Part shown: piece after piece, positions 1 to 64,000 of the stretch | How the letters are laid out: every line of letters starts with the position of its first letter | How positions within the stretch are numbered: position 1 is the stretch's first letter | IMG/VR virus record: IMGVR_UViG_3300014913_000007 | Span: 32,001-96,000 of that record | DNA: 64,000 bases | Source of the DNA: a virus | Strand: one strand, 5' to 3' | Notes under the pieces: generated by a model | Told to the model about the DNA's origin: nothing | What the model saw: the letters and a program-made list of their open reading frames with translations, nothing else | The model's database searches: none | Program-made: the position numbers and the translations under genes

Positions 1-161
1 ATGATTATGCGTAGTATGGGAGGGTTGGACTGTGATAGTAGGGAGGAGATGCGTAAACTTGCTAAGAAGTTGAAAGTTCAATTACTGTTAGAAGTAATTG
101 ACACTCCAGATGATGTTCAAATAGTAATTAAAGAAGGAAAGGTATTCCAGGATAAAAGATA

Positions 162-422
162 ATGAGTAGTACTAAACGAGCAATTAGAAAAGCAGTAACC
201 TCGTGGTTTGGTATGGAAAGTCCTAATGGTACTTATTTCTTTAACCTAACTAGAGTAAAAAGCTCAGCATCTTATGGTACTATGACTTTAAAAGACTTCG
301 AAGAAGTAACAGAAAAGCAGATTGATGAATTAACTGAAGCTATCTGGGAGGAACTTATAGCAGAAGTCAGAGGAAATGAAAGTCTAGATTTGGACCTTAA
401 AAAATCCATGTGGCCAAAGTAA
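162..422 (+). CDS. hypothetical phage protein
   Basis: 86-aa ORF in a co-directional gene run. Confidence 0.6.
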   Translation: MSSTKRAIRKAVTSWFGMESPNGTYFFNLTRVKSSASYGTMTLKDFEEVTEKQIDELTEAIWEELIAEVRGNESLDLDLKKSMWPK

Positions 423-438
423 CTGGAGAACTACTTAA

Positions 439-693
439 ATGTCAAGCAAGATACTAGCCAAATTTAAAGCAGAGGAAAAAGCATTTAAAAAGAAGCAACT
501 AAAGAAGAAACAAGAACTTGTACACAATATGTATAAAGATCTACTTCCTGAGCAACAAGAATTCTTAAATAAAGTTTTTAAAGTAAATTATCCTAAATGT
601 AAAACTAAAGATGTAGATAATGTCTTGGCATTAATGGAAAGAACTATTAAAAAAACATTGAAAAGGCTAGTCCTTTGTTGGCAAACATATTAA
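439..693 (+). CDS. hypothetical basic protein
   Basis: 84-aa ORF, GGAG upstream. Confidence 0.6.
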   Translation: MSSKILAKFKAEEKAFKKKQLKKKQELVHNMYKDLLPEQQEFLNKVFKVNYPKCKTKDVDNVLALMERTIKKTLKRLVLCWQTY

Positions 694-711
694 GAAATTT
701 TGAGGAAATAG

Positions 712-1080
712 ATGAAGGATAAACATACAAAGCACTTTAACCTAGCTAAAAGATTAGCTAAAAAGTCTAATCATCCTAGATATCAAATGAGCTGTGTAAT
801 AGTGAAAGGAAACACTATAATAAGTACTGGGTATAATCAGCTCAAAACGCACCCCAAATCCCCTCACAAGTGGAACATGATACATGCTGAGTTTGCTGCC
901 GTTTTAGGCACTCCTGCTGCCCAGTTACGAGGATCTACAGTGTATGTATACAGAGAGCTTAAGAACGGAGAATCAGCTCTAGCGAAGCCTTGTAAGTCCT
1001 GTATGAAGATGCTTTCTGATTGTGAAATTAGTAGAGTTTTTTATTCAACAGCTAATGGATACGACAGTATTGAATATTAG
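712..1080 (+). CDS. zinc-dependent cytidine/dCMP deaminase family protein
   Basis: HAE and PCKSC zinc-binding motifs. Confidence 0.85.
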   Translation: MKDKHTKHFNLAKRLAKKSNHPRYQMSCVIVKGNTIISTGYNQLKTHPKSPHKWNMIHAEFAAVLGTPAAQLRGSTVYVYRELKNGESALAKPCKSCMKMLSDCEISRVFYSTANGYDSIEY

Positions 1081-1091
1081 TTAAAATAAAG

Positions 1092-1119
1092 CTAAAGTTT
1101 TATTATAAAGTGACGATAT
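1092..1119 (+). promoter_or_regulatory. sigma28/FliA-like promoter
   Basis: TAAA-N15-GACGATAT; ATG 7 nt downstream (probably leaderless). Confidence 0.65.
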
Positions 1120-1126
1120 TACTATT

Positions 1127-1426
1127 ATGACAGATTTTACATTTGATGCCTCATATGTCTCTGTACTTCCTGCTAGATGTAAGGATGAAGTCTCAGTAGA
1201 AGTTAGTGGTGCAGACGAAGACGAAATAATGAATCAGATTGATATAGGAAATGCAATAAATCATTACGGAGAGTCAGATATACTTGGTAAAATGGGAGCT
1301 TCTACAGTAGTCTCAGAATCTGATATAGGAGACTTGTTATCTGAAATGGAGACTGGAGACATTCTAGATTATGTAGGTATATCAGAAATAGAAGAATGGT
1401 TAAGAAATAAAGGATTACTAATTTAG
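1127..1426 (+). CDS. small acidic protein with ~9-residue periodicity
   Basis: D/E-rich 99-aa ORF right after the promoter motif. Confidence 0.7.
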   Translation: MTDFTFDASYVSVLPARCKDEVSVEVSGADEDEIMNQIDIGNAINHYGESDILGKMGASTVVSESDIGDLLSEMETGDILDYVGISEIEEWLRNKGLLI

Positions 1427-1546
1427 TATAGTAGGACAGATATGAAACCTCCAAAATAAAAGATTCAGAAGCAACTGAATTTGATTCTAACGATCAATAT
1501 CGTTCTAAATGCGAATATAATATTAAACTTATGGAAAAAGAGTAAC

Positions 1547-2434
1547 ATGTCAATACAAAGCCTATCCATAGTAGTTCCTAATAAGAAATGTATTAATAAA
1601 TGTAAGTTCTGTGTATCTAGAATGCATGATGCAGATGAATATGAGAATATGATTACAGGCAGGAATTTATACTTTGACCGATATATGAGTGATTTCATAC
1701 AACGATTGGAATATGCTAGAGATAATGGATGTCAGACTGTAATCCTTACCGGAGATACTGAGCCTCAACAGAACTGGGAGTTCTTAAAACTGTTTGCTAT
1801 CTTTAATAAGATGTCTAAGAATCCTTTCAAGCAGGTGGAGATGCAAACCTCTGGGACTCTCCTAGATGATGGCTATTTGTACTTCTTAAGACACCATGTA
1901 GGAGTTACTACTATAGCTCTATCTACTGCTAATGTATTCAACCAAGAAAAGAACTTTGAAATACAGCAAACCCCTGAGAAATATCAATTTGATGTTGACT
2001 ATCTTTGTAGCAGAATAAAAACCTATAGATTTACCTTAAGAATCTGTTTGAACATGACTAACACGTATCAAACTAAAGCTGGATATCCACACCCTGAAGA
2101 TTATTTTAATAAAGTCGAAGAGCTAGGTGGAAACCAGATCACTTTTAGAAAGATGTATACTTCTGGCAATGACACTAATCAAGATCATTGGATTGATAGT
2201 CATCAGTTCGAGGAGGGATTTTTTAAAGAGATAGCAACTTTTATTAAAACTGGGGGTAGTTTACTTAGAGTACTAGATTATGGTCAGCTGTGTTACTCGG
2301 TAAAGGGGATGTCTACTGTAGTAGACGATGATTGTATGTCTCAGATACCAAAAAAAGATTTAAAGTATCTTATTTTAAGACCTGATTGTAAATTATACTC
2401 TCAGTGGGATGATAAGGGAAGTTTAATATTTTAA
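1547..2434 (+). CDS. radical SAM protein
   Basis: CINKCKFC (CxxxCxxC) and ILTGDTEP; start taken at ATG 1547 rather than TTG 1481. Confidence 0.85.
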   Translation: MSIQSLSIVVPNKKCINKCKFCVSRMHDADEYENMITGRNLYFDRYMSDFIQRLEYARDNGCQTVILTGDTEPQQNWEFLKLFAIFNKMSKNPFKQVEMQTSGTLLDDGYLYFLRHHVGVTTIALSTANVFNQEKNFEIQQTPEKYQFDVDYLCSRIKTYRFTLRICLNMTNTYQTKAGYPHPEDYFNKVEELGGNQITFRKMYTSGNDTNQDHWIDSHQFEEGFFKEIATFIKTGGSLLRVLDYGQLCYSVKGMSTVVDDDCMSQIPKKDLKYLILRPDCKLYSQWDDKGSLIF

Positions 2435-2795
2435 AGGAATGTTATGAATATAAAATTAAAAATAACTAGAGCTGCTGCTATAGCTAAAATAGTAACTATG
2501 GTTGTAAAATCTAAAGATAGCTTTATAGAAAACTTATTGGCTTATATTTTTAGAGATACTTCCTATACTTTTAACATAGTTATTAGGGAGCGTGATAATG
2601 AAACTCTAAAGGAGTTAGAATAGTGGTAAAAAGGTATACTGAAGAATTGAAAGAACTGCTTATTGCTATGATATTGGGTAATATCTCTATCTGGATATCT
2701 CATGACCTATCAGGGTTTGAATGGTTACGTGCAAACTATCGGTATACCTGTAGTTATACTTTATCTTATTATTCAATGTAAAGCAAAGAGGTACA

Positions 2796-3047
2796 ATGGT
2801 ATTTAAAAAAGAAGATTTCTATCCCTGTGAGATATGTGGTAGAAAAACACATAATAATTTAGTTATGGACATTCCTTGCTCAATATGTGACGATAATACG
2901 GTTGAGTGCTGTATTTATTGTGTGAATAGTAATCATCCATTACTGGAGGCATGTTATGTATGTGAACAAATGGCAGACGATTTACTATACCAGGAACAGT
3001 TGGAGAAACTGGAAGCAGCAAAAAAGAAAAGAAGGAAAAAGAAATGA
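2796..3047 (+). CDS. Cys-rich putative zinc-binding protein
   Basis: four CxxC pairs. Confidence 0.6.
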   Translation: MVFKKEDFYPCEICGRKTHNNLVMDIPCSICDDNTVECCIYCVNSNHPLLEACYVCEQMADDLLYQEQLEKLEAAKKKRRKKK

Positions 3048-3056
3048 GTGCTATCT

Positions 3057-3872
3057 TTAAGTAGTCTTATTTAATCTCCACTTACGGGTTTTTATTGAGG
3101 AGCTAGTCCTTGTTAATTTCTTCTCTAATTCGGCTATGGTTAGTTCTTCAGACAAAATTAAGAGGTCTTCCCAACCTTCCCACGTTTTACAAGAGTATAG
3201 TCTTCTATTTGCAGTTCTTTTCCAATTTTTAAGCTTTAGGTATGCGTTATGCTTACGATCTAAACAAGTACAACAGTTTGCATATAGTAGCTCAGAAAAT
3301 TTAACAGCTGCTTCATCGTATATACAGATGTTGTAAGCGTCATCTCTAACATTCCTGGATATGTTTAACTCTATTCCTATAACATCTATTAGAGTACCTA
3401 CTAAGTACTCCTTTAATCTTTCTGACTTGGTACATAGGGACATAAAGGCCCTGTTATTAGAAGTTATTCCTAAGGAACCATCTCCATCATATATCCCTCT
3501 AAGATAGTCTGGTTGAAACTTTACTACAGGTGGAGTAATTGTCTCACTTTTTCTGCCTACTGGTATAAATGGAGTAAAATACTTCTTTAAAAAGTCTTTT
3601 GTATTAATATTAATTGCTACACTTTTGTAATCTTTTTTAAAGTTTGTATCTCTAGTTCTATAGTACTTGGTAACATGTACAATAGGACTCAGGATTTCTT
3701 CTATTTTATTTATAACATCTAAATCTCTAATAGATATCTCTAGGGATAGCTTATATTTATCTTTATCCTTAAACTTATAAAGACTTCCATCAGTTTGAAA
3801 TAAACCCAGTAAGTACAGATGGTTATTATCTAATAGTCTCATAATAGTAAATATTATAGCAAATTTAAACAT
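3057..3872 (-). CDS. free-standing double-motif LAGLIDADG homing endonuclease
   Basis: YLLGLFQTDGS and YLRGIYDGDGS motifs; inserted opposite to its neighbours. Confidence 0.85.
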   Translation of the reverse strand: MFKFAIIFTIMRLLDNNHLYLLGLFQTDGSLYKFKDKDKYKLSLEISIRDLDVINKIEEILSPIVHVTKYYRTRDTNFKKDYKSVAININTKDFLKKYFTPFIPVGRKSETITPPVVKFQPDYLRGIYDGDGSLGITSNNRAFMSLCTKSERLKEYLVGTLIDVIGIELNISRNVRDDAYNICIYDEAAVKFSELLYANCCTCLDRKHNAYLKLKNWKRTANRRLYSCKTWEGWEDLLILSEELTIAELEKKLTRTSSSIKTRKWRLNKTT

Positions 3873-3886
3873 TTTTGTTAAATTTA

Positions 3887-3915
3887 CTAAAGTTTTGTGA
3901 TATACTGGTCGATAC
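3887..3915 (+). promoter_or_regulatory. sigma28/FliA-like promoter
   Basis: TAAA-N16-GTCGATAC upstream of rtcB. Confidence 0.6.
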
Positions 3916-3945
3916 TAACTATAGGATTTAAAATTAGAGAATAGT

Positions 3946-5133
3946 ATGACAGTTTTTAAGTTTAAAAAAGACAATATGAAAGTCCCATGTTTTATATGGC
4001 ACAATATGCGAACTTTTGATAAACAGGCATTGCAGCAAATAATTACTGCATCTAAATTACCTTTCATATTCCATCACACCTGTGTAATGGCTGACGGGCA
4101 CAAAGGGTATTCATTACCTATAGGAGGCGTAGTGGCCTGCTTAGGAGTAGTGTCTCCAGCTATGGTAGGTTTCGACCAAGGATGCGGTATGTTAGCTGTG
4201 AAAACAGGAATAAAGATTACTGAATTGAATAGAGAACTGTTAATTCGAATAAAAAAGTTAATAGAAACCCATGTTCCAGTAGGATTAGGTACTTATAACC
4301 AAACTCCACAGGAGTGGGAGGGATTTAACAATACACCAGATGATGTGGTAATTCAGAAACAACTACAATCTGCACGTTTCCAGTTGGGATCACTTGGATC
4401 GAATAATCACTTTTTAGAGATACAATCAGGTTCTGATGGTTACATTTGGTATATGATTCACTCTGGAAGTAGAAATCTAGGACATAAAGTAGCTACCCAC
4501 TACAACAAACTGGCCTTAAATTTAAATAAAAAATGGCATTCAGATATAAAAAGATTAAAAGGTGATGAACCTATGTCTTTCTTACCAGTAGACACTCAAG
4601 AAGGAGTGGATTTTATAACAGCTCTAGATTTTACATTAAAGTTCGCTCAAGCTAGTAGAGAGAATATGTCTAATAAGATTCAAGGTTGTATTACACAGGT
4701 ACTTAAATGTACATTTGAAAAACCTATAAATATACACCATAACTATGCAGCTCTAGAGAATCATTATGGTAAAAACGTTTGGGTACATCGGAAAGGGGCT
4801 ACTTCTGCTAAGAAAGGGCAATTGGGAATCATACCTGGATCTCAAGGCACTAAATCTTTTATAGTTAGAGGAAAGGGAAGTCAGGAGTCATTCACTTCCT
4901 GTAGTCACGGAGCTGGGAGAATTCTTGGAAGAAAGAAAGCAAAACAAACACTAAAGTTAAATGAAGAGTTGAAATTACTAGAAGATAAGGGAATCTTACA
5001 TTCAATAAAATCCAAGGCTAACTTGGATGAGTCACCTTCCGCTTACAAAGACATAGATATAGTCATGAAAGCGCAAAAAGACTTGGTAGATATAGTTGTA
5101 GAATTATCCCCTTTAGCAGTAGTTAAGGGCTAA
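3946..5133 (+). CDS. rtcB: RtcB family RNA 3'-phosphate/5'-OH ligase
   Basis: DGHKGYSLPIGG, VGFDQGCG, NH, HSGSR, HHNY, HRKGAT, SHGAGR motifs. Confidence 0.95.
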   Translation: MTVFKFKKDNMKVPCFIWHNMRTFDKQALQQIITASKLPFIFHHTCVMADGHKGYSLPIGGVVACLGVVSPAMVGFDQGCGMLAVKTGIKITELNRELLIRIKKLIETHVPVGLGTYNQTPQEWEGFNNTPDDVVIQKQLQSARFQLGSLGSNNHFLEIQSGSDGYIWYMIHSGSRNLGHKVATHYNKLALNLNKKWHSDIKRLKGDEPMSFLPVDTQEGVDFITALDFTLKFAQASRENMSNKIQGCITQVLKCTFEKPINIHHNYAALENHYGKNVWVHRKGATSAKKGQLGIIPGSQGTKSFIVRGKGSQESFTSCSHGAGRILGRKKAKQTLKLNEELKLLEDKGILHSIKSKANLDESPSAYKDIDIVMKAQKDLVDIVVELSPLAVVKG

Positions 5134-5335
5134 TTTAATCTGAAACATCCTCAAAGCAAGTACATTGATAATACAAACTTGGATCTACCTCTCCAGTTTC
5201 TTCGTTATACATCCAGGGCCTACCAACTTCTTTTGGGTATCCACATTTTTCACATTTATCTAGATAGCCAAAGAATACAACACTATTGTATAACTTAGTC
5301 AAAAATAATTTTATCATTAACTTAGTATATCAGAG

Positions 5336-6040
5336 TTAAGCTAGAGGATCAACTGCTATGTCCATTGCTGCCTCTGTGATAGTTTCTAAAACTCTCATAC
5401 AATTACCAAGCTTTTTAGCTCTTAGACATTCCTCTACTTCTCGTAATTTATTACTGAAGTTTATAAATCCTAAGGTTCCAGTAAATCCTATTAAACTATG
5501 AGTTAACCTTGCTGCTTTATCCCAATTACCTAAATCTACTGCCCTTCTGATTCTATACAGTTCAGTAGGTAAGTCCTCCTTACGAAGGTTTATAAGTTCT
5601 ATAAGTTTTTCAGGTAGATTATCAAGGTCTCCAGAGGTTGCATAGGTACATACTGTAAGATTCTTAGGCTCTACTTCAAGTTGCGGGAAGGCAGTTTTTA
5701 GAACTTCAAATAAATTCTTGTTTTCTAAAGGTTTATTTAGTACACCAGTAAATCCACGCTTTAGGTACTTTTTATTATCCAACTCAGCGGTCCAAGCTAT
5801 TATAGGACTAGTAACTCCTGCTTTTTTAGAGGCTCTTACTACACTTTCACCTGATGCGCCTCCTAATTGTAAGTCTACAAATGCTATGTCAAACTGTTTA
5901 GTAACTAACTGTTCTAATGCTTCTTTTGCGTTATCCACTTCCATTACTAAGGCCCCCATAGCACTTAGACGTTCTTCTAGGACGACCCTATTTACTTCGA
6001 TATCGTCTACTATTAGTACTCTCTTGTCATCTATTCGCAT
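5336..6040 (-). CDS. receiver (REC) plus HPt phosphotransfer protein
   Basis: VLIVDD, FDIAFVD, KP receiver motifs; C-terminal helical domain with HSLIG. Confidence 0.8.
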   Translation of the reverse strand: MRIDDKRVLIVDDIEVNRVVLEERLSAMGALVMEVDNAKEALEQLVTKQFDIAFVDLQLGGASGESVVRASKKAGVTSPIIAWTAELDNKKYLKRGFTGVLNKPLENKNLFEVLKTAFPQLEVEPKNLTVCTYATSGDLDNLPEKLIELINLRKEDLPTELYRIRRAVDLGNWDKAARLTHSLIGFTGTLGFINFSNKLREVEECLRAKKLGNCMRVLETITEAAMDIAVDPLA

Positions 6041-6047
6041 AAGTATA

Positions 6048-6076
6048 GTATCGACAGCTTTGAAAAAAAACTTTAG
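6048..6076 (-). promoter_or_regulatory. sigma28/FliA-like promoter
   Basis: minus strand TAAA-N16-GTCGATAC; ATG 7 nt downstream. Confidence 0.6.
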
Positions 6077-6397
6077 ATGTTTGTAAAAATTAATTTAATG
6101 ATGTATACTAAAAGTATGGAATTAGATAGCTTAATTCAAAAAATGATCGAGATAGAGCTTAATAAAACAAGTAGTATTCCTTGGTACTTAGCTTCATATT
6201 TCCTGAAATTAAATCCAGGAGTTTCACTATTTCATAGTAATGAAGGTGACAGTCTAACCAGGGAGTTAAGCTATAACACAGTCACAAACGAAATAGACTA
6301 TATTTTGTGGAACAAGAACAAGTACCTAGATAAGGGATCTTTAAATCACTTCCCTTTAGCGACAAGTACATATAGATTACTTAAAACTAAACAATAA
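6077..6397 (+). CDS. hypothetical protein
   Basis: ORF; true start may be a later ATG. Confidence 0.5.
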   Translation: MFVKINLMMYTKSMELDSLIQKMIEIELNKTSSIPWYLASYFLKLNPGVSLFHSNEGDSLTRELSYNTVTNEIDYILWNKNKYLDKGSLNHFPLATSTYRLLKTKQ

Positions 6398-6401
6398 ATA
6401 G

Positions 6402-6430
6402 CTAAAGCTTTAGAGGGTCAGCGACGATAT
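6402..6430 (+). promoter_or_regulatory. sigma28/FliA-like promoter
   Basis: TAAA-N16-GACGATAT; ATG 6 nt downstream. Confidence 0.6.
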
Positions 6431-6436
6431 ACTGGT

Positions 6437-7771
6437 ATGGAACTTGAAAAAGTATTAAAATTACCTAATATACTCACCTTAAAAAAGATATTAGGTGTAA
6501 CTGCTGATTTACACCTAGTAGGTGGAGCTGTACGTGACATTCTTCTAGATAGAACCCCTAAAGACTTCGACTTTGCCACAGCTCTAACACCTGATGAAAT
6601 GATTCACATGCTTCAGATCAATTCAATAAGATGGATTCCGGTAGGTATTAGACGAGGTACGCTTGCTATAGTAATTAAGGGCGAAGTGTTTGAAGTTACA
6701 ACTTTTAGAGATCCTAGTCAAGAAACACAATTTACTAGCTCTATTGAAGAAGATCTCCCAGCTAGAGATTTTACAATTAATGCCATAGCTATCTCATTAA
6801 ATACTGGTAAATTAGTGGATCCTTTTAGGGGTGAAGAAGACTTAAAAAATAATGTGCTCAAAGCTGTAGGGAATCCAGAGAGGCGGTTTATGGAAGATCC
6901 TCACAGGATTTTAAGAATGCTACGGTTTGGTATAGGTCAAAATAGAAAAGTTGATCAAAAAACTAAAGTAACCGCCTATAAACTAGCTACATTAGTGGAA
7001 GGAATAAGTATTGAAAGAATAAGAGATGAGTTATCAAAAATACTAATAACCGATAATGCTTCAGAGGCATTTAAAGAACTTCTGGAAATGGGAATTCTTA
7101 ATATGTTCATACCTGAGCTTGTCTCTACTGTAAATATAAAACAAAATAAATGGCACTTATGGGACGTTTTTACACATATATTAAAAGTAGTAGATCTATG
7201 TCCAAAAGATAAGATAACTAGATTAGCAGCACTACTACATGATGTAGGTAAACCTCTATGCATATCTGAAGATGAAAATGGTAGGCACTTCCTGGAACAT
7301 GAGACTGTCAGTGCGAAGCTAGCAGAAGTTGTACTTAAGAGGCTTAAATTTCCAAGCAGGGAGATTGCAGAAGTAGTTACCTTGATACGAGAACACATGC
7401 GACCCATAGAGAACTGTAAGGGAAAAGCTATACGTAAAACTATGGTGAAGGTAGGAGATTTATTTCCAAAGTGGTTGGATCATAAGAAAGCTGACAAACT
7501 TGGTGGAATTAAAGGTTTAGATCCTGAAGCATTTGAAGTAGAGTGGAATGCGTTTTTAGCTAAAGTTACCCAAGAGCAGGAGAGGAAGCAAACTAGTAAG
7601 TTTGATAGTCTGGAAATATCTGGTAGAGATATTATGGCATTAGGAGTAGCTCAGGGACCTAATGTAGGAATTATCCTTTCAAAGCTGCAAGAGATAGTTA
7701 TAGATGATCCAGATTTTAATCAAAGAAGAGTGTTGATAGTCTTAGCTAGGAGAATTATCAATGGTCAGTAA
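6437..7771 (+). CDS. cca: tRNA nucleotidyltransferase (CCA-adding family) with HD domain
   Basis: VGGAVRD, DFD, RDFTINA, EDPHRILR, ERI, LLHDVGKP. Confidence 0.9.
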   Translation: MELEKVLKLPNILTLKKILGVTADLHLVGGAVRDILLDRTPKDFDFATALTPDEMIHMLQINSIRWIPVGIRRGTLAIVIKGEVFEVTTFRDPSQETQFTSSIEEDLPARDFTINAIAISLNTGKLVDPFRGEEDLKNNVLKAVGNPERRFMEDPHRILRMLRFGIGQNRKVDQKTKVTAYKLATLVEGISIERIRDELSKILITDNASEAFKELLEMGILNMFIPELVSTVNIKQNKWHLWDVFTHILKVVDLCPKDKITRLAALLHDVGKPLCISEDENGRHFLEHETVSAKLAEVVLKRLKFPSREIAEVVTLIREHMRPIENCKGKAIRKTMVKVGDLFPKWLDHKKADKLGGIKGLDPEAFEVEWNAFLAKVTQEQERKQTSKFDSLEISGRDIMALGVAQGPNVGIILSKLQEIVIDDPDFNQRRVLIVLARRIINGQ

Positions 7772-8651
7772 TATAAAGTTACTCCACGATAAAAAGTTAA
7801 TTACTCCTCCTAAATTCTTAGTAAAGAACGTACATTATGAAACTATTATAGGATCTATGGCTTATGGAGTGAATAAGGACGATTCTGATTATGATGTTTA
7901 CGGTATATGTATACCTCCTAAGGATATAGTGTTCCCGCATTTACAGGGAATTATACCAGAATTTGATGACTCTTATATCAAATTCGATCAGTGGCAAGAA
8001 CATCATATAATTGATGACAGTACTTCTAGGGAGTATGATTTTACAGTTTATAATGTGGTGAAGTTTTTCAAACTTGCCTCAAAATGTGTACCAAACATAG
8101 TTGATTCTCTTTTCACTCCTACTAACTGTGTATTACATCTGAGTAGGGTAGGTAATATAATCAGGGAGGATAGAAAACTATTTCTATGTAAGAAGATCTA
8201 TCATTCATACAGTGGATACGCATATCAGCAGTTGAGTAAGGCTAAAAAAGGTTCTAATAAAAGCAATCCTAAAAGGAAAAAAAGTATAGAAACTTATGGA
8301 TATGACGCAAAATTCTGCTATCATATTATTAGATTGGTAAACCAGGCAGAACAAATGTTAGTAGAGGGAGATTTAGATCTTCAGGCTAGTAGAAAGCAAT
8401 TAATGTCTGTAAGGAATGGAGAGTGGACTTTCGAACAAATAGAAGATTACTTTGAAAGTATTAGAATTAAGCTTTCTAACTTATATCAAACTTCTAATGC
8501 TTTGCCTGAAAAGATACAAAAAACTAAAATTAAAAATCTCCTATTAAAAGTTCTTGAAGAGAATTATGGATCAATAGATCAATGTGTTAAGATTTTAGAC
8601 AAAGATACTACTATTTTAAATCAAATACAAGAATTACTAAAAGGTAGGTAA
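7761..8651 (+). CDS. RlaP-like (pol-beta fold) nucleotidyltransferase
   Basis: GSMAYG..DSDYD motif; GYDAKFCYHIIRL. Confidence 0.8.
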   Translation: MVSNIKLLHDKKLITPPKFLVKNVHYETIIGSMAYGVNKDDSDYDVYGICIPPKDIVFPHLQGIIPEFDDSYIKFDQWQEHHIIDDSTSREYDFTVYNVVKFFKLASKCVPNIVDSLFTPTNCVLHLSRVGNIIREDRKLFLCKKIYHSYSGYAYQQLSKAKKGSNKSNPKRKKSIETYGYDAKFCYHIIRLVNQAEQMLVEGDLDLQASRKQLMSVRNGEWTFEQIEDYFESIRIKLSNLYQTSNALPEKIQKTKIKNLLLKVLEENYGSIDQCVKILDKDTTILNQIQELLKGR

Positions 8652-8653
8652 GT

Positions 8654-8917
8654 ATGCATGATCTTATAACAGAGATAATCGGTTGGATAGGAGCTGGATT
8701 ACTAAGTTTATGTGGAGTTCCTCAGCTAATAAAAACATATAAAACAAAAACAACTAAAGGATTATCTTTCGGTATGTTACTTTGTTGGCTGTTAGGTGAA
8801 ATATTTATGGTAACTTATATTATATTGACAGCCTTCGAATGGCCATTACTAGTTAACTTCTCTACGAATATTCTAATAGTCGCCCTAACGGTTATATTGT
8901 ATATTAGGTATAAATAA
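8654..8917 (+). CDS. SemiSWEET / PQ-loop membrane protein
   Basis: three TM helices, IGWIG..PQLIKTYKTK..GLS. Confidence 0.85.
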   Translation: MHDLITEIIGWIGAGLLSLCGVPQLIKTYKTKTTKGLSFGMLLCWLLGEIFMVTYIILTAFEWPLLVNFSTNILIVALTVILYIRYK

Positions 8918-8936
8918 ATAAATAAATAAATAAACT

Positions 8937-9428
8937 CTAAGAATAGGTAAGCTTTTCTACAATCAAAGGTATTTCATTTACAGTCTCAGGAAATTTGCGC
9001 TTTTTAGTCCTAACTAGTAACTTGACGGCCTCTTCTCCAGTGGCTGTAAAACTATGTAACGTCTTTACTATGAACATACCTGTAAACTGCCTAACCTGTA
9101 CAAGTGCTTCTACGGCCTTCATACTAGGTCTATATTTGTCTAGATCGGTTTTACTTCTGAAGATTCTATAATCTGCTATATCAAATATATTTGCCAATTC
9201 TTTTGCTCTTTTTATACCAATCCTTTCCTTAGATTCTAACCTACGCAGGGCAGAAACTCTCTTAATTCCTAACAAATTAGCTAATTGGTGTACATTCCAG
9301 CCTTTTGTGACTCTAAAAGCCTTTATTATGTAACCACTAAAGGGCTTTCCTTGCAACTTCTCCGTTGATATTAAATCCCAAGGAGTATTATGAACTAAAT
9401 TACGTTTATCGTCCAATCTAAGGATCAT
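8937..9428 (-). CDS. XRE-type HTH protein
   Basis: GWNVHQLANLLGI..LRRLE..RAKELANIF. Confidence 0.6.
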   Translation of the reverse strand: MILRLDDKRNLVHNTPWDLISTEKLQGKPFSGYIIKAFRVTKGWNVHQLANLLGIKRVSALRRLESKERIGIKRAKELANIFDIADYRIFRSKTDLDKYRPSMKAVEALVQVRQFTGMFIVKTLHSFTATGEEAVKLLVRTKKRKFPETVNEIPLIVEKLTYS

Positions 9429-9679
9429 CTTTCAGGTTTACACACTAGTACAGGTCTGATGAGTAGAATCCACATCCAAAACAAAACAAATGCCTTACCA
9501 TAAGTCAAAATGGGTAATCCAAAATCTGCCATTGTAAAATTCCAACCAAATTTAAATAACAAAGGAATACCAAGAACAAGGCTACCCATAACAAATAAAA
9601 ATAGTAGAGTATATACTAATATCAGCACTATCTCTAGTAAAGTAAAAATTACCTCGTCTCTTTCCATTCTTTTCCCCAA
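9425..9679 (-). CDS. small membrane protein
   Basis: two hydrophobic segments. Confidence 0.55.
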   Translation of the reverse strand: MGKRMERDEVIFTLLEIVLILVYTLLFLFVMGSLVLGIPLLFKFGWNFTMADFGLPILTYGKAFVLFWMWILLIRPVLVCKPER

Positions 9680-9943
9680 ACTTCAAAACAAGTCCTTAAA
9701 CCATTATTAAGTGTCTTAATTGGTCTAGATTTAATAACTCTAGAAATTCTAAATATAGCCTTATTGCCTCCACCTAATTTGATCTGTATTACTTTTCCAG
9801 GTAAAAACTTACTGGGTGTGGCTGTATTGAATAGGATTCTCTCTCCGCTTAGATTGCAAATAATTCTTTCTAACATAAATCCTCCTTACTTAAGTATCTA
9901 CTTAAATTATTATAGACTTTTTCAACTTTTACGTCAATAGCTC

Positions 9944-9972
9944 TTGCTATATTAATAAAAAAATGCTATTCT
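9944..9972 (+). promoter_or_regulatory. sigma70-like promoter for the S2 gene
   Basis: TTGCTA-N17-TATTCT with TG extension. Confidence 0.5.
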
Positions 9973-10023
9973 TAATAAGAATTAATTTTAACACTAAAAT
10001 AACCATGTGCAGGAAATTTAAAA

Positions 10024-10908
10024 ATGATTAATACTAACGCAGATACCTTTGAAACTACTAAAAAAGTAAACAAAAAAGCTCTTAGAAGAAAAGAAAGAGA
10101 AAGAAGACAAGCAGAAAAAAGAGCAAAAGAGAATTTGGTCTATAAACGTATCAGTATTAAAACTATGCTAGAAAATGGTGCCCATTTCGGTCATGACAAG
10201 CAGTATTGGAATCCAAAAATGGCAGTAAACCTGTACGGAACTCGAAATGATGTACATGTTATTAATCTTAGAAGAACATTAGAACTTTGGGCGAGGGTGG
10301 ATGAGTTGATTACTAAGGAAACCGCAAAAGGTAAAACTATTTTATTTGTAGGTACTAAGCAAGCAGCCCGTGATATAGTCCAAAAAGAAGCTGAAAGATG
10401 TGGGTTTTTCTACATGACACACAAATGGCCTGGAGGAGTACTTACTAACTTTAACACTATTAGAAGCTCTATTAAACGAATGGTGGACTTAGAAAAGTTT
10501 ATAAAAAAGGTAGAATCACCAAAATCAAGAATTAAAATAGGTAAAAAAGAACTACTATTTAAACATAGAGAGCTAGAAAAGTTGCAAAAAGTGTTTGACG
10601 GTGTACGAGAAATGAAGGAACTTCCTGATATGGTATTCGTTGTAGATGCCATAGAAGATCGTATTGCTATCACCGAAGCAAGAAAACTCGCTATTCCAGT
10701 AATAGGTTTGGCAGATTCTAATGTGGACCCAAGCCTGTTAGATTATCCAATTCCTGCTAATGATGATGCACGAGGAACAATAAACCTCTTCGTGTCCAAC
10801 GTTGCTGAATCTGCACTAACTGGAAGAAGGATGTACCAAGAAAAGATGGATAAAATAGCCATTGAAAATGCAGAAAAAGCAGAAAACATTATTAAAAACT
10901 TAGAATAG
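10024..10908 (+). CDS. rpsB: 30S ribosomal protein S2 (uS2) with basic N-terminal extension
   Basis: GAHFGH, WNPKM, LFVGTK, WPGGVLTNF, LPD, EARKLAIPVIGLADSNVDP, PANDD. Confidence 0.95.
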   Translation: MINTNADTFETTKKVNKKALRRKERERRQAEKRAKENLVYKRISIKTMLENGAHFGHDKQYWNPKMAVNLYGTRNDVHVINLRRTLELWARVDELITKETAKGKTILFVGTKQAARDIVQKEAERCGFFYMTHKWPGGVLTNFNTIRSSIKRMVDLEKFIKKVESPKSRIKIGKKELLFKHRELEKLQKVFDGVREMKELPDMVFVVDAIEDRIAITEARKLAIPVIGLADSNVDPSLLDYPIPANDDARGTINLFVSNVAESALTGRRMYQEKMDKIAIENAEKAENIIKNLE

Positions 10909-10977
10909 AAGTATAAAACCTAATAAATACATATAACTAAGTATAAACAAAATAAATAAATTAATTACATTATTTAC

Positions 10978-11005
10978 CTAAAGTTTTCCAAGATTCTGTC
11001 GATAA
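10978..11005 (+). promoter_or_regulatory. sigma28/FliA-like promoter
   Basis: TAAA-N15-GTCGATAA. Confidence 0.7.
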
Positions 11006-11047
11006 TACTATTAAGCGAAACAAACAACTTTAAGGAGTTTAATAGTA

Positions 11048-11836
11048 ATGATAAACCGTATAACAAGTATTCTTAAATACAATAACTTACAAAACTCAGA
11101 TAGTATACTCCAGGAACAGAGAGATCCTATTAAAACATCTGATAGATATAATAAAATAGATCACTTAGATATCATTGAAAAATTTAACCAACATGGTTGG
11201 TACATAGTAGACTATCAACAGTTAAAACCTCAAAAAAATGAACGTAGTAAGTATGTTAGGTGGCTGGCAACTTATCAAAATATTGATTTCCAACCTGCTG
11301 GAGAAGAAGCTATTCCACAGATACTTCATCAGGGCAGTCACGATGGTACTAAACCTTTCATACTAAATTATGGTTTATTTAATGTATCCAAACTAAACAG
11401 TGTTGTGGTGGGAGAAAAATCCTTCTCTCCAGTATATCAGAAACATGTTGGAGATGTTCCAGAAGATTTTGAAAGTGCTATGAAGTCTGTAGTAGTGGAA
11501 GTAACTGAATCTATCATATCCACTGTCAAAATGTTTCAGTCTAAAGTATTGTCTGAGGCCCAGGTTAGTGAGTTTGTTCAAGAAGCTTCAGCAATTAGAT
11601 TCTCTCCTGACAAGTATAGCATACCTAATCCAGAATTGTTTTCTATTGGAAGTACTGATAGTCTTTGGTCACTGTTTAATCAAGTACAAAAAAAACTAAC
11701 TTCAGCAGATAGTCTTAAAGTAACTATAAAAAATAGCGGAAAGACTAGAAAAGCCAAACCTCTAAATAATATAGAAGCCTGTATGTGTTTAAAGAAAGAA
11801 CTCTGGAATCTAACTTTAGGCTATCTAGTTAAATAA
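11048..11836 (+). CDS. DUF932/DUF945-like protein
   Basis: SDRY, SHDGT, LWSLFNQVQ, ELW motifs typical of this phage/plasmid family. Confidence 0.65.
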   Translation: MINRITSILKYNNLQNSDSILQEQRDPIKTSDRYNKIDHLDIIEKFNQHGWYIVDYQQLKPQKNERSKYVRWLATYQNIDFQPAGEEAIPQILHQGSHDGTKPFILNYGLFNVSKLNSVVVGEKSFSPVYQKHVGDVPEDFESAMKSVVVEVTESIISTVKMFQSKVLSEAQVSEFVQEASAIRFSPDKYSIPNPELFSIGSTDSLWSLFNQVQKKLTSADSLKVTIKNSGKTRKAKPLNNIEACMCLKKELWNLTLGYLVK

Positions 11837-11863
11837 TTTACTATTTTAGGAAGATATCTTAAA

Positions 11864-13450
11864 ATGAAACACATTAAAGATAAGTGTATATCAATATTAA
11901 ATAAATTTAAGGGCAACCCAAATGTAAACTTCAATCCCTTAGACTTTACTCCCAATCCAATTATAGATATTGATTTAAAAGGTAACATTATATATTTGAA
12001 TCCAAACATACAAGAACTATTTCCATCACTATCGCAAGAATCTTTAAGTCATCCATACTTAGAGGATATAGTGAAATGGTTAAGAATGGTACAAAATGAT
12101 ATGTATGCAAAACCACACACTAAATCATGGTTTAGAGAAGTGAAGGTTGATAGTCAATATTATGAACAAGTATTTCAAAAAACACAGAAATCAGGAATAA
12201 CTAGAATATATGGAACCAATATAAGTAAAAAAGTAAATAAGCTTAACAAACTGACTGAGGAAAGGAACCAAGCAAACGAATTAACTAAGTTAAAAAGTGA
12301 GTTCATAGCTAATATGAGTCATGAAATTAGAACTCCTATGAGTGGTATTATAGGAATTGCCGACATTCTACTTGAAACAGATCTAACAAAAAGTCAAAAT
12401 AGTTACTTAGCAATGCTAAAAGACTCTTCTAAACATCTTTTATTTATACTTAATGATTTGCTGGATCTCTCAAAAGCAGAAACTGGCAAATTGGAGGTTC
12501 TAAAAGAAAAATTTAACTTTAATAAATCTATCGGACACTTGGTAGCTCAATTTAAAGTTACTGCTGAGGAAAAAAATCTACAATTTGAGACAACTATAGA
12601 CTCGAATATACCTAAAGAATTGGTTGGTGATTCTGTAAGACTTACACAGATACTGATTAACTTGTTAGGTAATGCTTTTAAGTTCACTCCTGAGAGTGGA
12701 AGTGTATTATTAGAAGTATTGATAGAAAAAGAATTAAAAGATTCAATAATTCTTCAATTTAAAGTACAAGACTCCGGTATTGGAATACCCCTAAATAAAC
12801 AAAAAGATATACTAAAAGCATTTATTCAAGCAGACAGTTCAGTTACCAAGAAATATGGAGGTACTGGATTAGGATTAGCTATTACTAGTTCCCTGTTGGA
12901 GTTAATGGATTCTAGCCTAAAATTAGTAAGTACTGAAGGTAACGGATCAACTTTTTCCTTCTCACTCAAAGTATTGAAACCTGAAAAAAAAGATAAGGAA
13001 GTACCAGTAAATAATGAAGACTTGAAAAAAATACTAAATAAAGCAAAAACGGTTAAAAATACATATGACATATTGATTGTGGAAGATGATGAAGTTAATA
13101 AAAAGATAGCAAACTATGTCCTCGCAGAGGCAGGACATACAGTTAAAACTGCATCAAATGGTTTGGAGTGCATGGAATTAGTAAAGAAACATGTATTTGA
13201 CTTAATACTGATGGACTGTCAAATGCCTGAAATGGACGGATTTGAAGCTGTAACTGCAATACGTCAAAGGGAACGTATACTAGGTGTAAGAGTACCTATT
13301 ATAGCCCTTACAGCCCTTGCTATGAAAGATGATAAAGACAAATGCCTTGAAGTGGGTATGGATGTATATATTAGAAAGCCATTCGAAAAGGTTAAGCTAC
13401 TTAAGATGATAGAAAAATTAATTGAAAAATCTAGAAAAATTGACAAATAG
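11864..13450 (+). CDS. cytoplasmic hybrid histidine kinase (PAS-HisKA-HATPase-REC)
   Basis: ANMSHEIRTP H-box, NLLGNAFKFT, DSGIG, GGTGLGL, receiver DCQMPEMDG. Confidence 0.95.
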   Translation: MKHIKDKCISILNKFKGNPNVNFNPLDFTPNPIIDIDLKGNIIYLNPNIQELFPSLSQESLSHPYLEDIVKWLRMVQNDMYAKPHTKSWFREVKVDSQYYEQVFQKTQKSGITRIYGTNISKKVNKLNKLTEERNQANELTKLKSEFIANMSHEIRTPMSGIIGIADILLETDLTKSQNSYLAMLKDSSKHLLFILNDLLDLSKAETGKLEVLKEKFNFNKSIGHLVAQFKVTAEEKNLQFETTIDSNIPKELVGDSVRLTQILINLLGNAFKFTPESGSVLLEVLIEKELKDSIILQFKVQDSGIGIPLNKQKDILKAFIQADSSVTKKYGGTGLGLAITSSLLELMDSSLKLVSTEGNGSTFSFSLKVLKPEKKDKEVPVNNEDLKKILNKAKTVKNTYDILIVEDDEVNKKIANYVLAEAGHTVKTASNGLECMELVKKHVFDLILMDCQMPEMDGFEAVTAIRQRERILGVRVPIIALTALAMKDDKDKCLEVGMDVYIRKPFEKVKLLKMIEKLIEKSRKIDK

Positions 13451-13501
13451 CTTATAATTTAGTATACTATTGAATAATAACTTATTACTCAGGAGTATAC
13501 T

Positions 13502-14650
13502 ATGTCCAACTTTTCAGCGCCCGTAGTAGAATTCACTATTGAAAAACACCCCAATGCCGACTTACTCTCTATAGCACACGTAGAAGGATGGCAATGTATT
13601 GTAAAGACTGCAGATTTTAAAAATGAAACATTAGGTGTATATGTACCCTTAGACGCTGTAGCAGATAAGGATCATCCTCTACTTGACTTCATGAACGGAA
13701 AGAAGGTAAAAACTATAAAGCTTAGAAAAGTAATCTCTCAAGGTATCTTACTTCCATTGTCCACTGTGGAAAAGTTCGTAAGAAGTAAGGGGTACCAGGA
13801 GACCCTCCAGGTAGGAGATGATTTACATACACTTCTAGAGCTTAAAAAGTGGGAGCCTGTATTTAAGCCTCAAGGACTAAATGTCTCTGGTGGTAGTGAG
13901 GCTTACCTAGAATCTCCTGGATGGATGGGTAAGTATACTGACATAGAAAATTGGAATAATCACCCTAATACAATAAAAGAGGGAGAAATAGTGAGTATTA
14001 CCGAAAAGTTACACGGATCCAGTGCAAGATACGGAATCGTGGATGGTGAATTCTACGTAGGTTCTAGGAATAGAATTTTAAGGTTAGATCCATACATCTC
14101 AAGAATGGATCAACGTAAATGGGATTCACGACCTTTCTTTCAAAGATTCAAGGATTTTATATTGAGAAAGAAAGTTAAACTTACTACACCTAGGGAAACA
14201 GTCTGGACTAAGATAGCTAGAAAACAAGGAATACGTAGTAAACTAAGGTATTTATCCTTTAACTTTGCGGAAGGTGGTAATGTAGCTATTTACGGTGAAA
14301 TAGTTGGTCCTGGGGTACAGGATCTTGAATACGGACTAGAGGAAGTAGATCTATACCTTTACGATATAAGAATTGAAGGTAGGAGTGGAGATAAATACAT
14401 AAGTCCTCCAGAGTTTAGGGAAATGGCAGGTAATATCAAGCTAAAAACTGTACCACTATTGAAGGAAGGCCCTTTCGAATTAGCTGATTTGGAGCTTAGG
14501 AAGGGTAAAGACACTATTAATACTAAGCATGTGCGAGAAGGTATCGTTATAGAGCCTACAAAGCTTCAGTTTGACAAGGGATTAGGTAGGGTAATACTTA
14601 AGAGGGTATCAGAAAATTACCTTCTTAGAAAGAATGGGACTGACTATTAA
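13502..14650 (+). CDS. RNA ligase, DRB0094/Rnl5 family
   Basis: HPNADLL OB-like N-terminus, TEKLHG (motif I), YGE, REGIV, terminal K. Confidence 0.9.
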   Translation: MSNFSAPVVEFTIEKHPNADLLSIAHVEGWQCIVKTADFKNETLGVYVPLDAVADKDHPLLDFMNGKKVKTIKLRKVISQGILLPLSTVEKFVRSKGYQETLQVGDDLHTLLELKKWEPVFKPQGLNVSGGSEAYLESPGWMGKYTDIENWNNHPNTIKEGEIVSITEKLHGSSARYGIVDGEFYVGSRNRILRLDPYISRMDQRKWDSRPFFQRFKDFILRKKVKLTTPRETVWTKIARKQGIRSKLRYLSFNFAEGGNVAIYGEIVGPGVQDLEYGLEEVDLYLYDIRIEGRSGDKYISPPEFREMAGNIKLKTVPLLKEGPFELADLELRKGKDTINTKHVREGIVIEPTKLQFDKGLGRVILKRVSENYLLRKNGTDY

Positions 14651-14946
14651 TGACTGATAAAAAGATACCACTAATCTATGGACATAATTCAGTAGGTGTT
14701 GACAGAGGTATAGCCATAAGAATTAGAACTGAATCAGATTACATATCTAAGCTGTGTAAGATGTTTGAGCAGAACTTTGATGCTAGAACTAACCAACTAA
14801 TAAGTGCTTATAATAAAGTAGAGAATATTAAGGATAAACTTGAAGAATTGAAAAGATTACTTAAGACTGGAGCACCTCAAAAGGATATAGATAGTCTTGT
14901 AAGTAATTTACGTGCTAATATTAAAGATGCAGAGGACCTAATATAA
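14650..14946 (+). CDS. hypothetical protein
   Basis: translationally coupled ORF. Confidence 0.6.
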   Translation: MTDKKIPLIYGHNSVGVDRGIAIRIRTESDYISKLCKMFEQNFDARTNQLISAYNKVENIKDKLEELKRLLKTGAPQKDIDSLVSNLRANIKDAEDLI

Positions 14947-15248
14947 TGAGTGACAACGGATATAAAAAAGAAAAGCTGGACTATAGTTCTTTAGCCAGTA
15001 AAGCCTTCCACAATAAAGATGATGGAGCATTATTCAAAGAAATGCGTATACTTATAGAGAGTAGTAATAAACTTGACAAGTCAAAAATGGGAGAATTTGA
15101 GCAGGTTGAAATAGATAAGCACTTTATAGATTTACTTCAAAACGTCTTCATACCTAGATTACTTGAGAATAATGAACTAGTTACAGATAAATGTGCTGGT
15201 GACCTTTCTTGCTTCATACATGAACTATTTGACGAATTTAACAAATAA
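14946..15248 (+). CDS. hypothetical protein
   Basis: translationally coupled ORF. Confidence 0.6.
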   Translation: MSDNGYKKEKLDYSSLASKAFHNKDDGALFKEMRILIESSNKLDKSKMGEFEQVEIDKHFIDLLQNVFIPRLLENNELVTDKCAGDLSCFIHELFDEFNK

Positions 15249-15390
15249 TTACTTGCTATTTCCTTAAAATATTGATATACTTATAATAGGTTATGATTTA
15301 ACTAATTTATTTTAAATTAGATGATGCGGATTGGACTATTTTAAATAGGAGACAAGCAATATAGAAGACAGGAGTTAATTATAAATTAAC

Positions 15391-16488
15391 GTGATCAAAA
15401 CAGATACTATAACTAAAACACCTAAAAAGTCAAAAAAATCAACTACTAAAACAAAAAGCAAAACAAAACCAACTAAAAAAGTAACTAAATCTACTAAGAA
15501 AACTGATTATAAATTTGTAAATTACTTTCAATCAGAACCTCAACTAGACGAAATAACACATAAATCTGACCCAGAAGATATCCTTAATGCTTATGAAAGA
15601 ATTATATGGGTTACAGCTAAAAAACACTACAAAATGGGAAGAACATCTACCGAACTAGAGGATTTAATCGCTCAAGGTCAATTAGGTGTGTGTGAAGCTA
15701 TAAAAAGATACAAAAACCCAAACACTAGACCAAGATATAAATTTCACATGCTATGTTTATATAATATACGTGATTATATCTTTAAGTATTGTATCCGTAA
15801 TGTAAATCAATTAAAAACTCCTGTTTACATTCAAAGAGAACTAATGCATGTAGCTCAAATATTTCAATTAATGAATAACCAAACAGTGGCAGAAGCTATC
15901 TTAAAGAGAGAAGGTCCGTCTACTGAAAGTGAAATAATAGCATTCATCTATGATGAAGATGAAAGATTGCCTTTAAAATCAAAAACTTTTATAAAGAAGC
16001 AGATTAATAAAAAAGTAAATAAAAAAGAATTCGAACAAATATATAATGGAATTATAAGTCATGAATTAGGAAGTAGACACTCCTATGTAAAAAATAATTT
16101 AAGTGATGTTGGGAAAATACTACATATTAAAGAAAAAATTTGGTACACTTTTAAAAGTAATAATATGAAATATGAAAGAGGAATTAAACTTATCCTCTCT
16201 GCTAAACAATCTCAAGACTCATTAGATGCTGCAATACACTCACCCATACCAAAGGAAGTAATAGAACAAAACGTAGCACAAAAACAATTAATAGATCATG
16301 GATCTAAGATATGTGGTAAATTAAACTTTAGAATACTATTTGAAAATAAGTGCATGGATATGAACTATGCAGAAATATCTAAAACACACAATATTAAAAA
16401 AAACATGGTAACGGATATAATCAAAAAATCTATAAAATTATTGCAAAAAGATCCAGTGTTCCAAGAAATGTTTAAGGAGCTATTTTAA
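15391..16488 (+). CDS. phage RNA polymerase sigma factor (sigma70 family)
   Basis: region-2 EDLIAQGQLGVCEAIKRY; C-terminal HTH MNYAEISKTHNI. Confidence 0.8.
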   Translation: MIKTDTITKTPKKSKKSTTKTKSKTKPTKKVTKSTKKTDYKFVNYFQSEPQLDEITHKSDPEDILNAYERIIWVTAKKHYKMGRTSTELEDLIAQGQLGVCEAIKRYKNPNTRPRYKFHMLCLYNIRDYIFKYCIRNVNQLKTPVYIQRELMHVAQIFQLMNNQTVAEAILKREGPSTESEIIAFIYDEDERLPLKSKTFIKKQINKKVNKKEFEQIYNGIISHELGSRHSYVKNNLSDVGKILHIKEKIWYTFKSNNMKYERGIKLILSAKQSQDSLDAAIHSPIPKEVIEQNVAQKQLIDHGSKICGKLNFRILFENKCMDMNYAEISKTHNIKKNMVTDIIKKSIKLLQKDPVFQEMFKELF

Positions 16489-17507
16489 TGACAGTGACTA
16501 TATTAGAGGTTGGAGATCCAGCTATTCCTGTAGTAAATGCGGATTACCTAGATCCAGTAACCGACACTGAAATGACCTTCCCAACTCAAGGTATAGTTGG
16601 TACAGTATTAAAAAGTGAAACTTATGGTAATTATGTAGAAAGTGATGAACCTATCTATCAATATCTATTAACTTTTGACCCTCCCGTCGAGACGACAGCA
16701 GATGTAGTCACAGCCGACGATGATGGAATAGAAACTTCTAACCAGCAGCTATTTACAGCATCTGAAATATGGTTTTCAGATGTGGACTTAGGATTATCGG
16801 ATGAAGTAGACCCTTTCGAATTGGATAGTCAGGCTATTCAAAATACAATAGATGAAGGTAAACAGAGGTCCACAGCTAATTTATCTACAGTTCAAAGTAT
16901 AAGTGCATCTGTAGGGCAGGAGGATGTAGTAAATACTTCTGATTATGGAGGGCCAGATATATTGGCCTCTTCAGATACATTAACTGCCTTAGTTGGAACA
17001 TTAGATAATATTGAGGATGTAAATGGGAAAACAAGTGATGAAATAGACAACCAAGCTTACAAATATGAGAAAGAAGCTAGCAGTGTTGCAGACAACTCCG
17101 ATATCTTTGCTGAGTATGTAGATAATTTATACTCACAGAGGCAAGTGGAGCAAGAAAAGGAGGATGAGAGACATCGATATTCTGAGCAAGGTGCAGAACA
17201 GCAACAACAAGCAGACGTAGAAGATGCTCAAAACTCGAAGGAATATTATGATGCACACATAGACTTAGGACATTTGGAAAATCCTTTCACACTAACTGAA
17301 AATTTTGATGAGTATAACCTATCAGAGGAGGCTGAAGAGACTCTACTAGATTCCATTGAGGAAGTAGTTAATAATCTAAATAGTAGCTTATTAGGACCCG
17401 ATGATCCAGCTCCTACACTTTTTACAATAGAAAGAACTACTAGCACTGTACAACCAGAACCAGAATCAACTAGTTACCCTACATCTCCAGAAGAAGCAGA
17501 AGAATAG
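16488..17507 (+). CDS. very acidic hypothetical protein
   Basis: 339-aa D/E-rich ORF coupled to the sigma gene. Confidence 0.7.
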   Translation: MTVTILEVGDPAIPVVNADYLDPVTDTEMTFPTQGIVGTVLKSETYGNYVESDEPIYQYLLTFDPPVETTADVVTADDDGIETSNQQLFTASEIWFSDVDLGLSDEVDPFELDSQAIQNTIDEGKQRSTANLSTVQSISASVGQEDVVNTSDYGGPDILASSDTLTALVGTLDNIEDVNGKTSDEIDNQAYKYEKEASSVADNSDIFAEYVDNLYSQRQVEQEKEDERHRYSEQGAEQQQQADVEDAQNSKEYYDAHIDLGHLENPFTLTENFDEYNLSEEAEETLLDSIEEVVNNLNSSLLGPDDPAPTLFTIERTTSTVQPEPESTSYPTSPEEAEE

Positions 17508-17529
17508 TCATTCTATTTTGTAAAAAAAA

Positions 17530-17558
17530 TTAAAGTTATACATAATAAATGTCGATAC
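17530..17558 (+). promoter_or_regulatory. sigma28/FliA-like promoter
   Basis: TAAA-N16-GTCGATAC; ATG 6 nt downstream. Confidence 0.6.
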
Positions 17559-17564
17559 TAACGT

Positions 17565-18536
17565 ATGGACATAATAAAGAACATACAAGTACCGACTGGA
17601 AACATACTTATAGTATCTGGAGATAAAGGAAACTTAGAATTCCTATCTATTGGGGATTACGGAAAAGAAGCCAATTTGAAGTGTGACGCTTTGGGACTAA
17701 CTAGGGAAATAGGTAAGGTCCAACACGTTGAAATGTTACCACTATCTGAAAAGTGGGTAATAACTGTGTCAACTCAATATGGTTGCTCGATGAACTGTAC
17801 ATTTTGTGATGTACCTAAGGTTGGTCCTGGTATAAATGTGACTCTCGATGATCTTATCCAACAAATATCACTAGGTTTAGGGCTACATCCTGAAGTGAAA
17901 AGTGGGAAAAGATTGAACGTTCACTATGCCAGGATGGGGGAACCTACCTTTAATCCTGAAGTTCTAAGATCAGCCTATGCATTACAACTATTACTAAAGG
18001 ATTTTGATACTGTTCACCCAGTTGTATCCACTATGATGCCCAAAAATAATAAATTCTTAAAGAAATTTCTAAATGAGTGGATGTATATAAAGAATGAAAT
18101 TTTTCAGGGGGAGGCTGGCCTACAGTTGAGTTTAAATAGTACCTGTGAGCAAGAAAGAAAACTAATGTTCTCTGGTAATTCTTTAAGTCTATCAGATATT
18201 TCAGATGTAGTTTCAGCTTATAGACCTAAAGGTAGAAAGATTACACTAAATTTTGCTGTTGCAGACTACACTATAGATCCGAGTGTACTATTGAAATATT
18301 TTGATCCTAAATACTTTATAATAAAACTTACACCTATGCATAAAACTCATACTGCCTTAAAGAACAGTATAAAAACTAATGGAGATTACACAACTTTTTA
18401 TCCATATAAACAACACGAAAAAACACTTAAGTCTGTTGGATATGATGTATTAGTATTTATAGCATCTGTAGAAGAGGACCTAGGTAGAATAACTTGTGGT
18501 AATGCTATACTATCAGGATCTACTCCAGATTACTAA
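17565..18536 (+). CDS. RlmN/Cfr-like radical SAM protein
   Basis: STQYGCSMNCTFC, MGEP, LQLSLNS, C-terminal CGN. Confidence 0.8.
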   Translation: MDIIKNIQVPTGNILIVSGDKGNLEFLSIGDYGKEANLKCDALGLTREIGKVQHVEMLPLSEKWVITVSTQYGCSMNCTFCDVPKVGPGINVTLDDLIQQISLGLGLHPEVKSGKRLNVHYARMGEPTFNPEVLRSAYALQLLLKDFDTVHPVVSTMMPKNNKFLKKFLNEWMYIKNEIFQGEAGLQLSLNSTCEQERKLMFSGNSLSLSDISDVVSAYRPKGRKITLNFAVADYTIDPSVLLKYFDPKYFIIKLTPMHKTHTALKNSIKTNGDYTTFYPYKQHEKTLKSVGYDVLVFIASVEEDLGRITCGNAILSGSTPDY

Positions 18537-18589
18537 AAAAAGAGGAAGAAATTTCTTTCTCCCTCTTAAATACCTTGCCTTTTTTAAGA

Positions 18590-19459
18590 CTAGAACTTTT
18601 TAATAGATGTTCTCTTCCATTTATTTGTCTCGACTGCCACATAAATAAAGTCATCATCAAGAACCAAAGATCCTGAGATTCCTGTATCTGTTTCTGAGGC
18701 TGGAACTGAACCACCCTCTAACACTGTTAAACCTTCAACAACAAGATCACCTGTCACGGCGAGATTTCCACCTATATAACCTGCTTGATTACCAATAATT
18801 CCACCTGGAACATTATCAGCAAACAAAGTAGCGACAGCTATGTCATCTGCTAAATTACTTCCTACAGATACATCTCTCTCAACTTTGCAAGACATAATAT
18901 AAGGGGCAGCTCCAGCACTGGTAAATTCAGTTACTGGAATTGTAAATGAACATAGAGTTAATTCATCCTGGTCTGCAGCCCCTACTGAAAGAGTCTGAGT
19001 CTTAGATAATACTAAGGCTCCTGCTGATGGATCATCACCTAGTTCAAAAATGTCATAAGTTAAATCAAATTTAACGGATGCTGGGCCATTTGCTTTAGGA
19101 GCGTAGAACATTCTAACCTGGATATCAGCTGCTGGCTGAGCGGGTACCGAAAATGAAAATCTAAAAGATGTATCAACAGTATCCTCCATAATAATAACGT
19201 CTAAATGACCTAAAGTATCTCCAACCGTACCACTAACATTAGAAACGTCATCAATCATTACGATACCACTGGCTACTGAATAGTCAATACCCGACAGTTC
19301 GTTATCGATTCCTTCTAATATAGTCTGTACGTCACCACCTGAAACTATGGTTAAAGTAGAATCATCTACCTCAACTCCTGATGCAGCTAGAACTTCCTCT
19401 GCCCAATCACTTCCTGTCCAACGTACTGCACGTCTTTGATTAGCTGTAAAATTAATCAT
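18590..19459 (-). CDS. putative virion structural/fibre protein
   Basis: acidic, G/S/V-rich; shares the VDDST..SG..VQ.IL..ID module with 37419-38075. Confidence 0.6.
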   Translation of the reverse strand: MINFTANQRRAVRWTGSDWAEEVLAASGVEVDDSTLTIVSGGDVQTILEGIDNELSGIDYSVASGIVMIDDVSNVSGTVGDTLGHLDVIIMEDTVDTSFRFSFSVPAQPAADIQVRMFYAPKANGPASVKFDLTYDIFELGDDPSAGALVLSKTQTLSVGAADQDELTLCSFTIPVTEFTSAGAAPYIMSCKVERDVSVGSNLADDIAVATLFADNVPGGIIGNQAGYIGGNLAVTGDLVVEGLTVLEGGSVPASETDTGISGSLVLDDDFIYVAVETNKWKRTSIKKF

Positions 19460-19654
19460 AGAATTTATACCTCATGCATGTTTTTTACTAAAGCTTATAG
19501 TAATAAGTAAAAATAGAGCTATTTCATACTTATCAAAGGTTATATAGTACTAAAATAACTTTATAATTTCTAGATAATTGCTTCCTATACAAAAATATGC
19601 TACAATATACTTAAGGAGCAATATCAAGTACATAAGTACCTGATACAACTAACT

Positions 19655-20176
19655 ATGCCTAAAATAGAAGGAATATATCTCCGTAAGGACTTAAAAGAGT
19701 ATATTACAGAATCTTTTGTAAAAAGATACTCTATTAATTTAAATAATTGGATAGAACCTTTTGCCTACTGGGATCAGTATAATCAAAGTGTACTAAGTAA
19801 TGGATCTGTTCCTGATGGTACGTATGTATTACTTGGTAACGTAAAATATCCAAGCGTAAATAAACTGTCTTTTCATAATATCTATCAGTTTAATGTTGTT
19901 AGATTATTAGGAAGTGATGTCACTTTCTCTGGGAACTTTAATGAATACGTAGGTTTATCTAAATCAGTTCCACTGAGACCAGTGTTTCCTCTATTTAAGC
20001 TAGATCAAGCACGTTCCTTCAATAAGGCGAGAAATGTATTTATAAGAGAGTTAAACAAACCTTTGACTCATTTAGAATTAAATGCTAAGATAGAACAAGC
20101 AAAACCAGGATCTATAACGGATAAATTATATAGATTAAGATTAGCTTTAGAAACCGATATACTTAAGGAGAAATAA
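19655..20176 (+). CDS. hypothetical protein
   Basis: 173-aa ORF. Confidence 0.6.
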   Translation: MPKIEGIYLRKDLKEYITESFVKRYSINLNNWIEPFAYWDQYNQSVLSNGSVPDGTYVLLGNVKYPSVNKLSFHNIYQFNVVRLLGSDVTFSGNFNEYVGLSKSVPLRPVFPLFKLDQARSFNKARNVFIRELNKPLTHLELNAKIEQAKPGSITDKLYRLRLALETDILKEK

Positions 20177-20178
20177 CA

Positions 20179-20418
20179 ATGGCAACAGATGTAGAAGTTT
20201 TAACAGTAGGTGTTTCAGTTGAGAGTCCTACTTTTGATAGTGATTTAGCACTTGCTATACAAACTGCTATACTAGATTTAGGATCACCTTTTGATACTTC
20301 ATTTGATATAGTTTCAATTACGCCCCTTCCAGGAGGAGGAAGAGCTAAGATAGCGGGGGATTCTAATGAAGCAAAAACTGTTAAATTACAAAGATATACA
20401 GTAATAGTACAGGCTTAA
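20179..20418 (+). CDS. small hypothetical (possibly virion) protein
   Basis: AGGAG RBS, 79 aa. Confidence 0.65.
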   Translation: MATDVEVLTVGVSVESPTFDSDLALAIQTAILDLGSPFDTSFDIVSITPLPGGGRAKIAGDSNEAKTVKLQRYTVIVQA

Positions 20419-21041
20419 AGACTATCTACATATTCTTGTACTGTGATGTAGGGAAATGGGTATGTAATTCCCTTACTATATGCCCATTTTTCTAAAGCTT
20501 CCTCGGAGTTTAGACCTTTCTTAGAACAATTAACTACTCTACTTACCGGAACTAACATTATTCCATTACTAGTTAGTACATATTCTAATTGAAAGGCATC
20601 CTTAGCCCTGTGATTATATCCTTGAAGAGGTACTTTAGAGTAGGCACATTTCCAATCATATCTTTCTAATAAGGTACAAACATCCATATTATCGAATACA
20701 ATGTTTTCAGTGCTCATTTGCTTGTAGAACTTCTTATTCTTAAATCCTGTAGATTCTTTACCTGAATGCGATAAGTTCCACTGGTCATTGTAAAGTCTGT
20801 GATTGATGGAAAGTCTTCTATAACAAGACCTACATAATCCTTTAGCCCAATGTCTGTATTTTTCAAAAGAGTTTCTTGTTTTGCACAGGGAACAACAAAC
20901 AGCTGAATTACTGTTCCAAGGTCCCTCACAGTAAAAGTCACCATGAAAGTATTTCTCTCTCTCCGACATATCTACACTATTATTCACTTTCCACCTCCCA
21001 GTGAGTCTTCCTAATCTATTTCTTCTTGCGACATCTTCCAT
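20415..21041 (-). CDS. Cys-rich protein with degenerate HNH-like C-terminus
   Basis: CxxC pairs; WKCAYS..LVPVSRVVN. Confidence 0.45.
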   Translation of the reverse strand: MEDVARRNRLGRLTGRWKVNNSVDMSEREKYFHGDFYCEGPWNSNSAVCCSLCKTRNSFEKYRHWAKGLCRSCYRRLSINHRLYNDQWNLSHSGKESTGFKNKKFYKQMSTENIVFDNMDVCTLLERYDWKCAYSKVPLQGYNHRAKDAFQLEYVLTSNGIMLVPVSRVVNCSKKGLNSEEALEKWAYSKGITYPFPYITVQEYVDSL

Positions 21042-21223
21042 TCAAAATTATCTATTGTTGCATTATTATATCTATTATCCATACATATACCATAGTACAG
21101 ACTGTGGGACATAATAAAAAAATGTAGTCGCAAAAGTGAAAAAGTCCTAGTATTTTTATGTAAAATGAATAACTATAATAGGTTATAATATACCTACTAA
21201 ATTAACTTATTACATAAATATAC

Positions 21224-21251
21224 CTAAAGTTATTTAAAAATATGCCGATAT
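21224..21251 (+). promoter_or_regulatory. sigma28/FliA-like promoter
   Basis: TAAA-N15-GCCGATAT, near consensus; ATG 7 nt downstream. Confidence 0.75.
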
Positions 21252-21258
21252 ACTAGAT

Positions 21259-21684
21259 ATGACAAATTGGGATGACGAAAAGGAGTGTTTAAAAGCTGTT
21301 AAACGGGATGGATTTGCTTTAAAGTATGTAGAGAATCAAACTCCAGAAATCTGCCTAGAAGCTGTTAAACAATGTGGACAAAGCTTAGAATATGTAAAAA
21401 GCCAAACTCCAGAAATCGGCCTAATTGCTGTTAAAGAAAATGGATGGGCCTTAGAATATGTAAAAAACCAAACTCCAGAAATCTGCCTAGAAGCTGTTAA
21501 ACAATGTGGACAAAGCTTAGAATATGTAAAAAGCCAAACTCCAGAAATCTGCTTGGCTGCTGTTAAAGAAAATGAATGGGCTTTACAGCATGTAAATAAG
21601 AAATTTTATACTTCAGATTTAAAAGCATTTATTTTAACTAGTTATGATAAAAAAGTTACTTTAAACTATTTTGAGTTTATATAA
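21259..21684 (+). CDS. DUF4116-like repeat protein
   Basis: 22-aa repeats QTPEICLEAVKQ.G..LEYV; near-exact DNA duplication at 132-nt offset. Confidence 0.8.
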   Translation: MTNWDDEKECLKAVKRDGFALKYVENQTPEICLEAVKQCGQSLEYVKSQTPEIGLIAVKENGWALEYVKNQTPEICLEAVKQCGQSLEYVKSQTPEICLAAVKENEWALQHVNKKFYTSDLKAFILTSYDKKVTLNYFEFI

Positions 21685-21757
21685 ATTTGTTAATTAATTG
21701 TTGTATATTTTTACAAAATAGTGTAAAATAGAAATATTAATATTATATAGGAATAAT

Positions 21758-22756
21758 ATGTCTGATCCCTTAAAAGCATTTATTAAAATCCCAGGTGGGA
21801 AACGTAAATCTATACCTTATCTAGTAAAAAACCTACCTAAGAACTATTTCAAAGAAGACTATACTTATGTGGAACCCTTCCTAGGTGGTGGTAGTTTCGG
21901 TCTGCACCTTCTTAATATAAAATTGGAACAAAATAAACTAGATATAGGTAAGATAAATAAGTCTAATGGAGAACAGGATCCTAAGATAGCCTTTAAGGTA
22001 AAAAAATTAATACAAGATAACTTCTTATTTAATGAAAAGAATCCTGACATCTTTAACTTATGGATGCATACTATGTATGATGCCCCAGAATTACTAGAAT
22101 ATTATATGGACTTACTATCTAAACACTCAGAAAAAGAATTTTATACTAAAAGAGGAATCTTTAATACCATAAAGGATCCTAAACCACTAATGAATGGCAA
22201 TTGTTTTAATTATCTTTACAACACAATACTTAAAAGTGCTCTATTCTTATACTTAGATAAACATTGCTTTAATGGTCTTATAAGGTATAATAAAAATGGA
22301 GACTTTAATAGTCCATGTGGTAAATATAGGACTGTTCAAAAGGTGGATGGACGGAACATGTTAAACCTATATACACTAACTCAAGCTAGTGACCTCACAC
22401 TTGAGAATCTTGATTTCCAGGAATATATAGAATACCTATTCGAAGAGAAACTAATTACTAACAACAAGAAAATATTAGTCTATTTCGATCCCCCTTATGT
22501 ACCTCTTACACCTACTTCTAACTTTACGGAGTATAATCCAGCCGGATTTGGACAATATGACCAGATTAGGTTAAAATCAATGATAGATTACTTAACTAGT
22601 ATAAATGTTAAGATAATGTTGTCTAATTCATCTGCCAGGTGGGTTTATGATACTTATAAAGATTATAATATCCAAGAAGTAGCTGTAGCCAGGTCTATCA
22701 ATTCAGTGGGGGCTGGTAGGGGGAAAATTAAGGAACTTTTAATTACAAATTATTAA
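21758..22756 (+). CDS. Dam-family DNA adenine methyltransferase
   Basis: GGK, EPFLGGGS, FNGLIRYN, DPPY. Confidence 0.9.
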   Translation: MSDPLKAFIKIPGGKRKSIPYLVKNLPKNYFKEDYTYVEPFLGGGSFGLHLLNIKLEQNKLDIGKINKSNGEQDPKIAFKVKKLIQDNFLFNEKNPDIFNLWMHTMYDAPELLEYYMDLLSKHSEKEFYTKRGIFNTIKDPKPLMNGNCFNYLYNTILKSALFLYLDKHCFNGLIRYNKNGDFNSPCGKYRTVQKVDGRNMLNLYTLTQASDLTLENLDFQEYIEYLFEEKLITNNKKILVYFDPPYVPLTPTSNFTEYNPAGFGQYDQIRLKSMIDYLTSINVKIMLSNSSARWVYDTYKDYNIQEVAVARSINSVGAGRGKIKELLITNY

Positions 22757-22930
22757 GGAATACTTTATGAACTTAGAGATACTTGAGTTACTCGTATTGG
22801 CACAATCTATTGTTTTATTATTAATTATACTTAAGATTACTAAGATAGAAAACACAAATATTATTAAAGATGCGTTAAAGGACGTTAAAATTAAAAGAAA
22901 AAAGAAAAAAAGAAGAAAAAAGAATAAATA

Positions 22931-24364
22931 ATGAGTAAAATCTTACCACAAAATGAGCATCAATTAGATATATGTGGAGACTCCATCTTCGGTAGGGTGG
23001 GGTTCTCTGTCACGTTAGACAGTCTACTGATGCTTTCTAACTCTATAGCTAATTACTGTGCCCACTATAATATTAATAATATATACTTCGGGTATGACTC
23101 TTCTACGTGGGGTAAGCTTTTTGTGGAAGAAGTGTTGGCTAACAGGTTACATAACTTAGGGTATCAAATAACCTTAATTGATGGTAGTTGTCCTATTTTT
23201 CAATTAAGTTGGACTGTAAAACAACAAACAGAGTTAACTAAAGGTTCTAAGGATACACTAGGAATATATGTAGGTACTGACTCATCTTACCCAGACAATC
23301 TCTCTATACATTTTAGAAATAGTGAAGGCTTCCCCTTAACCGAAAGCGAGGTGGCTACAATAGTCTCACATTCAGCAAGTACAGCAGCACTGTTAGAATG
23401 TCCCGAAGATGATTCCCTTAAGATAGATCTCAGTGAATATTCAAAATATTTATTAAAACTGAGACTATTTCCCAAGTCTGGATTAAAATCTTCTGGAAAA
23501 ATAAATATAGATACAATGTTTGGCTCATCTGAAACCTTAGTAGATGAAGTTGTAAAGCATTTCTCACTTTCTGGAGACATTTTCAATAGAGCAACAGTAC
23601 CTAATAGAATTGTAAATTACCTACCTATACCCACTGGGAGCTTCTTAAAATGGAAGCTAGATAAGTGTCAGTATCACTTCGCTATTGATGGGGATGGGGA
23701 TTCAGTAGGAGTTTTAGATCCTGTGCAAGAATTAGAGATCAGTCCTAGTAGTCTCTACATGATATTTATTAAATACTTAGTTGAGATTAAAAAGAAGAAA
23801 GGAACTATCTATATATCTAAAGCACTAAGTGATCGGGTAGCTGTAGTTGCAAAACATTATGGACTAAGAGTAAAGTGGGTAGATTCCGGGGTGGATGGCT
23901 TCTCTCAGGCATTACGAAGAAGTGATAAGAGATCAGCTCTAATGTATGGAGATGAGACTGGTGGATTCTGGTTTAAAGGGGATACCCCTGATAGGAACAG
24001 TATACTAACTATTCTAATATTAGTCTCTGCCTGTAATAGGTTTAATAAATCTCCAGGACAGTTAGTTGATGTAATAACTGATGAGCTATTAGATTCAAGC
24101 TATCATTTTAACTTTTTGGAAGTATCTAACCAATTTATAAGTAAAAGTAAGCTAGAAAAACTTCTAATAAAAGAACTATCACCTACTAAACAAGAACTTG
24201 GAAATACATCAGTTCTTAGGACAAGCAATGATGGCAAAATAGTAATAATAGATAAGAAAAAATATAAGTCTACTATAGTACTTATTGAGTCTATAGATGA
24301 TGCCGAAGTAAGGAATATAACTGACTACATTGATAAGGTAGGTTATAATGCTAGCAAAACTTAG
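22931..24364 (+). CDS. divergent phosphohexomutase (PGM/PMM)-like protein
   Basis: DGDGD metal loop and GDETGG retained; SHN phosphoserine motif not recognisable. Confidence 0.7.
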   Translation: MSKILPQNEHQLDICGDSIFGRVGFSVTLDSLLMLSNSIANYCAHYNINNIYFGYDSSTWGKLFVEEVLANRLHNLGYQITLIDGSCPIFQLSWTVKQQTELTKGSKDTLGIYVGTDSSYPDNLSIHFRNSEGFPLTESEVATIVSHSASTAALLECPEDDSLKIDLSEYSKYLLKLRLFPKSGLKSSGKINIDTMFGSSETLVDEVVKHFSLSGDIFNRATVPNRIVNYLPIPTGSFLKWKLDKCQYHFAIDGDGDSVGVLDPVQELEISPSSLYMIFIKYLVEIKKKKGTIYISKALSDRVAVVAKHYGLRVKWVDSGVDGFSQALRRSDKRSALMYGDETGGFWFKGDTPDRNSILTILILVSACNRFNKSPGQLVDVITDELLDSSYHFNFLEVSNQFISKSKLEKLLIKELSPTKQELGNTSVLRTSNDGKIVIIDKKKYKSTIVLIESIDDAEVRNITDYIDKVGYNASKT

Positions 24365-24881
24365 TATACTAGTCTGTACTCTAATTCTGGCCACTGCTTG
24401 TATCGCAGAAGGAGTCCCTCCCTGTTATAATAAGGTTGATTGGGAAACTTCTCAGTACTCACATAAGAGTAGGGGAGAAGTAATCTTATATAAAGTACCA
24501 ACTAATTATGATATCAGTCCTACAAATCTTGCCTGTATAACAGTATTAGCATTAATAGAACTGAGAAAAAATGTACCTAATAGTATGGTAGTAGGTCTTA
24601 TAACTGAGGACTTTAGGCAAGCATTTATTGTTAAGTGGTCTATAGCTGATAACATGTTTGTACTTTTGGAGGTTTACATTCCAGAGAATCAAATATCTAG
24701 TCAAAGTAAGTTTACGGTGTATCCTAATCCTCTTAAGAGAATTCGGGAACTAATGGTAGTGAGTAGATTTCCTACTCCAGATGAGCTTCCTCCACAATTC
24801 AAGAAGAAATTTAAAACTAACTACATGGTTACATCTGTAAGCCACATGAAGTCCTTATTTAATCCCGACGAAATCTACTAA
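24348..24881 (+). CDS. secreted/lipoprotein-like hypothetical protein
   Basis: N-terminal signal with LATAC. Confidence 0.6.
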   Translation: MLAKLSILVCTLILATACIAEGVPPCYNKVDWETSQYSHKSRGEVILYKVPTNYDISPTNLACITVLALIELRKNVPNSMVVGLITEDFRQAFIVKWSIADNMFVLLEVYIPENQISSQSKFTVYPNPLKRIRELMVVSRFPTPDELPPQFKKKFKTNYMVTSVSHMKSLFNPDEIY

Positions 24882-25733
24882 ATGAAACATCAATATAAGA
24901 TACAAAAAATGTTAGAATTAATACGGCCTGGATTATTGAAGGAATTAATAAGCAATGATGCCTCTATTTGCGGAGGTACTTGGACATCTTTATACTCAAA
25001 CACTAAAGTAAATGATCTTGATATATTTTTTAAAAATGTAGTTGATTATGTAAGTATGAAAATTTACATGTCAGTTAATACGACTAATTATACTCATTCT
25101 TTTGAATCTATAAATGCAGTAAGTTATCTGGACAATTTTTCAGGAAAAAAGATACAACTTATCAAAAAAAGGTATGGAGATACTACAGAAATTATAAATG
25201 AGTTTGATTTTATTTGTTGCATGTGTGGGTACTCCTTTAAAGAAGAGAAGATGTACTACCATGAAGATTTTATGAAACAAGCTAAGGATAAAAGAGTACA
25301 CTATAATTACAAATCGACTTCTGGAGTTATAGGTACGTTAATAAGAGTACAAAAGTATTCAGCTAGAGGCTTTGTAGTCAATCCTATAGACGTTACTAAG
25401 ATAGCACTTAAAGTTAATGAACTAAATTTTAATACCTTCCAAGATCTTTTAGACGAAGTAGAGTCCTATATTTACTACTTAGATAATGGTAAGACTTTAA
25501 AAGTACTCAAAGTACACAGAGATGAAGAGTTCTCTATTCCAAAGTTCCTAGAGTTGGTATCTAAGGTAGAGCATTCGGATATTATTAGGGATGATACTAC
25601 CCTGTGGGGAGATCCTGAGATACCTAACTGGGGAAAAGGTTTCAAAGGAGAAGTAGAAAAGCAGATATTAGAAGAAGTATACAAGAAAAAAGAAGTAGAA
25701 ATGAGTACAGATAACCCAAACATACCTTTTTAG
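24882..25733 (+). CDS. phage nucleotidyltransferase-like protein
   Basis: ICGG..NDLDIFF and FDFICC motifs. Confidence 0.65.
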   Translation: MKHQYKIQKMLELIRPGLLKELISNDASICGGTWTSLYSNTKVNDLDIFFKNVVDYVSMKIYMSVNTTNYTHSFESINAVSYLDNFSGKKIQLIKKRYGDTTEIINEFDFICCMCGYSFKEEKMYYHEDFMKQAKDKRVHYNYKSTSGVIGTLIRVQKYSARGFVVNPIDVTKIALKVNELNFNTFQDLLDEVESYIYYLDNGKTLKVLKVHRDEEFSIPKFLELVSKVEHSDIIRDDTTLWGDPEIPNWGKGFKGEVEKQILEEVYKKKEVEMSTDNPNIPF

Positions 25734-25739
25734 GAGCAT

Positions 25740-26246
25740 ATGTTTTACGATAAAAATTATATTAATATTAAAAAGATTAAACTACTGTGGATAACTAATC
25801 AATATGATGGTCCACTTTCAGGAGTGTGTATCTACAAATATCGACTGTGCTATTTCGATATGTGTATCTGGGGAGGATATGAACCACTTGTAATCGACAC
25901 TGACATGTATAATAAATTACATGCCTTTATGAAAACCTCACCAAATGCTTTTAAATTTCCAGCTTATGAAAATGGCTTTAGAGATGTTTGTTTTCATATG
26001 AAGATAGACGGTACTATGGAAAACTTTTACTATGATGGTGAGGATGATAGTTTTAGTATGTCTATTCCCAGGATACATAACTTATACAAGCTATCACTAA
26101 AGCAATTCTTATTACAATCTTATATTGCATTACAATTTAGATTTAATAGAGAGAAATACTACAGGTTAAATACTAAGTATAATGTTAAAAACGAGTTTAT
26201 GGAAAGTGTAAATAAAGATAATTTTATATGTAAAATAGGATATTAA
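25740..26246 (+). CDS. hypothetical protein
   Basis: AGGAG RBS. Confidence 0.6.
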   Translation: MFYDKNYINIKKIKLLWITNQYDGPLSGVCIYKYRLCYFDMCIWGGYEPLVIDTDMYNKLHAFMKTSPNAFKFPAYENGFRDVCFHMKIDGTMENFYYDGEDDSFSMSIPRIHNLYKLSLKQFLLQSYIALQFRFNREKYYRLNTKYNVKNEFMESVNKDNFICKIGY

Positions 26247-27112
26247 TGAAAGAAATTAAGGTACTAGATAAAGGATTTGTACGTCTTGTAGATCATATGG
26301 GAGATGACGCTGCCATAGTACAGATGGCCAGGACATCTTATGGAAAGGGTACTAAAACTATAAATGAAGATAAAGGTCTTATAAGGTATCTAATGAGACA
26401 TAAACATACTTCACCTTTCGAATCTTGTGAATTTAAGTTCCATATGAAGTTGCCAATTTTCGTGGCTCGGCAGATGATTCGACATAGGACTGCCTCCGTA
26501 AATGAGATCTCGGCTAGGTACTCAGAACTACCTGCAGAATACTACATACCTGGAAAAGATAGAATTGTAGCTCAATCCACATCTAATAAACAATGCAGTT
26601 CGGCTAACCGACTCGGAGATATGGGAAAATTTATAACTAGTTTCGATGCCGAAGCTGGAAAAGCACACCTTCTCTACTCAGATAGACTGTCTTTAGGTCT
26701 AACTAGGGAAATTGCCAGGGTAAATCTACCCCTTTCCACTTATACAGAGTGGTATTGGAAGATGGATTTGCATAACTTATTGCATTTTCTGAAACTTAGG
26801 CTGCATCCACATGCTCAGTGGGAGATCAGAGTATACGCTGAGGCGATTTATGAATTAATAAAACCAATAGTACCAGATACTTGTGAAGCTTTTGAAGATT
26901 ATATTCTAAACGCTACTCATCTAACTTCCATAGATACTGAAGCTCTAAGTGTATTATTAACTGAGATCCTTAATGGACAGGTAACTGAGGACAATAAGTT
27001 CAAGACTACTTTAAATAAAATAGCAACTGCACATTTTAACAATAGTAGAGAAAAAACAGAGTTTATCAGTAAAATTAATAAACTATTTAAAAGCTCTAAA
27101 AAGAATAAATAA
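26246..27112 (+). CDS. thyX: flavin-dependent thymidylate synthase
   Basis: HTSPFE, RQMIRHRTASVNEISARY, HAQWEIR. Confidence 0.95.
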   Translation: MKEIKVLDKGFVRLVDHMGDDAAIVQMARTSYGKGTKTINEDKGLIRYLMRHKHTSPFESCEFKFHMKLPIFVARQMIRHRTASVNEISARYSELPAEYYIPGKDRIVAQSTSNKQCSSANRLGDMGKFITSFDAEAGKAHLLYSDRLSLGLTREIARVNLPLSTYTEWYWKMDLHNLLHFLKLRLHPHAQWEIRVYAEAIYELIKPIVPDTCEAFEDYILNATHLTSIDTEALSVLLTEILNGQVTEDNKFKTTLNKIATAHFNNSREKTEFISKINKLFKSSKKNK

Positions 27113-27134
27113 TTTACTCAAAGGAGAAATACTT

Positions 27135-27860
27135 ATGACTTATAAAGGTATAGCTTGCTTCGCTGCTTTAAACCCTAAATTCCCTACTAGGAGAGTTTTA
27201 AAGGCTTTTCCAAAAGGTCTAGAGAAGCCTTGCACAGCTATTTTATATGAACTATTTGGGAATGATTGGACATTTGTAAAAAAGTTTTGTTCAAAGTTCA
27301 GTGACAGAGATCATTGTATTGAATGGCACTTATGTTTTAGAAATCCAATATCAATCTCAGAAATGAAACTGAGAATAGACGAGATACTTACGAATATGCA
27401 AATCTATGGAAATGCTAATACAAAGTTCATTGTATGTCCGGTGCTAGAAGATGACTGCTCTAATGTACAATTTAAAAGAATATACAAAAAACTGAAAAAG
27501 AATTATGACTTTTTAATTGTTAGAAATCCTTGTATGGGTGAGGATAGTATTAAATTTTGTGATTTTGAAGAACATCATGGGAAAACACCTAAATATAAAA
27601 AAAGAAAGAATAAAAGAATCTACAATCCTGATGGAGTGTCTGTAGACTTTGAAGACGGTGATAAATACTTTAACAGGTTCAGTGTTGATCAATTTAAACA
27701 AGTAGTCAATGATGATTTGTTCATGTGGATTATCTGGTATGCCCCACTTCAAGGTTTTAAAAATTGCTCAGGTTGGACAGATAAGCCACCTATTGAAAAA
27801 CGGAAGTATAAAATATCTGGAAAAGCAATAAGAGGTATGAGAAGTTTACTAGAAGATTGA
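27135..27860 (+). CDS. hypothetical protein, paralog of 36220-37254
   Basis: colinear shared motifs (see findings). Confidence 0.7.
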   Translation: MTYKGIACFAALNPKFPTRRVLKAFPKGLEKPCTAILYELFGNDWTFVKKFCSKFSDRDHCIEWHLCFRNPISISEMKLRIDEILTNMQIYGNANTKFIVCPVLEDDCSNVQFKRIYKKLKKNYDFLIVRNPCMGEDSIKFCDFEEHHGKTPKYKKRKNKRIYNPDGVSVDFEDGDKYFNRFSVDQFKQVVNDDLFMWIIWYAPLQGFKNCSGWTDKPPIEKRKYKISGKAIRGMRSLLED

Positions 27861-27957
27861 ATATTTAATACTGTAATATCATAGCTTTATATATCTTGAA
27901 TAGTAACAAAAGATATGATATACTAATTAATAATAGATTTAAATAAGGAGTAATCTT

Positions 27958-28560
27958 ATGTCAGGAACGGTGGAAATAATAGATAGTAAAATAGATAATC
28001 CAATATTAGAAAAATTGACTGCCAAATTTGAAGAAAGTTCCCTAAAAAAGAAGGGCAAATTTTCTTATATACCTGAACCTTTGGTTAGAGAAAGACTTCA
28101 GGAAGTTTTGGGCTTTAACTGGAGCTTTGAAATTACTTCAGAGACTAATACTCTTTTTAAAAATAATGAAGCTGTTGTAATCCGTGGAAAACTAACTGCA
28201 TACCTTCCTAGTGGTAGAGTAGTAGTTAGAGAAGGTTATGGTGGAGCACTTAGGGATAACGGAATGTCTGCGGGAGATCCTCAAAAAAGTGCAGCTTCAA
28301 ATGCGCTTAAGAAAGCAGCTTACTTATTAGGAGTTGGGTCCTACTTAGGAACAGATGGTTTAGAGAGTCAAGATGATACTACTAGTTGGGGAAGCTCTAA
28401 TAGCTCTGGTTATGGTTCTAACAACGCTTCTGGTAATTCTGGGTGGGGAGCAGGCCCTGCACCTGGTTCAACGGCTGCTCCAACTGCTCCAGCTGCTCCG
28501 GTACAAGAGGCCCCAGTTCCAACACCTGGTTCAACGGGTGGTACTCCTAGTGGTTGGTAA
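27958..28560 (+). CDS. Rad52/Sak-like single-strand annealing protein
   Basis: FSYI..V..RL..VLGFNWSF, KSAASNALKKAA..LGVG; low-complexity tail. Confidence 0.8.
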   Translation: MSGTVEIIDSKIDNPILEKLTAKFEESSLKKKGKFSYIPEPLVRERLQEVLGFNWSFEITSETNTLFKNNEAVVIRGKLTAYLPSGRVVVREGYGGALRDNGMSAGDPQKSAASNALKKAAYLLGVGSYLGTDGLESQDDTTSWGSSNSSGYGSNNASGNSGWGAGPAPGSTAAPTAPAAPVQEAPVPTPGSTGGTPSGW

Positions 28561-28587
28561 TTCCTTTTAATTTGGGAGAAAATTCCT

Positions 28588-30393
28588 TTGAAAGTAAGAA
28601 AAACCTACATTAGAAACTTATCCAAAACAATTAAAATAATTGAAACTGAGACTAAAAAAGAAGTATCCACTGACTTAACTACACTAGAAACAGATATTTC
28701 AGAAATAACTTATAAATCTTGGGTACTAGAAACTTACATCGTAGGTATCAATGAGGTCTTTGATCTAGTGTTAACTTATTCAAAGAATGAGGAGGAAGCT
28801 ACAGCTCTAAAAAACGACTTGTTTAGAGAAACTATAAAGATAAATCCCTACCTAGATCCAAATGACTTGTATATAGATGTAAATCAAATTACACTAACTA
28901 AAACTCCAAATCAACTAGTAGAGTCTAAACATTGGAAAACAAATGAAGATACCTCTAATATACCTATTATATCTGACTTCCACAAATACTTTGAAATGTC
29001 TAAACAAGTTAGAGGACACGACCATTCAGTAGAAACTGCGTTCAGTGAAGTTCTTAACATGGGTATAAAAATAAGAATATTTAACAAAAAAATTAGGGAC
29101 TCACTTGTATTTGGATTTGACCCTAAATCAGAGCAAGCTGTTAAATATCATACTATTGTAACGTGTGTAGATAGCCTACATGATCTTCTTACACTAATAA
29201 AAAGTGATCCTAATAAGAAACAAATACCCTTCTCACATATTTTGGAAGATCTGTTTAACTGGTCTATATTGCATAATCCTTTTCTTGATTTAAAGATCAA
29301 AGATATTAAGAAGATAAACAAAACTACTAAAGAGTTTGTCCAAGCAGTAGGTAAGGAAGATACTAAAGAAGTTACCAAAAAAGGCAGAACACATATAAGC
29401 CAAGTACCTAGAGAGGAGATACTAGCTTTAGAGGAAACACTATTAAGTCAGATATTCGGGCAAGATACTGCAGTAAAAGCCGTATCTGATGCCTATAAGA
29501 GAGCCTTTAGTGGAGTTAAGAATCCTACTTCTCCAATAGGGTGCTTCCTGCTCTATGGAGGAACTAGTACTGGTAAAACTGAGTTAGCTAGAGTGTTAGG
29601 TAAACTGCTAACGAAGAGCCATAGAGGGCTTATAAAGATACCTTGTAATACCCTCCAGGCTGCCCACAGTGTGGCTACGTTGATCGGTGCCCCTCCAGGG
29701 TATGTAGGCTACGAAGATGGCTGTCTGGCCGAAAATATGAAGGATAGCAGCTTCAAGGTGGTACTCTTCGATGAGCTAGATAAGGCTCACCCTAATATAT
29801 ACGATCTAGTACTTGAGATGATAGAAGAAGGTAAACTTTTAATCTCTAATGGTGAGGTACTAGATTTTACTCAATGTCTAATACTATTTACCAGTAACAT
29901 GGGTCAGCAGGCAGCTCAAAAGGGTACTTCTAAGAGTGGATTCTCCTCTAACATAGGAAATAAAGATAAGCTAAAAGCAGATGAGTACTTAAGGATTATA
30001 GAGAGAGACATAAAGCCTGAGTTCCTGGCTAGGTTAAACGGAAAATTCTACTTTCCAGATTTAAGTGATGAAACTCTAGAAAAAACAGGGAGAAGATACT
30101 TAGAAATAAGAACTGAACACCTTAAACAGAATAAAATTCACTTTTCATACCCTGATGCCTTACCTGAGGTAGTTCTAGAACGCTGTAGTACAGCGAACCC
30201 AAAGGGATTTCATGCTAGAGAGTTAAACAATTATATAGAATCTGAAATAATACAGAAGTTAGGTAACTATATGATTAGATCGGAGCTTACAGGGAAACGT
30301 AATGTATCCATAGGGTTATCTGTAACACCTACTGGTTACACTTTTAGGAAGAAAGCTAAGAAAGTAGAGAAAAGAACTAAAAAGAAAGATTGA
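28588..30393 (+). CDS. Clp-type AAA+ ATPase (ClpA/B D2-like)
   Basis: IFGQ, GGTSTGKTE, LIGAPPGYVGY, LFDELDKAHP, PEFLAR. Confidence 0.9.
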   Translation: MKVRKTYIRNLSKTIKIIETETKKEVSTDLTTLETDISEITYKSWVLETYIVGINEVFDLVLTYSKNEEEATALKNDLFRETIKINPYLDPNDLYIDVNQITLTKTPNQLVESKHWKTNEDTSNIPIISDFHKYFEMSKQVRGHDHSVETAFSEVLNMGIKIRIFNKKIRDSLVFGFDPKSEQAVKYHTIVTCVDSLHDLLTLIKSDPNKKQIPFSHILEDLFNWSILHNPFLDLKIKDIKKINKTTKEFVQAVGKEDTKEVTKKGRTHISQVPREEILALEETLLSQIFGQDTAVKAVSDAYKRAFSGVKNPTSPIGCFLLYGGTSTGKTELARVLGKLLTKSHRGLIKIPCNTLQAAHSVATLIGAPPGYVGYEDGCLAENMKDSSFKVVLFDELDKAHPNIYDLVLEMIEEGKLLISNGEVLDFTQCLILFTSNMGQQAAQKGTSKSGFSSNIGNKDKLKADEYLRIIERDIKPEFLARLNGKFYFPDLSDETLEKTGRRYLEIRTEHLKQNKIHFSYPDALPEVVLERCSTANPKGFHARELNNYIESEIIQKLGNYMIRSELTGKRNVSIGLSVTPTGYTFRKKAKKVEKRTKKKD

Positions 30394-30446
30394 AAATAAC
30401 CTCAACCTGTGGTATAATATACTTATAATTAATGTAGGAGTCAATT

Positions 30447-31211
30447 ATGCCATATATACTACCAGAAGATAGAAAAAAATTCGATAAGACTATTCTAAAG
30501 TTAGCTAAGAAGTTACGAAAATTCAAAGGCAAGGAGAAGTACACTAGAACTTCCAGTGTAATCTTAGACACGTTCTTGCAGTTTTACAATTACCAGTTTC
30601 GCTATGCAGACATAAATGAAATTATGGGTGTACTTACATGCGCTCTAGAAGAGTGGATGCGAAGGAAGGACGGGGTTGAAGGTTATACAGATAATTCAAC
30701 TGTGTTCGGAGAGGCTTTAATACCTTACGGAGGTGAATACGACTTAATTGAAGAACTTTCTGATTTGCTGAAATGTAACACATCACTATCAGGAACAGCT
30801 GGAAATTTCAACTACTGTATAACAAAGCTTCTTACTGAAGTGTTTTCACCTCTTGACAAATTAACTGCAGTAGATCGTGAGGAAGTACCTAGTATACTAG
30901 CTACAGTACGTGGATTTTTCTATGACAATTATGCAATACCCTACGAAGATACTAAGGTAGATATGAATGGAGATGTATTTTATTCCAAGGAAAAAAGGTC
31001 AGTAAAAAAGAAAATTCAAAAAGAATTTAAACAGCAAGTAGAAGAGAATCTAGGTAAACAGATAGAATTATGCGGTGAGGCTTTTAGAGACGTAGATCTG
31101 GACGAAATTGATGAGCCTGATCCCACCTGGAAAGATATAGCCATTATTTTAGGCTCTACTATTTTCTTAGCTGGATTAGTAACTATGTCAATTCTTAACG
31201 CAGTATTTTAA
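30447..31211 (+). CDS. conserved phage protein (MPYI..GNFNY..PYED.K...NGDV type)
   Basis: recognisable phage family motifs; C-terminal TM helix. Confidence 0.6.
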   Translation: MPYILPEDRKKFDKTILKLAKKLRKFKGKEKYTRTSSVILDTFLQFYNYQFRYADINEIMGVLTCALEEWMRRKDGVEGYTDNSTVFGEALIPYGGEYDLIEELSDLLKCNTSLSGTAGNFNYCITKLLTEVFSPLDKLTAVDREEVPSILATVRGFFYDNYAIPYEDTKVDMNGDVFYSKEKRSVKKKIQKEFKQQVEENLGKQIELCGEAFRDVDLDEIDEPDPTWKDIAIILGSTIFLAGLVTMSILNAVF

Positions 31212-31224
31212 TTACCGAAGTATA

Positions 31225-31515
31225 ATGAATAAAAAGCAAATAGAAAAACACATTAAATTCGCTCAACGGTATGGTGGAAATCCTATAACTGCATCTGGAA
31301 TATTACCTAAGAACGGCAGATTTTATGGATTAGATCCTGCATATGAACTACCTGAGCCTACTACAAAAACACATAAAGAACAACAACTGGAAAACATAGA
31401 GGGAACCTTTCAAGAAGTTGAAAATTTTGAGAGTAAACTACGTAGAGATGCTACTAAAAAGGCAAATAAAACTATTTTAGATTCAATTGTAGGTAGTATA
31501 ACAACTAGTGAATAA
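31225..31515 (+). CDS. hypothetical protein
   Basis: ORF. Confidence 0.55.
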   Translation: MNKKQIEKHIKFAQRYGGNPITASGILPKNGRFYGLDPAYELPEPTTKTHKEQQLENIEGTFQEVENFESKLRRDATKKANKTILDSIVGSITTSE

Positions 31516-31825
31516 AGTAAAACAATTAGAAGAAATAGAAAACACATTTAAGGAGATAGATGCAGTACTAGATCCTAATAAGTCTTTAGTATCTAACAGT
31601 GACTTTCTCACTATGCAGCAACTAAACGCAACTATATCAAATTATGACTCTGGTATTAGTCTAGATACTAATAATGTAATTACTAACAGAATGGAACCGG
31701 AGGAATTTGTGCTCCCAAATGTTAGGCCAGCCTGCCCAATAACTGGTCAAATGTATGTTGATCCAGGTCTTGATGAGTTGTGGATCTATATGTACTCTGA
31801 ATGGAAAAAGGTCAATCTTAGTTGA
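31508..31825 (+). CDS. hypothetical protein with fibre-type RP..P..G..Y.D..W module
   Basis: C-terminus resembles the C-terminus of 56241-57794. Confidence 0.55.
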   Translation: MNKVKQLEEIENTFKEIDAVLDPNKSLVSNSDFLTMQQLNATISNYDSGISLDTNNVITNRMEPEEFVLPNVRPACPITGQMYVDPGLDELWIYMYSEWKKVNLS

Positions 31826-32035
31826 CATTCAATGTAATATAGGTTAAAATACAATTATGGGAAAAAATAAAATACCACTAGATAAACAAATTGATACATG
31901 CAATAGAAGAATTCAAGGACATTTAAATAATCCTAATTCTAATCCAGAAAGATTATTTAGATTGCTTGAAAGACTCGCTAAATTAGAAAATCTCGTACCT
32001 AAAGGAAGTAAGAAGAAAAAGAAGTAGGTTCTTCC

Positions 32036-32335
32036 CTACTTCTGTTCTAAAATTTCTTTTAGCTTATTTCTTATATATTCCTGAGTTAAACCATAATCTA
32101 GGTTTAAGTGCATACATGCATACTGAAAGCTCATTATCAATGGGTCTTCAACTTCTGGTACGATGAGCCATTCTAGAGATTCCCTTCTCTCTACACTACT
32201 CTCTAAGTCAGCTACTGCCCTCTCTATCATGGCTTTTAGTAGTCTCTTTTCTCCACAGAAATCAGCACAATTATTCTCTATATTAATAGTCTCTACTGAG
32301 AACTTACTGTTAGATTTAGATCCTGTATTAAACAT
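32036..32335 (-). CDS. hypothetical protein
   Basis: AGGAG RBS. Confidence 0.6.
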   Translation of the reverse strand: MFNTGSKSNSKFSVETINIENNCADFCGEKRLLKAMIERAVADLESSVERRESLEWLIVPEVEDPLIMSFQYACMHLNLDYGLTQEYIRNKLKEILEQK

Positions 32336-32374
32336 ACTGCTCCTTGCAACTAAATTAAATTAAATTAAATTAAA

Positions 32375-33229
32375 TTAAATTACCTCATAAGTTACCGTTC
32401 CATCCTCTATTAATTCTAGGTTGAACCCACTCGGTTTTCCATAGTCAGCATAACATACTAAACATGGGAAGCCCCTCATCATATTCTCTTTACCAAAGTG
32501 TGTATGACCAGACACTATGAGTCTCACTTCTCTCATCTTTGTTAATGTATCTCCTGCAGTTAAATTGTAGAAATATGGAGTACCTAAATTCCAACCATGA
32601 TCCTTCCAGGTTATAGTTTCAGGGAGTATGGGCATATGTGTAAATACAGCTACATGTTCTGAATCCTTATCCATTAAGCCATCTTGTATTCTTTCAACTA
32701 GTGCTTCTACTCTTTCATTAGCAAAATCTATATTACTTTTAGATAGTTTAACATAGTCGGAGTCTTTGGTTCCGTCTTTAATATTTGCAGCATAGTATGC
32801 ATCTGGTAAAAGCTTTATAACTCCTTCATGTTCCCTTTTTGCACTGTAATCATACCAAATTATACTTCCGGTTAATAACCAGTTATTTAATTTAAAATTT
32901 TCCTGCTCTAAATATATGCATTTACACTCTTCACATATTCTAGGTATCTCAGTATAAAAAGCCTCATCAGTGGTTGAAGTCTTTCTCCAATTGGTGCTCC
33001 AGATATCGTGATTACCTGAGACTACTAAAACTGGAGTGTCTGGAAAATACTTGTCTTTTATAAGTTTTAAAGCTTTTTTAAAAGAGTTTTTACCATGGGA
33101 CAGATCTCCACCGATTACAAAAGCTTCAGGATTCCTTAACTGAGCTTTCACCATGAAGTCATCAAAGGCTGTAGCGTCAAACCTAGGTCCTAATATATGT
33201 ATATCAGATGTAAAAACTATATTACTCAT
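32375..33229 (-). CDS. calcineurin-like metallophosphoesterase
   Basis: SDIH, GGD, GNHD, TH, GHTH. Confidence 0.9.
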   Translation of the reverse strand: MSNIVFTSDIHILGPRFDATAFDDFMVKAQLRNPEAFVIGGDLSHGKNSFKKALKLIKDKYFPDTPVLVVSGNHDIWSTNWRKTSTTDEAFYTEIPRICEECKCIYLEQENFKLNNWLLTGSIIWYDYSAKREHEGVIKLLPDAYYAANIKDGTKDSDYVKLSKSNIDFANERVEALVERIQDGLMDKDSEHVAVFTHMPILPETITWKDHGWNLGTPYFYNLTAGDTLTKMREVRLIVSGHTHFGKENMMRGFPCLVCYADYGKPSGFNLELIEDGTVTYEVI

Positions 33230-33497
33230 CTTCAGTTAAAACTCCAAAAACATCATTTATTAACAACCCACTATTTGTATGTTTTATAAGTACTAATCTA
33301 TCCTCATCATAGATAAATAATTCCCACCCATCTCTCAGTAATATCTGAAATTTCTGAACCTTATCTGGCTCATTTAATTTACGCTGTTCCTTCATCAAGT
33401 CTAAGTAGCTAGGCGAAATCTCCTCTAGTAATGGGCTTAAAGTAGCACAACCTGAGAAAAATATAAATATAAATATTAAAAAAGCTAATCTATACAT
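33222..33497 (-). CDS. putative lipoprotein
   Basis: hydrophobic signal ending FSGC. Confidence 0.6.
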   Translation of the reverse strand: MYRLAFLIFIFIFFSGCATLSPLLEEISPSYLDLMKEQRKLNEPDKVQKFQILLRDGWELFIYDEDRLVLIKHTNSGLLINDVFGVLTEDE

Positions 33498-33614
33498 AAT
33501 ATTATATCCAAACTATTCGTACCAAAGTAAATGGTTAAATTGGGGGTTTCCTGAAAAATCCTTTAACCAGTTAGTTATTTCTAAAGTTGTAATAAACATT
33601 AAATAACCCTACAG

Positions 33615-33932
33615 TTAGTTACCAGCAGACTTTTTCAATAAATCTTTAGCGTCATCTTTTAACATTTCAGATAGAGCCGTGATTAATTTAATCTGCCTCT
33701 CTACTTCTTCCCAATCCTCATATTGGAAAGCCACGTCCAACCTTCTGTACATACTATCCTGCTTCTCTACTATCTCCTCATACTGATCAAACCTGCTTAT
33801 CCAGTCTCCATGATTAGTTGTATTCATTTTACCTTTGGCTTGCTTAACGGCTGACCTAAGCCCCTCTAGTGAGCTTTTTAGGTAATTGTATATATATGTT
33901 TCTAAAATTTCCCTTTGTTTTTTAGTAGTCAT
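33615..33932 (-). CDS. hypothetical coiled-coil protein
   Basis: AGGAG RBS; sigma28-like promoter upstream. Confidence 0.65.
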   Translation of the reverse strand: MTTKKQREILETYIYNYLKSSLEGLRSAVKQAKGKMNTTNHGDWISRFDQYEEIVEKQDSMYRRLDVAFQYEDWEEVERQIKLITALSEMLKDDAKDLLKKSAGN

Positions 33933-33951
33933 TTACTTCTCCTTATTTAAA

Positions 33952-33980
33952 CTATCGGCAGTATGTCTAATTTTCTTTAG
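33952..33980 (-). promoter_or_regulatory. sigma28/FliA-like promoter
   Basis: minus strand TAAA-N16-GCCGATAG. Confidence 0.65.
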
Positions 33981-34039
33981 TAAAACTTTAAAGTTATATA
34001 AAAATACTTGTATTTCTTAATAAAATCTATGAAATATTC

Positions 34040-34609
34040 TTAGTTATTTAACTCCTTTATTAAAAATTTAAACACCTTTATTCCCAATTTCACGTCATTT
34101 AAAGCTATATGTAGGTCTCCAGAGGTGCAAATTTTAAGAGAACTTGCTACACTTTCAAGTGAGAATTCTGCGATCTCCTTCCCGGTTTTATACATGTAAA
34201 GCTCTATCAAGGAAGTTATATCAATGAACCTATAATTAAACCGTATCTCAGGCTCCCTAGCTCTTCTGAGAAACATAAAATCCAACATTAAGTTGTACCC
34301 GACCCAGATATAATCTCCCTCTGGGAGCCATTCTCGAAGGCTTTTAACTGCTTCCTCAGGAGGGCTACCAAGTTCTAGAAGCTCCTTACATATTTTTACC
34401 TTCTTCAATGCTCCAGGATGTGCATTAGCTAAAACAGAATCTGAAGACTCTCCTGACCTTACTCCTACATTAATACTAAAAGTGTCTACTATACCAAAAT
34501 TCTTTGGATCACATTTTATAGCAGCAATTTCAATAAGTTGGTTTCTTACTGGATCTGGTCCAGTCATCTCACAATCTAGAAATATAAGAGGACACTTAAA
34601 ATTTTGCAA
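34040..34609 (-). CDS. DEDDh 3'-5' exonuclease
   Basis: FLDCEMTG, GYN..LD, HIALND. Confidence 0.85.
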   Translation of the reverse strand: MQNFKCPLIFLDCEMTGPDPVRNQLIEIAAIKCDPKNFGIVDTFSINVGVRSGESSDSVLANAHPGALKKVKICKELLELGSPPEEAVKSLREWLPEGDYIWVGYNLMLDFMFLRRAREPEIRFNYRFIDITSLIELYMYKTGKEIAEFSLESVASSLKICTSGDLHIALNDVKLGIKVFKFLIKELNN

Positions 34610-35227
34610 CTACGCTCCTAAAAACTCCATATCAACAGATACATTTACCTTCATAGTAGGTATACCTATTTTATCTATTAAACCTAGTTTTTTGGCTTGT
34701 TTACTAGTTAAATACCAATTAGTATTACCTCTTTCTTTTAACTTATCAAAAAAGTATTTACGATCCAAAGCACAATTAACAGCTAATATTTTGTATAATT
34801 CTTTTTTCAATCTTTCTGAATTTTCTACAGATACTTTCATATCTTCTACTTTTCCAATAGTTCCAGCACTAGCATCATGTACCATTATGGTGCAATTTGA
34901 ATCTGCAAATCTGTATCCAGGGGTACCACTACTCAGTAAAACTGCTCCACAACTCATGGCTTTACATAATCCGACTGTTGCTACTGGTTTTGAACTTCTC
35001 TCGATTAGAGATAACATTCCCATGAGTGTATATATTTGCCCTCCTGGGCTATCTATTAATATAGGAATAATAGGTTGATCCGGGTTGGACTCTGCCCTAT
35101 CAAACTTCTCTCTAAATATTTCAAAAGACCTGGAATTAAAATCAGTAACATTAATTACTGTAGGCATATCGAATAAGTCTGATTTTCTATAATTTATAGA
35201 GTTGTCTACTTCAGTTATGATCTTCAT
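34610..35227 (-). CDS. clpP: ClpP-like protease
   Basis: IDSPGG, AMSCG, MVHD, GLIDKI. Confidence 0.85.
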   Translation of the reverse strand: MKIITEVDNSINYRKSDLFDMPTVINVTDFNSRSFEIFREKFDRAESNPDQPIIPILIDSPGGQIYTLMGMLSLIERSSKPVATVGLCKAMSCGAVLLSSGTPGYRFADSNCTIMVHDASAGTIGKVEDMKVSVENSERLKKELYKILAVNCALDRKYFFDKLKERGNTNWYLTSKQAKKLGLIDKIGIPTMKVNVSVDMEFLGA

Positions 35228-35251
35228 GTAATTCCTTAAAGATTAACAAAA

Positions 35252-35764
35252 TTAAGCTAACAGGTCCCAGAAATTATCCTCTAATGTTTTGGCACATTCT
35301 GGATCCAAATCTTCCATATGTTCAATTAAATGTTCATGAAGGGTTTTAAGTGCTAACCTAGATTCCTTCTTTACTTTTATCAGCTTCCCTCCTTCCATTC
35401 TAGCTCTGTGTTTGGCTTTTGCAGTTTCTTCACATAACTTACATCTGTCTTCTTCTAGTTTCCAAACCTTATGTAGTTCCTTACTATATCGCTTTTCAGT
35501 CCATTCTAGTGATTTTCTGGTTTCTTTATGCTCACTACGCTCTCTATCTAATGCTCTTTGTAGATCACGTATGTTCTTTTTTGAATTTTTCTTATAGGCT
35601 GTGAGTGCTTTCAATCTAATCTCAATGTGTATTAGGTAGTTAATCACTAAAGCTAAATCTTTAGACTTCCAAGGTGACTTGTTCAAGATTTCGGTTAAAT
35701 AAGAAATAGAACTTTTTAAATCTAACATATCCTTCTCCTTACTTACCTTTAAGACTTTCAGCAA
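35252..35764 (-). CDS. coiled-coil hypothetical protein
   Basis: ORF. Confidence 0.55.
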   Translation of the reverse strand: MLKVLKVSKEKDMLDLKSSISYLTEILNKSPWKSKDLALVINYLIHIEIRLKALTAYKKNSKKNIRDLQRALDRERSEHKETRKSLEWTEKRYSKELHKVWKLEEDRCKLCEETAKAKHRARMEGGKLIKVKKESRLALKTLHEHLIEHMEDLDPECAKTLEDNFWDLLA

Positions 35765-36161
35765 AAGCTTTACTTTCTGCTTCTTTTTTAGCTTCCTCTT
35801 TAGCTTCCTTATTTTTATCTAGGAATTCTCTAAGCCTTTTAAGTTTGAATTCTTTGACCTTTTCTATGGCCTCTTCACCAAGTGCTCTCTTAACCTGTTC
35901 TAGCATAATAAGACAGTCTGCAACTTCTTCTGCGACCTCTTCAATTTTACCTTTTCCGACTACAAAGCGATTTATAGAGGCTGCAAGCTCACATGACTCT
36001 TCAGCTGTTACTAGCAATTGAGTTTCTACTCCCCAAAGTATTAAACACTCTTCATAGATGTCCTTAGGCTCAGAGCAACATCTTCCAGCGCAAGAACCAC
36101 AATTCTCAGGTCCACATTCTTCTGAACAACTACCACCATCTTTATCATTTTTACATGACAT
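35739..36161 (-). CDS. MazG-like NTP pyrophosphohydrolase
   Basis: EESCEL..EEVAD motif. Confidence 0.75.
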   Translation of the reverse strand: MSCKNDKDGGSCSEECGPENCGSCAGRCCSEPKDIYEECLILWGVETQLLVTAEESCELAASINRFVVGKGKIEEVAEEVADCLIMLEQVKRALGEEAIEKVKEFKLKRLREFLDKNKEAKEEAKKEAESKAFAESLKGK

Positions 36162-36219
36162 ATACTGTCTCCTATTTTAAATATACGATTAGAATATCAA
36201 AATTCTAGTAAAATTACAA

Positions 36220-37254
36220 CTACTTTAAGTTCATTAATTGCTTTAAATACTCTTTCTTAACTATCCTATAATTCCGTTTGCTTGGATGTTGACGCTTAAC
36301 TGTATCTAATCCTTGAAATTCATGTCTCCACACATACACATCTAAACCTTTCTTACGTGCTTTTCGTATTATCTTTTTTGTTTCTTTGAAACTACTCACA
36401 TGACTTCCCTTATACCAATCTTCCCTAGTTAAATCCTGTCCTGGGAAGTTAAAATAGTCTCCATCAAAGGATACTATATCTCCCTTACTCACTAGTTTAA
36501 GGTGTCTAATATCAATTGTATGTATTTCACGTTTAAAATTAGAATATCCATATGGAATATCCCCCACATTATTTCTTGCAAAAACTACATTACTACTATC
36601 TTTAAAAACTGATTTCAAGATCCTTGCTTTTTGTTTTACTACTTCCCACTTTCCACCATCATTATCCTCTAAGGATATTGTAAGAGTAAATGTCATTTCT
36701 GGATATGGATCTACAAACTCACTTTTTATGCCCTTCAACCACTTTCTGTATTTTAATCTTGTTTTTCTATTATTTACAAAAGAATCTTCTAATTCCCTGA
36801 CATTCATATTTTTGCAAAAGGATGCTAAATTCATTGTGCGTATTCTAGGTGGTCTACATGCTCCACAAAGTGTGTATATTTCTATATGTACACTCCTGCC
36901 TTCTTCTAAAAACATACTCATTAACTTGTAGTAGTTTATAGGATCTGCTCCAAAAGCATTCTTACCGTATAAGAGTGCAAAAGTCGGTCTATCTGATTCT
37001 CTTAAAATTTCATAGGCATCTTCTACCGGAAAATTTTTATGTAATAAGGCCAATATGGCTAAACCTCTTCTACCATACTTATATTTCCTATCCAGATTTA
37101 ATGGGACTTCAGATCCAGGTCCCTGTAATGTAGTGATATTAGTATTGAGAGTATAAGACCTTGAATTGATTGAGCTGTCTGCATATTTACTGTTAAATAT
37201 CGAGTAACTGGAGAATACTAGAATTATTAATATAATTGCATATAATTTCTTCAT
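36220..37254 (-). CDS. exported hypothetical protein, paralog of 27135-27860
   Basis: signal peptide; shared motifs. Confidence 0.7.
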   Translation of the reverse strand: MKKLYAIILIILVFSSYSIFNSKYADSSINSRSYTLNTNITTLQGPGSEVPLNLDRKYKYGRRGLAILALLHKNFPVEDAYEILRESDRPTFALLYGKNAFGADPINYYKLMSMFLEEGRSVHIEIYTLCGACRPPRIRTMNLASFCKNMNVRELEDSFVNNRKTRLKYRKWLKGIKSEFVDPYPEMTFTLTISLEDNDGGKWEVVKQKARILKSVFKDSSNVVFARNNVGDIPYGYSNFKREIHTIDIRHLKLVSKGDIVSFDGDYFNFPGQDLTREDWYKGSHVSSFKETKKIIRKARKKGLDVYVWRHEFQGLDTVKRQHPSKRNYRIVKKEYLKQLMNLK

Positions 37255-37418
37255 ATATTAATAGTATCATAATAATATTTTCTTGTAAAGAGTATACCAG
37301 AGTACTCTGGGACATTTTCAAAAGTTGCTTCCAAAATTTTTTAAGAAAAAACGCTAGTAGTAAATTAATACAAACTAACGTTAAAATTTTAGCTTAAACT
37401 TTGTTAAGGTTTAGTTTA

Positions 37419-38075
37419 CTAAGATAAGTCTCCTACTGCAGACCAGGTATCAGTATCCACCTTAACAAGTGAAAACATTGAGTATTTTTCAGTAGTTGTA
37501 TACTCGTTAGCTGCACTCTGAATAACTACTCCTACACCTGAAGTCATAGTCACTGCACCATCTCCTAGTTGTCTTATCATATATTGGGATCCTACTGGCA
37601 AAGTTACAGATGAGTTAGCAGGTATTGTTAGAGTAATTGGACTACTATTGTCTAAATCTATTTGATTACTCATATCTGATGCTTGAAGGGTATAACCTGT
37701 AGTAGTTACTACATTAATATCTATAATATTCATGCTATTAGTCAAAGCTACTAAGTTTTGGTCTATGCTTAAAAGTGTTTCATATACATTGGTTCCAGTT
37801 ATAACTGTAAAAGCTGAATCGTCAACTGCAATATCTAAACTGTCTGCTGGAATGTTTTGTAATTGTACGTCAATCTCTTCTAAAATACTCTGTACCTCAG
37901 ATCCAGATAGTACTGTGAAAGTAGAATTATCTACACTAACAATTTCTGCACTAGTTAATATTCCAGAGATTACTGTACTTCTCCGAAGTATTCCAGCTGT
38001 ATCATATAGATCATCTTCTATCTTCCTTACTAATGATTCAGGTCTTACCTGTGGATCTACCTTGTAGTTACTCAT
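37419..38075 (-). CDS. putative virion fibre protein with MSNYKVDPQV N-terminal module
   Basis: start at 38075 by homology with paralogs; C-terminal YTLQASD..ITLTIP..W..GDL domain. Confidence 0.7.
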   Translation of the reverse strand: MSNYKVDPQVRPESLVRKIEDDLYDTAGILRRSTVISGILTSAEIVSVDNSTFTVLSGSEVQSILEEIDVQLQNIPADSLDIAVDDSAFTVITGTNVYETLLSIDQNLVALTNSMNIIDINVVTTTGYTLQASDMSNQIDLDNSSPITLTIPANSSVTLPVGSQYMIRQLGDGAVTMTSGVGVVIQSAANEYTTTEKYSMFSLVKVDTDTWSAVGDLS

Positions 38076-38163
38076 GGGGAGGGTCTCCGCTAACAATTAT
38101 TTTCGTATACAAACTATAAATAGTACAAACCAGTATACTAAAATACCTTTATATAAAGTACAT

Positions 38164-39900
38164 TTATGTAGCTACTGTCCACCCTTTTCCAGTTGCTATA
38201 GCTATCTGTGTAGGTGTAAGCGAAGCTGTTCCTGGATTGGTGGCCACATTAATAGTCATTCCAGATACAGTTGCTAACCCATTGAAAATGTTCTCTATTT
38301 CAGCCGTCGGTAAACTACATCCTTCATAGGAAATATCATAAGCTGTCCCACTTAAGGTTCCTACTTCCAGACTATCGCAAGCCATAAACATACCTGTAAA
38401 GTTAGTCACATGTGAAACATCAAAAGATGGAATTGAAACTAAATCAGAACAGTTCCTAAAAAACTCAATCATATTAGTAGTCATGCTAGAAATATCGAAA
38501 TGTGGAATAGTAGTTAATGATTGACATCCTGAGAAAAATTGCTGCATATCAGTTACGTTCGAGGTATCATAATGTGGTACTGTTGTAAGAGATCTACAGC
38601 TATAAAACATCTGACTCATATTCGTAATGTGAGACGTATTAAAATTAGGTAGCTCCTGTAAATTCTGACAATTATAAAAAAGTCTAAATAAACTAGTAGC
38701 ACTAGAAATGTCTAACTGATGCACTCCAGTTATTGAAGTACATTGCCAAAAGGTTTCTCTATAATCTGTTACACTAGAGGAATCAAATTCAGGTACACTT
38801 TTTAATTCTCTACAGTTCAAAAAGGTTCTATATAAGCTGGTTAGGTTTGAAGTATCCGTTGGAAAATCAACAGTCTCTAAGTCCATACAGCCATAAAAAG
38901 TGCCTTCCATATTTGTTAGGTTACTGGCTGTACCTGTCAGAGTGATTTCCGTTAGTTTGCTACAATTCTGGAACGTTCCCCCTAATGAATTCGAGTTAGA
39001 AATGTCTAAAGTTGGTACATCTACTAAATTAACACATTGTGTAAACATTTGTAATAAAGTATATGCATTAGATGTATCTAAAGCAGATACTGTAGTCAAA
39101 GAATCACAACTAGTAAACATACCTTTAAAATCAAGGACACTAGAAGTATCAAACTGTGGAATAGTTGTTAAACTATTACAGTTTTCAAACGTCTCATACA
39201 TACTAGTTACTTTAGAAGTATCGAAAAGAGGTACTGACTCTAATGAACTACAGTTACGAAACATGTGCCTCATATCTAATACATTAGACGTATTAAATAA
39301 GGGTATCTCTTGTAGGTTTGAATTATTATAGAACATAGCTTGCATAGTGGTAGCTTTAGAAGTGTCTAATAATGGGACTTCAAGTAGATCACATCGGTTA
39401 AACATGCTCTGCATTGTGGTTACATTTGAAGTATCTAACAGTGGGATATAATTTAGATTTCCGCATTGTCTAAACATTTCTACAGCGTTGGTGACCGTTG
39501 AAAAATCCCCCGACAACGCACTTTGGGCTATTGTAAGGTTGGAACATTCCTGGAAAGATTGGTCGCAGTTTATCATCCCAATTTTCCCGAAATTTGTTAT
39601 CTCTTGCAATTTATCCCTATTTGAATTCTGATAAGTATCAATTCTTGTAGCTAGTCCTTCCATTTTTATAGTGTAATTTCCAGGAGTTGTATAGATGTGT
39701 GTTGCCTCAGCCTCGTCCCAAGCCGTTATATGATTTCTCTCACTTCCATCTCCCCAATCTACTATGAAGTCATAAGTTCCTGCTGAAACTATAGGTAATG
39801 TAAAAGATTCCAAGGGGGTAGTTGTTTTCCAGACTGAAATAAAAGAGACATCTACTCCACCTTGAGCTAGTATTCCATGAGTTAAGATCCTGAAAGCCAT
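38164..39900 (-). CDS. BspA/DUF285 leucine-rich-repeat surface protein with PKD-like domain
   Basis: VDWGDG; many DTS.VT.M..MF..C..L repeats. Confidence 0.85.
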   Translation of the reverse strand: MAFRILTHGILAQGGVDVSFISVWKTTTPLESFTLPIVSAGTYDFIVDWGDGSERNHITAWDEAEATHIYTTPGNYTIKMEGLATRIDTYQNSNRDKLQEITNFGKIGMINCDQSFQECSNLTIAQSALSGDFSTVTNAVEMFRQCGNLNYIPLLDTSNVTTMQSMFNRCDLLEVPLLDTSKATTMQAMFYNNSNLQEIPLFNTSNVLDMRHMFRNCSSLESVPLFDTSKVTSMYETFENCNSLTTIPQFDTSSVLDFKGMFTSCDSLTTVSALDTSNAYTLLQMFTQCVNLVDVPTLDISNSNSLGGTFQNCSKLTEITLTGTASNLTNMEGTFYGCMDLETVDFPTDTSNLTSLYRTFLNCRELKSVPEFDSSSVTDYRETFWQCTSITGVHQLDISSATSLFRLFYNCQNLQELPNFNTSHITNMSQMFYSCRSLTTVPHYDTSNVTDMQQFFSGCQSLTTIPHFDISSMTTNMIEFFRNCSDLVSIPSFDVSHVTNFTGMFMACDSLEVGTLSGTAYDISYEGCSLPTAEIENIFNGLATVSGMTINVATNPGTASLTPTQIAIATGKGWTVAT

Positions 39901-40030
39901 GTTAATATTTTTTCCTAATATCTACTGTTATATTCCTATAGGAGAATATAGTACATTAGGAAGAACTCTGGTACAAACTATGGGACATTTCTCGAAAATT
40001 CCTCCCAAAATTTTTTAGGGAATATCCAGG

Positions 40031-40408
40031 CTACTGACTTTCTTTGTTAACCCATTTCCCTTTTACATCTCTAACCTCAGTCTTAATGTTCTTAGGATTC
40101 ATTTGTTCTTCTACTATCTCTTCTATAGATGGCTTACCCATAAGCTCTGCTGATTTTATCTTTAACCACATCTTAAAGGTATCTGTATCTAGCATACGTT
40201 TGAAGGCACTTTTTTTATTAAGTAACTGACTCTTAGAATCCCTTGCCTCACCCCTAGCTCCTGAAGCATGGTGAATTACTCTAGCTCCTGAGTCTGTCTT
40301 ATTCTGATGCTGTCCACCAGGTCCTCCAGATCTAAAGGTCTGAACTTCACAGTCCTTAATTGAAACTGAAAATAATAACTCTTTCTTTTTATTAGGTTTA
40401 TTCTTCAT
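40031..40408 (-). CDS. GGQ peptidyl-tRNA hydrolase / release-factor-like (PrfH/ArfB-type) protein
   Basis: FRSGGPGGQHQNKTDSG, SQLLNK. Confidence 0.85.
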   Translation of the reverse strand: MKNKPNKKKELLFSVSIKDCEVQTFRSGGPGGQHQNKTDSGARVIHHASGARGEARDSKSQLLNKKSAFKRMLDTDTFKMWLKIKSAELMGKPSIEEIVEEQMNPKNIKTEVRDVKGKWVNKESQ

Positions 40409-40410
40409 AA

Positions 40411-43026
40411 TTAATCACACTTACTATCTACTTGTCCTGTATCTAAATTTATAATCTTAACACATCCATCTTCCATACGTACTTCTATATTGTCTCCGTA
40501 CTTCTGCTTGTATTGTTCCTGTAAGTCCTCAATCTTTATATACTTTTTAAGTATTCTAGATAATCCAGAACCAAACTCAGTAATATTCTTTGAGGATTTT
40601 TTAAGCTGTTCACATACATATTCTAAAGGAGCACCATGTCTTAGTGACATTGATATCAGCCTAGTAGAAGCTTCGTAGTCTTTATTATCAAAATACTCTA
40701 TTATATCTATCTCCCTAAACTCTAGAGCCTCCTCATCCAGGAAGCATAAAAAGTATTTGCCCTTGTTTCTTCTCTCTACATAGCCTGAAAAATGTTTGTT
40801 AGGAATTTTATTATGATGTTCCCCAAAGAACACTTCATATACGGATCCATTGAGTAAACCTACCATAACTACGTAATCTTTACCCTTAATCTTTGTAAAA
40901 TGTACTTCACAGGGCAGTTTCTTAGGTCTTTTAGGTGCTTCAGCTCTTTCTATGCTCTTAAGTTCTTCTCTCTTCTCTACTGTATCTGTAACTAATACAC
41001 CAGATCTACATCCATCTCTATAAATTGTTACACCTTTCAGCCCCTTCTCCCAGGCATACATATACAGCTTCTTCACAGTCTCTACATTAGTTTCGGCTGG
41101 TAAGTTAATAGTTGAACTTAAGCTGTGATCTACATACTCTGTAAGCACTGCCTGGAAGTCTATTCTCTTCTTCCAATCTAGTTTATCAGATGTTATGAAG
41201 TAATCTGGTAGTAGTTTGTTTAATTCTACATCATTTTTTATATTCTTAGGTAGTTCTTTACCTACGGAATTGAAGTATCTCTCTATGTTCTTTTCAAATA
41301 CTGGAAAATCTGTGTATTTATCTCCACTTTGATCCACAAAGTCCACTCTAGCACCTGGCTCATTGTTATTAATCTTCCTTCTTCTAGTGTACATGTGTCT
41401 AAAAGTAGGCTCTATACCTGAGGAACACTCACCTAACATGGAAATTGTACCTGTAGGTGCATTGGTAAGGATAGAAATATTCCTCCTACCATATCTCTTC
41501 ATCTTCTCTAGTAAATCCTCTGGGAAGGTGTTAAAGAATTCACAATCCTTCTCTACCTCCCAGTCCCAAACTTTAAAAGATCCGTACATCTTAGCTAACT
41601 CTACTGACTCATCATATGCACAGTCTCTGTAACACTTCTTAATATTCTTTGCTAATTCAATTGACTTCTTGCTTCCGTACTTTATACACAGCTGTGAAAA
41701 CATATCTCCCCAACCGTGGTCTCCTAATCCTATTCGTCTACCTTCTTCTCCCTTTTTTAATACGTTGTTCCATAGATCTATTTCGAGTTGGTATTCTACT
41801 TTCTTGTCTTCATCTGCTTCTTTCTGTTCTTTCATAAGTTTGTCTAATATTCTCTGTATTTGTAAGTTTTCTGCACGTACCAGTGCTTCTCCCATTGCTA
41901 CTGTAATTCTTATAGCTTTTTCAAATTTATCGAAGTTAAATGAAGCTTCTTTAGTAAAGGGTTTATCTACAAAGTTAAGTAGTCTTATACTTATTAACCT
42001 ACATGCATCATAAGCTGACAAGCTTATTTCACTACATGGATTCGTGCTAACTACCTCATATCCTTCATAAAAGTGTGCAGGGAGGGTCTTGGTAATAGTA
42101 TCTCTATTTAATATTCCAGGCTCTGCCATCTCCCAAGCTGAGGTACATACAGTATCCCATAGCTCCTTAGCCCTTACCTTTTTAGAAAACGTAGGTTCAT
42201 TAGAATCTATTGGAAACCTCAACTCAAAATCAGTATCTTTCTTGACCGCAGTCATGAACTCGTCTGTTATCCATAAGGATATGTTGGCTCCAGTACAGTA
42301 TGTAAGGTCTTTCTTCATTGTTGCCCACTTCTCGGAATCTGGATGCTTTATGTTTAATGTGAGCATAGTTGCTGCCCTTCGTCCTCCTTGTCCAACATCC
42401 CTTCCAGTATTACTAAAGTGATTTGACCAACCTATGGCTCCAGTGGAGGTTCTAGCAGCGTTGTTCACTTCAGCACCTGAAGGTCTAAGGGTGGATAGGT
42501 CTACACCTGTTCCTCCTCTACGCTTGAAAATGTGTGCCATATTCTCACTAGTTCTCATTATTCCTGCCATAGTGTCAGATGGAGCTGGAACCACAAAGCA
42601 ATTAGATAAGCTCTGTAGTTTATTAAGATCCCCAGCTGCTGCTAGTACTGAACCTTGTGGACACACTTCTTCGAAATCATTGCAAGCATCAAAAAAGATT
42701 TCAAACCAGGTGTAAGTCTTATCTGATCTACTGGGATCATACTCCTCTTTGAACACTCTTTTTAACCATTCCTCAGGAGGACAGTTTAATTCTGCAGTAG
42801 GTTGACCTGCTTCATCAAAGAAAGCACCTATAGTTTTATCCTCAGGCATTGCATCTGCTAGCACTCTCATCACCCTTATTATTGTCTCTGCCGGTGATAG
42901 TTCCAATAGGTTACCATCCTTATCTCTCAACGCATATTTATTTAAGTAAGTTGTTGCTGCGAGTTCGTTACCGTTAAAGAACTTTATTGCATTTTTTAAA
43001 GCTATCTGTTCATTGGACTTAGACAT
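40411..43026 (-). CDS. nrdJ: class II (B12-dependent) ribonucleotide reductase
   Basis: SLSNC, TNPCSEI, APTGTIS..SSGIEP, KGVTIYRDG, C-terminal RP..L domain. Confidence 0.9.
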   Translation of the reverse strand: MSKSNEQIALKNAIKFFNGNELAATTYLNKYALRDKDGNLLELSPAETIIRVMRVLADAMPEDKTIGAFFDEAGQPTAELNCPPEEWLKRVFKEEYDPSRSDKTYTWFEIFFDACNDFEEVCPQGSVLAAAGDLNKLQSLSNCFVVPAPSDTMAGIMRTSENMAHIFKRRGGTGVDLSTLRPSGAEVNNAARTSTGAIGWSNHFSNTGRDVGQGGRRAATMLTLNIKHPDSEKWATMKKDLTYCTGANISLWITDEFMTAVKKDTDFELRFPIDSNEPTFSKKVRAKELWDTVCTSAWEMAEPGILNRDTITKTLPAHFYEGYEVVSTNPCSEISLSAYDACRLISIRLLNFVDKPFTKEASFNFDKFEKAIRITVAMGEALVRAENLQIQRILDKLMKEQKEADEDKKVEYQLEIDLWNNVLKKGEEGRRIGLGDHGWGDMFSQLCIKYGSKKSIELAKNIKKCYRDCAYDESVELAKMYGSFKVWDWEVEKDCEFFNTFPEDLLEKMKRYGRRNISILTNAPTGTISMLGECSSGIEPTFRHMYTRRRKINNNEPGARVDFVDQSGDKYTDFPVFEKNIERYFNSVGKELPKNIKNDVELNKLLPDYFITSDKLDWKKRIDFQAVLTEYVDHSLSSTINLPAETNVETVKKLYMYAWEKGLKGVTIYRDGCRSGVLVTDTVEKREELKSIERAEAPKRPKKLPCEVHFTKIKGKDYVVMVGLLNGSVYEVFFGEHHNKIPNKHFSGYVERRNKGKYFLCFLDEEALEFREIDIIEYFDNKDYEASTRLISMSLRHGAPLEYVCEQLKKSSKNITEFGSGLSRILKKYIKIEDLQEQYKQKYGDNIEVRMEDGCVKIINLDTGQVDSKCD

Positions 43027-43325
43027 TTAAAAACTATTCCTTAGGTTAGTACTATTAAATTTTAAAATGATTAGCAATATGGATATGGTGGAGTCTGATT
43101 GAAGTATATATATGTGATTTTTCCTTTCCTGCAACTTTGAATCTCCTGCCCTTTATTAACTGCCTACAATAGACTATAGTATACTCTTAAAAAGATGTCT
43201 AGTGTACCACAGTAAATAATAAGGAAGATTTTTTATGTTAGGGATAATACTAAAGTAAAAAAAAACGCCATTGATACAAACAATGACGTAATTATACTAC
43301 TTATAAGTTTTAATACCTATATCTG

Positions 43326-43622
43326 TTACTTTTCGTATATGTGATAGCCTCTTACTTTATATCTACCCTTCTCTACAATAACTGAATCTAAGTAAGTCAA
43401 AGAAGCTGGTTCTCCAGCAGCAAAGTCTTCATCATCCCTGATTACTCTGAATTCTTTAGTAACGTCCTGGTTTGAAGTGTCTACTTCTGCCCATACGAAA
43501 AATCCAAAACTTCCTCCAGCCCCAGTTTCCTCTGCTTCTACTTTTAGTAGAGTAGCTCCACTAGGTACTACCATTTCAGTATCTGCATCATAGTCTAGAT
43601 AATATTTCCTAACTGTTTTCAT
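43326..43622 (-). CDS. hypothetical phage protein
   Basis: AGGAG RBS. Confidence 0.65.
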   Translation of the reverse strand: MKTVRKYYLDYDADTEMVVPSGATLLKVEAEETGAGGSFGFFVWAEVDTSNQDVTKEFRVIRDDEDFAAGEPASLTYLDSVIVEKGRYKVRGYHIYEK

Positions 43623-43688
43623 AATAAACTCCTAAAATTGTTAAATATATACTTAATATAGTATATATTAAAAAAATTAAAAAAGTTC

Positions 43689-43717
43689 TTGACTTTAATA
43701 TTTCAATGTACTATAGT
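43689..43717 (+). promoter_or_regulatory. promoter of tRNA array A
   Basis: TTGACT-N17-TATAGT. Confidence 0.75.
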
Positions 43718-43726
43718 AAATATGTT

Positions 43727-43773
43727 GCAGGTAATAAATATAGGGATACTCCTATAATTAGCCTGCTTTTTTT
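43727..43773 (+). terminator. promoter-proximal intrinsic terminator / attenuator hairpin
   Basis: GCAGGTAAT..TATAGG/CCTATA..ATTAGCCTGC followed by T7. Confidence 0.65.
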
Positions 43774-43783
43774 ATGAGTTAAT

Positions 43784-43903
43784 ATGATGGAAAAGAAACT
43801 TCAAATACATACAAATATCAATTCTAATATTATGGTGCCGTTCATGGTACCCATGTTTATTGCCCCTGCGGGGCAAGTACAACCAGTGCCATTTTGGTGC
43901 TAA
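43784..43903 (+). CDS. leader peptide A (MMEKKLQIHTNINSNIMVPFMVPMFIAPAGQVQPVPFWC)
   Basis: 39-codon ORF just upstream of array A; 30/39 residues match the array's tRNA specificities. Confidence 0.75.
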   Translation: MMEKKLQIHTNINSNIMVPFMVPMFIAPAGQVQPVPFWC

Positions 43904-43950
43904 TAAATTATTAATCAAACAATTTAGTTCGGGTAGAAGAAAGCAAATTT

Positions 43951-44025
43951 GGCGGGAAGGACGTTGGCTTCCAGTAGTGTCTCATAAGCATTATTACGCT
44001 GGTTCAATTCCAGCTTCCGCAACCA
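43951..44025 (+). tRNA. tRNA-Met(CAT), 1:72 mismatch (fMet/Ile2 identity uncertain)
   Basis: anticodon loop CTCATAA, TTCAATT T-loop, CCA. Confidence 0.75.
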
Positions 44026-44110
44026 TTTTATTAACTTAAATTCCTAGGATTACCATTTTCAGTGATTAGCTTGCAACACTTTGATCTTTAAGTGGTAGTC
44101 CTACTTTTCT

Positions 44111-44185
44111 GCTCCGGTAGCTTAACTGGTAAGAGCGTTCGGTTGAAGCCCGAAAGATGGAGATCGACACCTCTCTGGAGCACCA
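44111..44185 (+). tRNA. tRNA-Phe(GAA)
   Basis: cloverleaf, loop TTGAAGC, CCA. Confidence 0.85.
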
Positions 44186-44186
44186 T

Positions 44187-44258
44187 ACACTTCTAGTCTT
44201 GGGACAAAGGAAGCCTCCAAAACTTCTAAGCAGAGTTCGAATCTTTGGGAGTGTGCCA
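44187..44258 (+). tRNA. tRNA-Trp(CCA)
   Basis: loop CTCCAAA, TTCGAAT, G73 plus CCA; short D arm. Confidence 0.8.
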
Positions 44259-44259
44259 T

Positions 44260-44333
44260 GCTAGATTAGTTTAATGGTAGAACAGGAGTTTTACATGCTC
44301 TTAGCGGTGGTTCGATTCCATCATCTAGTACCA
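44260..44333 (+). tRNA. tRNA-Val(TAC)
   Basis: cloverleaf, loop TTTACAT, CCA. Confidence 0.9.
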
Positions 44334-44348
44334 TATTTTTATTTTTAT

Positions 44349-44420
44349 TCCGGTGTAACTCAGTGGTAGAGTGGTCGTCTGTTAAACGACTTGTCTGTAG
44401 TTCGATCCTACACACCGGAG
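44349..44420 (+). tRNA. tRNA-Asn(GTT)
   Basis: loop CTGTTAA; no encoded CCA. Confidence 0.9.
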
Positions 44421-44427
44421 CTTTTAT

Positions 44428-44503
44428 TGTATCTTAGCTTAATTGGCAAAGCGTGGAACTGTTAATTCCAAAGATTTAGGTTCGAACCCTAAAGATACAG
44501 CCA
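44428..44503 (+). tRNA. tRNA-Asn(GTT)
   Basis: loop CTGTTAA, CCA. Confidence 0.9.
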
Positions 44504-44504
44504 T

Positions 44505-44582
44505 CTGGATGTAGCTCAGCCTGGTCAGAGTGCTCGTTTTGGATACGAGTTGTCGGGGATTCGAATTCCTCCATCCAGACCA
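44505..44582 (+). tRNA. tRNA-Pro(TGG)
   Basis: loop TTTGGAT, C1-G72, CCA. Confidence 0.9.
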
Positions 44583-44592
44583 TTTTTTTTAC

Positions 44593-44668
44593 CTGGCATT
44601 GGTGTTTAACAGTAGCATGGTGGCTTTGGGAGCCAGCGGAGAAAGTGCAAATCTTTCATGCCAGACCA
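44593..44668 (+). tRNA. tRNA-Pro(TGG)
   Basis: loop TTTGGGA, CCA. Confidence 0.85.
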
Positions 44669-44724
44669 CTTTTTTAGAACAGTCATTCTTTACATTAAAA
44701 GCTATATAATATATACTATACTTA

Positions 44725-45174
44725 ATGGATACCAAGTACTGTGATAAATGTAAGAACGACCTGCCAGTTGATACTTTCCAAAGACGTGGGAAAAACGGAT
44801 TACAGCCTTGGTGTAAGAACTGTCAAAAAGAGTATGATAGACAACGTTACATAGATAATAAAGAATACATCTGTAAGCAAAATAAAGACGGTAGAGAGCG
44901 TAGAAGAGAAAGAAGTAGAAACGAAGTAACAAGCTATCTATTAGAGCATCCTTGTGTTGATTGCGGTGAGAAAGATATAATAGTACTCAGCTTTGATCAT
45001 GTTAGAGGAGAAAAGGAATTTAACATATCAGATGCGATTAAGGATGGTATGAAGTGGGAGAGGATAGCGAAAGAAATAAAGAAGTGTAAAGTTAGATGCT
45101 TCAACTGTCACATGAGAAAGACTGCAAAACAGCAGGGCTGGTTCAAATACAACAAATCAAATAAGAAAAAATAA
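44725..45174 (+). CDS. HNH endonuclease inside tRNA array A
   Basis: CVDCG..FDHV..RCFNCH; N-terminal CxxC pairs. Confidence 0.85.
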   Translation: MDTKYCDKCKNDLPVDTFQRRGKNGLQPWCKNCQKEYDRQRYIDNKEYICKQNKDGRERRRERSRNEVTSYLLEHPCVDCGEKDIIVLSFDHVRGEKEFNISDAIKDGMKWERIAKEIKKCKVRCFNCHMRKTAKQQGWFKYNKSNKKK

Positions 45175-45187
45175 CAAACAAAATTTA

Positions 45188-45261
45188 GGGGATATAGTTT
45201 AAATGGGAAACGCCAGCCTTGCAAGCTGAGGTTCTGGGTTCGATTCCCAGTTTCTCCACCA
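45188..45261 (+). tRNA. tRNA-Ala(TGC)
   Basis: G3:U70, loop CTTGCAA, CCA. Confidence 0.9.
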
Positions 45262-45269
45262 ATTTTTAA

Positions 45270-45344
45270 CCGGGGTTAGTGAAGCGGTTATCACCTCAGA
45301 CTTTGAATCTGAGATCGAGAGTTCGAATCTCTCACCCCGATCCA
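45270..45344 (+). tRNA. tRNA-Gln(TTG)
   Basis: loop CTTTGAA, CCA. Confidence 0.9.
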
Positions 45345-45345
45345 C

Positions 45346-45438
45346 TTTGGCCGATCCTGTACACCACTTATAAACTGACATATGTGACGGTAATCGCTAT
45401 TCATTTGGCGATCTTTTGGCCGATCTTTTGGCCGATCT
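45346..45438. repeat. TTTGGCCGATC(T) repeats, 4 copies (3 tandem)
   Basis: copies at 45346, 45404 (1-nt deletion), 45415, 45427. Confidence 0.8.
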
Positions 45439-45442
45439 TTAC

Positions 45443-45518
45443 GGGGGAGTAACTCAGGGGTAAGAGTGCCAGTCTGATATACTGGTGGTCGAAGGTTCAA
45501 CTCCTTCCTCCCCTACCA
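45443..45518 (+). tRNA. tRNA-Ile(GAT)
   Basis: loop CTGATAT, CCA. Confidence 0.9.
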
Positions 45519-45559
45519 TTTTCAATTGACTTACATTTATATGTAGGTTATACTTAACT

Positions 45560-45724
45560 AGGAAACACCAGTTAGAAGTTACTAGAAGCTTGGTGGTGTA
45601 CTTCTCTGGCATAGATCTATAGTAATTCTAGTTGAGCAAAATGTACGAAGCATTCACTATAGGTACCAGAGTTAGTGGTTTAGGGGGTGTTTAATGAGGC
45701 GAAGCCCTCCGACTGGTGTTTCTT
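45560..45724 (+). ncRNA. candidate ~165-nt structured RNA (6S-like rod)
   Basis: TTGACT-N17-TATACT at 45526-45554; 14-bp terminal stem; inner stem; U-tract. Confidence 0.55.
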
Positions 45725-45796
45725 TTTTCTTTCTTCAAGAAATCAAAAAGAAAAAAATAACAAAACAAAATTTAGGAATTATAATTTGATAGCTAT

Positions 45797-46348
45797 TTAG
45801 GTAAGAATACTTAAATCGTTGACGAAACACGACCAATTTTTGGCTTTTTGATGATACCCTAAAGGTAATTTAATGGGTAATTCATAGTAAAAATCATTGG
45901 TTACCTTATCTTGGTTTGGGAAGAAATCCATTCCTGTTTGATCTTTACCTATAAAATAACTTCTAGCTTCCTTTAAGGATATAGCTTTATCAAACAACAC
46001 CCAAACATGGTACCTATCTGGTGCTCCGCTTTTTTCTATAAGTATATTACTATGTATCTGTTTAGCCCAGAAAAATGCTTTAACTAAGTACTCCTCTCTT
46101 ATATCATCTACATCAAAACATAGGAACTTAACTGTCTGTGTTGAAAGTTCAGTTGGAAAGACACCCAAGGTTATCTTCCCTGCTAGATGTTTCTCGATTA
46201 ATTCTTTAGTAAGTGGAGCATATACTCTTTCATAGTAGTTCTCCCTTAATCTCCCAGAAGCATCCCTCTGCCAAGGATGCGGAGTCATTAAACAATAGGC
46301 ATCTTTTCTATGACAAAAAGTGTTATATAAGAAATCTACTTTACTCAT
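45797..46348 (-). CDS. stand-alone archaeo-eukaryotic primase domain (TOTE-associated type)
   Basis: HLAGKITLGVFP, FDVDD, EKSG..YHVW, FPNQD, IKLPLG. Confidence 0.75.
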   Translation of the reverse strand: MSKVDFLYNTFCHRKDAYCLMTPHPWQRDASGRLRENYYERVYAPLTKELIEKHLAGKITLGVFPTELSTQTVKFLCFDVDDIREEYLVKAFFWAKQIHSNILIEKSGAPDRYHVWVLFDKAISLKEARSYFIGKDQTGMDFFPNQDKVTNDFYYELPIKLPLGYHQKAKNWSCFVNDLSILT

Positions 46349-46658
46349 CTTCTATTTTATGTACACATCTAACACTATTCTCTGTATCTTCCTGTAAGGC
46401 AGTTCTATCCCCAATCATTAAGTCTCGATTTCCATTTATTACTCCTGTGGACAAAAGATATAGCCATTTATATCTTGTCAAATCTTCCACTTCTTTAGAG
46501 TATCTAACCACTGACTGCCAAGAAGTCCTAGGCCAGTCTGCTACCTTTGGAGCAAGTCCTAAAGTTTTTACTTGAACATTCACTACTTGTCCAACACTGT
46601 AGTCTTGAGTATCAGTAGTATAGTCTTCTGTTGCATATGTAACATAAATTGCTTTCAT
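46341..46658 (-). CDS. hypothetical protein
   Basis: ORF in a minus-strand run. Confidence 0.55.
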   Translation of the reverse strand: MKAIYVTYATEDYTTDTQDYSVGQVVNVQVKTLGLAPKVADWPRTSWQSVVRYSKEVEDLTRYKWLYLLSTGVINGNRDLMIGDRTALQEDTENSVRCVHKIEDE

Positions 46659-46659
46659 G

Positions 46660-47671
46660 TTATATTCTCCATTTTATTAAGAAATTAAGTGCATAATCCG
46701 ATTTATTAAAAATATTTATCTGTGTAGTACTAGGTGGATCTGAGGTCTCCGTAGGAAAAGCAATCATAGTATTAAAACCCTTTTCATCCCATTGCCATCC
46801 TGCCCCACCTCGATAGATATTAACTACCTGCCCCGGTACTTGTCCAGTAATGCCATTATGAACTAGAGTATCAGGAAAGGTATAATTATAATTAGTTATC
46901 CCGCGCCATACTGCCTGAGTAACATTACGAACATTAAACTCATCCGGTGGTTCATGGAATTCAAAAATGTCGTTAGTTTGATGTGTTGCAGTTCCTGATA
47001 CCATCGTTGTATTTGCTTGCTTACTGTTGATATATGAAGTAATATAGCTCCAGGTATCTCTTGTTATATTATGAACTACAGCTCCTACAGGCAACTTACC
47101 TTGTATCACCGACCTAGTTAGGATACTTGTAAGACCTGTATTACCGTGGCTTAAACCAGTACCAACAATAAGTCCTAACTGATACCACACCTTCCCCTCA
47201 ACAACCATCTGAGTAGTTGAAGTACCAGCGGAGAGTGTTAAATCTAACTCCCCTTCATCAGCAAAATTTCTTTGTTGTATAACTTGAAAATCGGCAGTAT
47301 AAGCCGGAATCGATAGGTTGACAGTTTCCCATCTCTTACCCTCTACCACAACTATTGCCATATTATTATAAAATTTATTGTCTTCTATGTCAGTCTCAAG
47401 CATAGAGCTTGTTGAGGCCACCAATTCGTCTACATACAGTTTTAGTTGTGGCATCATTCTGCCCACTTGGAGTGGGTAAATTAATCAAAGATTGATTATT
47501 AAAATCCACTGGACTTTGTGGTTTATATAGGTACCAATCCTCTGCAGCTCCTCCAGAGGGTACAACTATTTCTGAATCAGAATACCTTCCAGCTACAGCT
47601 ATCAAGTCCTTCCCTACCTTAATTATACTTGATTCAGGTGTTACTTGTGGATCTACTTTATAATTTGACAT
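46660..47671 (-). pseudogene. MSNYKVDPQV-module virion protein split by a +1 frameshift
   Basis: 47396-47671 and 46660-47466 join as DATTK|LYVDELVAS, matching EAATKLYVDQLIAS in the 56241 paralog; extra base in the T4 run at 47440-47443. Confidence 0.75.
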
Positions 47672-47930
47672 TTACCACTCTTCTATGCTAAATTTTTCTC
47701 TAGATATACTTATAATATAGTACACAAAGTTAACATTCAACTTTTTAGTTAAGTATCTACAATATTATACTTTGTCAACTATCTAAAACACACACGGACT
47801 TACAAGTCCTCTGTTTCTACTTTATAAAAAAGGACCCGTAAGTGACTAATTACAGGTCCAAAGCCGTCACGACTAACATGTACGCATTGTACTACTTGAT
47901 ATATAGTACTTTTAATAGTATACTACAAAT

Positions 47931-48452
47931 ATGTTTAATTTCATAGAGATATTATTTATAATGTTATCAACAACCTACCAGGTTCCTGAAATCTTTGATT
48001 GCCATATAAATAAATATCAGATATTAAAACTCAGTAACGAAGTCACCTTTGATGTAAGTAACTTCCTAAAGTATGATAGATATGTACTCAAATCGTCTCA
48101 AATTCACTCTATAGACCCCGATTTAATCAGATCAATCATCATAGTGGAATCTAAATATAATCCAGCTGTAGGCTCTCACAGAGGGGCTAGCGGGTTGATG
48201 CAGCTCATGCCACTTACTGCCAAGTATTTAAACGTAACAGACAGGAAAGATCCTGAGCAATCAATTGAAGGTGGTACTAAGTATTTGAGGGAACTATTCA
48301 CCAGATTTGGTAATCTAGACCTTACCCTAGCAGCGTACAACGCAGGTCCTACAATAGTAGGAAAGTACAATAAGATTCCTCCAATTAAAGAAACTGGCAT
48401 ATATGTTAGGAAAGTCAAGTACTTATATAAACAATTATCTAAAAACAACTAA
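47931..48452 (+). CDS. SLT-family lytic transglycosylase
   Basis: VES, GASGLMQLMP, AAYNAG. Confidence 0.9.
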   Translation: MFNFIEILFIMLSTTYQVPEIFDCHINKYQILKLSNEVTFDVSNFLKYDRYVLKSSQIHSIDPDLIRSIIIVESKYNPAVGSHRGASGLMQLMPLTAKYLNVTDRKDPEQSIEGGTKYLRELFTRFGNLDLTLAAYNAGPTIVGKYNKIPPIKETGIYVRKVKYLYKQLSKNN

Positions 48453-48527
48453 TAACAATCTCTGAAAATGTACTATCTTATAATGTAGTATACTTGTATA
48501 AAAATATTTTTAAAGAGGTAATATATA

Positions 48528-48800
48528 ATGGCATTATTATTTGATGGAGTAGCAACGGATTTCGCAGCTGATGAAGCTAGTTTCGTAGAGGTTGCACATA
48601 ATATTGGACAATGTCCTGATAGCATTCAATTTTTAGGAGTTGAAGGTGAGGTAGAAGGTTTTCCTACACTACTAGATGGTGAAGGTGATGAAATTCCTGG
48701 CCCATACCTAACACAAACAAGAGATCCTAATGTAGTTAGAGTTCACAAACCTAACGCTTATACGTTCGCAGGTAAGTTTATTGTTCGTATTTACGGATAA
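48528..48800 (+). CDS. small putative virion protein
   Basis: GAGG RBS; TGTACTAT motif upstream. Confidence 0.6.
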   Translation: MALLFDGVATDFAADEASFVEVAHNIGQCPDSIQFLGVEGEVEGFPTLLDGEGDEIPGPYLTQTRDPNVVRVHKPNAYTFAGKFIVRIYG

Positions 48801-48851
48801 TTTATAATCTCTATAGCCTGGTTAATTAACTTTAACTGGGCTATTTTTACG

Positions 48852-49214
48852 TCATAAATCTATAAGTCTCAGCTCTCTATTCCTATAATAGATTTTAGCA
48901 GTACCTTCAACGAAGTCTTTTAATGTTCTTGAAAAGATAGTACACCCATAACAGTCTGCCAACCTGTCTTCGTAATCCACTAGAGCTAAGAAATTGTTAA
49001 CTCCTCCTAAGCTTTCCTCTGAAAACCCAAACTTTATTAAGTCTTTTCTTTCTAAAGATCTTCTATCTATATGTGCTCCATTATAGAATTCAGTACGTAG
49101 TATAGCTTTATACTTAGCACCTTCCTTAGTTTCCTTTATCCAAAAAGAATTACCAAAGAGCAGAATCTCTATGAATTTATCTCTAGTTACTCTTCTTATC
49201 TTATATCTACTCAT
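48852..49214 (-). CDS. hypothetical protein
   Basis: ORF. Confidence 0.55.
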   Translation of the reverse strand: MSRYKIRRVTRDKFIEILLFGNSFWIKETKEGAKYKAILRTEFYNGAHIDRRSLERKDLIKFGFSEESLGGVNNFLALVDYEDRLADCYGCTIFSRTLKDFVEGTAKIYYRNRELRLIDL

Positions 49215-49770
49215 CTCTTAAAAGTTCCTGTCTGAAAAGTACCCAACGATGGTTAAGTTCTACTTTACCTCTATTAACCTCATCTAAATAGTCTATACAG
49301 TCAACTACATTGTCAAACATGAACTTAGGATCTATAATTCCAAATAACCAAGAGGATGCTTTTGTTTTACCCCCTTTCACGATAACTAGTACAGGCTTCT
49401 TCTGCTGATCTGCAAGTATTAGTTCATGGTACGTTCCACACATATGAATGCTAGTATCTACCATAACTATTAAGAAGTCAGAGATATCTACTTGTCTCAA
49501 ATCCGAGCGTACAATTTTTCTCATTAATCTTCTAAGTTTTGTCCAGCTTCTGTTCTTCTTTAATGTTCGAATAGCTTCCTGCTCCTCTCCTACGTCAGGT
49601 GTAAGAGCTTCTAACTTATGAGTTGGGTCTAGGAATTTGATACCTATACCTCGTTTCTTAGTTTCTTCTATAATTTCTTGTCTATAAGACACTCCATAAT
49701 CCTCAGACATATCAATAGGTCCCGCTAAATATGCCACAGATTTATCTAATATGTTGACCTTTTTACTCAT
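49207..49770 (-). CDS. nucleoside 2-deoxyribosyltransferase-like protein
   Basis: YLAGPID, DLRQVDISD, GTYHE. Confidence 0.75.
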   Translation of the reverse strand: MSKKVNILDKSVAYLAGPIDMSEDYGVSYRQEIIEETKKRGIGIKFLDPTHKLEALTPDVGEEQEAIRTLKKNRSWTKLRRLMRKIVRSDLRQVDISDFLIVMVDTSIHMCGTYHELILADQQKKPVLVIVKGGKTKASSWLFGIIDPKFMFDNVVDCIDYLDEVNRGKVELNHRWVLFRQELLRDE

Positions 49771-50741
49771 TAGTTTTCTCCATGTTTAGTATATAAATGT
49801 AAATATATTCTAGATATCTGATCTAGAAAAATTTCAAAGGTATGATCCTTTTTCATCATATTACAAGTTTTGCAAGCTGGTACACAGTTATCTAAGTAAT
49901 AACCCTTAGTATTGTCTAGTCTATCTATACTATTCCTAAATAGTCCTTTTCCTGACCTGAGCTTAGTTTGCGGAGAGTTTCCACAGTAATAACACTTTGA
50001 AGAGGCTATGGTTTTGAACTCCTCCAAAGTTAGATCAAAAGTAGTATTGTTAAAAAGCTTGTTACGTCTTCTATAGTTTGAAGCTATATACGCTCTAAAT
50101 TCTGACTCCCAAGCTTTAGCCTTAGTAGAAGGTCTCAAACTTTGTGAACACCTTGAACACTTTTTAATTAGTCCCTGCCTAAGATTGCAACCTATATATG
50201 CCTGCTCATTACCACATGTACACCTACACATCCACTTAAGTTCACGTTTTCCACTTTTAAATACATGATCCTCAACATTATACAAGACTACCAAATCTCC
50301 AAACACTTTTCCAGATAGATCAATAACAGATTTATACCTAATTACTTTAGAAAGGTTATCACAAGTCTCGCAGTAGGTACTACTACTTCTTCTAGAGGCT
50401 TTTCCATTGTAAGTCTTCAAAGTATCAATTGATATTTCCTTTTCTAGACCACAACTGCATTTACATAGATACCAAGATCGTCTTGTCTTTGTTGTCGAAC
50501 TTCTAGTTCTCTCTAAAACTGTCCAATTGTAGAAAGATTTCCCTATTAATTTTAACCTCTGTTCTTCGTGTTTACACTTTACACATTGTGTACTCATGCC
50601 TCTCGATAAAGCTGATCCTAGGACTGTGCTTTCTGTACCACAACTACATTTACATGTCCAATAAAGGTTTCCACTGGCGCTCTTATCCCTGGCTTTACTA
50701 ACTACCGTCCATTTACCTATTATTTGTCCAGTTTCAATCAT
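49770..50741 (-). CDS. HNH-type endonuclease with three CxCxCG repeats
   Basis: GKWTV..W.C.C.CG-like unit x3; CYYCG..IDRLDN..GY..NCVPACKTCN. Confidence 0.85.
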   Translation of the reverse strand: MIETGQIIGKWTVVSKARDKSASGNLYWTCKCSCGTESTVLGSALSRGMSTQCVKCKHEEQRLKLIGKSFYNWTVLERTRSSTTKTRRSWYLCKCSCGLEKEISIDTLKTYNGKASRRSSSTYCETCDNLSKVIRYKSVIDLSGKVFGDLVVLYNVEDHVFKSGKRELKWMCRCTCGNEQAYIGCNLRQGLIKKCSRCSQSLRPSTKAKAWESEFRAYIASNYRRRNKLFNNTTFDLTLEEFKTIASSKCYYCGNSPQTKLRSGKGLFRNSIDRLDNTKGYYLDNCVPACKTCNMMKKDHTFEIFLDQISRIYLHLYTKHGEN

Positions 50742-50835
50742 TTGTCTAAAATATTCGGATTCTTACTCATATTAAATCCTGTTATTAAGTAAAAATTCTA
50801 TACCTATTATAACATTATAAGTACAAAGCTGCAAC

Positions 50836-51216
50836 CTACTTACCATTAACATGTTTATATACCTTGTCATACAACTCTTTTACTAACTTACTAATAAATT
50901 CCGGATCATGAGTCTCTACTTTACTAATATGCTTACCACAATCCTTACAACGAACATAGAAGTGAATGCGGGGACCAATAAAGTCTCCTTGACAGGAATC
51001 ATAATCCTCTCTTTTGACGTGTTCGATATCTGGGTCATAATCTAGATTCTCATGCTTACAGGCTTCTATCTCACAGGCTCTTTCACATACTCCGGCCTCA
51101 TGCTCTTGTTTATAGGACTTACTACAAATATCACAGATATACTCGTAAACGTCATACTTCACCGTCCTTTCAATTGTCTTAACTAGTTTCTTCTTCATTG
51201 TTTTCCTTACATCCAC
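50836..51216 (-). CDS. Cys-rich zinc-binding protein (paralog 1)
   Basis: YxCxxC..CE..C..CxH..CxxC. Confidence 0.65.
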   Translation of the reverse strand: MDVRKTMKKKLVKTIERTVKYDVYEYICDICSKSYKQEHEAGVCERACEIEACKHENLDYDPDIEHVKREDYDSCQGDFIGPRIHFYVRCKDCGKHISKVETHDPEFISKLVKELYDKVYKHVNGK

Positions 51217-51547
51217 AAATTACAAAATCATCTGCTAACTCATATACTTCTCTAAAAAACTTACGAGAACAACATAAGTCCATCTTCTTATCTGATATTA
51301 CCTTATTACAGTTACTGCACTTCTCTAACAGGTACAGATATCCGGGTTCATGATCGTCTACATCATAAGAACGTCCTGGGAATTCCTCTATTACTACCTT
51401 TGTACAGTAATGTTTGCAATCTTTCTGCCTACATAATGACTCACACTCCTCTATATCTTTAGGACTTAAAGACTTCTTACCACAAAAGATACATTCATAC
51501 TCAATTACATATTCAGTTACTGGTACTTTTATTCTTTCTGTTTTCAT
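51179..51547 (-). CDS. Cys-rich zinc-binding protein (paralog 2)
   Basis: same Cys pattern. Confidence 0.65.
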   Translation of the reverse strand: MKTERIKVPVTEYVIEYECIFCGKKSLSPKDIEECESLCRQKDCKHYCTKVVIEEFPGRSYDVDDHEPGYLYLLEKCSNCNKVISDKKMDLCCSRKFFREVYELADDFVICGCKENNEEETS

Positions 51548-51927
51548 TCAAAGTCTTCCTCTTTTGTTTTATAGATTGAGAACTTCTTATACTGTTCTGC
51601 TATAGGTTGTATCTTCGCCAGGAATAGCTGTATATACTTCTTACCTTCTATCCTAACTTCACTAATGGCTGCTCCACATCGAGAACACTCTCCTTCAATT
51701 GATAGACTTGGGTGTTCAACTATGTCTAGATCTTCGTTAAAGGATCCGGAAAATCCATATAAACTATAATTAATTTCGTCATGTTCACAGTTAGTAAATC
51801 TACATAAGTCCGTACACTCTTTGGCCTCTTCTTCAGTGTCATATTCTCTTTTGCAGACTTCACATATATATCTATAGATGGTAACTTCCCTTAATTCTTT
51901 ACCTATAATCACTTTTTTCATTACCAA
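51544..51927 (-). CDS. Cys-rich zinc-binding protein (paralog 3)
   Basis: same Cys pattern. Confidence 0.65.
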   Translation of the reverse strand: MVMKKVIIGKELREVTIYRYICEVCKREYDTEEEAKECTDLCRFTNCEHDEINYSLYGFSGSFNEDLDIVEHPSLSIEGECSRCGAAISEVRIEGKKYIQLFLAKIQPIAEQYKKFSIYKTKEEDFE

Positions 51928-52847
51928 TCTGCCCCGAAAACTAACCCACCATAAATAGAAAACCTATCTTCTTGCTCTGAATACTGCCTAGTAGATCCTA
52001 TAACATTAAATTTAACTGAGTATCCTAAATATTCCAGTCCGACTCCAGTATGCAGACTACTTACAAAATGTTTAGTATCTACACTATGACTTTTTCTAAA
52101 CAAAGTTCCATCATAGAATATATTCCTACCTACTAAAGCTATGTTAGTTCCACCAAAAGCATATGCTGATACTCTCTCAGTGTGGCTTCCATCTAGTTGA
52201 GGTAAGTTTCTTCCTACTCTAAACAAATTTTTATAATTAAAATCAGTGTAAATATTACCTGACCTAAACCGTATTTCAGATACTCTATCTATAAATCTTC
52301 CATAAACAAACTTCTTACTTCTAAGATACTCTAAGTTTAGTACTAGCTCATGAGGTAGCTGATGATCCCAACCTTTAGGGTCTTTCCCCTTGCCTAGGTC
52401 ATTATGTACAAATTTCTGTGCATGTTCAGAAAAAGAATACTTACCCACCAATCCTATAGTTAAGGAGGTCTCTATTCTAAAGTCGGCATCAGCGTTTACT
52501 CTAGTTAACTGTGTAAACAATAATCCTGCATAGGGGTTATTGTTTTCTATTAGCTCCACTACCCCTATATCACTTGGGGTATGAATCTCTTGCCCAAACC
52601 TTGTTTTAATTCTGGTTAGTTTATCAGGGTCATTATCGTATATTCTAATAGCGGGTAAAAATCTCGCAGCTTGTCTCAGTTTCTTGGTGGCTTTAGCATA
52701 GCCTACTGAATTAGTTAAGATAGTTCCATGTGTGTAGTTTTTATCACTCCCCCCCACAATATCATTTTCTATAGTTATGCCAAAGTTATTGGAAACTGAA
52801 CAACTACACAAAAAAGTTAGTAGTATTATATATAAGTACTTAAACAT
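51921..52847 (-). CDS. lpxR: lipid A 3'-O-deacylase LpxR family outer-membrane protein
   Basis: END..D..YTHG, GQEIHTP, PYAG, QKFVH, GWDHQL; signal peptide; terminal aromatic W. Confidence 0.85.
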   Translation of the reverse strand: MFKYLYIILLTFLCSCSVSNNFGITIENDIVGGSDKNYTHGTILTNSVGYAKATKKLRQAARFLPAIRIYDNDPDKLTRIKTRFGQEIHTPSDIGVVELIENNNPYAGLLFTQLTRVNADADFRIETSLTIGLVGKYSFSEHAQKFVHNDLGKGKDPKGWDHQLPHELVLNLEYLRSKKFVYGRFIDRVSEIRFRSGNIYTDFNYKNLFRVGRNLPQLDGSHTERVSAYAFGGTNIALVGRNIFYDGTLFRKSHSVDTKHFVSSLHTGVGLEYLGYSVKFNVIGSTRQYSEQEDRFSIYGGLVFGADW

Positions 52848-52852
52848 GAAAC

Positions 52853-53233
52853 TTAAACCTCAATTATAAAATTATCTTCTTCCTCTGACTTAGTAACCTT
52901 ATTTACTCTTTTAGTACATAATGCAATACTAGTTTTATTAGGTCTTCCCTTCCTTCTAGCCTGAATGCCAGTACTCCCAAAGATAGTCCTTAAAGCTTTA
53001 GTATCTATTCTATACCTTACTGCTATCTCTTTCTGAGTCTTGCCTTCTATTATGTACAATTTAAACAACTTGTCTCTGGTTAACAATCTCCTAGCTCTTG
53101 CTATTTTTGTTTCTTTTCTCTTCACACAATGCTTTGATTTGAATTTCAACATTGTCCGGGTAGAGGCAGTTTCCACTTTGACTTCTCCTTTAGTTCCAAA
53201 TAAGACTTTTCTTATTCTTTTAATAAACAACAT
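52853..53233 (-). CDS. HTH-containing protein
   Basis: LYIIEGKTQKEIA. Confidence 0.55.
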   Translation of the reverse strand: MLFIKRIRKVLFGTKGEVKVETASTRTMLKFKSKHCVKRKETKIARARRLLTRDKLFKLYIIEGKTQKEIAVRYRIDTKALRTIFGSTGIQARRKGRPNKTSIALCTKRVNKVTKSEEEDNFIIEV

Positions 53234-53353
53234 ACTGCTCCTACTTCTCCTTCTTATTAAATATTCCTATAGAAAACAGTATACCCATCCTTTGATTGTA
53301 TGTCAAACTATTAATATAATCAATGCTAATAAAATTAATTAATTAATTAATTC

Positions 53354-53382
53354 TTGACTTTTATCATTACCTGTACTATAGT
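53354..53382 (+). promoter_or_regulatory. promoter of tRNA array B
   Basis: TTGACT-N17-TATAGT. Confidence 0.75.
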
Positions 53383-53388
53383 GAGTAT

Positions 53389-53469
53389 ATGATTACAAGA
53401 ATGATTTCTTTATACACTTCTTTATGTACCTCTTATCTAGAGGAACTCGAATATCTATATCTAAAATAA
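53389..53469 (+). CDS. leader peptide B (MITRMISLYTSLCTSYLEELEYLYLK)
   Basis: ATG at the expected +1; L/Y/E/C-rich, matching array B. Confidence 0.75.
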   Translation: MITRMISLYTSLCTSYLEELEYLYLK

Positions 53470-53484
53470 GGTAAACTTCACATA

Positions 53485-53549
53485 AAACTAAACGCACTTC
53501 TGGCCCAGTTTTATGGGAAGGAGATAAGTGTATTTAGTTTTTGTTTTTT
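53485..53549 (+). terminator. terminator-like hairpin between leader B and the first tRNA
   Basis: AAAACTAAACGCACTT/AAGTGTATTTAGTTTT followed by TGTTTTTT. Confidence 0.55.
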
Positions 53550-53553
53550 ATTA

Positions 53554-53640
53554 GCCCAGGTGGTGGAATTGGTAGACACGCTGAGTTTAAGCCTCAGTGT
53601 CAGCAATGACGTACAGGTTCGAGTCCTGCTCTGGGCACCA
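53554..53640 (+). tRNA. tRNA-Leu(TAA)
   Basis: long variable arm, loop TTTAAGC, CCA. Confidence 0.9.
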
Positions 53641-53641
53641 T

Positions 53642-53725
53642 ACTAGATTGGTGGAATTGGTAGACACATTAGGCTCAAACCCTGAGGCCAGAAATGGTGT
53701 ATAGGTTCGACTCCTATATCTAGTA
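53642..53725 (+). tRNA. tRNA-Leu(CAA)
   Basis: loop CTCAAAC; no CCA. Confidence 0.9.
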
Positions 53726-53730
53726 CTTAT

Positions 53731-53814
53731 GCCGAGGTGGTGGAATTGGTAGACACGCTAGTCTTAGAAGCTAGTGCCCGAAAGGGCGTGAGGGTTCGAC
53801 CCCCTCCTTCGGCA
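53731..53814 (+). tRNA. tRNA-Leu(TAG)
   Basis: loop CTTAGAA; no CCA. Confidence 0.9.
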
Positions 53815-53823
53815 CTTTTATAT

Positions 53824-53897
53824 GACTCCTTGGTCAAGTGGTAAGACGAGAGATTGCAAACCTCTAGTCCTGGGTTCAATCCCCAGAGGAGTTTCCA
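53824..53897 (+). tRNA. tRNA-Cys(GCA)
   Basis: loop TTGCAAA, U73, CCA. Confidence 0.9.
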
Positions 53898-53898
53898 C

Positions 53899-53986
53899 GG
53901 GAGAACGGTCACGATGGTGGAGTGGCACTGGTCTGTAAAACCAGCACAAAGAAACACAGGGGGTTCGAATCCCTCTTCTCCCACCA
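53899..53986 (+). tRNA. tRNA-Tyr(GTA)
   Basis: loop CTGTAAA, long variable region, CCA. Confidence 0.9.
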
Positions 53987-53989
53987 CAT

Positions 53990-54060
53990 GTCTCCATCGT
54001 CTAACGGTAGGACATCTGACTTTCTATCAGATAATGTCGGTTCGATTCCGGCTGGAGATA
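53990..54060 (+). tRNA. tRNA-Glu(TTC)
   Basis: TCTGA-CTTTCTA-TCAGA anticodon arm; no CCA. Confidence 0.85.
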
Positions 54061-54066
54061 CTTTTT

Positions 54067-55110
54067 TTAATCCTCTACTAGTACCTTAGATTGTATATAC
54101 TCTTTAACATACTTAAAAGGAATATCTAAGTCTTCGCTTATCTCCTCATAAGAAAGTCCTTCATCTATAAGCATAGTAGAAACTTCTGTTCCGTGTGCCT
54201 CCACTAAAGGTCTGAAGACTTGTTTAGCTTTTATTAACTCTTTCTTTGAGTTCCAATATCTAACAGACTTAAATAATTTCTTAGCTTTAGTATCTTCTGG
54301 AAAAATAGATGATTCAAGATCTACTTCTGGATATAGAATTTCTGCAAACTTAATCATGTCTACTGTCATAACTCTTACCCTACATACAGTAGATTGCTTC
54401 GTACTAGTATTTTCTAGGATGGTATTATATATTCCTAAATCCTTTAGTACTTCTGAAAACTGAGTGACAAATTTAATAGTAGGTCCACTCATGGATAGAA
54501 ATCCAGGTTCAGGTTCTGTTAAATTCTTACAGAAACCTCCATGTCTTTCAAAATACCCTCTCAAGTAATGTGGTAGTAGTTTCTTTGGCATTAAAGGTGG
54601 GAAGTCTAACATGTTTACATTTCTACTACCATAGTGCCACTTATTAAGTGCTTCTCTTATTCCTTGTTGGCTTATAGTAAGAAAAAATTTACCATATTCA
54701 CGTCCATTTACTGTTTGAGTACGGTAACTAAATTTATTATCTATCTTTAAACATTTTTTTAACTTTACTAAGTACTCTTTATCTTTTATAGAAGAAGTTA
54801 TTATCATACTTTCTGAAGTACTAGTCTTAAGGATCGATCCTGCCCAAGCTAGGTAACCTAATACGTAAGCTAAGTCCTTATTATCAATTTTCTTAAACTT
54901 ATCTAAGTCTATTTTCTTATACTTTCTTGTATTAATCATTCCAAGATCATAGCATTCCTTAAAGGATCTAAACTTCATATTATATTTTTCAAATAGCTTT
55001 TCTACTCTGTAAGTTGTAATAGAATATTTTTTTGCTATAGCTTTTTTACTTTTAAGCTCAATTAAGTAACTGGTCTCTAGTTGTTTTTTAGTTGGTAATT
55101 TAGTAAGCAT
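54067..55110 (-). CDS. degenerate LAGLIDADG protein with terminal HTH-like segments
   Basis: YVLGYLAWAGS and YLRGYFERHGG lack the catalytic D-G. Confidence 0.7.
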   Translation of the reverse strand: MLTKLPTKKQLETSYLIELKSKKAIAKKYSITTYRVEKLFEKYNMKFRSFKECYDLGMINTRKYKKIDLDKFKKIDNKDLAYVLGYLAWAGSILKTSTSESMIITSSIKDKEYLVKLKKCLKIDNKFSYRTQTVNGREYGKFFLTISQQGIREALNKWHYGSRNVNMLDFPPLMPKKLLPHYLRGYFERHGGFCKNLTEPEPGFLSMSGPTIKFVTQFSEVLKDLGIYNTILENTSTKQSTVCRVRVMTVDMIKFAEILYPEVDLESSIFPEDTKAKKLFKSVRYWNSKKELIKAKQVFRPLVEAHGTEVSTMLIDEGLSYEEISEDLDIPFKYVKEYIQSKVLVED

Positions 55111-55215
55111 CTATCAGTCTCCTTAAAAAATTCACTATAAGTAGCAGCTTACCAATATACAATAGTTTTGTCAATAGTACTTGCTATCTAAATAAAAATC
55201 CTATATAATATGCCT

Positions 55216-55381
55216 AGGGAGTGCCGACTCACAGTAGAGGAAACACTCGTAACGACAAAAAAATAAAGATGCTACTGTCTCTTAACTACTGGGTTTAATG
55301 GTTCGTTTATGTGCTCTGTACGTAACATCACCACCGATGGCTGTAGGTGTAAGCTCAACCTAGGAACGGGCCAGCTTTTTT
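55216..55381 (+). ncRNA. candidate structured RNA / 5' leader
   Basis: TTGCTA-N17-TATAAT at 55181-55209; multi-stem fold; U-tract. Confidence 0.4.
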
Positions 55382-55399
55382 ATTATACAAGTAACTAAA

Positions 55400-55738
55400 A
55401 TGAAGAAAATAAAACCTAAAGACTATTCAAAGTTAAAGCCTGGTAAAACATACCTATTTGCAAGTATACACTTCAAAGAAAAAGAAGTAAGTCTGCAAGG
55501 GAAAAAAGTTAAAACCTGGGAAATAGTAGAAGTAACTCCCAGAGAAGGTAAATTACTATCAATAACCACTAAAAGAATAGAGATACTAAAGAAAGGCAAA
55601 CCTACAGGAAAGTTCGCTCTGGTTGGGGATGTATTAATCTTTGAACCAAGAAATAACTGCATAGTATTAATGGGAAGTAAAGTAAAAGTCTTCAAAACAG
55701 TAATAGGCTGTAATAATTTTAAAATATATAAGAAGTAA
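55400..55738 (+). CDS. basic hypothetical protein
   Basis: ORF. Confidence 0.55.
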   Translation: MKKIKPKDYSKLKPGKTYLFASIHFKEKEVSLQGKKVKTWEIVEVTPREGKLLSITTKRIEILKKGKPTGKFALVGDVLIFEPRNNCIVLMGSKVKVFKTVIGCNNFKIYKK

Positions 55739-56240
55739 TTAAATATGGATCCAGTAATACTAATATTAATACTTATCTTATTTACGTCTGTGACTATAAA
55801 TTTGGTGCTTACATGTAGGTTATTAAGGTCTGAACTAACTTTAAGAAGAAAATCTAAAAGATTAGAAGCAGTTATGAAAGAAAATGAACGCTACTTCTAC
55901 GAACAGTTCGATAAATATGTTGATAACAAGTCAAATGAGGATTTTCATTAATCTGCTGGCCTATCTACTAAAATCCAGACACATCTACTGAATATATTTA
56001 AAGTAACTTCATCCTTCAATTCATGATCGTCTGGTGAGATGGTCTTATCATACCCTAAACATTTGAGATATTTATTCTCTACCCTGGCTAATTGTCTTAA
56101 CTTTTCAAAAGAGAGTTTCATTTCGTCTCTGTCCTTTTCCAGCATTGTATGTCCTTATGTATTTATAAGTTATTATTAATATTAGTTTAACATATATTTA
56201 ATACTAAGTCAAATACGTATTTTATGCTATTTCTTGACTT

Positions 56241-57794
56241 TTAAGCAATTATTCCTGAGGCTGTTACCCAATTACTACCACTATACCAAATTGGTAATCC
56301 TAAAGTAGTATCAAAGTAGAGTTCTCCTAATAGAGGTAATCCAGGTCTTTCCCCTGTGATACCTGCACTAGGTGTAACTAGAACGTCTAAGGCATCTTTT
56401 ACTGTAGATCCTGATACTGTAGAATCATTAATAGTAATAGAAGCAAAACTCTCTATAAAAGTATCATTTAAAGAAGTGGTATTACTATCATCTAAAGTAT
56501 ACCCATTCTCAATTAAGTAATCTACGGTATTATTATAACAAACATTTTTCTTTAAGTTACATACAGAACCATTCTCAAGTCTTATACCTCTATTACAGTT
56601 ATAACAAGTATTACCGATTATCGCTGCCATTCCATTAGCACTGCCACCGTCTAAAGATATACCCTCACCCGAACACTCAGAAACTAGGTTATCTTGGAGA
56701 ATACTAACACTAGTGACATCATCTATATCTATACCTTCAATGCAGCGTTTGACCCTATTTCTTCTAATTATTGCTGAGTTTCTGTAGCCAGAAATAGTTC
56801 CTAACTGATCTAACTTTATCCCTTCGCCTCCATTACCATCATCACAATTATTAATGTAACAATCTTCTACTAGCATGTTAATTGAATTCTGTAAATGAAG
56901 ACCTCTGCCCAGACTTGCAGAATCAATAAAACAATTCTTTATAAACGCAGAGTTAGAACCTCTTAAACAGATAGCTGCTCCTTCTATCTTATCTGTAGTG
57001 GCCTTATGTAAGTGACAGTCAATAATGGAGATATTACTACTCATTTCAGATATAGAAGGTGCAGTTGCATAATCTGATCCATTATAGTAGGCTAATAGTA
57101 TTGCACTGCCCTGGGCATTTCTTATAGTAATATTGTGAAATATTAAATCATTAGCTTTAGAATGATTGTCTTTAAATGTTATTGCGGAGCCTTTACCATT
57201 CTGGTAGGAGGTAGTGCAATCTTCTAGTATTAAGCTACTCAGTAAGATATCAGCTGCCCCATCTTCTACTTGAATACATTGCTGACCTGTAATAACTGGA
57301 AAATATCCATCTGTTACCTTTACTTTAAATTCTACTCCTGAGGGTATAGTAATTGGACTATAAGTAGCACTTGTCCTAACTTCAAGTACTTGGTCATCAG
57401 TAAGCGAGTTAATTGCCAAATTTAAATCATTTGATCCAGTAGTGGTTAAGATAACGTCTGGTATCTCAAATCTTAGTTCCTCAATGTCTTGTAAAATACT
57501 TGAGTATTCTCCAGCCTCTACTGAAGCTATTAACTGATCTACATATAACTTAGTTGCAGCTTCAGAGTCTGTGGTGGGGTTTGGTAATTGACTAAGTATT
57601 TGATTATTAAAGTCTACAGCATCCTGAGGAGGATATTTGTACCACTCATCTGCTGCAGCTCCAGAACTTGTAGCTCCAGAACTTGTAACTGCCTCTGAAT
57701 CTCGGTATCTACCTCCAACAGCTAATAGTTCCTCTCCTCGCTGAATTACTCTAGATTCAGGTGTTACTTGTGGATCTACTTTATAATTTGACAT
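56241..57794 (-). CDS. MSNYKVDPQV-module protein with right-handed beta-helix (tailspike/depolymerase-like)
   Basis: I.N/GI repeats typical of parallel beta-helix; C-terminal RP..P..GELYFDTTL..W module. Confidence 0.75.
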   Translation of the reverse strand: MSNYKVDPQVTPESRVIQRGEELLAVGGRYRDSEAVTSSGATSSGAAADEWYKYPPQDAVDFNNQILSQLPNPTTDSEAATKLYVDQLIASVEAGEYSSILQDIEELRFEIPDVILTTTGSNDLNLAINSLTDDQVLEVRTSATYSPITIPSGVEFKVKVTDGYFPVITGQQCIQVEDGAADILLSSLILEDCTTSYQNGKGSAITFKDNHSKANDLIFHNITIRNAQGSAILLAYYNGSDYATAPSISEMSSNISIIDCHLHKATTDKIEGAAICLRGSNSAFIKNCFIDSASLGRGLHLQNSINMLVEDCYINNCDDGNGGEGIKLDQLGTISGYRNSAIIRRNRVKRCIEGIDIDDVTSVSILQDNLVSECSGEGISLDGGSANGMAAIIGNTCYNCNRGIRLENGSVCNLKKNVCYNNTVDYLIENGYTLDDSNTTSLNDTFIESFASITINDSTVSGSTVKDALDVLVTPSAGITGERPGLPLLGELYFDTTLGLPIWYSGSNWVTASGIIA

Positions 57795-57864
57795 AATTAT
57801 TATTATTCCCTCATATTAAAATTTCTTTTAATATTCTATAGTACATTACCAAGTTAAATATTTC

Positions 57865-57893
57865 TTGACATACGTTAATATCTGTACTATAGT
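57865..57893 (+). promoter_or_regulatory. promoter of tRNA array C
   Basis: TTGACA-N17-TATAGT. Confidence 0.75.
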
Positions 57894-57899
57894 ACATTT

Positions 57900-57983
57900 A
57901 TGATGTTATCTATTTGTAACATATCTTTTGACTTTGCCGTATTCAACGGTACAGGAATCACCTCGGGAACTGGCACACATTAA
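57900..57983 (+). CDS. leader peptide C (MMLSICNISFDFAVFNGTGITSGTGTH)
   Basis: ATG at the expected +1; G/T-rich C-terminus matching tRNA-Gly and tRNA-Thr. Confidence 0.7.
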   Translation: MMLSICNISFDFAVFNGTGITSGTGTH

Positions 57984-58074
57984 GTGTAAACTGTCAGGAT
58001 CCATCTAACAAATAAGTTTAAAATTTAATCTGGATACTGGCGGTACTAATATGATCGTATTTGGAGTTTGTTAC

Positions 58075-58410
58075 ATGAGTAGATCACGTAGAAAAAAACC
58101 TATCATCAGACACGGTGGTAGTGATAAGTGGTGGAGAAGGAACTACAATCGTAAACTAAGAAGAGCTAATAAGGTACTCTTACAGAAACAGAAGGAAGAT
58201 TTCCTACCTAAATTAGTTAGAGAAGTTAGTAATGTTTGGGATAGTAGTAGAGATTGTACTTTTAGATTTACTTATCTAAAGGATGGTAACTTATGTCATC
58301 TAAGTAACGTTGGATTCTGGGCTGATTTTTATGGAGTATCTATAGAAGAGTATATAGAGAAAGAAAAGAAAGAAGCTAAGGAGGAATACAACAAATGGAT
58401 GAGGAAGTAG
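58075..58410 (+). CDS. basic phage protein (MSRS.R..P type)
   Basis: GGAG RBS before ATG 58075. Confidence 0.6.
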   Translation: MSRSRRKKPIIRHGGSDKWWRRNYNRKLRRANKVLLQKQKEDFLPKLVREVSNVWDSSRDCTFRFTYLKDGNLCHLSNVGFWADFYGVSIEEYIEKEKKEAKEEYNKWMRK

Positions 58411-58556
58411 AGTACAAGAAAACTAACAGGGAGAAGGTACAGACTCCTAAGTTAGGTATATTCTATTGCACATGTGATAGAGCTTTAGTAGGAAAGGGGA
58501 GGAAGTGTAAGTTTTGCGGGACTAGAGATCCTGGTAAAACATTTAAAAAATAATAT

Positions 58557-58629
58557 CCTGGAATGAGGTTAATGGTTAGCCTGTCTGACTTCCAATCAGA
58601 ATGCGTCAGTTCGAATCTGGCTTCCAGGA
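58557..58629 (+). tRNA. tRNA-Gly(TCC)
   Basis: loop CTTCCAA, TTCGAAT; atypical acceptor stem; no CCA. Confidence 0.8.
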
Positions 58630-58634
58630 CTCCT

Positions 58635-58707
58635 GCTCGAATAGTATAAGTGGGCAATACACTGGTTTTGTAATCCAGAATTTTCGGATCGTGGCCGAAT
58701 TCGAGCT
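58635..58707 (+). tRNA. tRNA-Thr(TGT)
   Basis: loop TTTGTAA; atypical T-loop; no CCA. Confidence 0.75.
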
Positions 58708-58748
58708 AATTATTTGACATTACTTAGTATTTATAATATAATAGTTAA

Positions 58749-59117
58749 ATGTCCAAACTTAAAGTCTGTAAACAATGTGGAAAAACTTTCCCCAAATCAG
58801 GTATGTACTTAGGTAAGTGAAGGAACTTCTGTAATAGGAGTTACTTTCTTTTATGCTCCTCAACTAGGTTGGCCAGACAGTATTTACTGGAGAAACATGG
58901 AAACAAGTGTTTTCAATGTGAAGTAACCGGATGGAATGGACGGCCAGGACCTGTAGTTTTAGATCATATAAATGGAAACCCTTATGATCATAGTTTAGAA
59001 AATATTAGATTGCTCTGTTGTAATTGTGATGCACAAACTAATACATATAAAAACAAAAATAAAGGTAAAGGCAGGCACACTAGGAGATTACGATACAAAC
59101 AAGGTAAAAGCTACTAA
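58749..59117 (+). pseudogene. HNH endonuclease with in-frame TGA
   Basis: ATG 58749 is in frame with the HNH part (LDHING..LCCNC); TGA at 58818-58820. Confidence 0.65.
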
Positions 59118-59148
59118 TAGCTAACTCAACTCTCAGCTTCAGCTCCAT

Positions 59149-59454
59149 TTATTTTGGTAATAAAGTCTCAACGAGTACATGATAATCTCCGAATATAATA
59201 CATGTACCATAGTCATTAATAGAAAACTGACCAAAATTAGGTGATATACCTTCCACACTCTCCTTAAAATAACTAAAGGGTACTTCAAGCAAGGAACTAT
59301 TTCCCATACATAATACAACCTCTTCAGTGTTTACATCTATAAACCCACTTATTACATGCTTCTCTGGGTTATCTTTCTTTAATACTTTAGTTATATTATT
59401 AGGATCTAATTTTGCTCTTCTACTAATCATATGTTCCTCACTCAATGTATTCAT
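59149..59454 (-). CDS. DUF2442-like hypothetical protein
   Basis: VPFSYF..I.DYG..I.FG pattern. Confidence 0.45.
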   Translation of the reverse strand: MNTLSEEHMISRRAKLDPNNITKVLKKDNPEKHVISGFIDVNTEEVVLCMGNSSLLEVPFSYFKESVEGISPNFGQFSINDYGTCIIFGDYHVLVETLLPK

Positions 59455-59555
59455 TAGTTATTACAAAATAAGCTAGTAATATATTAATACATAATTTAAA
59501 GATAAATGTCAAGTTACCATGTATTATATGTACCATAGTGTACTATAATATAAGT

Positions 59556-59918
59556 ATGGATATATTCCAATTAATCAAACAATGCTTAGAAACAGCTGAG
59601 GATACACCACATTTAAGCGTACTGGACGATTACATGCTATCTTATACCCTGGACCCAGATGATGAAGATCTAGCCACAGCGAGAGAATATGACCTTGATC
59701 GAGTAACTTATAAAGGATTAATAGAAGGTGAACAAATATTTATAGGACCAGATAGACAACCTATAGCACTTAAAGAGTCTGAATATAAAAAGAAATGGGT
59801 GATGATTTCAACTACTAAATTAAAAGGACAAATATTACTTGCTGAATATGAAAAGCTAATCCAGCAAGTTTATAATCAGTTACCTGAAGCTTTGAAAGAT
59901 AAAGTCTTTATTAAATAA
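59556..59918 (+). CDS. hypothetical protein
   Basis: ORF; start taken at ATG 59556. Confidence 0.55.
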   Translation: MDIFQLIKQCLETAEDTPHLSVLDDYMLSYTLDPDDEDLATAREYDLDRVTYKGLIEGEQIFIGPDRQPIALKESEYKKKWVMISTTKLKGQILLAEYEKLIQQVYNQLPEALKDKVFIK

Positions 59919-59920
59919 TA

Positions 59921-60250
59921 CTAAAAAGCAAAGCATTCAAAATAAAATGCTGAATCAGATGGGGAGGAACTTATTCTTCTAGTACCTACTCTAATAGTAT
60001 TAATATCTGAACTATTAGTTAATTCTCTCCAACCAGTTACAGAACCATTGGAACTTTGCTGCTGATCTTCAAAAGATCTAAACTGTGTTTCAGGATCATT
60101 TCCTACATTACCCGTGAACATTCTTATAAGTTGCACTCTTTTACCAAAATTATGATTAAAATAATATTGAATTTCCGAAGTAGAGGTACTCCTGGTTAAT
60201 ACCTCAGATTGATAATGTAAAACATTACTTTCATTTGTTAATCTAATCAT
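59921..60250 (-). CDS. hypothetical (possibly virion) protein
   Basis: GAGG RBS. Confidence 0.55.
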   Translation of the reverse strand: MIRLTNESNVLHYQSEVLTRSTSTSEIQYYFNHNFGKRVQLIRMFTGNVGNDPETQFRSFEDQQQSSNGSVTGWRELTNSSDINTIRVGTRRISSSPSDSAFYFECFAF

Positions 60251-60321
60251 AATATAATTCCTCGTATTTATTATCTATTCTTTATATATATAGTATAGAA
60301 GTAATATTTTTAATATAATAT

Positions 60322-60350
60322 TTGACATTAATTTTTATTTGTACTATGAT
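60322..60350 (+). promoter_or_regulatory. promoter of tRNA array D
   Basis: TTGACA-N17-TATGAT. Confidence 0.75.
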
Positions 60351-60359
60351 CTATTTGTT

Positions 60360-60446
60360 ATGTTAATATCAACTCTAAAACATATACTATTCGATATAAA
60401 GCGGTTCCATAACCGCCATAAAAGACGCTTTGCGTCTACAATATAA
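60360..60446 (+). CDS. leader peptide D (MLISTLKHILFDIKRFHNRHKRRFASTI)
   Basis: K/H/R/D-rich, matching array D. Confidence 0.75.
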   Translation: MLISTLKHILFDIKRFHNRHKRRFASTI

Positions 60447-60494
60447 TCAAACAAACAATTCAATTAGGGTAGAAGTAATTAAGTAAATAAATTT

Positions 60495-60563
60495 GGCTGT
60501 ATAGGTTAATGGTAGACTAGGAGACTGTCGATCTCTTTGCCGGGTTCGATTCCCGTACAGCCG
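60495..60563 (+). tRNA. tRNA-Asp(GTC)
   Basis: loop CTGTCGA, G73; short T stem. Confidence 0.8.
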
Positions 60564-60570
60564 TTCTTTT

Positions 60571-60642
60571 AGGGAGATAGCTCAATGGTTGGAGCACTCG
60601 GCTCGTATCCGAATGGTTACGGGTTCAAGTCCGGCCTCCCTA
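60571..60642 (+). tRNA. degenerate tRNA, anticodon CGT (Thr) on an Ile/Met-like body
   Basis: loop CTCGTAT; mismatches in acceptor, anticodon and T stems. Confidence 0.5.
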
Positions 60643-60743
60643 CTTTTTAAAGTAAACTATTCTTTACATTATACCAACTTAATGTATAGAATACTAGACA
60701 TTATCTGCTATACTGTCTAAGATTCTATACATTATAGCATTTT

Positions 60744-60817
60744 GCTGCAGTAGTCTAACTGGATAGGCATCTCGCTTCTAACGAGACAATATGAAGGTTC
60801 GAGTCCTTCCTGCAGTG
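60744..60817 (+). tRNA. tRNA-Arg(TCT)
   Basis: loop CTTCTAA; no CCA. Confidence 0.9.
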
Positions 60818-60825
60818 CTTTATAT

Positions 60826-60899
60826 GGTGACCATAACTTAACTGGTTAAAGTGCCTGACTGTGAATCAGGTGATTCGGGTTCAAATCCCGATGGTCACA
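60826..60899 (+). tRNA. tRNA-His(GTG)
   Basis: loop CTGTGAA, encoded G-1; no CCA. Confidence 0.9.
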
Positions 60900-60905
60900 C
60901 CCTTT

Positions 60906-60981
60906 GCCCTGGTAGTATAATCAGATAAAACACTCAGCTACGAACTGAGAGATGAAGGTGCAAGTCCTTCCTAGGGTGCCA
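60906..60981 (+). tRNA. tRNA-Arg(ACG)
   Basis: loop CTACGAA, CCA. Confidence 0.85.
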
Positions 60982-60986
60982 ATTAT

Positions 60987-61057
60987 TCCCTCTTAATGTA
61001 ACGGTAGCATACCTGGCTTTTAACCAGTTTGTGGGAGTTCAAATCTCTCAGGGGGAA
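60987..61057 (+). tRNA. tRNA-Lys(TTT)
   Basis: loop CTTTTAA; no CCA. Confidence 0.85.
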
Positions 61058-61095
61058 CTTTTTCAATTTCTAAGTATTAACTAAGTGCTATACAC

Positions 61096-61308
61096 TTACT
61101 GACTTCCCCACTGTGCAAAACCTGTGGGAGAGTTATAAATTGTAGGTTCTTTGGTAATATCTTCGGATACACTAAAACTATCAGGATATCTTCTCAACAA
61201 AATTTCTCTCGCCTGTTCAACGCTCTCTGCCAAAGCGAACATTATTCCTGCTTTCCAGTCCCAGAGAACATCTTCCCATACGTATAGTTTTAGGTTTTTA
61301 TTCTTCAT
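61096..61308 (-). CDS. hypothetical phage protein
   Basis: LKLYVW..FALAESVEQAR. Confidence 0.6.
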   Translation of the reverse strand: MKNKNLKLYVWEDVLWDWKAGIMFALAESVEQAREILLRRYPDSFSVSEDITKEPTIYNSPTGFAQWGSQ

Positions 61309-61729
61309 CTGACCATTTACCAGTTAGTTTAAAGTGCATTAGTTCACCAGTAAGCTCACTGCTACCACATAGAACTGGTACTCCAAGTTCTACACAGAGT
61401 TCTACTTCTTCACGCATACCTCCAGATACCTTATCACCGTAAAGCCAAAGCTCGTCAAAGCCTCCTCGTCTAAACATTGCCTTGTTTGCTTCTATTCCCA
61501 ATCTTCTCTCTTCTGGAATGTTATCATCTAAATAAAGAAGTGGGACTATGTAGGGAGCTAATGGGATAATATTTGGAGAATTTTTATGTATTTCCTCACA
61601 TATATCTTTTACACGATCAATATTACCAGAAATATCTCCAGACACCGGATGAGCTATATAAACCATTAGTTTCTCTTTTTTTGTCTCTTTAACTTCTGTT
61701 TTACCAAACATTTTAGGCTCCCATAGCAT
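61298..61729 (-). CDS. DUF4406-like / nucleoside-transferase-fold protein
   Basis: VYIAHP, DELWLYG..SGGMREE. Confidence 0.65.
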   Translation of the reverse strand: MLWEPKMFGKTEVKETKKEKLMVYIAHPVSGDISGNIDRVKDICEEIHKNSPNIIPLAPYIVPLLYLDDNIPEERRLGIEANKAMFRRGGFDELWLYGDKVSGGMREEVELCVELGVPVLCGSSELTGELMHFKLTGKWSDEE

Positions 61730-61863
61730 GTAAAAAGTAAGTTACACAAAAGATTATAACAGCAATATCAAGTACTATCATTGCAAAATTATGTAAAAAT
61801 TTTCTCCAAAATCCTGCTAAATCTATAACAAAGCTAGCAGATATTTTTAATAGTAATCCTAAT

Positions 61864-62094
61864 TTATACATTCTTCTTCTCCTTGGCTTTGGCCTCTAAA
61901 ACTTTAAATTCCCTATACTGAGTATCTAATATCTTTAATAAATCAAAATCGTTAAGGAAAAATAGATCAGGTACTTTAGAGTCACAGTCTATATCAGTCA
62001 ATAACTGTCCAAACCTTTTATCAGGTCGTTGTCTCCATACCTCTCTCACTGTTGCAAGAACTAGGTCTATTCTTTCGAAGTCTTCATTAGGCAT
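61864..62094 (-). CDS. small protein, tandem paralog of 62067-62270
   Basis: ERID.VL..W...PD.RFGQ. Confidence 0.65.
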   Translation of the reverse strand: MPNEDFERIDLVLATVREVWRQRPDKRFGQLLTDIDCDSKVPDLFFLNDFDLLKILDTQYREFKVLEAKAKEKKNV

Positions 62095-62270
62095 TCTAAA
62101 ATCTCCAACAATTTTGAATCTTCAAAGTAAAATACTTCAGGTGCTATTAAGTTCTTCTTCTTCTGTCTCATTAAATTTATAAGTATCTGACCCAACCTCA
62201 AATCTGGCTGAGATTTCCAACGTTCCTCTAACAAGCTTAGTATTTTATCTATTCTTTCTGGATCTCTCAT
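62067..62270 (-). CDS. small phage protein (MRDP.RI..W...PDLRLGQ type)
   Basis: motif. Confidence 0.7.
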   Translation of the reverse strand: MRDPERIDKILSLLEERWKSQPDLRLGQILINLMRQKKKNLIAPEVFYFEDSKLLEILECLMKTSKE

Positions 62271-62704
62271 TTACCTGTACTCCCAAAGCCTGCGGACCCT
62301 CTAATAGATTCATCTAACTTATCTACTTCTAAAAGTAGAATCTTACCTGTATTATCCTTCCTTAAAACTAATTGGGCTATTTTATCTCCCCTGTTTATTT
62401 TAAAGAAGGGTAGTTTATTGCTTGCTTTATTGCATTTTAGCCTTACAAAAATTTCTCCGCGATAATTTGGATCAAGTACTCCGGCCATCACATGTGCATA
62501 CTTAGATACAGAAGATCTATCAATGATTTGAAACCAATAACCAGTAGGAGGTTGTATAGCTATACCCGTAGGTACTAGAGTCACGTCACCCGGAACCATA
62601 TCTATATTTGCGTCTGCATAAATATCAATTCCAAGGTCTCCAGGTCTGGGTGGTTTAATCTTATTTAGTGGTTTATTTAAGTACTTAACTTTGGTTACAA
62701 ACAT
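62267..62704 (-). CDS. dut: trimeric dUTPase
   Basis: RSS, GVLDPNYRGE, GDKIAQL, RGSAGFGSTG. Confidence 0.95.
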   Translation of the reverse strand: MFVTKVKYLNKPLNKIKPPRPGDLGIDIYADANIDMVPGDVTLVPTGIAIQPPTGYWFQIIDRSSVSKYAHVMAGVLDPNYRGEIFVRLKCNKASNKLPFFKINRGDKIAQLVLRKDNTGKILLLEVDKLDESIRGSAGFGSTGK

Positions 62705-62710
62705 ATTTAA

Positions 62711-63103
62711 TTAAGCATCCTTTAAAGTTATTATAGACCCTTTTCCTATTTTATTAGTGTCACAGAAATCCTTACGAAGTTCTACTGCTACTGTGTAAAC
62801 TCCATACATTGGAAATACTATTTTTGCACTGTTCTTGTTCATATCTACACTTTCCATAACCACTCCCTGCTGAACATCTTCAGTGTCTATCATGTTGAGT
62901 AGATATAGAACTCTTAAATCATAAGGTACTCCAGTATTTTCAAATTGAAGTTTCATTGCTGTATCATATTGAAACATGTAACCCTCATTACTTGATAAGG
63001 TGTTTCCAGATGCTCTTGCTCCCTCTCTATACTCATCTGAAGTTTCTACTTTATTTAGCATTATAGGTATTCCATCTATTATAGCTTTTTGTTTTAACAT
63101 CAC
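62711..63103 (-). CDS. DUF192-like protein
   Basis: EGYMF..NT..DL..L..AVEL pattern. Confidence 0.55.
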   Translation of the reverse strand: MMLKQKAIIDGIPIMLNKVETSDEYREGARASGNTLSSNEGYMFQYDTAMKLQFENTGVPYDLRVLYLLNMIDTEDVQQGVVMESVDMNKNSAKIVFPMYGVYTVAVELRKDFCDTNKIGKGSIITLKDA

Positions 63104-63549
63104 ACTTCCAATTTAAAATTTAAGAAATCTTTTAAGGCTTCCAAGTTCTGTCTAGCTTGAGAATTTCTATTATCATATGTTTCTGCTATTTGTTTAGTTC
63201 TTATAATCTGAGATTTAGAAAAATTAACAATATTCATTAAAAAATTTAATTCATGAAAACTAAATTCCTTCTTAGAAAATCCTCCCTCTCTAGAATTTTT
63301 AACTGCCTCGGAAAGCATTTTAAGAGCTTCGTCCAACATGTCTTCATTTTGGAAGGCTAACTTTTTCTCATTCTCTACTGCTTCTTCTGCTACTTCCTCT
63401 ACTATTGGAGTTTTTGTAACAGACTTTCCAGGTTTTATTGTTTGTCCTTTAGCAGTAATCTCTGGCTTTGGTTCCTGAGGTTCTGGATTTACTCCAGCTT
63501 TATTTATTTTACCTTCAGTAATTGTTTTTGAAGCTTTTTTCTTAGGCAT
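63100..63549 (-). CDS. hypothetical protein
   Basis: ORF. Confidence 0.6.
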   Translation of the reverse strand: MPKKKASKTITEGKINKAGVNPEPQEPKPEITAKGQTIKPGKSVTKTPIVEEVAEEAVENEKKLAFQNEDMLDEALKMLSEAVKNSREGGFSKKEFSFHELNFLMNIVNFSKSQIIRTKQIAETYDNRNSQARQNLEALKDFLNFKLEV

Positions 63550-63899
63550 TACTTACGTCTCCTATTTTTCCTATTATTCCTATCCCTTCTACATTTTTCC
63601 TTTCGTACAAAGATATACAAGTCTTTTAAGTCAGGAAAGTCTCTAAGGATACTGCTAAAATTTTTATCTACATATTTCTCTAAGGTAATATCAAAATTAC
63701 CACTATCCACTATTCTATCTAAAACTTTATGGTAAATAGTTTCATTTTTACTCAGAAGTAGTCTTTCAGACATCTCAGCTACGAAGTCTTCTTTTTTAAT
63801 AAACTCCCTAGGAGTTTTTGGCTTAGTAGCCTCTTCTGCTAACTCTTCTGCTGTTTCTGCTGTTTCTTGTACACCTAAACTGGCTGATTTTTCCTGCAT
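63549..63899 (-). CDS. hypothetical protein
   Basis: GGAG RBS. Confidence 0.6.
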   Translation of the reverse strand: MQEKSASLGVQETAETAEELAEEATKPKTPREFIKKEDFVAEMSERLLLSKNETIYHKVLDRIVDSGNFDITLEKYVDKNFSSILRDFPDLKDLYIFVRKEKCRRDRNNRKNRRRK

Positions 63900-64000
63900 T
63901 ATATCTTACTCCATAAGTTACATTTATTATTTTTATTTATAGGTATAGGCATTCTATAGTTATTAGAATAATTATACCCCTTATTACACGTCTGTGTCAA

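Follow-up and report, generated by a model that had tools for sequence, protein, structure and literature searches.

Several described regulatory systems place a short open reading frame (ORF) ahead of the genes that it controls. In the attenuators of amino-acid operons (thrL with its Thr/Ile codons, the multivalent ilv leader, trpL and hisL) a promoter-proximal ORF carries a run of cognate codons, and alternative RNA pairings are found in and after the ORF. In the erm/cat systems (ermC, ermB) a leader ORF precedes a gene whose Shine-Dalgarno sequence and start codon are held in a helix, as far as the accounts in PMC8274638 and PMC5118997 go. Sensing of charged tRNA or of ribosome position by a short ORF without an intrinsic terminator is represented by E. 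coli tnaC and by the Salmonella mgtL and mgtCBR leader ORFs, the latter to the extent that PMC3641672 deals with them. T-box riboswitches couple translation-supply genes to the state of a specific tRNA, which is bound directly via a specifier codon and with no ribosome needed.

Phage tRNA genes are described, within the scope of PMC10264068 and PMC11464382, as codon supplements and as countermeasures against tRNA-cleaving immunity. Little is known of the regulation of phage tRNA arrays, and a full-text literature search turned up no published description, for any organism, of leader peptides ahead of tRNA genes or arrays. Co-transcription of tRNAs with a protein gene occurs in the mixed E. coli operon thrU-tyrU-glyT-thrT-tufB, which to our knowledge has no such codon-matched leader. 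A leader that is read by the ribosome and matched to the tRNAs downstream of it would amount to a direct sensor of decoding capacity, feeding back on tRNA supply. Here we describe a candidate for such an arrangement in an uncultivated virus.

Genomic setting and organization of unit C

The window analyzed comprises 64 kb, from base 32001 to base 96000, of an IMG/VR virus record that is 153 kb long, is estimated to be 78% complete and has a G+C content of about 34%. We found no DNA-level similarity to any cultured phage. All 23 tRNA genes of the record fall in the window, which holds four same-strand tRNA arrays starting at positions 44111, 53554, 58557 and 60494, with genes for LAGLIDADG and HNH endonucleases between the arrays. 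The window also codes for RtcB, a CCA-adding enzyme, an RNA ligase and a B12-type ribonucleotide reductase. Because the phage encodes RtcB, the CCA-adding enzyme and the RNA ligase, damage to or shortage of tRNAs is a plausible selective theme for this genome. A search for RNase P RNA in the phage itself found none.

The four arrays share a promoter layout with TGTAC before the -10 hexamer, and a short ORF follows each of these promoters. Only 10 near-consensus promoters occur in the 153-kb genome, and the four of them that carry TGTAC are those that head the four tRNA arrays.

The array starting at 58557 belongs to what we refer to as unit C, in which promoter, 27-codon leader, hairpin spacer, ORF111, ORF52, tRNA-Gly(UCC) and tRNA-Thr(UGU) follow one another. 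The neighborhood is phage-like and includes a gene for a beta-helix virion protein (56241-57794, minus strand). The promoter of unit C (57865-57893, plus strand) is of the sigma-70 type, TTGACA and TATAGT being separated by 17 nt; it agrees with the consensus at 11 of 12 positions, has TGTAC just 5' of the -10 hexamer and is unchanged in the three relatives L072, L073 and L075 described below. At the other end of the unit, tRNA-Gly with anticodon TCC (58557-58630, plus strand, 57.1 bits) is followed by tRNA-Thr with anticodon TGT (58635-58707, plus strand, 46.7 bits). Unit C ends at the next promoter (58714-58742, plus strand), which matches the consensus at 12 of 12 positions and heads a decayed HNH endonuclease gene. 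The statement in the preliminary description that Gly(TCC) and Thr(TGT) are the only tRNAs downstream of the leader holds up to this promoter, both genes lying at 58557-58707.

The unit is tightly packed. ORF111 and ORF52 overlap, 3 nt separate the stop of ORF52 from tRNA-Gly, 4 nt lie between the two tRNAs and 6 nt between tRNA-Thr and the next consensus promoter; in L075 the tRNA begins 1 nt past the protein gene. From the leader to the tRNAs no consensus-grade promoter was found inside unit C, and the gaps between genes and tRNAs are too short for one. The sole internal promoter-like match reaches 9 of 12 positions and lies within conserved coding sequence. The close packing and the lack of an internal consensus-grade promoter argue that leader, small genes and tRNAs are co-transcribed, as had been supposed.

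The small basic protein gene that had been noticed inside the unit was found at 58075-58410 (plus strand). The predicted protein, ORF111, has 111 residues, a pI of 10.0, the N-terminal sequence MSRSRRK and 16 Lys/Arg among its first 40 residues. We place its start at 58075 and not at the in-frame ATG upstream (58051), because the conserved N-terminus of the relatives begins there. In an alignment of 18 family members 15 columns are invariant and the N-terminal 60 or so residues are conserved; MSRS, NRKL and VS are invariant, and E-VSNVW is nearly so. ORF111 has zero matches in Pfam, PHROG and NCBIfam. Its AlphaFold model is mediocre (pLDDT 69) and gave no Foldseek match in the PDB at an E-value of 0.001 or better, and the nearest neighbors in the ESM Atlas are exclusively viral clusters without names.

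Same-strand tRNAs accompany the ORF111 family at 14 of 64 metagenome loci, and the gene often begins no more than 100 nt past a tRNA; the contigs L076, L080, L147 and L148 likewise carry a gene of the family together with a tRNA. By guilt by association, a widespread, unnamed family of small basic proteins thus seems to travel with phage tRNA arrays. An antiterminator role of ORF111 similar to that of lambda N was considered and dropped, the arginine-rich N-terminus being the sole hint towards it. The second protein of the unit, ORF52 (58395-58553, plus strand), is a basic protein of 52 residues with four Cys and a zinc-ribbon-like appearance, whose start overlaps the stop of ORF111. Copies that are 62-69% identical exist in L072 and L073, L075 has none, and a homologue search with ORF52 returned the query itself only.

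The leader ORF and its Gly/Thr codon run

The leader ORF of unit C (57900-57983, plus strand) comprises 27 codons. The composition pointed out in the preliminary description is confirmed: residues 1-16 include neither Gly nor Thr, and 8 of the 10 residues 17-26 are one or the other. The corresponding codon run (57948-57977, plus strand) uses mixed synonymous codons, namely GGT, GGA, GGA and GGC for Gly and ACA, ACC, ACT and ACA for Thr. If all six frames of the whole 153-kb genome are considered, this run is the only stretch of 10 residues with at least eight Gly/Thr. A Gly+Thr share as high as that of the leader occurs in two of 512 small ATG ORFs (20-45 codons), the leader included, which puts it in the top 0.4%. 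Two of the four Gly codons and two of the four Thr codons of the window's leader are not direct Watson-Crick partners of the UCC and UGU anticodons.

The distance from the -10 hexamer to the leader ATG is 6 nt in the window and 9 nt in the relatives. A Shine-Dalgarno sequence is absent from the leader, so that with the ATG this close to the -10 hexamer a leaderless or near-leaderless start would be needed. With the transcription start as predicted, translation would begin on a leaderless mRNA in the window and behind a 5' UTR of 3 nt in the relatives. The array leaders in general appear to be leaderless mRNAs.

The leaders of all four arrays were compared with the amino acids served by the arrays. 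Enrichment for the amino acids of the respective array amounts to 1.8- to 2.5-fold in all four leaders, none of which is enriched for the other three sets. Among the 512 small ORFs each array leader ranks in the top 0.4-0.8% for its own set. A leader composition that matches the array is a system-wide pattern across the four arrays.

Conservation in relatives

Relatives were reached via ORF111 homologues in a large protein collection, which led to contigs from other metagenomes. Searches in IMG/VR gave little: ORF111 as protein query found nothing, the beta-helix neighbor protein was matched over a 40-residue tail only, and neither the 15 matches to a spacer motif common to arrays A and D nor the 54 matches to the array promoter pattern had tRNAs. 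A pattern combining leader tail and hairpin had zero matches in viral or metagenome contigs.

A Gly/Thr-rich leader occurs in four further lineages, whose flanking ORF111 homologue is 48-69% identical to that of the window, so that five lineages are known with the window included. Three of them, L072, L073 (with L074) and L075, have a complete 5' region and ORF111 homologues of 55-69% identity, and each shows the same promoter, then at the corresponding position an ORF of 27 or 28 codons whose tail is Gly/Thr-rich, a hairpin past the stop codon and the ORF111 homologue. The fourth, L150, has 48% identity, is cut at the 5' end and has different flanks; its leader tail contains 10 Gly/Thr in 11 residues. 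The equivalent runs in the relatives are, in each case, the only such run on that strand of the locus.

The substitutions fit those of a coding sequence. The leader frame alone is open in all four full-length homologues, the other frames being closed. In the last 13 codons synonymous changes between the homologues are at least as frequent as non-synonymous ones, and most of the changes affect third positions; the window and L075, for instance, differ once at codon position 1, once at position 2 and six times at position 3. The two non-synonymous differences of this pair are an Ile and a Ser in the window that correspond to Thr in L075. The window's leader has drifted at these positions, where the relatives carry Thr.

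The tRNAs behind the leaders were also compared. The only complete array is that of L072, with Gly(UCC), Gly(GCC), Thr(UGU) and Thr(GGU), and codons for all four are present in the L072 leader; up to the contig end, L075 shows Gly(UCC) and Gly(GCC), and L073/L074 has Gly(UCC). Because L072, L075 and L073/L074 carry Gly tRNAs downstream, and L072 Thr tRNAs as well, the pairing of a Gly/Thr leader with Gly and Thr tRNAs is, judged from these contigs, conserved and not peculiar to the window's genome. The uniqueness of the run and its conservation in five lineages support the earlier suggestion that the leader is matched to the Gly and Thr tRNAs of unit C, and point to a conserved coding element.

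RNA structure and ribosome occupancy

A consensus fold was calculated with RNAalifold from the four full-length, mutually related homologues and the pairs were then counted; the covariation counts are accordingly small. The consensus structure has three conserved helices, with 95.8% of the cells paired and five pairs changed on both sides. If the 3' partners were slid by 1-3 columns as a control, at most one pair was changed on both sides. Taken as a whole, 57900-58080 does not fold more stably than shuffled sequence does (z = -0.22). No T-box or other non-tRNA Rfam family was found in unit C, neither at E-values up to 1 in the region 40000-64000 nor at the gathering score in the whole window.

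One element, which was not expected, is a long-range helix. Its 5' strand (57898-57926, plus strand) is made up of the leader start codon and codons 6-9, and its 3' strand (58063-58091, plus strand) of the ORF111 start region with GGAG at 58063-58066, the ATG at 58075 and codons 1-6. The helix has 13 + 7 pairs with 94% of the cells paired. Its core, 57915-57926 with 58063-58075, contains one compensatory change, G-C in the window as against A-U in the relatives. If more downstream sequence is supplied, the consensus adds the pairing of 57898-57905, which includes the leader start codon, with 58085-58091, that is, codons 4-6 of ORF111. The start of the leader and the start of ORF111 would both be closed in the folded transcript according to this model. 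The Shine-Dalgarno sequence and start codon of ORF111 are predicted to be sequestered in a conserved helix, as in translational attenuation of the erm/cat kind.

Three further elements lie between the two strands of this helix. A hairpin with a 4-bp stem (57937-57949, plus strand) is located ahead of the first Gly codon and extends into it; it is 100% paired, with one pair changed on both sides. The last Thr-Gly-Thr codons of the leader form a segment (57970-57975, plus strand), here called X, which on direct reading resembles the 3' arm of the hairpin after the stop codon and can pair with the 5' arm of that hairpin. The post-stop hairpin itself (57990-58044, plus strand; arms 57990-58003 and 58031-58044, AU-rich loop of about 27 nt) had been recognized earlier and is borne out by compensatory changes. 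For the window alone 8 + 4 pairs are predicted, and the consensus of the four homologues has 13 pairs, three of them compensatory, with 96% paired.

Folding of growing transcripts adds an order of events. In all four homologues X pairs with the 5' arm of the post-stop hairpin until the 3' arm appears, and a ribosome stalled on the Gly/Thr run would cover X. The long-range helix closes only once the ORF111 start region has been made. A four-segment chain of the erm type (X:Y and 3'-arm:pre-SD versus Y:Z) was also considered and rejected, being energetically weak next to the long-range helix.

The influence of ribosomes was modeled for the four homologues by keeping a stretch the size of a ribosome single-stranded at one leader codon after another and computing how open the ORF111 start region becomes. 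The mean unpaired probability of this region is 0.13-0.36 without a ribosome and rises to about 0.4-0.6 with a ribosome on leader codons 3-13. With a single ribosome on the Gly/Thr codons the start region stays at baseline in this thermodynamic model. Openness rises again if a lead ribosome on the first six to eight Gly/Thr codons is trailed, at a distance of 10 codons, by a second one. Because a single ribosome on the run does not open the region in the model, a switch would need ribosome queuing or steric effects.

Proposed mechanism

We propose that unit C is a translational switch similar to erm, driven by the occupancy of Gly/Thr codons by ribosomes, and we give this reading a probability of roughly 0.55. 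The leader would serve as a translated sensor, with a distal half made of codons that the tRNAs of the unit decode, and it probably lets ribosomes report the supply of Gly and Thr tRNAs. From this arrangement we infer that ribosomes stall and queue, in which direction the response goes, and that translation of the ORFs is linked to tRNA yield. The regulatory element of unit C has a length of about 200 nt, which makes it amenable to reporters.

When folded, the transcript would have roughly its first 30 nt paired with ORF111 from the Shine-Dalgarno sequence through the start codon into the first codons, so that both starts are closed. A ribosome that has engaged the nascent 5' end, or one queued behind it, could hold the helix open only for as long as it occupies the early leader codons. 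With rapid decoding of Gly and Thr codons the ribosome would be gone by the time the start region of ORF111 is made, and the RNA would close. A shortage of Gly-tRNA or Thr-tRNA would make the lead ribosome stall on the Gly/Thr run. The run sits one ribosome length downstream of the masking segment, and a following ribosome might therefore be held on the mask. With the mask kept open ORF111 and ORF52 could be translated, and their translation might extend transcription into the adjoining tRNA genes or shield the transcript.

A wider reading takes in all four arrays, and we put it forward tentatively, at odds short of even. Each array would be gated by its own leaderless mini-gene, composed of codons that belong to the array, providing tRNA-supply surveillance per array, and unit C would be a one-shot switch and a layer of counter-defence. 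Stalled and queued ribosomes would keep the helix between the 5' end and the start region open co-transcriptionally when decoding of Gly/Thr by the host fails, for example under attack by a tRNA-targeting defence system, and would at that moment turn on the Gly and Thr tRNAs together with the two small proteins associated with tRNA arrays. If true, this would constitute a feedback loop in which the molecule sensed and the product are the same tRNA, and a new layer of counter-defence beside RtcB, the CCA-adding enzyme and the RNA ligase.

Alternative explanations

The alternative that survives best, though we regard it as unlikely, is that the short ORF is a mere device for folding, coupling or stabilizing the ORF111 mRNA, and that Gly and Thr result from needs at the nucleotide level such as GGN-ACN repeats or mimicry of the 3' arm of the hairpin. 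The Gly/Thr codons do overlap segment X and the small helices, and the failure of a single stalled ribosome to open the start region in the model also speaks for this reading. Nucleotide-level needs are hard to reconcile with the other three arrays, where unrelated leaders are enriched for their own tRNA sets, and with L150, which keeps the Gly/Thr run between different flanks. The substitution pattern of the leader also fits a constraint on coding.

Slightly less likely still is Rho-dependent attenuation of the mgtL/tnaC kind, in which the choice between X:Y and Y:Z decides whether Rho loads on the spacer or on untranslated ORF111 RNA before the tRNAs are reached. Unit C combines a leader containing a codon run with the lack of an intrinsic terminator, its pairings can alternate, and the codon-sensing mgtCBR leader of Salmonella is a precedent as far as it is covered in PMC3641672. 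However, the 91-nt spacer is not C-rich (12 C versus 18 G) and is largely paired, with no C-rich Rho loading site evident, and the conserved masking of the ORF111 start would be left unexplained. Rho-dependent attenuation could also act together with the start-region mask, through polarity, or instead of it.

Transcription attenuation of the trp/thr type would make the hairpin at 57990-58044 a terminator, with stalling on the Gly/Thr run favoring an antiterminator. This we consider improbable, even though a regulatory codon run directly precedes a conserved hairpin and the pairing of X with the 5' arm, found in four of four homologues, supplies mutually exclusive structures. The hairpin is not followed by a U-tract in any of the four homologues, its stem is AU/GU-rich and not GC-rich, its loop spans about 27 nt, and a terminator scan lists nothing at this place. 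Because no U-tract is present, the hairpin is, judged from its sequence, not an intrinsic terminator. Output by a helix that hides the ORF111 start region is better supported than a trp-type attenuator. The preliminary interpretation is partly supported: a sensor and an operon can be kept, and a terminator or trp-type attenuator at the post-stop hairpin finds no support.

A bioactive Gly/Thr-rich peptide unrelated to tRNAs, e.g. the precursor of a modified peptide, is very improbable: the hydrophobic N-terminal half and the Gly/Thr-rich tail superficially resemble a leader-core precursor, but no genes for modification enzymes were seen nearby, and the same promoter-plus-leader design recurs at the other arrays, each time with a composition matched to the array. 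That the leader is a chance ORF in an intergenic region is barely credible: short ORFs are common in AT-rich DNA (an estimated 13% or so of random 27-codon stretches are open at the composition found here), but this one contains a unique run, is kept in five lineages and is part of a four-array pattern.

Comparison with known systems

The translational switch proposed for unit C combines traits of several known systems. The tRNA region of phage T5 resembles the window in its general layout, with promoters, small ORFs and HNH genes interleaved with tRNA genes. A crude scan of the T5 region did not reveal a tRNA-matched upstream ORF (best P about 0.01 after choosing the best of several ORFs).

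T-box riboswitches share the logic that translation-supply genes respond to the state of a specific tRNA. They dispense with the ribosome, and unit C has no Rfam T-box match. Like the mgtL, mgtCBR and tnaC leaders, so far as the mgt leaders are portrayed in PMC3641672, unit C relies on a short ORF as sensor without an intrinsic terminator. It differs from them in having no evident C-rich Rho loading site and in the genes that follow.

The amino-acid operon attenuators have in common with unit C the promoter-proximal ORF with its cognate codon run and the alternative pairings in and after that ORF. In contrast to them unit C has no intrinsic terminator, and its leader is without a Shine-Dalgarno sequence and predicted to be leaderless. 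The genes regulated are tRNA genes and two small proteins instead of biosynthetic enzymes, so that the decoding that is sensed would also be the product.

The closest parallel in output is erm/cat, with a leader ORF ahead of a gene whose Shine-Dalgarno sequence and start are held by a helix; in both cases occupancy of the leader by a ribosome is expected, from the modeled fold in the case of unit C, to free a masked start. In unit C the cue would come from Gly/Thr codons being decoded slowly, whereas in erm/cat it is a drug-bound ribosome with nascent-peptide arrest. A further difference is that the masking strand of unit C lies upstream of the stall site, so that a queued ribosome is seemingly needed, and that the start of the leader is in the helix as well. 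Unit C may illustrate that a ribosome-read leader matched to its tRNAs can be wired to a translational output, the masking of a start region, instead of a terminator.

Spacers and leaders of arrays A and D

Arrays A and D, two of the four tRNA arrays in the window, share a motif in the spacer before the first tRNA with the D-type array of L072, a metagenome contig that holds a relative of unit C, the unit with the Gly/Thr-rich leader. The motif reads AATCAAACAA, then GGGTAGAAG, and lies at window positions 43908-43950 (array A) and 60447-60493 (array D) and at L072:2975-3012. Exact copies of GGGTAGAAG occur only twice in the window, at the spacers of arrays A and D. If array D is folded, the motif pairs with early codons of the leader.

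The promoter-leader region of the D-type array (L072:2852-2965) has the same promoter layout as that of the window, and a homologous leader in which His, Lys, Arg and Asp are abundant. Two GC-rich hairpins are present, and their differences from those of the window are compensatory changes. The L072 array additionally contains Met and Ile(TAT) tRNAs; Met and ATA codons occur in its leader.

At a relaxed threshold, ARAGORN also calls a tRNA-Met(CAT) before array A (window 43951-44025), which both Rfam and the default ARAGORN settings miss. Five Met codons are present in the array A leader. Directly behind the promoter of this array a strong hairpin is followed by seven T (window 43727-43773), an arrangement resembling a terminator. 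Upstream of the 39-codon leader, the 5' arm of this hairpin overlaps with an ORF of 11 codons.

Relatives of unit C and neighboring genes

In the arrays of the relatives, odd tRNA-like elements are interspersed with the tRNAs (L072:955-1140, L075:870-960 and L074:716-825); they have acceptor-like ends and a loop in which CTA adjoins TGT. Rfam made no call for these elements, and the calls by ARAGORN were obtained at low threshold only and were inconsistent. The Gly/Thr leader ends with TAG in the relatives compared to TAA in the window. A suppressor-like tRNA may be involved.

In L074 the order is tRNA-Gly, an odd structured element, and then an ORF (L074:833-1114) that encodes a GGQ domain of the release-factor type and is matched by the models of RF1, RF2, PrfH and ArfB, in all cases under the cut-off. 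The same relative carries a bacterial class A RNase P RNA (L073:131-465; 188 bits compared to a gathering score of 100) on a 2.6-kb contig, where the Gly/Thr leader follows 1.4 kb downstream; no RNase P RNA was found in the window's own IMG/VR record.

A long-form homologue of ORF111, the basic protein gene of unit C, is 41% identical (L147:1450-1874) and is followed within 2 nt by a tRNA-Thr(TGT), and no Gly/Thr leader was seen upstream of it.

Behind the next promoter after unit C lies an HNH endonuclease gene (window 58749-59117) which looks decayed: its 23-codon and 82-codon ORFs jointly match only residues 119-196 of the homologue at the equivalent place in L072, which is intact with 203 aa.

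Other phage-encoded functions

The phage encodes a hybrid histidine kinase that carries a receiver domain (window 11864-13450) and a ClpB-like AAA protein (28588-30393). A lone response-regulator gene was noted close to distant relatives of ORF111 (L076-L079).

Also encoded are RtcB (window 3946-5133; E 5e-100), an HD-domain CCA-adding enzyme (6437-7771) and an OB-fold RNA ligase (13502-14650). Together these three form a tRNA/RNA repair set, consistent with exposure to tRNA-cleaving defences.

Follow-up and report, generated by a model that had tools for sequence, protein, structure and literature searches.

A short open reading frame at the head of a phage tRNA array whose codons mirror the array: a candidate sensor of tRNA decoding

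Introduction

The tRNA genes of phages are usually viewed as constitutive codon-usage add-ons, or as spares against tRNA-cleaving defences. The locus described here raises the question of whether a phage may also gauge the need for its tRNAs: a group of six tRNA genes (array D) is preceded by a promoter and a short open reading frame, which we refer to as leader D, and many of the codons in leader D are those read by the tRNAs encoded behind it. We propose, at a probability that we put at roughly 0.6, that leader D is translated, that it forms the 5' end of the tRNA-array precursor as one of a set of mini-genes, one for each array, and that it senses the decoding of codons read by its own array. 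If this is true, the phage gauges the decoding of those codons and tunes its tRNA supply array by array, and the logic of amino-acid operon attenuation is applied to the tRNA genes themselves. A search of the published literature found no account of codon-matched leaders before phage tRNA arrays.

Results

The phage and its relatives

The window, by which we mean the whole 64,000-nt stretch of DNA that was analysed, comprises bases 32001–96000 of a 153,389-bp virus record (IMG/VR IMGVR_UViG_3300014913_000007; 34% G+C). It holds 23 tRNA genes in five clusters, with HNH-type open reading frames interspersed among the tRNAs (by our own reading of the list of open reading frames). Genes for a tRNA nucleotidyltransferase and a ribonucleotide reductase are also present. 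No close match was found among cultured phages, and nothing close in public viral collections. Protein searches of IMG/VR with the ribonucleotide reductase, two small neighbouring proteins, a beta-helix alignment and a DUF7768 alignment returned only distant phages, at 48% identity or less and without these arrays. A scan of IMG/VR with a 15-mer from the core of leader D gave 76 matches and a scan of GTDB genomes with a 21-base leader pattern gave three, the latter in GC-rich MAGs, and all of these are chance matches.

Relatives were obtained as metagenome contigs that encode homologs of two proteins encoded nearby. Three of them carry leader D, with flanking-protein identities to the window phage of 70% (L246), 71% (L113) and 67% (L032). 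L246 has a near-identical leader D and a complete array in the order Asp, Asp, CAT-tRNA, Arg(CCT), Arg(TCT), Lys(TTT), His, Arg(ACG) and Lys(CTT), while L113 and L032 have more diverged copies of leader D immediately upstream of tRNA-Asp. The sample that gave L032 also gave a second contig, L244, which is without an array.

The leader D locus

Between the promoter and the first tRNA gene the following elements can be recognised, all on the plus strand.

60322..60350, plus strand: promoter, TTGACA, 17-nt spacer, TATGAT, agreeing with the consensus at 11 of 12 positions; the layout TTGACA-17-TAT(A/T)(A/G)T also stands before the L246, L113 and L032 leaders
60360..60446, plus strand: leader D open reading frame, 28 codons, ATG at 60360 and TAA at 60444–60446; the sole frame open in all four orthologs
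60393..60428, plus strand: codon run DIKRFHNRHKRR, residues 12–23, overlapping both GC hairpins
60401..60416, plus strand: hairpin H1, GCGGTT / AACCGC, loop CCAT, in the minimum-energy fold
60423..60437, plus strand: hairpin H2, AGACGC / GCGTCT, loop TTT, in the minimum-energy fold
60435..60466, plus strand: A/C-rich stretch of 32 nt without G (the G-free tract), with the stop codon inside it
60467..60475, plus strand: array-entry motif GGGTAGAAG, 18 nt upstream of tRNA-Asp, kept in L246, L113 and L032

The start codon of leader D lies 9 nt past the -10 hexamer, so that the predicted 5' UTR is about 3 nt, and it has no Shine-Dalgarno sequence. The open reading frame sits 47 nt upstream of tRNA-Asp and is predicted to be in the same transcript as the array. 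An antisense open reading frame at 60344–60463 was considered and rejected as it is broken in L032.

Several features of leader D were already recorded in the initial annotation and are confirmed by the sequence: eleven of residues 7–23 are Lys, His, Asp or Arg, all four Ile codons are ATA, the Arg codons (CGG, CGC, AGA, CGC) include CGC twice together with AGA, and the two perfect hairpins overlap these codons. CGC and CGG make up 1% and 2% respectively of the Arg codons in the long open reading frames of the phage and three of the four in leader D, a choice that is strikingly atypical for this phage. GC-rich hairpins in an AT-rich leader would, however, give Arg codons in some frame anyway, and part of the match between leader D and its array could therefore be a by-product of the hairpins.

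The array itself has the following components.

60494..60564, plus strand: tRNA-Asp (GTC)
about 60570..60643, plus strand: decayed tRNA (anticodon CGT), its body possibly of the Ile type, ortholog of the CAT tRNA in L246 and of the TAT tRNA in L113
60680..60734, plus strand: long spacer hairpin before tRNA-Arg(TCT), kept in L246; the folded spacers reach -25.7 kcal/mol here and -17.6 kcal/mol in L246
60744..61058, plus strand: tRNA-Arg(TCT), tRNA-His(GTG), tRNA-Arg(ACG) and tRNA-Lys(TTT)

The spacer between the CGT tRNA and tRNA-Arg(TCT) is 100 nt long, and a promoter-like sequence within it (TTTACA-18-TAGAAT, 60663–60692), which had been put forward as a possible internal promoter for the distal tRNAs, overlaps the 5' arm of the long hairpin. 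We do not retain this suggestion: the sequence has no counterpart in L246, where the promoter of the leader is the sole strong one of the unit and where the long hairpin is conserved instead. The distal tRNAs are therefore probably in the transcription unit of leader D, and the long hairpin before tRNA-Arg(TCT) is likely to be a processing site.

Codon match between leader D and array D

As a background we used the 537 ATG-initiated open reading frames of 20–50 codons found in all six frames of the same genome. The amino acids of array D account for 48% of the residues of leader D, compared with a background mean of 21% (empirical p about 0.009), and under simple wobble rules the tRNAs of its own array can read 10 of the 27 codons (p about 0.011). 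In the best 12 codons, which form the run DIKRFHNRHKRR, 8 are so read (p about 0.004); CGG and TTC in this run have no reader among the tRNAs of the array, and the score would be 9 of 12 if the CGT tRNA still read ATA. ATA accounts for 56% of the Ile codons of this phage, and the four ATA codons, which were themselves tried as evidence, were rejected as not significant on that ground. The leader of L246 stands at the top of the background distribution, its own tRNAs reading 14 of the 27 codons overall and 10 of the 12 in the run, and this run contains a codon for every tRNA species of the array except Arg(CCT). For the run matches in the window (8/12) and in L246 (10/12) the empirical p is 0.002–0.004. 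The leaders of the three other arrays designated A, B and C show no enrichment for the set of array D, each being enriched for its own set.

Leader D alone gives a p of only about 0.01, and it was chosen by eye. These two points are what can be said for the view that the match is that of a chance open reading frame in AT-rich intergenic DNA. Such a chance origin is exceedingly improbable in our judgement, as leader D is conserved in four phages and as each array of the group, and an unrelated phage too, shows the same pattern (described below).

Conservation of leader D

The promoter (TTGACA-17-TATxxT) is present in the window and in all three relatives, and in each of the four the start codon is placed exactly 9 nt past the -10 hexamer, being GTG in L032 and ATG in the others. 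All four have a purine at the expected transcription start, and the run begins equally far from the start codon in each. On the coding strand the frame of leader D alone is open in all four; in the 5' half of L113 and L032 there is a 3-nt insertion and a 3-nt deletion, by which the frame is restored. The sequence AAGCGG and a 17-nt core, CCGCCATAAAAGACGCT, are invariant across the four, synonymous sites included, and the invariance of the core is consistent with codon identity and the hairpins being constrained together. A 30-base pattern specific to the leader is given by AAGCGG, nine free bases and CGCCATAAAAGACGC.

Both hairpins are also kept. H1 has four invariant pairs and a fifth that is U-A in the window and L246 and C-G in L113 and L032, a compensatory change; its sixth pair is U-G in L246. 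H2 is present in all four, with loops of varying length and one mismatch in L032. Over H1 and H2, 90% of the alignment cells can pair, compared with 28–56% when the partners are slid, and we regard the support that covariation lends to these predicted hairpins as modest, given four sequences.

Between the window and L246 the substitutions in leader D are distributed 3, 4 and 3 over the three codon positions, with 2 synonymous and 6 non-synonymous changes, and no third-position bias is seen in this comparison. The coding signature is thus confined to the frame, the start position and the run, and the amino acids of the N-terminal half are without visible selection. A free N-terminal half is expected of a leader peptide and equally of a non-coding RNA.

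These observations bear on a reading in which the locus is a non-coding structured 5' leader, with H1, H2, the A/C-rich tract and GGGTAGAAG forming a protein-binding, processing or antitermination (nut/boxA-like) module of a tRNA operon that is not translated. The open reading frame of leader D and its basic residues would then arise as by-products of the GC-rich stems and of an A-rich linker. An invariant core at synonymous sites, the compensatory pair in H1, and the lack of both a Shine-Dalgarno sequence and a third-position bias are in keeping with it, although it leaves unexplained why the start codon is fixed at the 5' end, why the frame is open in four of four phages and why the 3-nt indels offset each other. 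We return to this reading below, where the elements downstream of the open reading frame are considered.

Leaders of other arrays

L032 retains leaders of the A and C types (A' and C'), the compositions of which again match their arrays. A more distant relative (L034, 60% identity) groups its tRNAs differently and has two leaders that are unrelated in sequence. The first of these (leader E) is rich in Ala, Tyr, His, Asn, Phe, Trp and Cys and precedes His, Ala and Tyr tRNAs, and the second (leader F) has Asn, Phe, Cys or Trp at 11 of 12 consecutive codons and precedes an Asn-Trp-Phe-Asn-Cys array. Leader content follows array content in L246, in L032 (A', C' and its leader D, D'), in L113 and in L034 (E and F). 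The compositions of the leaders other than D (hydrophobic/Pro, Leu/Tyr/Glu, Gly/Thr and Asn/Phe/Cys/Trp) each mirror the leader's own array. The placement of the start codon is also shared, as it is 6 or 9 nt past the -10 hexamer in 8 of the 10 leaders measured in this phage group; the L246 leader (9 nt) was added later.

When every leader is scored against every array, the own array fits best for A, B, C and D of the window genome and for E and F of L034. The diagonal of this matrix has z values of 2–6, and the off-diagonal values are about 0 or negative save where codon sets are homologous or overlapping. With these six leaders the true pairing of leaders and arrays is the single best of 720 permutations.

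An unrelated 156-kb IMG/VR phage (G001), with Bacteroidota-type TAnnTTTG promoters, provides two further examples; it was examined solely because it shares a distant ribonucleotide reductase. Its first leader has a Leu/Ser run before Leu-Leu-Ser-Ser tRNAs, and its second has a run of Ile, Asn, Met, Val, Asp, Gly, Ala, Glu and Lys codons before tRNAs of those amino acids. In both, a terminator is situated immediately upstream of the first tRNA, and its 5' arm has a possible pairing partner in the end of the open reading frame. As this is the textbook arrangement, it makes the interpretation of the whole class of leaders as sensors much more likely. With the two G001 leaders added, the true pairing is the best of 40,320 permutations for eight leaders, although these two were chosen for their match and are not an unbiased addition to the matrix. 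The same pipeline found no convincing leaders at the arrays of two other genomes (G002 and G003).

The comparison with other arrays also addresses the idea that the product of leader D is a functional small basic peptide, for example an RNA-binding or ribosome-arresting one, and not a codon sensor. The motif KR..(x)RHKRR is conserved in the four orthologs, as would be expected of such a peptide, but the N-terminal half evolves freely and the leaders of other arrays are wholly different in composition, each mirroring its own array. A role of this kind is very improbable. In the same way, a non-coding leader would leave unexplained the five other leader types, unrelated in sequence, that match their own arrays.

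Elements downstream of the open reading frame

Leader B of the same phage has the promoter–leader layout of leader D, together with a long hairpin that has a U-rich tail. No intrinsic terminator was found on the plus strand from 60322 to 60494, nor was one found in the leader of L246, and neither H1 nor H2 is followed by a U run. Folds constrained by a ribosome at the start of the run, at its end or at the stop codon gave no switching structure in the four orthologs, and no mutually exclusive terminator/antiterminator pair was found between the leader D open reading frame and the tRNAs. Classical attenuation is thus not evident for leader D. The initial reading of the locus is partly supported: comparison bears out the array-matched leader open reading frame, which is kept in three relatives together with its codon run and its spacing from the promoter.

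Two candidate pairings were considered in this region and rejected. The 5' half of the leader D open reading frame is pyrimidine-rich and GGGTAGAAG is a purine motif, and a long-range helix between them occurs in all four minimum-energy folds, but its register shifts and it is no stronger than helices formed with shuffled 5' halves. Pairing of the 3' arm of H2 (TCTAC) with GTAGA is missing in L113.

The possibility that leader D is nonetheless a trp/his-type attenuator with an intrinsic terminator, as leader B appears to be, gains something from the layout that the two share and from the clear terminators of G001. The lack of a terminator-like site or U run and of any switch in the constrained folds, together with the failure of the helix with GGGTAGAAG to exceed shuffled controls, makes it hard to credit.

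What follows the open reading frame is a conserved order of elements, namely a G-free tract, GGGTAGAAG, 8–20 nt and the first tRNA. Each of the seven array entries that were examined has a comparable G-free tract upstream of the motif, 21–59 nt long and at least 27 nt in six of them. As runs of this length without G occupy 4.7% of the strand, a rut-like tract is only moderately unusual, and the rut-type candidate next to the stop codon of leader D is, at 32 nt, short and A-rich. Of the only three copies of the exact 9-mer GGGTAGAAG in the 153-kb genome, one precedes the first tRNA in array A and another that in array D. The module of tract plus motif is also found before array A, before the ortholog of array A in L032, and before an L032 sub-array that follows protein genes and has no leader.

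Its occurrence at this last sub-array, where there is no leader open reading frame, adds to the case for a non-coding module. A likeness to the boxA and boxC elements of the E. coli rrnH leader was also considered: leader D of the window and of L246 and both A-type leaders align on the rrnH boxA region, and the alignments of the L113 and L032 copies of leader D fall beside or over the end of it. We rejected this resemblance as evidence, as it does not rise above shuffled controls (p 0.04–0.7), although the boxA of the host may differ from that of E. coli. A search of the locus against Rfam gave only tRNAs and no T-box match. Taking both sides together, we consider it unlikely that the locus is solely a non-coding leader, while giving this reading clearly more weight than the other alternatives discussed so far. 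It is in any case compatible with a sensor, as the module could be the sensor's readout.

The CGT tRNA

The second tRNA of array D, with anticodon CGT, had been suspected of being a decayed Ile2 tRNA. Ile2 tRNAs read AUA and have a CAU anticodon with lysidine, the TAT anticodon being the lysidine-independent form. The window copy has CGT in place of either CAT or TAT, and it is the anticodons of its orthologs, CAT in L246 and TAT in L113, that favour the suspicion and identify the window copy as a mutated descendant. The CGT tRNA is 88% identical to the CAT tRNA in the same position in L246, and 62–64% identical to the Ile(GAT) tRNA of the phage and to the TAT tRNA at that position in L113, compared with 45% for the Thr(TGT) tRNA of the phage and 54% for a Met(CAT) tRNA. 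Its bit score is 41.9 (64.3 for the L246 ortholog) and three of its stems contain non-standard pairs. From these comparisons we conclude that the CGT tRNA is a decaying descendant of an AUA-reading tRNA.

Discussion

Leader D is a short open reading frame placed between a promoter and the tRNA array that it matches in codon content; it is conserved in four phages, and the contents of leaders and arrays vary together across the group. We infer that leader D is translated and that stalling within it would raise the output of tRNA. This follows the analogy with the attenuators of amino-acid operons and draws on G001 and leader B, where a terminator switch is visible.

The resemblance to hisL, thrL, ilvL, leuL, pheL and trpL lies in a short 5' open reading frame with a dense run of codons that senses charged tRNA. 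The runs of ilvL and thrL are likewise for several amino acids, and hairpins that overlap the run are common to leader D and the enterobacterial attenuators. Leader D differs from these in that it precedes the tRNAs themselves and not biosynthetic enzymes, that its run, in mirroring the array, draws on five amino acids, that its start is leaderless and without a Shine-Dalgarno sequence, and that it has neither an intrinsic terminator nor an antiterminator alternative.

In the mechanism that we envisage, a ribosome would load on the almost leaderless AUG, with a predicted 5' leader of about 3 nt, and would then meet two small hairpins holding the Asp, Ile(ATA), Lys, Arg and His codons that it has to decode. 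The speed of its transit would report a shortage of those tRNAs and would be coupled to array output, such that scarce tRNAs lead to a ribosome stalled in the run and to more transcription into the array. A near parallel for the position of the leader is found in mycobacteria, where leaderless short open reading frames encoding polycysteine are Cys-responsive attenuators. In these as in leader D a mini-ORF lies at or near the 5' end of the transcript and a run senses supply, but the organism is another, the run consists of Cys alone and it is protein-coding genes that lie downstream. T-box riboswitches also sense the status of tRNA and control genes of the translation apparatus; they differ from leader D as RNA-only sensors with one specifier codon that bind uncharged tRNA directly.

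As leader D has no intrinsic terminator, its readout must differ from that of leader B and the two G001 leaders. Those leaders have a switchable terminator, whereas leaders D and A have the G-free tract and GGGTAGAAG and no terminator. With at least two arrays (A and D) having the tract-plus-motif module without an intrinsic terminator, more than one readout would appear to exist. Rho-dependent attenuators with a leader open reading frame include tnaC of the tna operon, mgtL/mgtA and corL/corA. Leader D is like the tnaC type in that its stop codon is at the edge of an unstructured, G-poor tract, where a ribosome near the end could mask Rho loading, and it is unlike it in that the tract is just 32 nt and A-rich rather than C-rich, and in that we would not expect an arrest peptide specific for an inducer. 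In such a scheme, stalling late in the run would prevent the hairpins from closing and place the ribosome at the border of the G-free tract, where it would hinder the loading of Rho. Once a ribosome had completed the frame and left, the tract would be exposed and transcription would stop near GGGTAGAAG, a G-rich motif just upstream of the first tRNA. By analogy with tnaC we tentatively consider this Rho-dependent readout the likeliest for leader D, while holding it with well below even confidence. A processing effect or a Nus-type antitermination site is a possible alternative readout. With the antitermination sites of rrn leaders and lambda nut (boxB hairpin, boxA, boxC) the locus shares hairpins that precede an A/C-rich segment where a stable-RNA operon begins; the similarity of leader D to E. 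coli rrnH is not above shuffled controls, and the boxA of the host may be different.

The identity of the tRNAs in array D allows a further, more specific proposal. Anticodon nucleases most often attack tRNAs for Lys (PrrC, RloC), Arg (colicin D-type) and Asp or His (colicin E5-type), and array D encodes tRNAs for Asp, His, Arg and Lys. As these are the species most attacked, the leader could sense a tRNA-cleaving defence. Leader D might then combine terminator-less feedback control of its array with a sensor of such a host defence that calls up replacement tRNAs, using the G-free tract and GGGTAGAAG for a Rho or processing readout; this combined scheme strikes us as rather doubtful, somewhat more so than the reading of the locus as a non-coding leader.

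Two further points concern the leaders and their arrays more generally. These leaders, with start codons a few nucleotides past the -10 hexamer, are predicted to be leaderless mRNAs. Array D also offers a clean natural case of the decay of a phage tRNA, in which an AUA reader would have become a weakened CGT copy while the ATA codons remain in the leader.

Predicted attenuators ahead of tRNA sub-arrays in an unrelated phage

Codon-matched leader ORFs also precede tRNA sub-arrays in G001 (IMGVR_UViG_3300034062_004313), a phage with a genome of 156 kb that is unrelated to the window phage and has promoters of the form TAnnTTTG. Judged by their sequence, two of its leader regions are textbook attenuators, as in both the 3' end of the leader ORF is able to pair with the 5' arm of the terminator. 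They share an element, TTTCGTATATTTGCT, located in front of each.

L236 2488-2610 (G001:C1, ~106.5 kb), predicted attenuator 1, ahead of a tRNA sub-array
L236 4136-4262 (G001:C1, ~108.1 kb), predicted attenuator 2, ahead of a tRNA sub-array

Organization of the tRNA arrays

In the window phage and its relatives L032, L113 and L246, the first tRNA of an array stands behind a module in which a G-free A/C-rich tract is followed by GRGTAGAAG; from there it is 8-20 nt to the tRNA. This array-entry module occurs also at sites without an adjacent leader ORF.

window 60435-60475 and 43904-43939, array-entry module
L032 ~6934, 4470 and 1185, minus strand, array-entry module
L113 ~969, minus strand, array-entry module
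L246 ~3270, minus strand, array-entry module

A long, conserved spacer hairpin lies immediately 5' of tRNA-Arg(TCT); no U run follows it in the window or L246, and processing by an RNase III-type enzyme could take place here.

window 60680-60734, spacer hairpin
L246 ~2934-2870, minus strand, spacer hairpin

Array content and order are reshuffled from phage to phage, and homing-endonuclease-type ORFs (GIY-YIG/NUMOD3 and HNH, one interrupted by a stop) lie among the tRNA genes at insertion points that differ between relatives.

L113 210-866, minus strand, homing-endonuclease-type ORF
L032 ~1000-880, minus strand, homing-endonuclease-type ORF
window 44727-45170 and 58869-59117, homing-endonuclease-type ORFs

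The layout at leader C, another codon-matched ORF, is identical in L032, there with a 95-aa basic protein.

window 58075-58553, leader C, two small protein genes, then Gly and Thr tRNAs
L032 3511-3224, minus strand, same layout

Possible unusual tRNAs and an intein

Several tRNA-like sequences with CAT or CCA anticodon loops, called by neither ARAGORN nor Rfam in the window or L032, are possibly decayed or unusual tRNAs; Met and Trp codons are nevertheless present in leader A. In the more distant relative L034, one of the tRNAs called by ARAGORN has an anticodon of four bases (CTTG); it adjoins tRNA-Ile(AAT), and a large structured region precedes it.

window 43946-44025 and 44186-44259, tRNA-like sequences
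L032 ~458-385, minus strand, tRNA-like sequence
L034 17427-17584, minus strand, site of the tRNA(CTTG) call

The ribonucleotide reductase of L032 (9088-12783, 1231 aa) contains an intein with a LAGLIDADG domain, whereas that of the window (871 aa) is intein-free.
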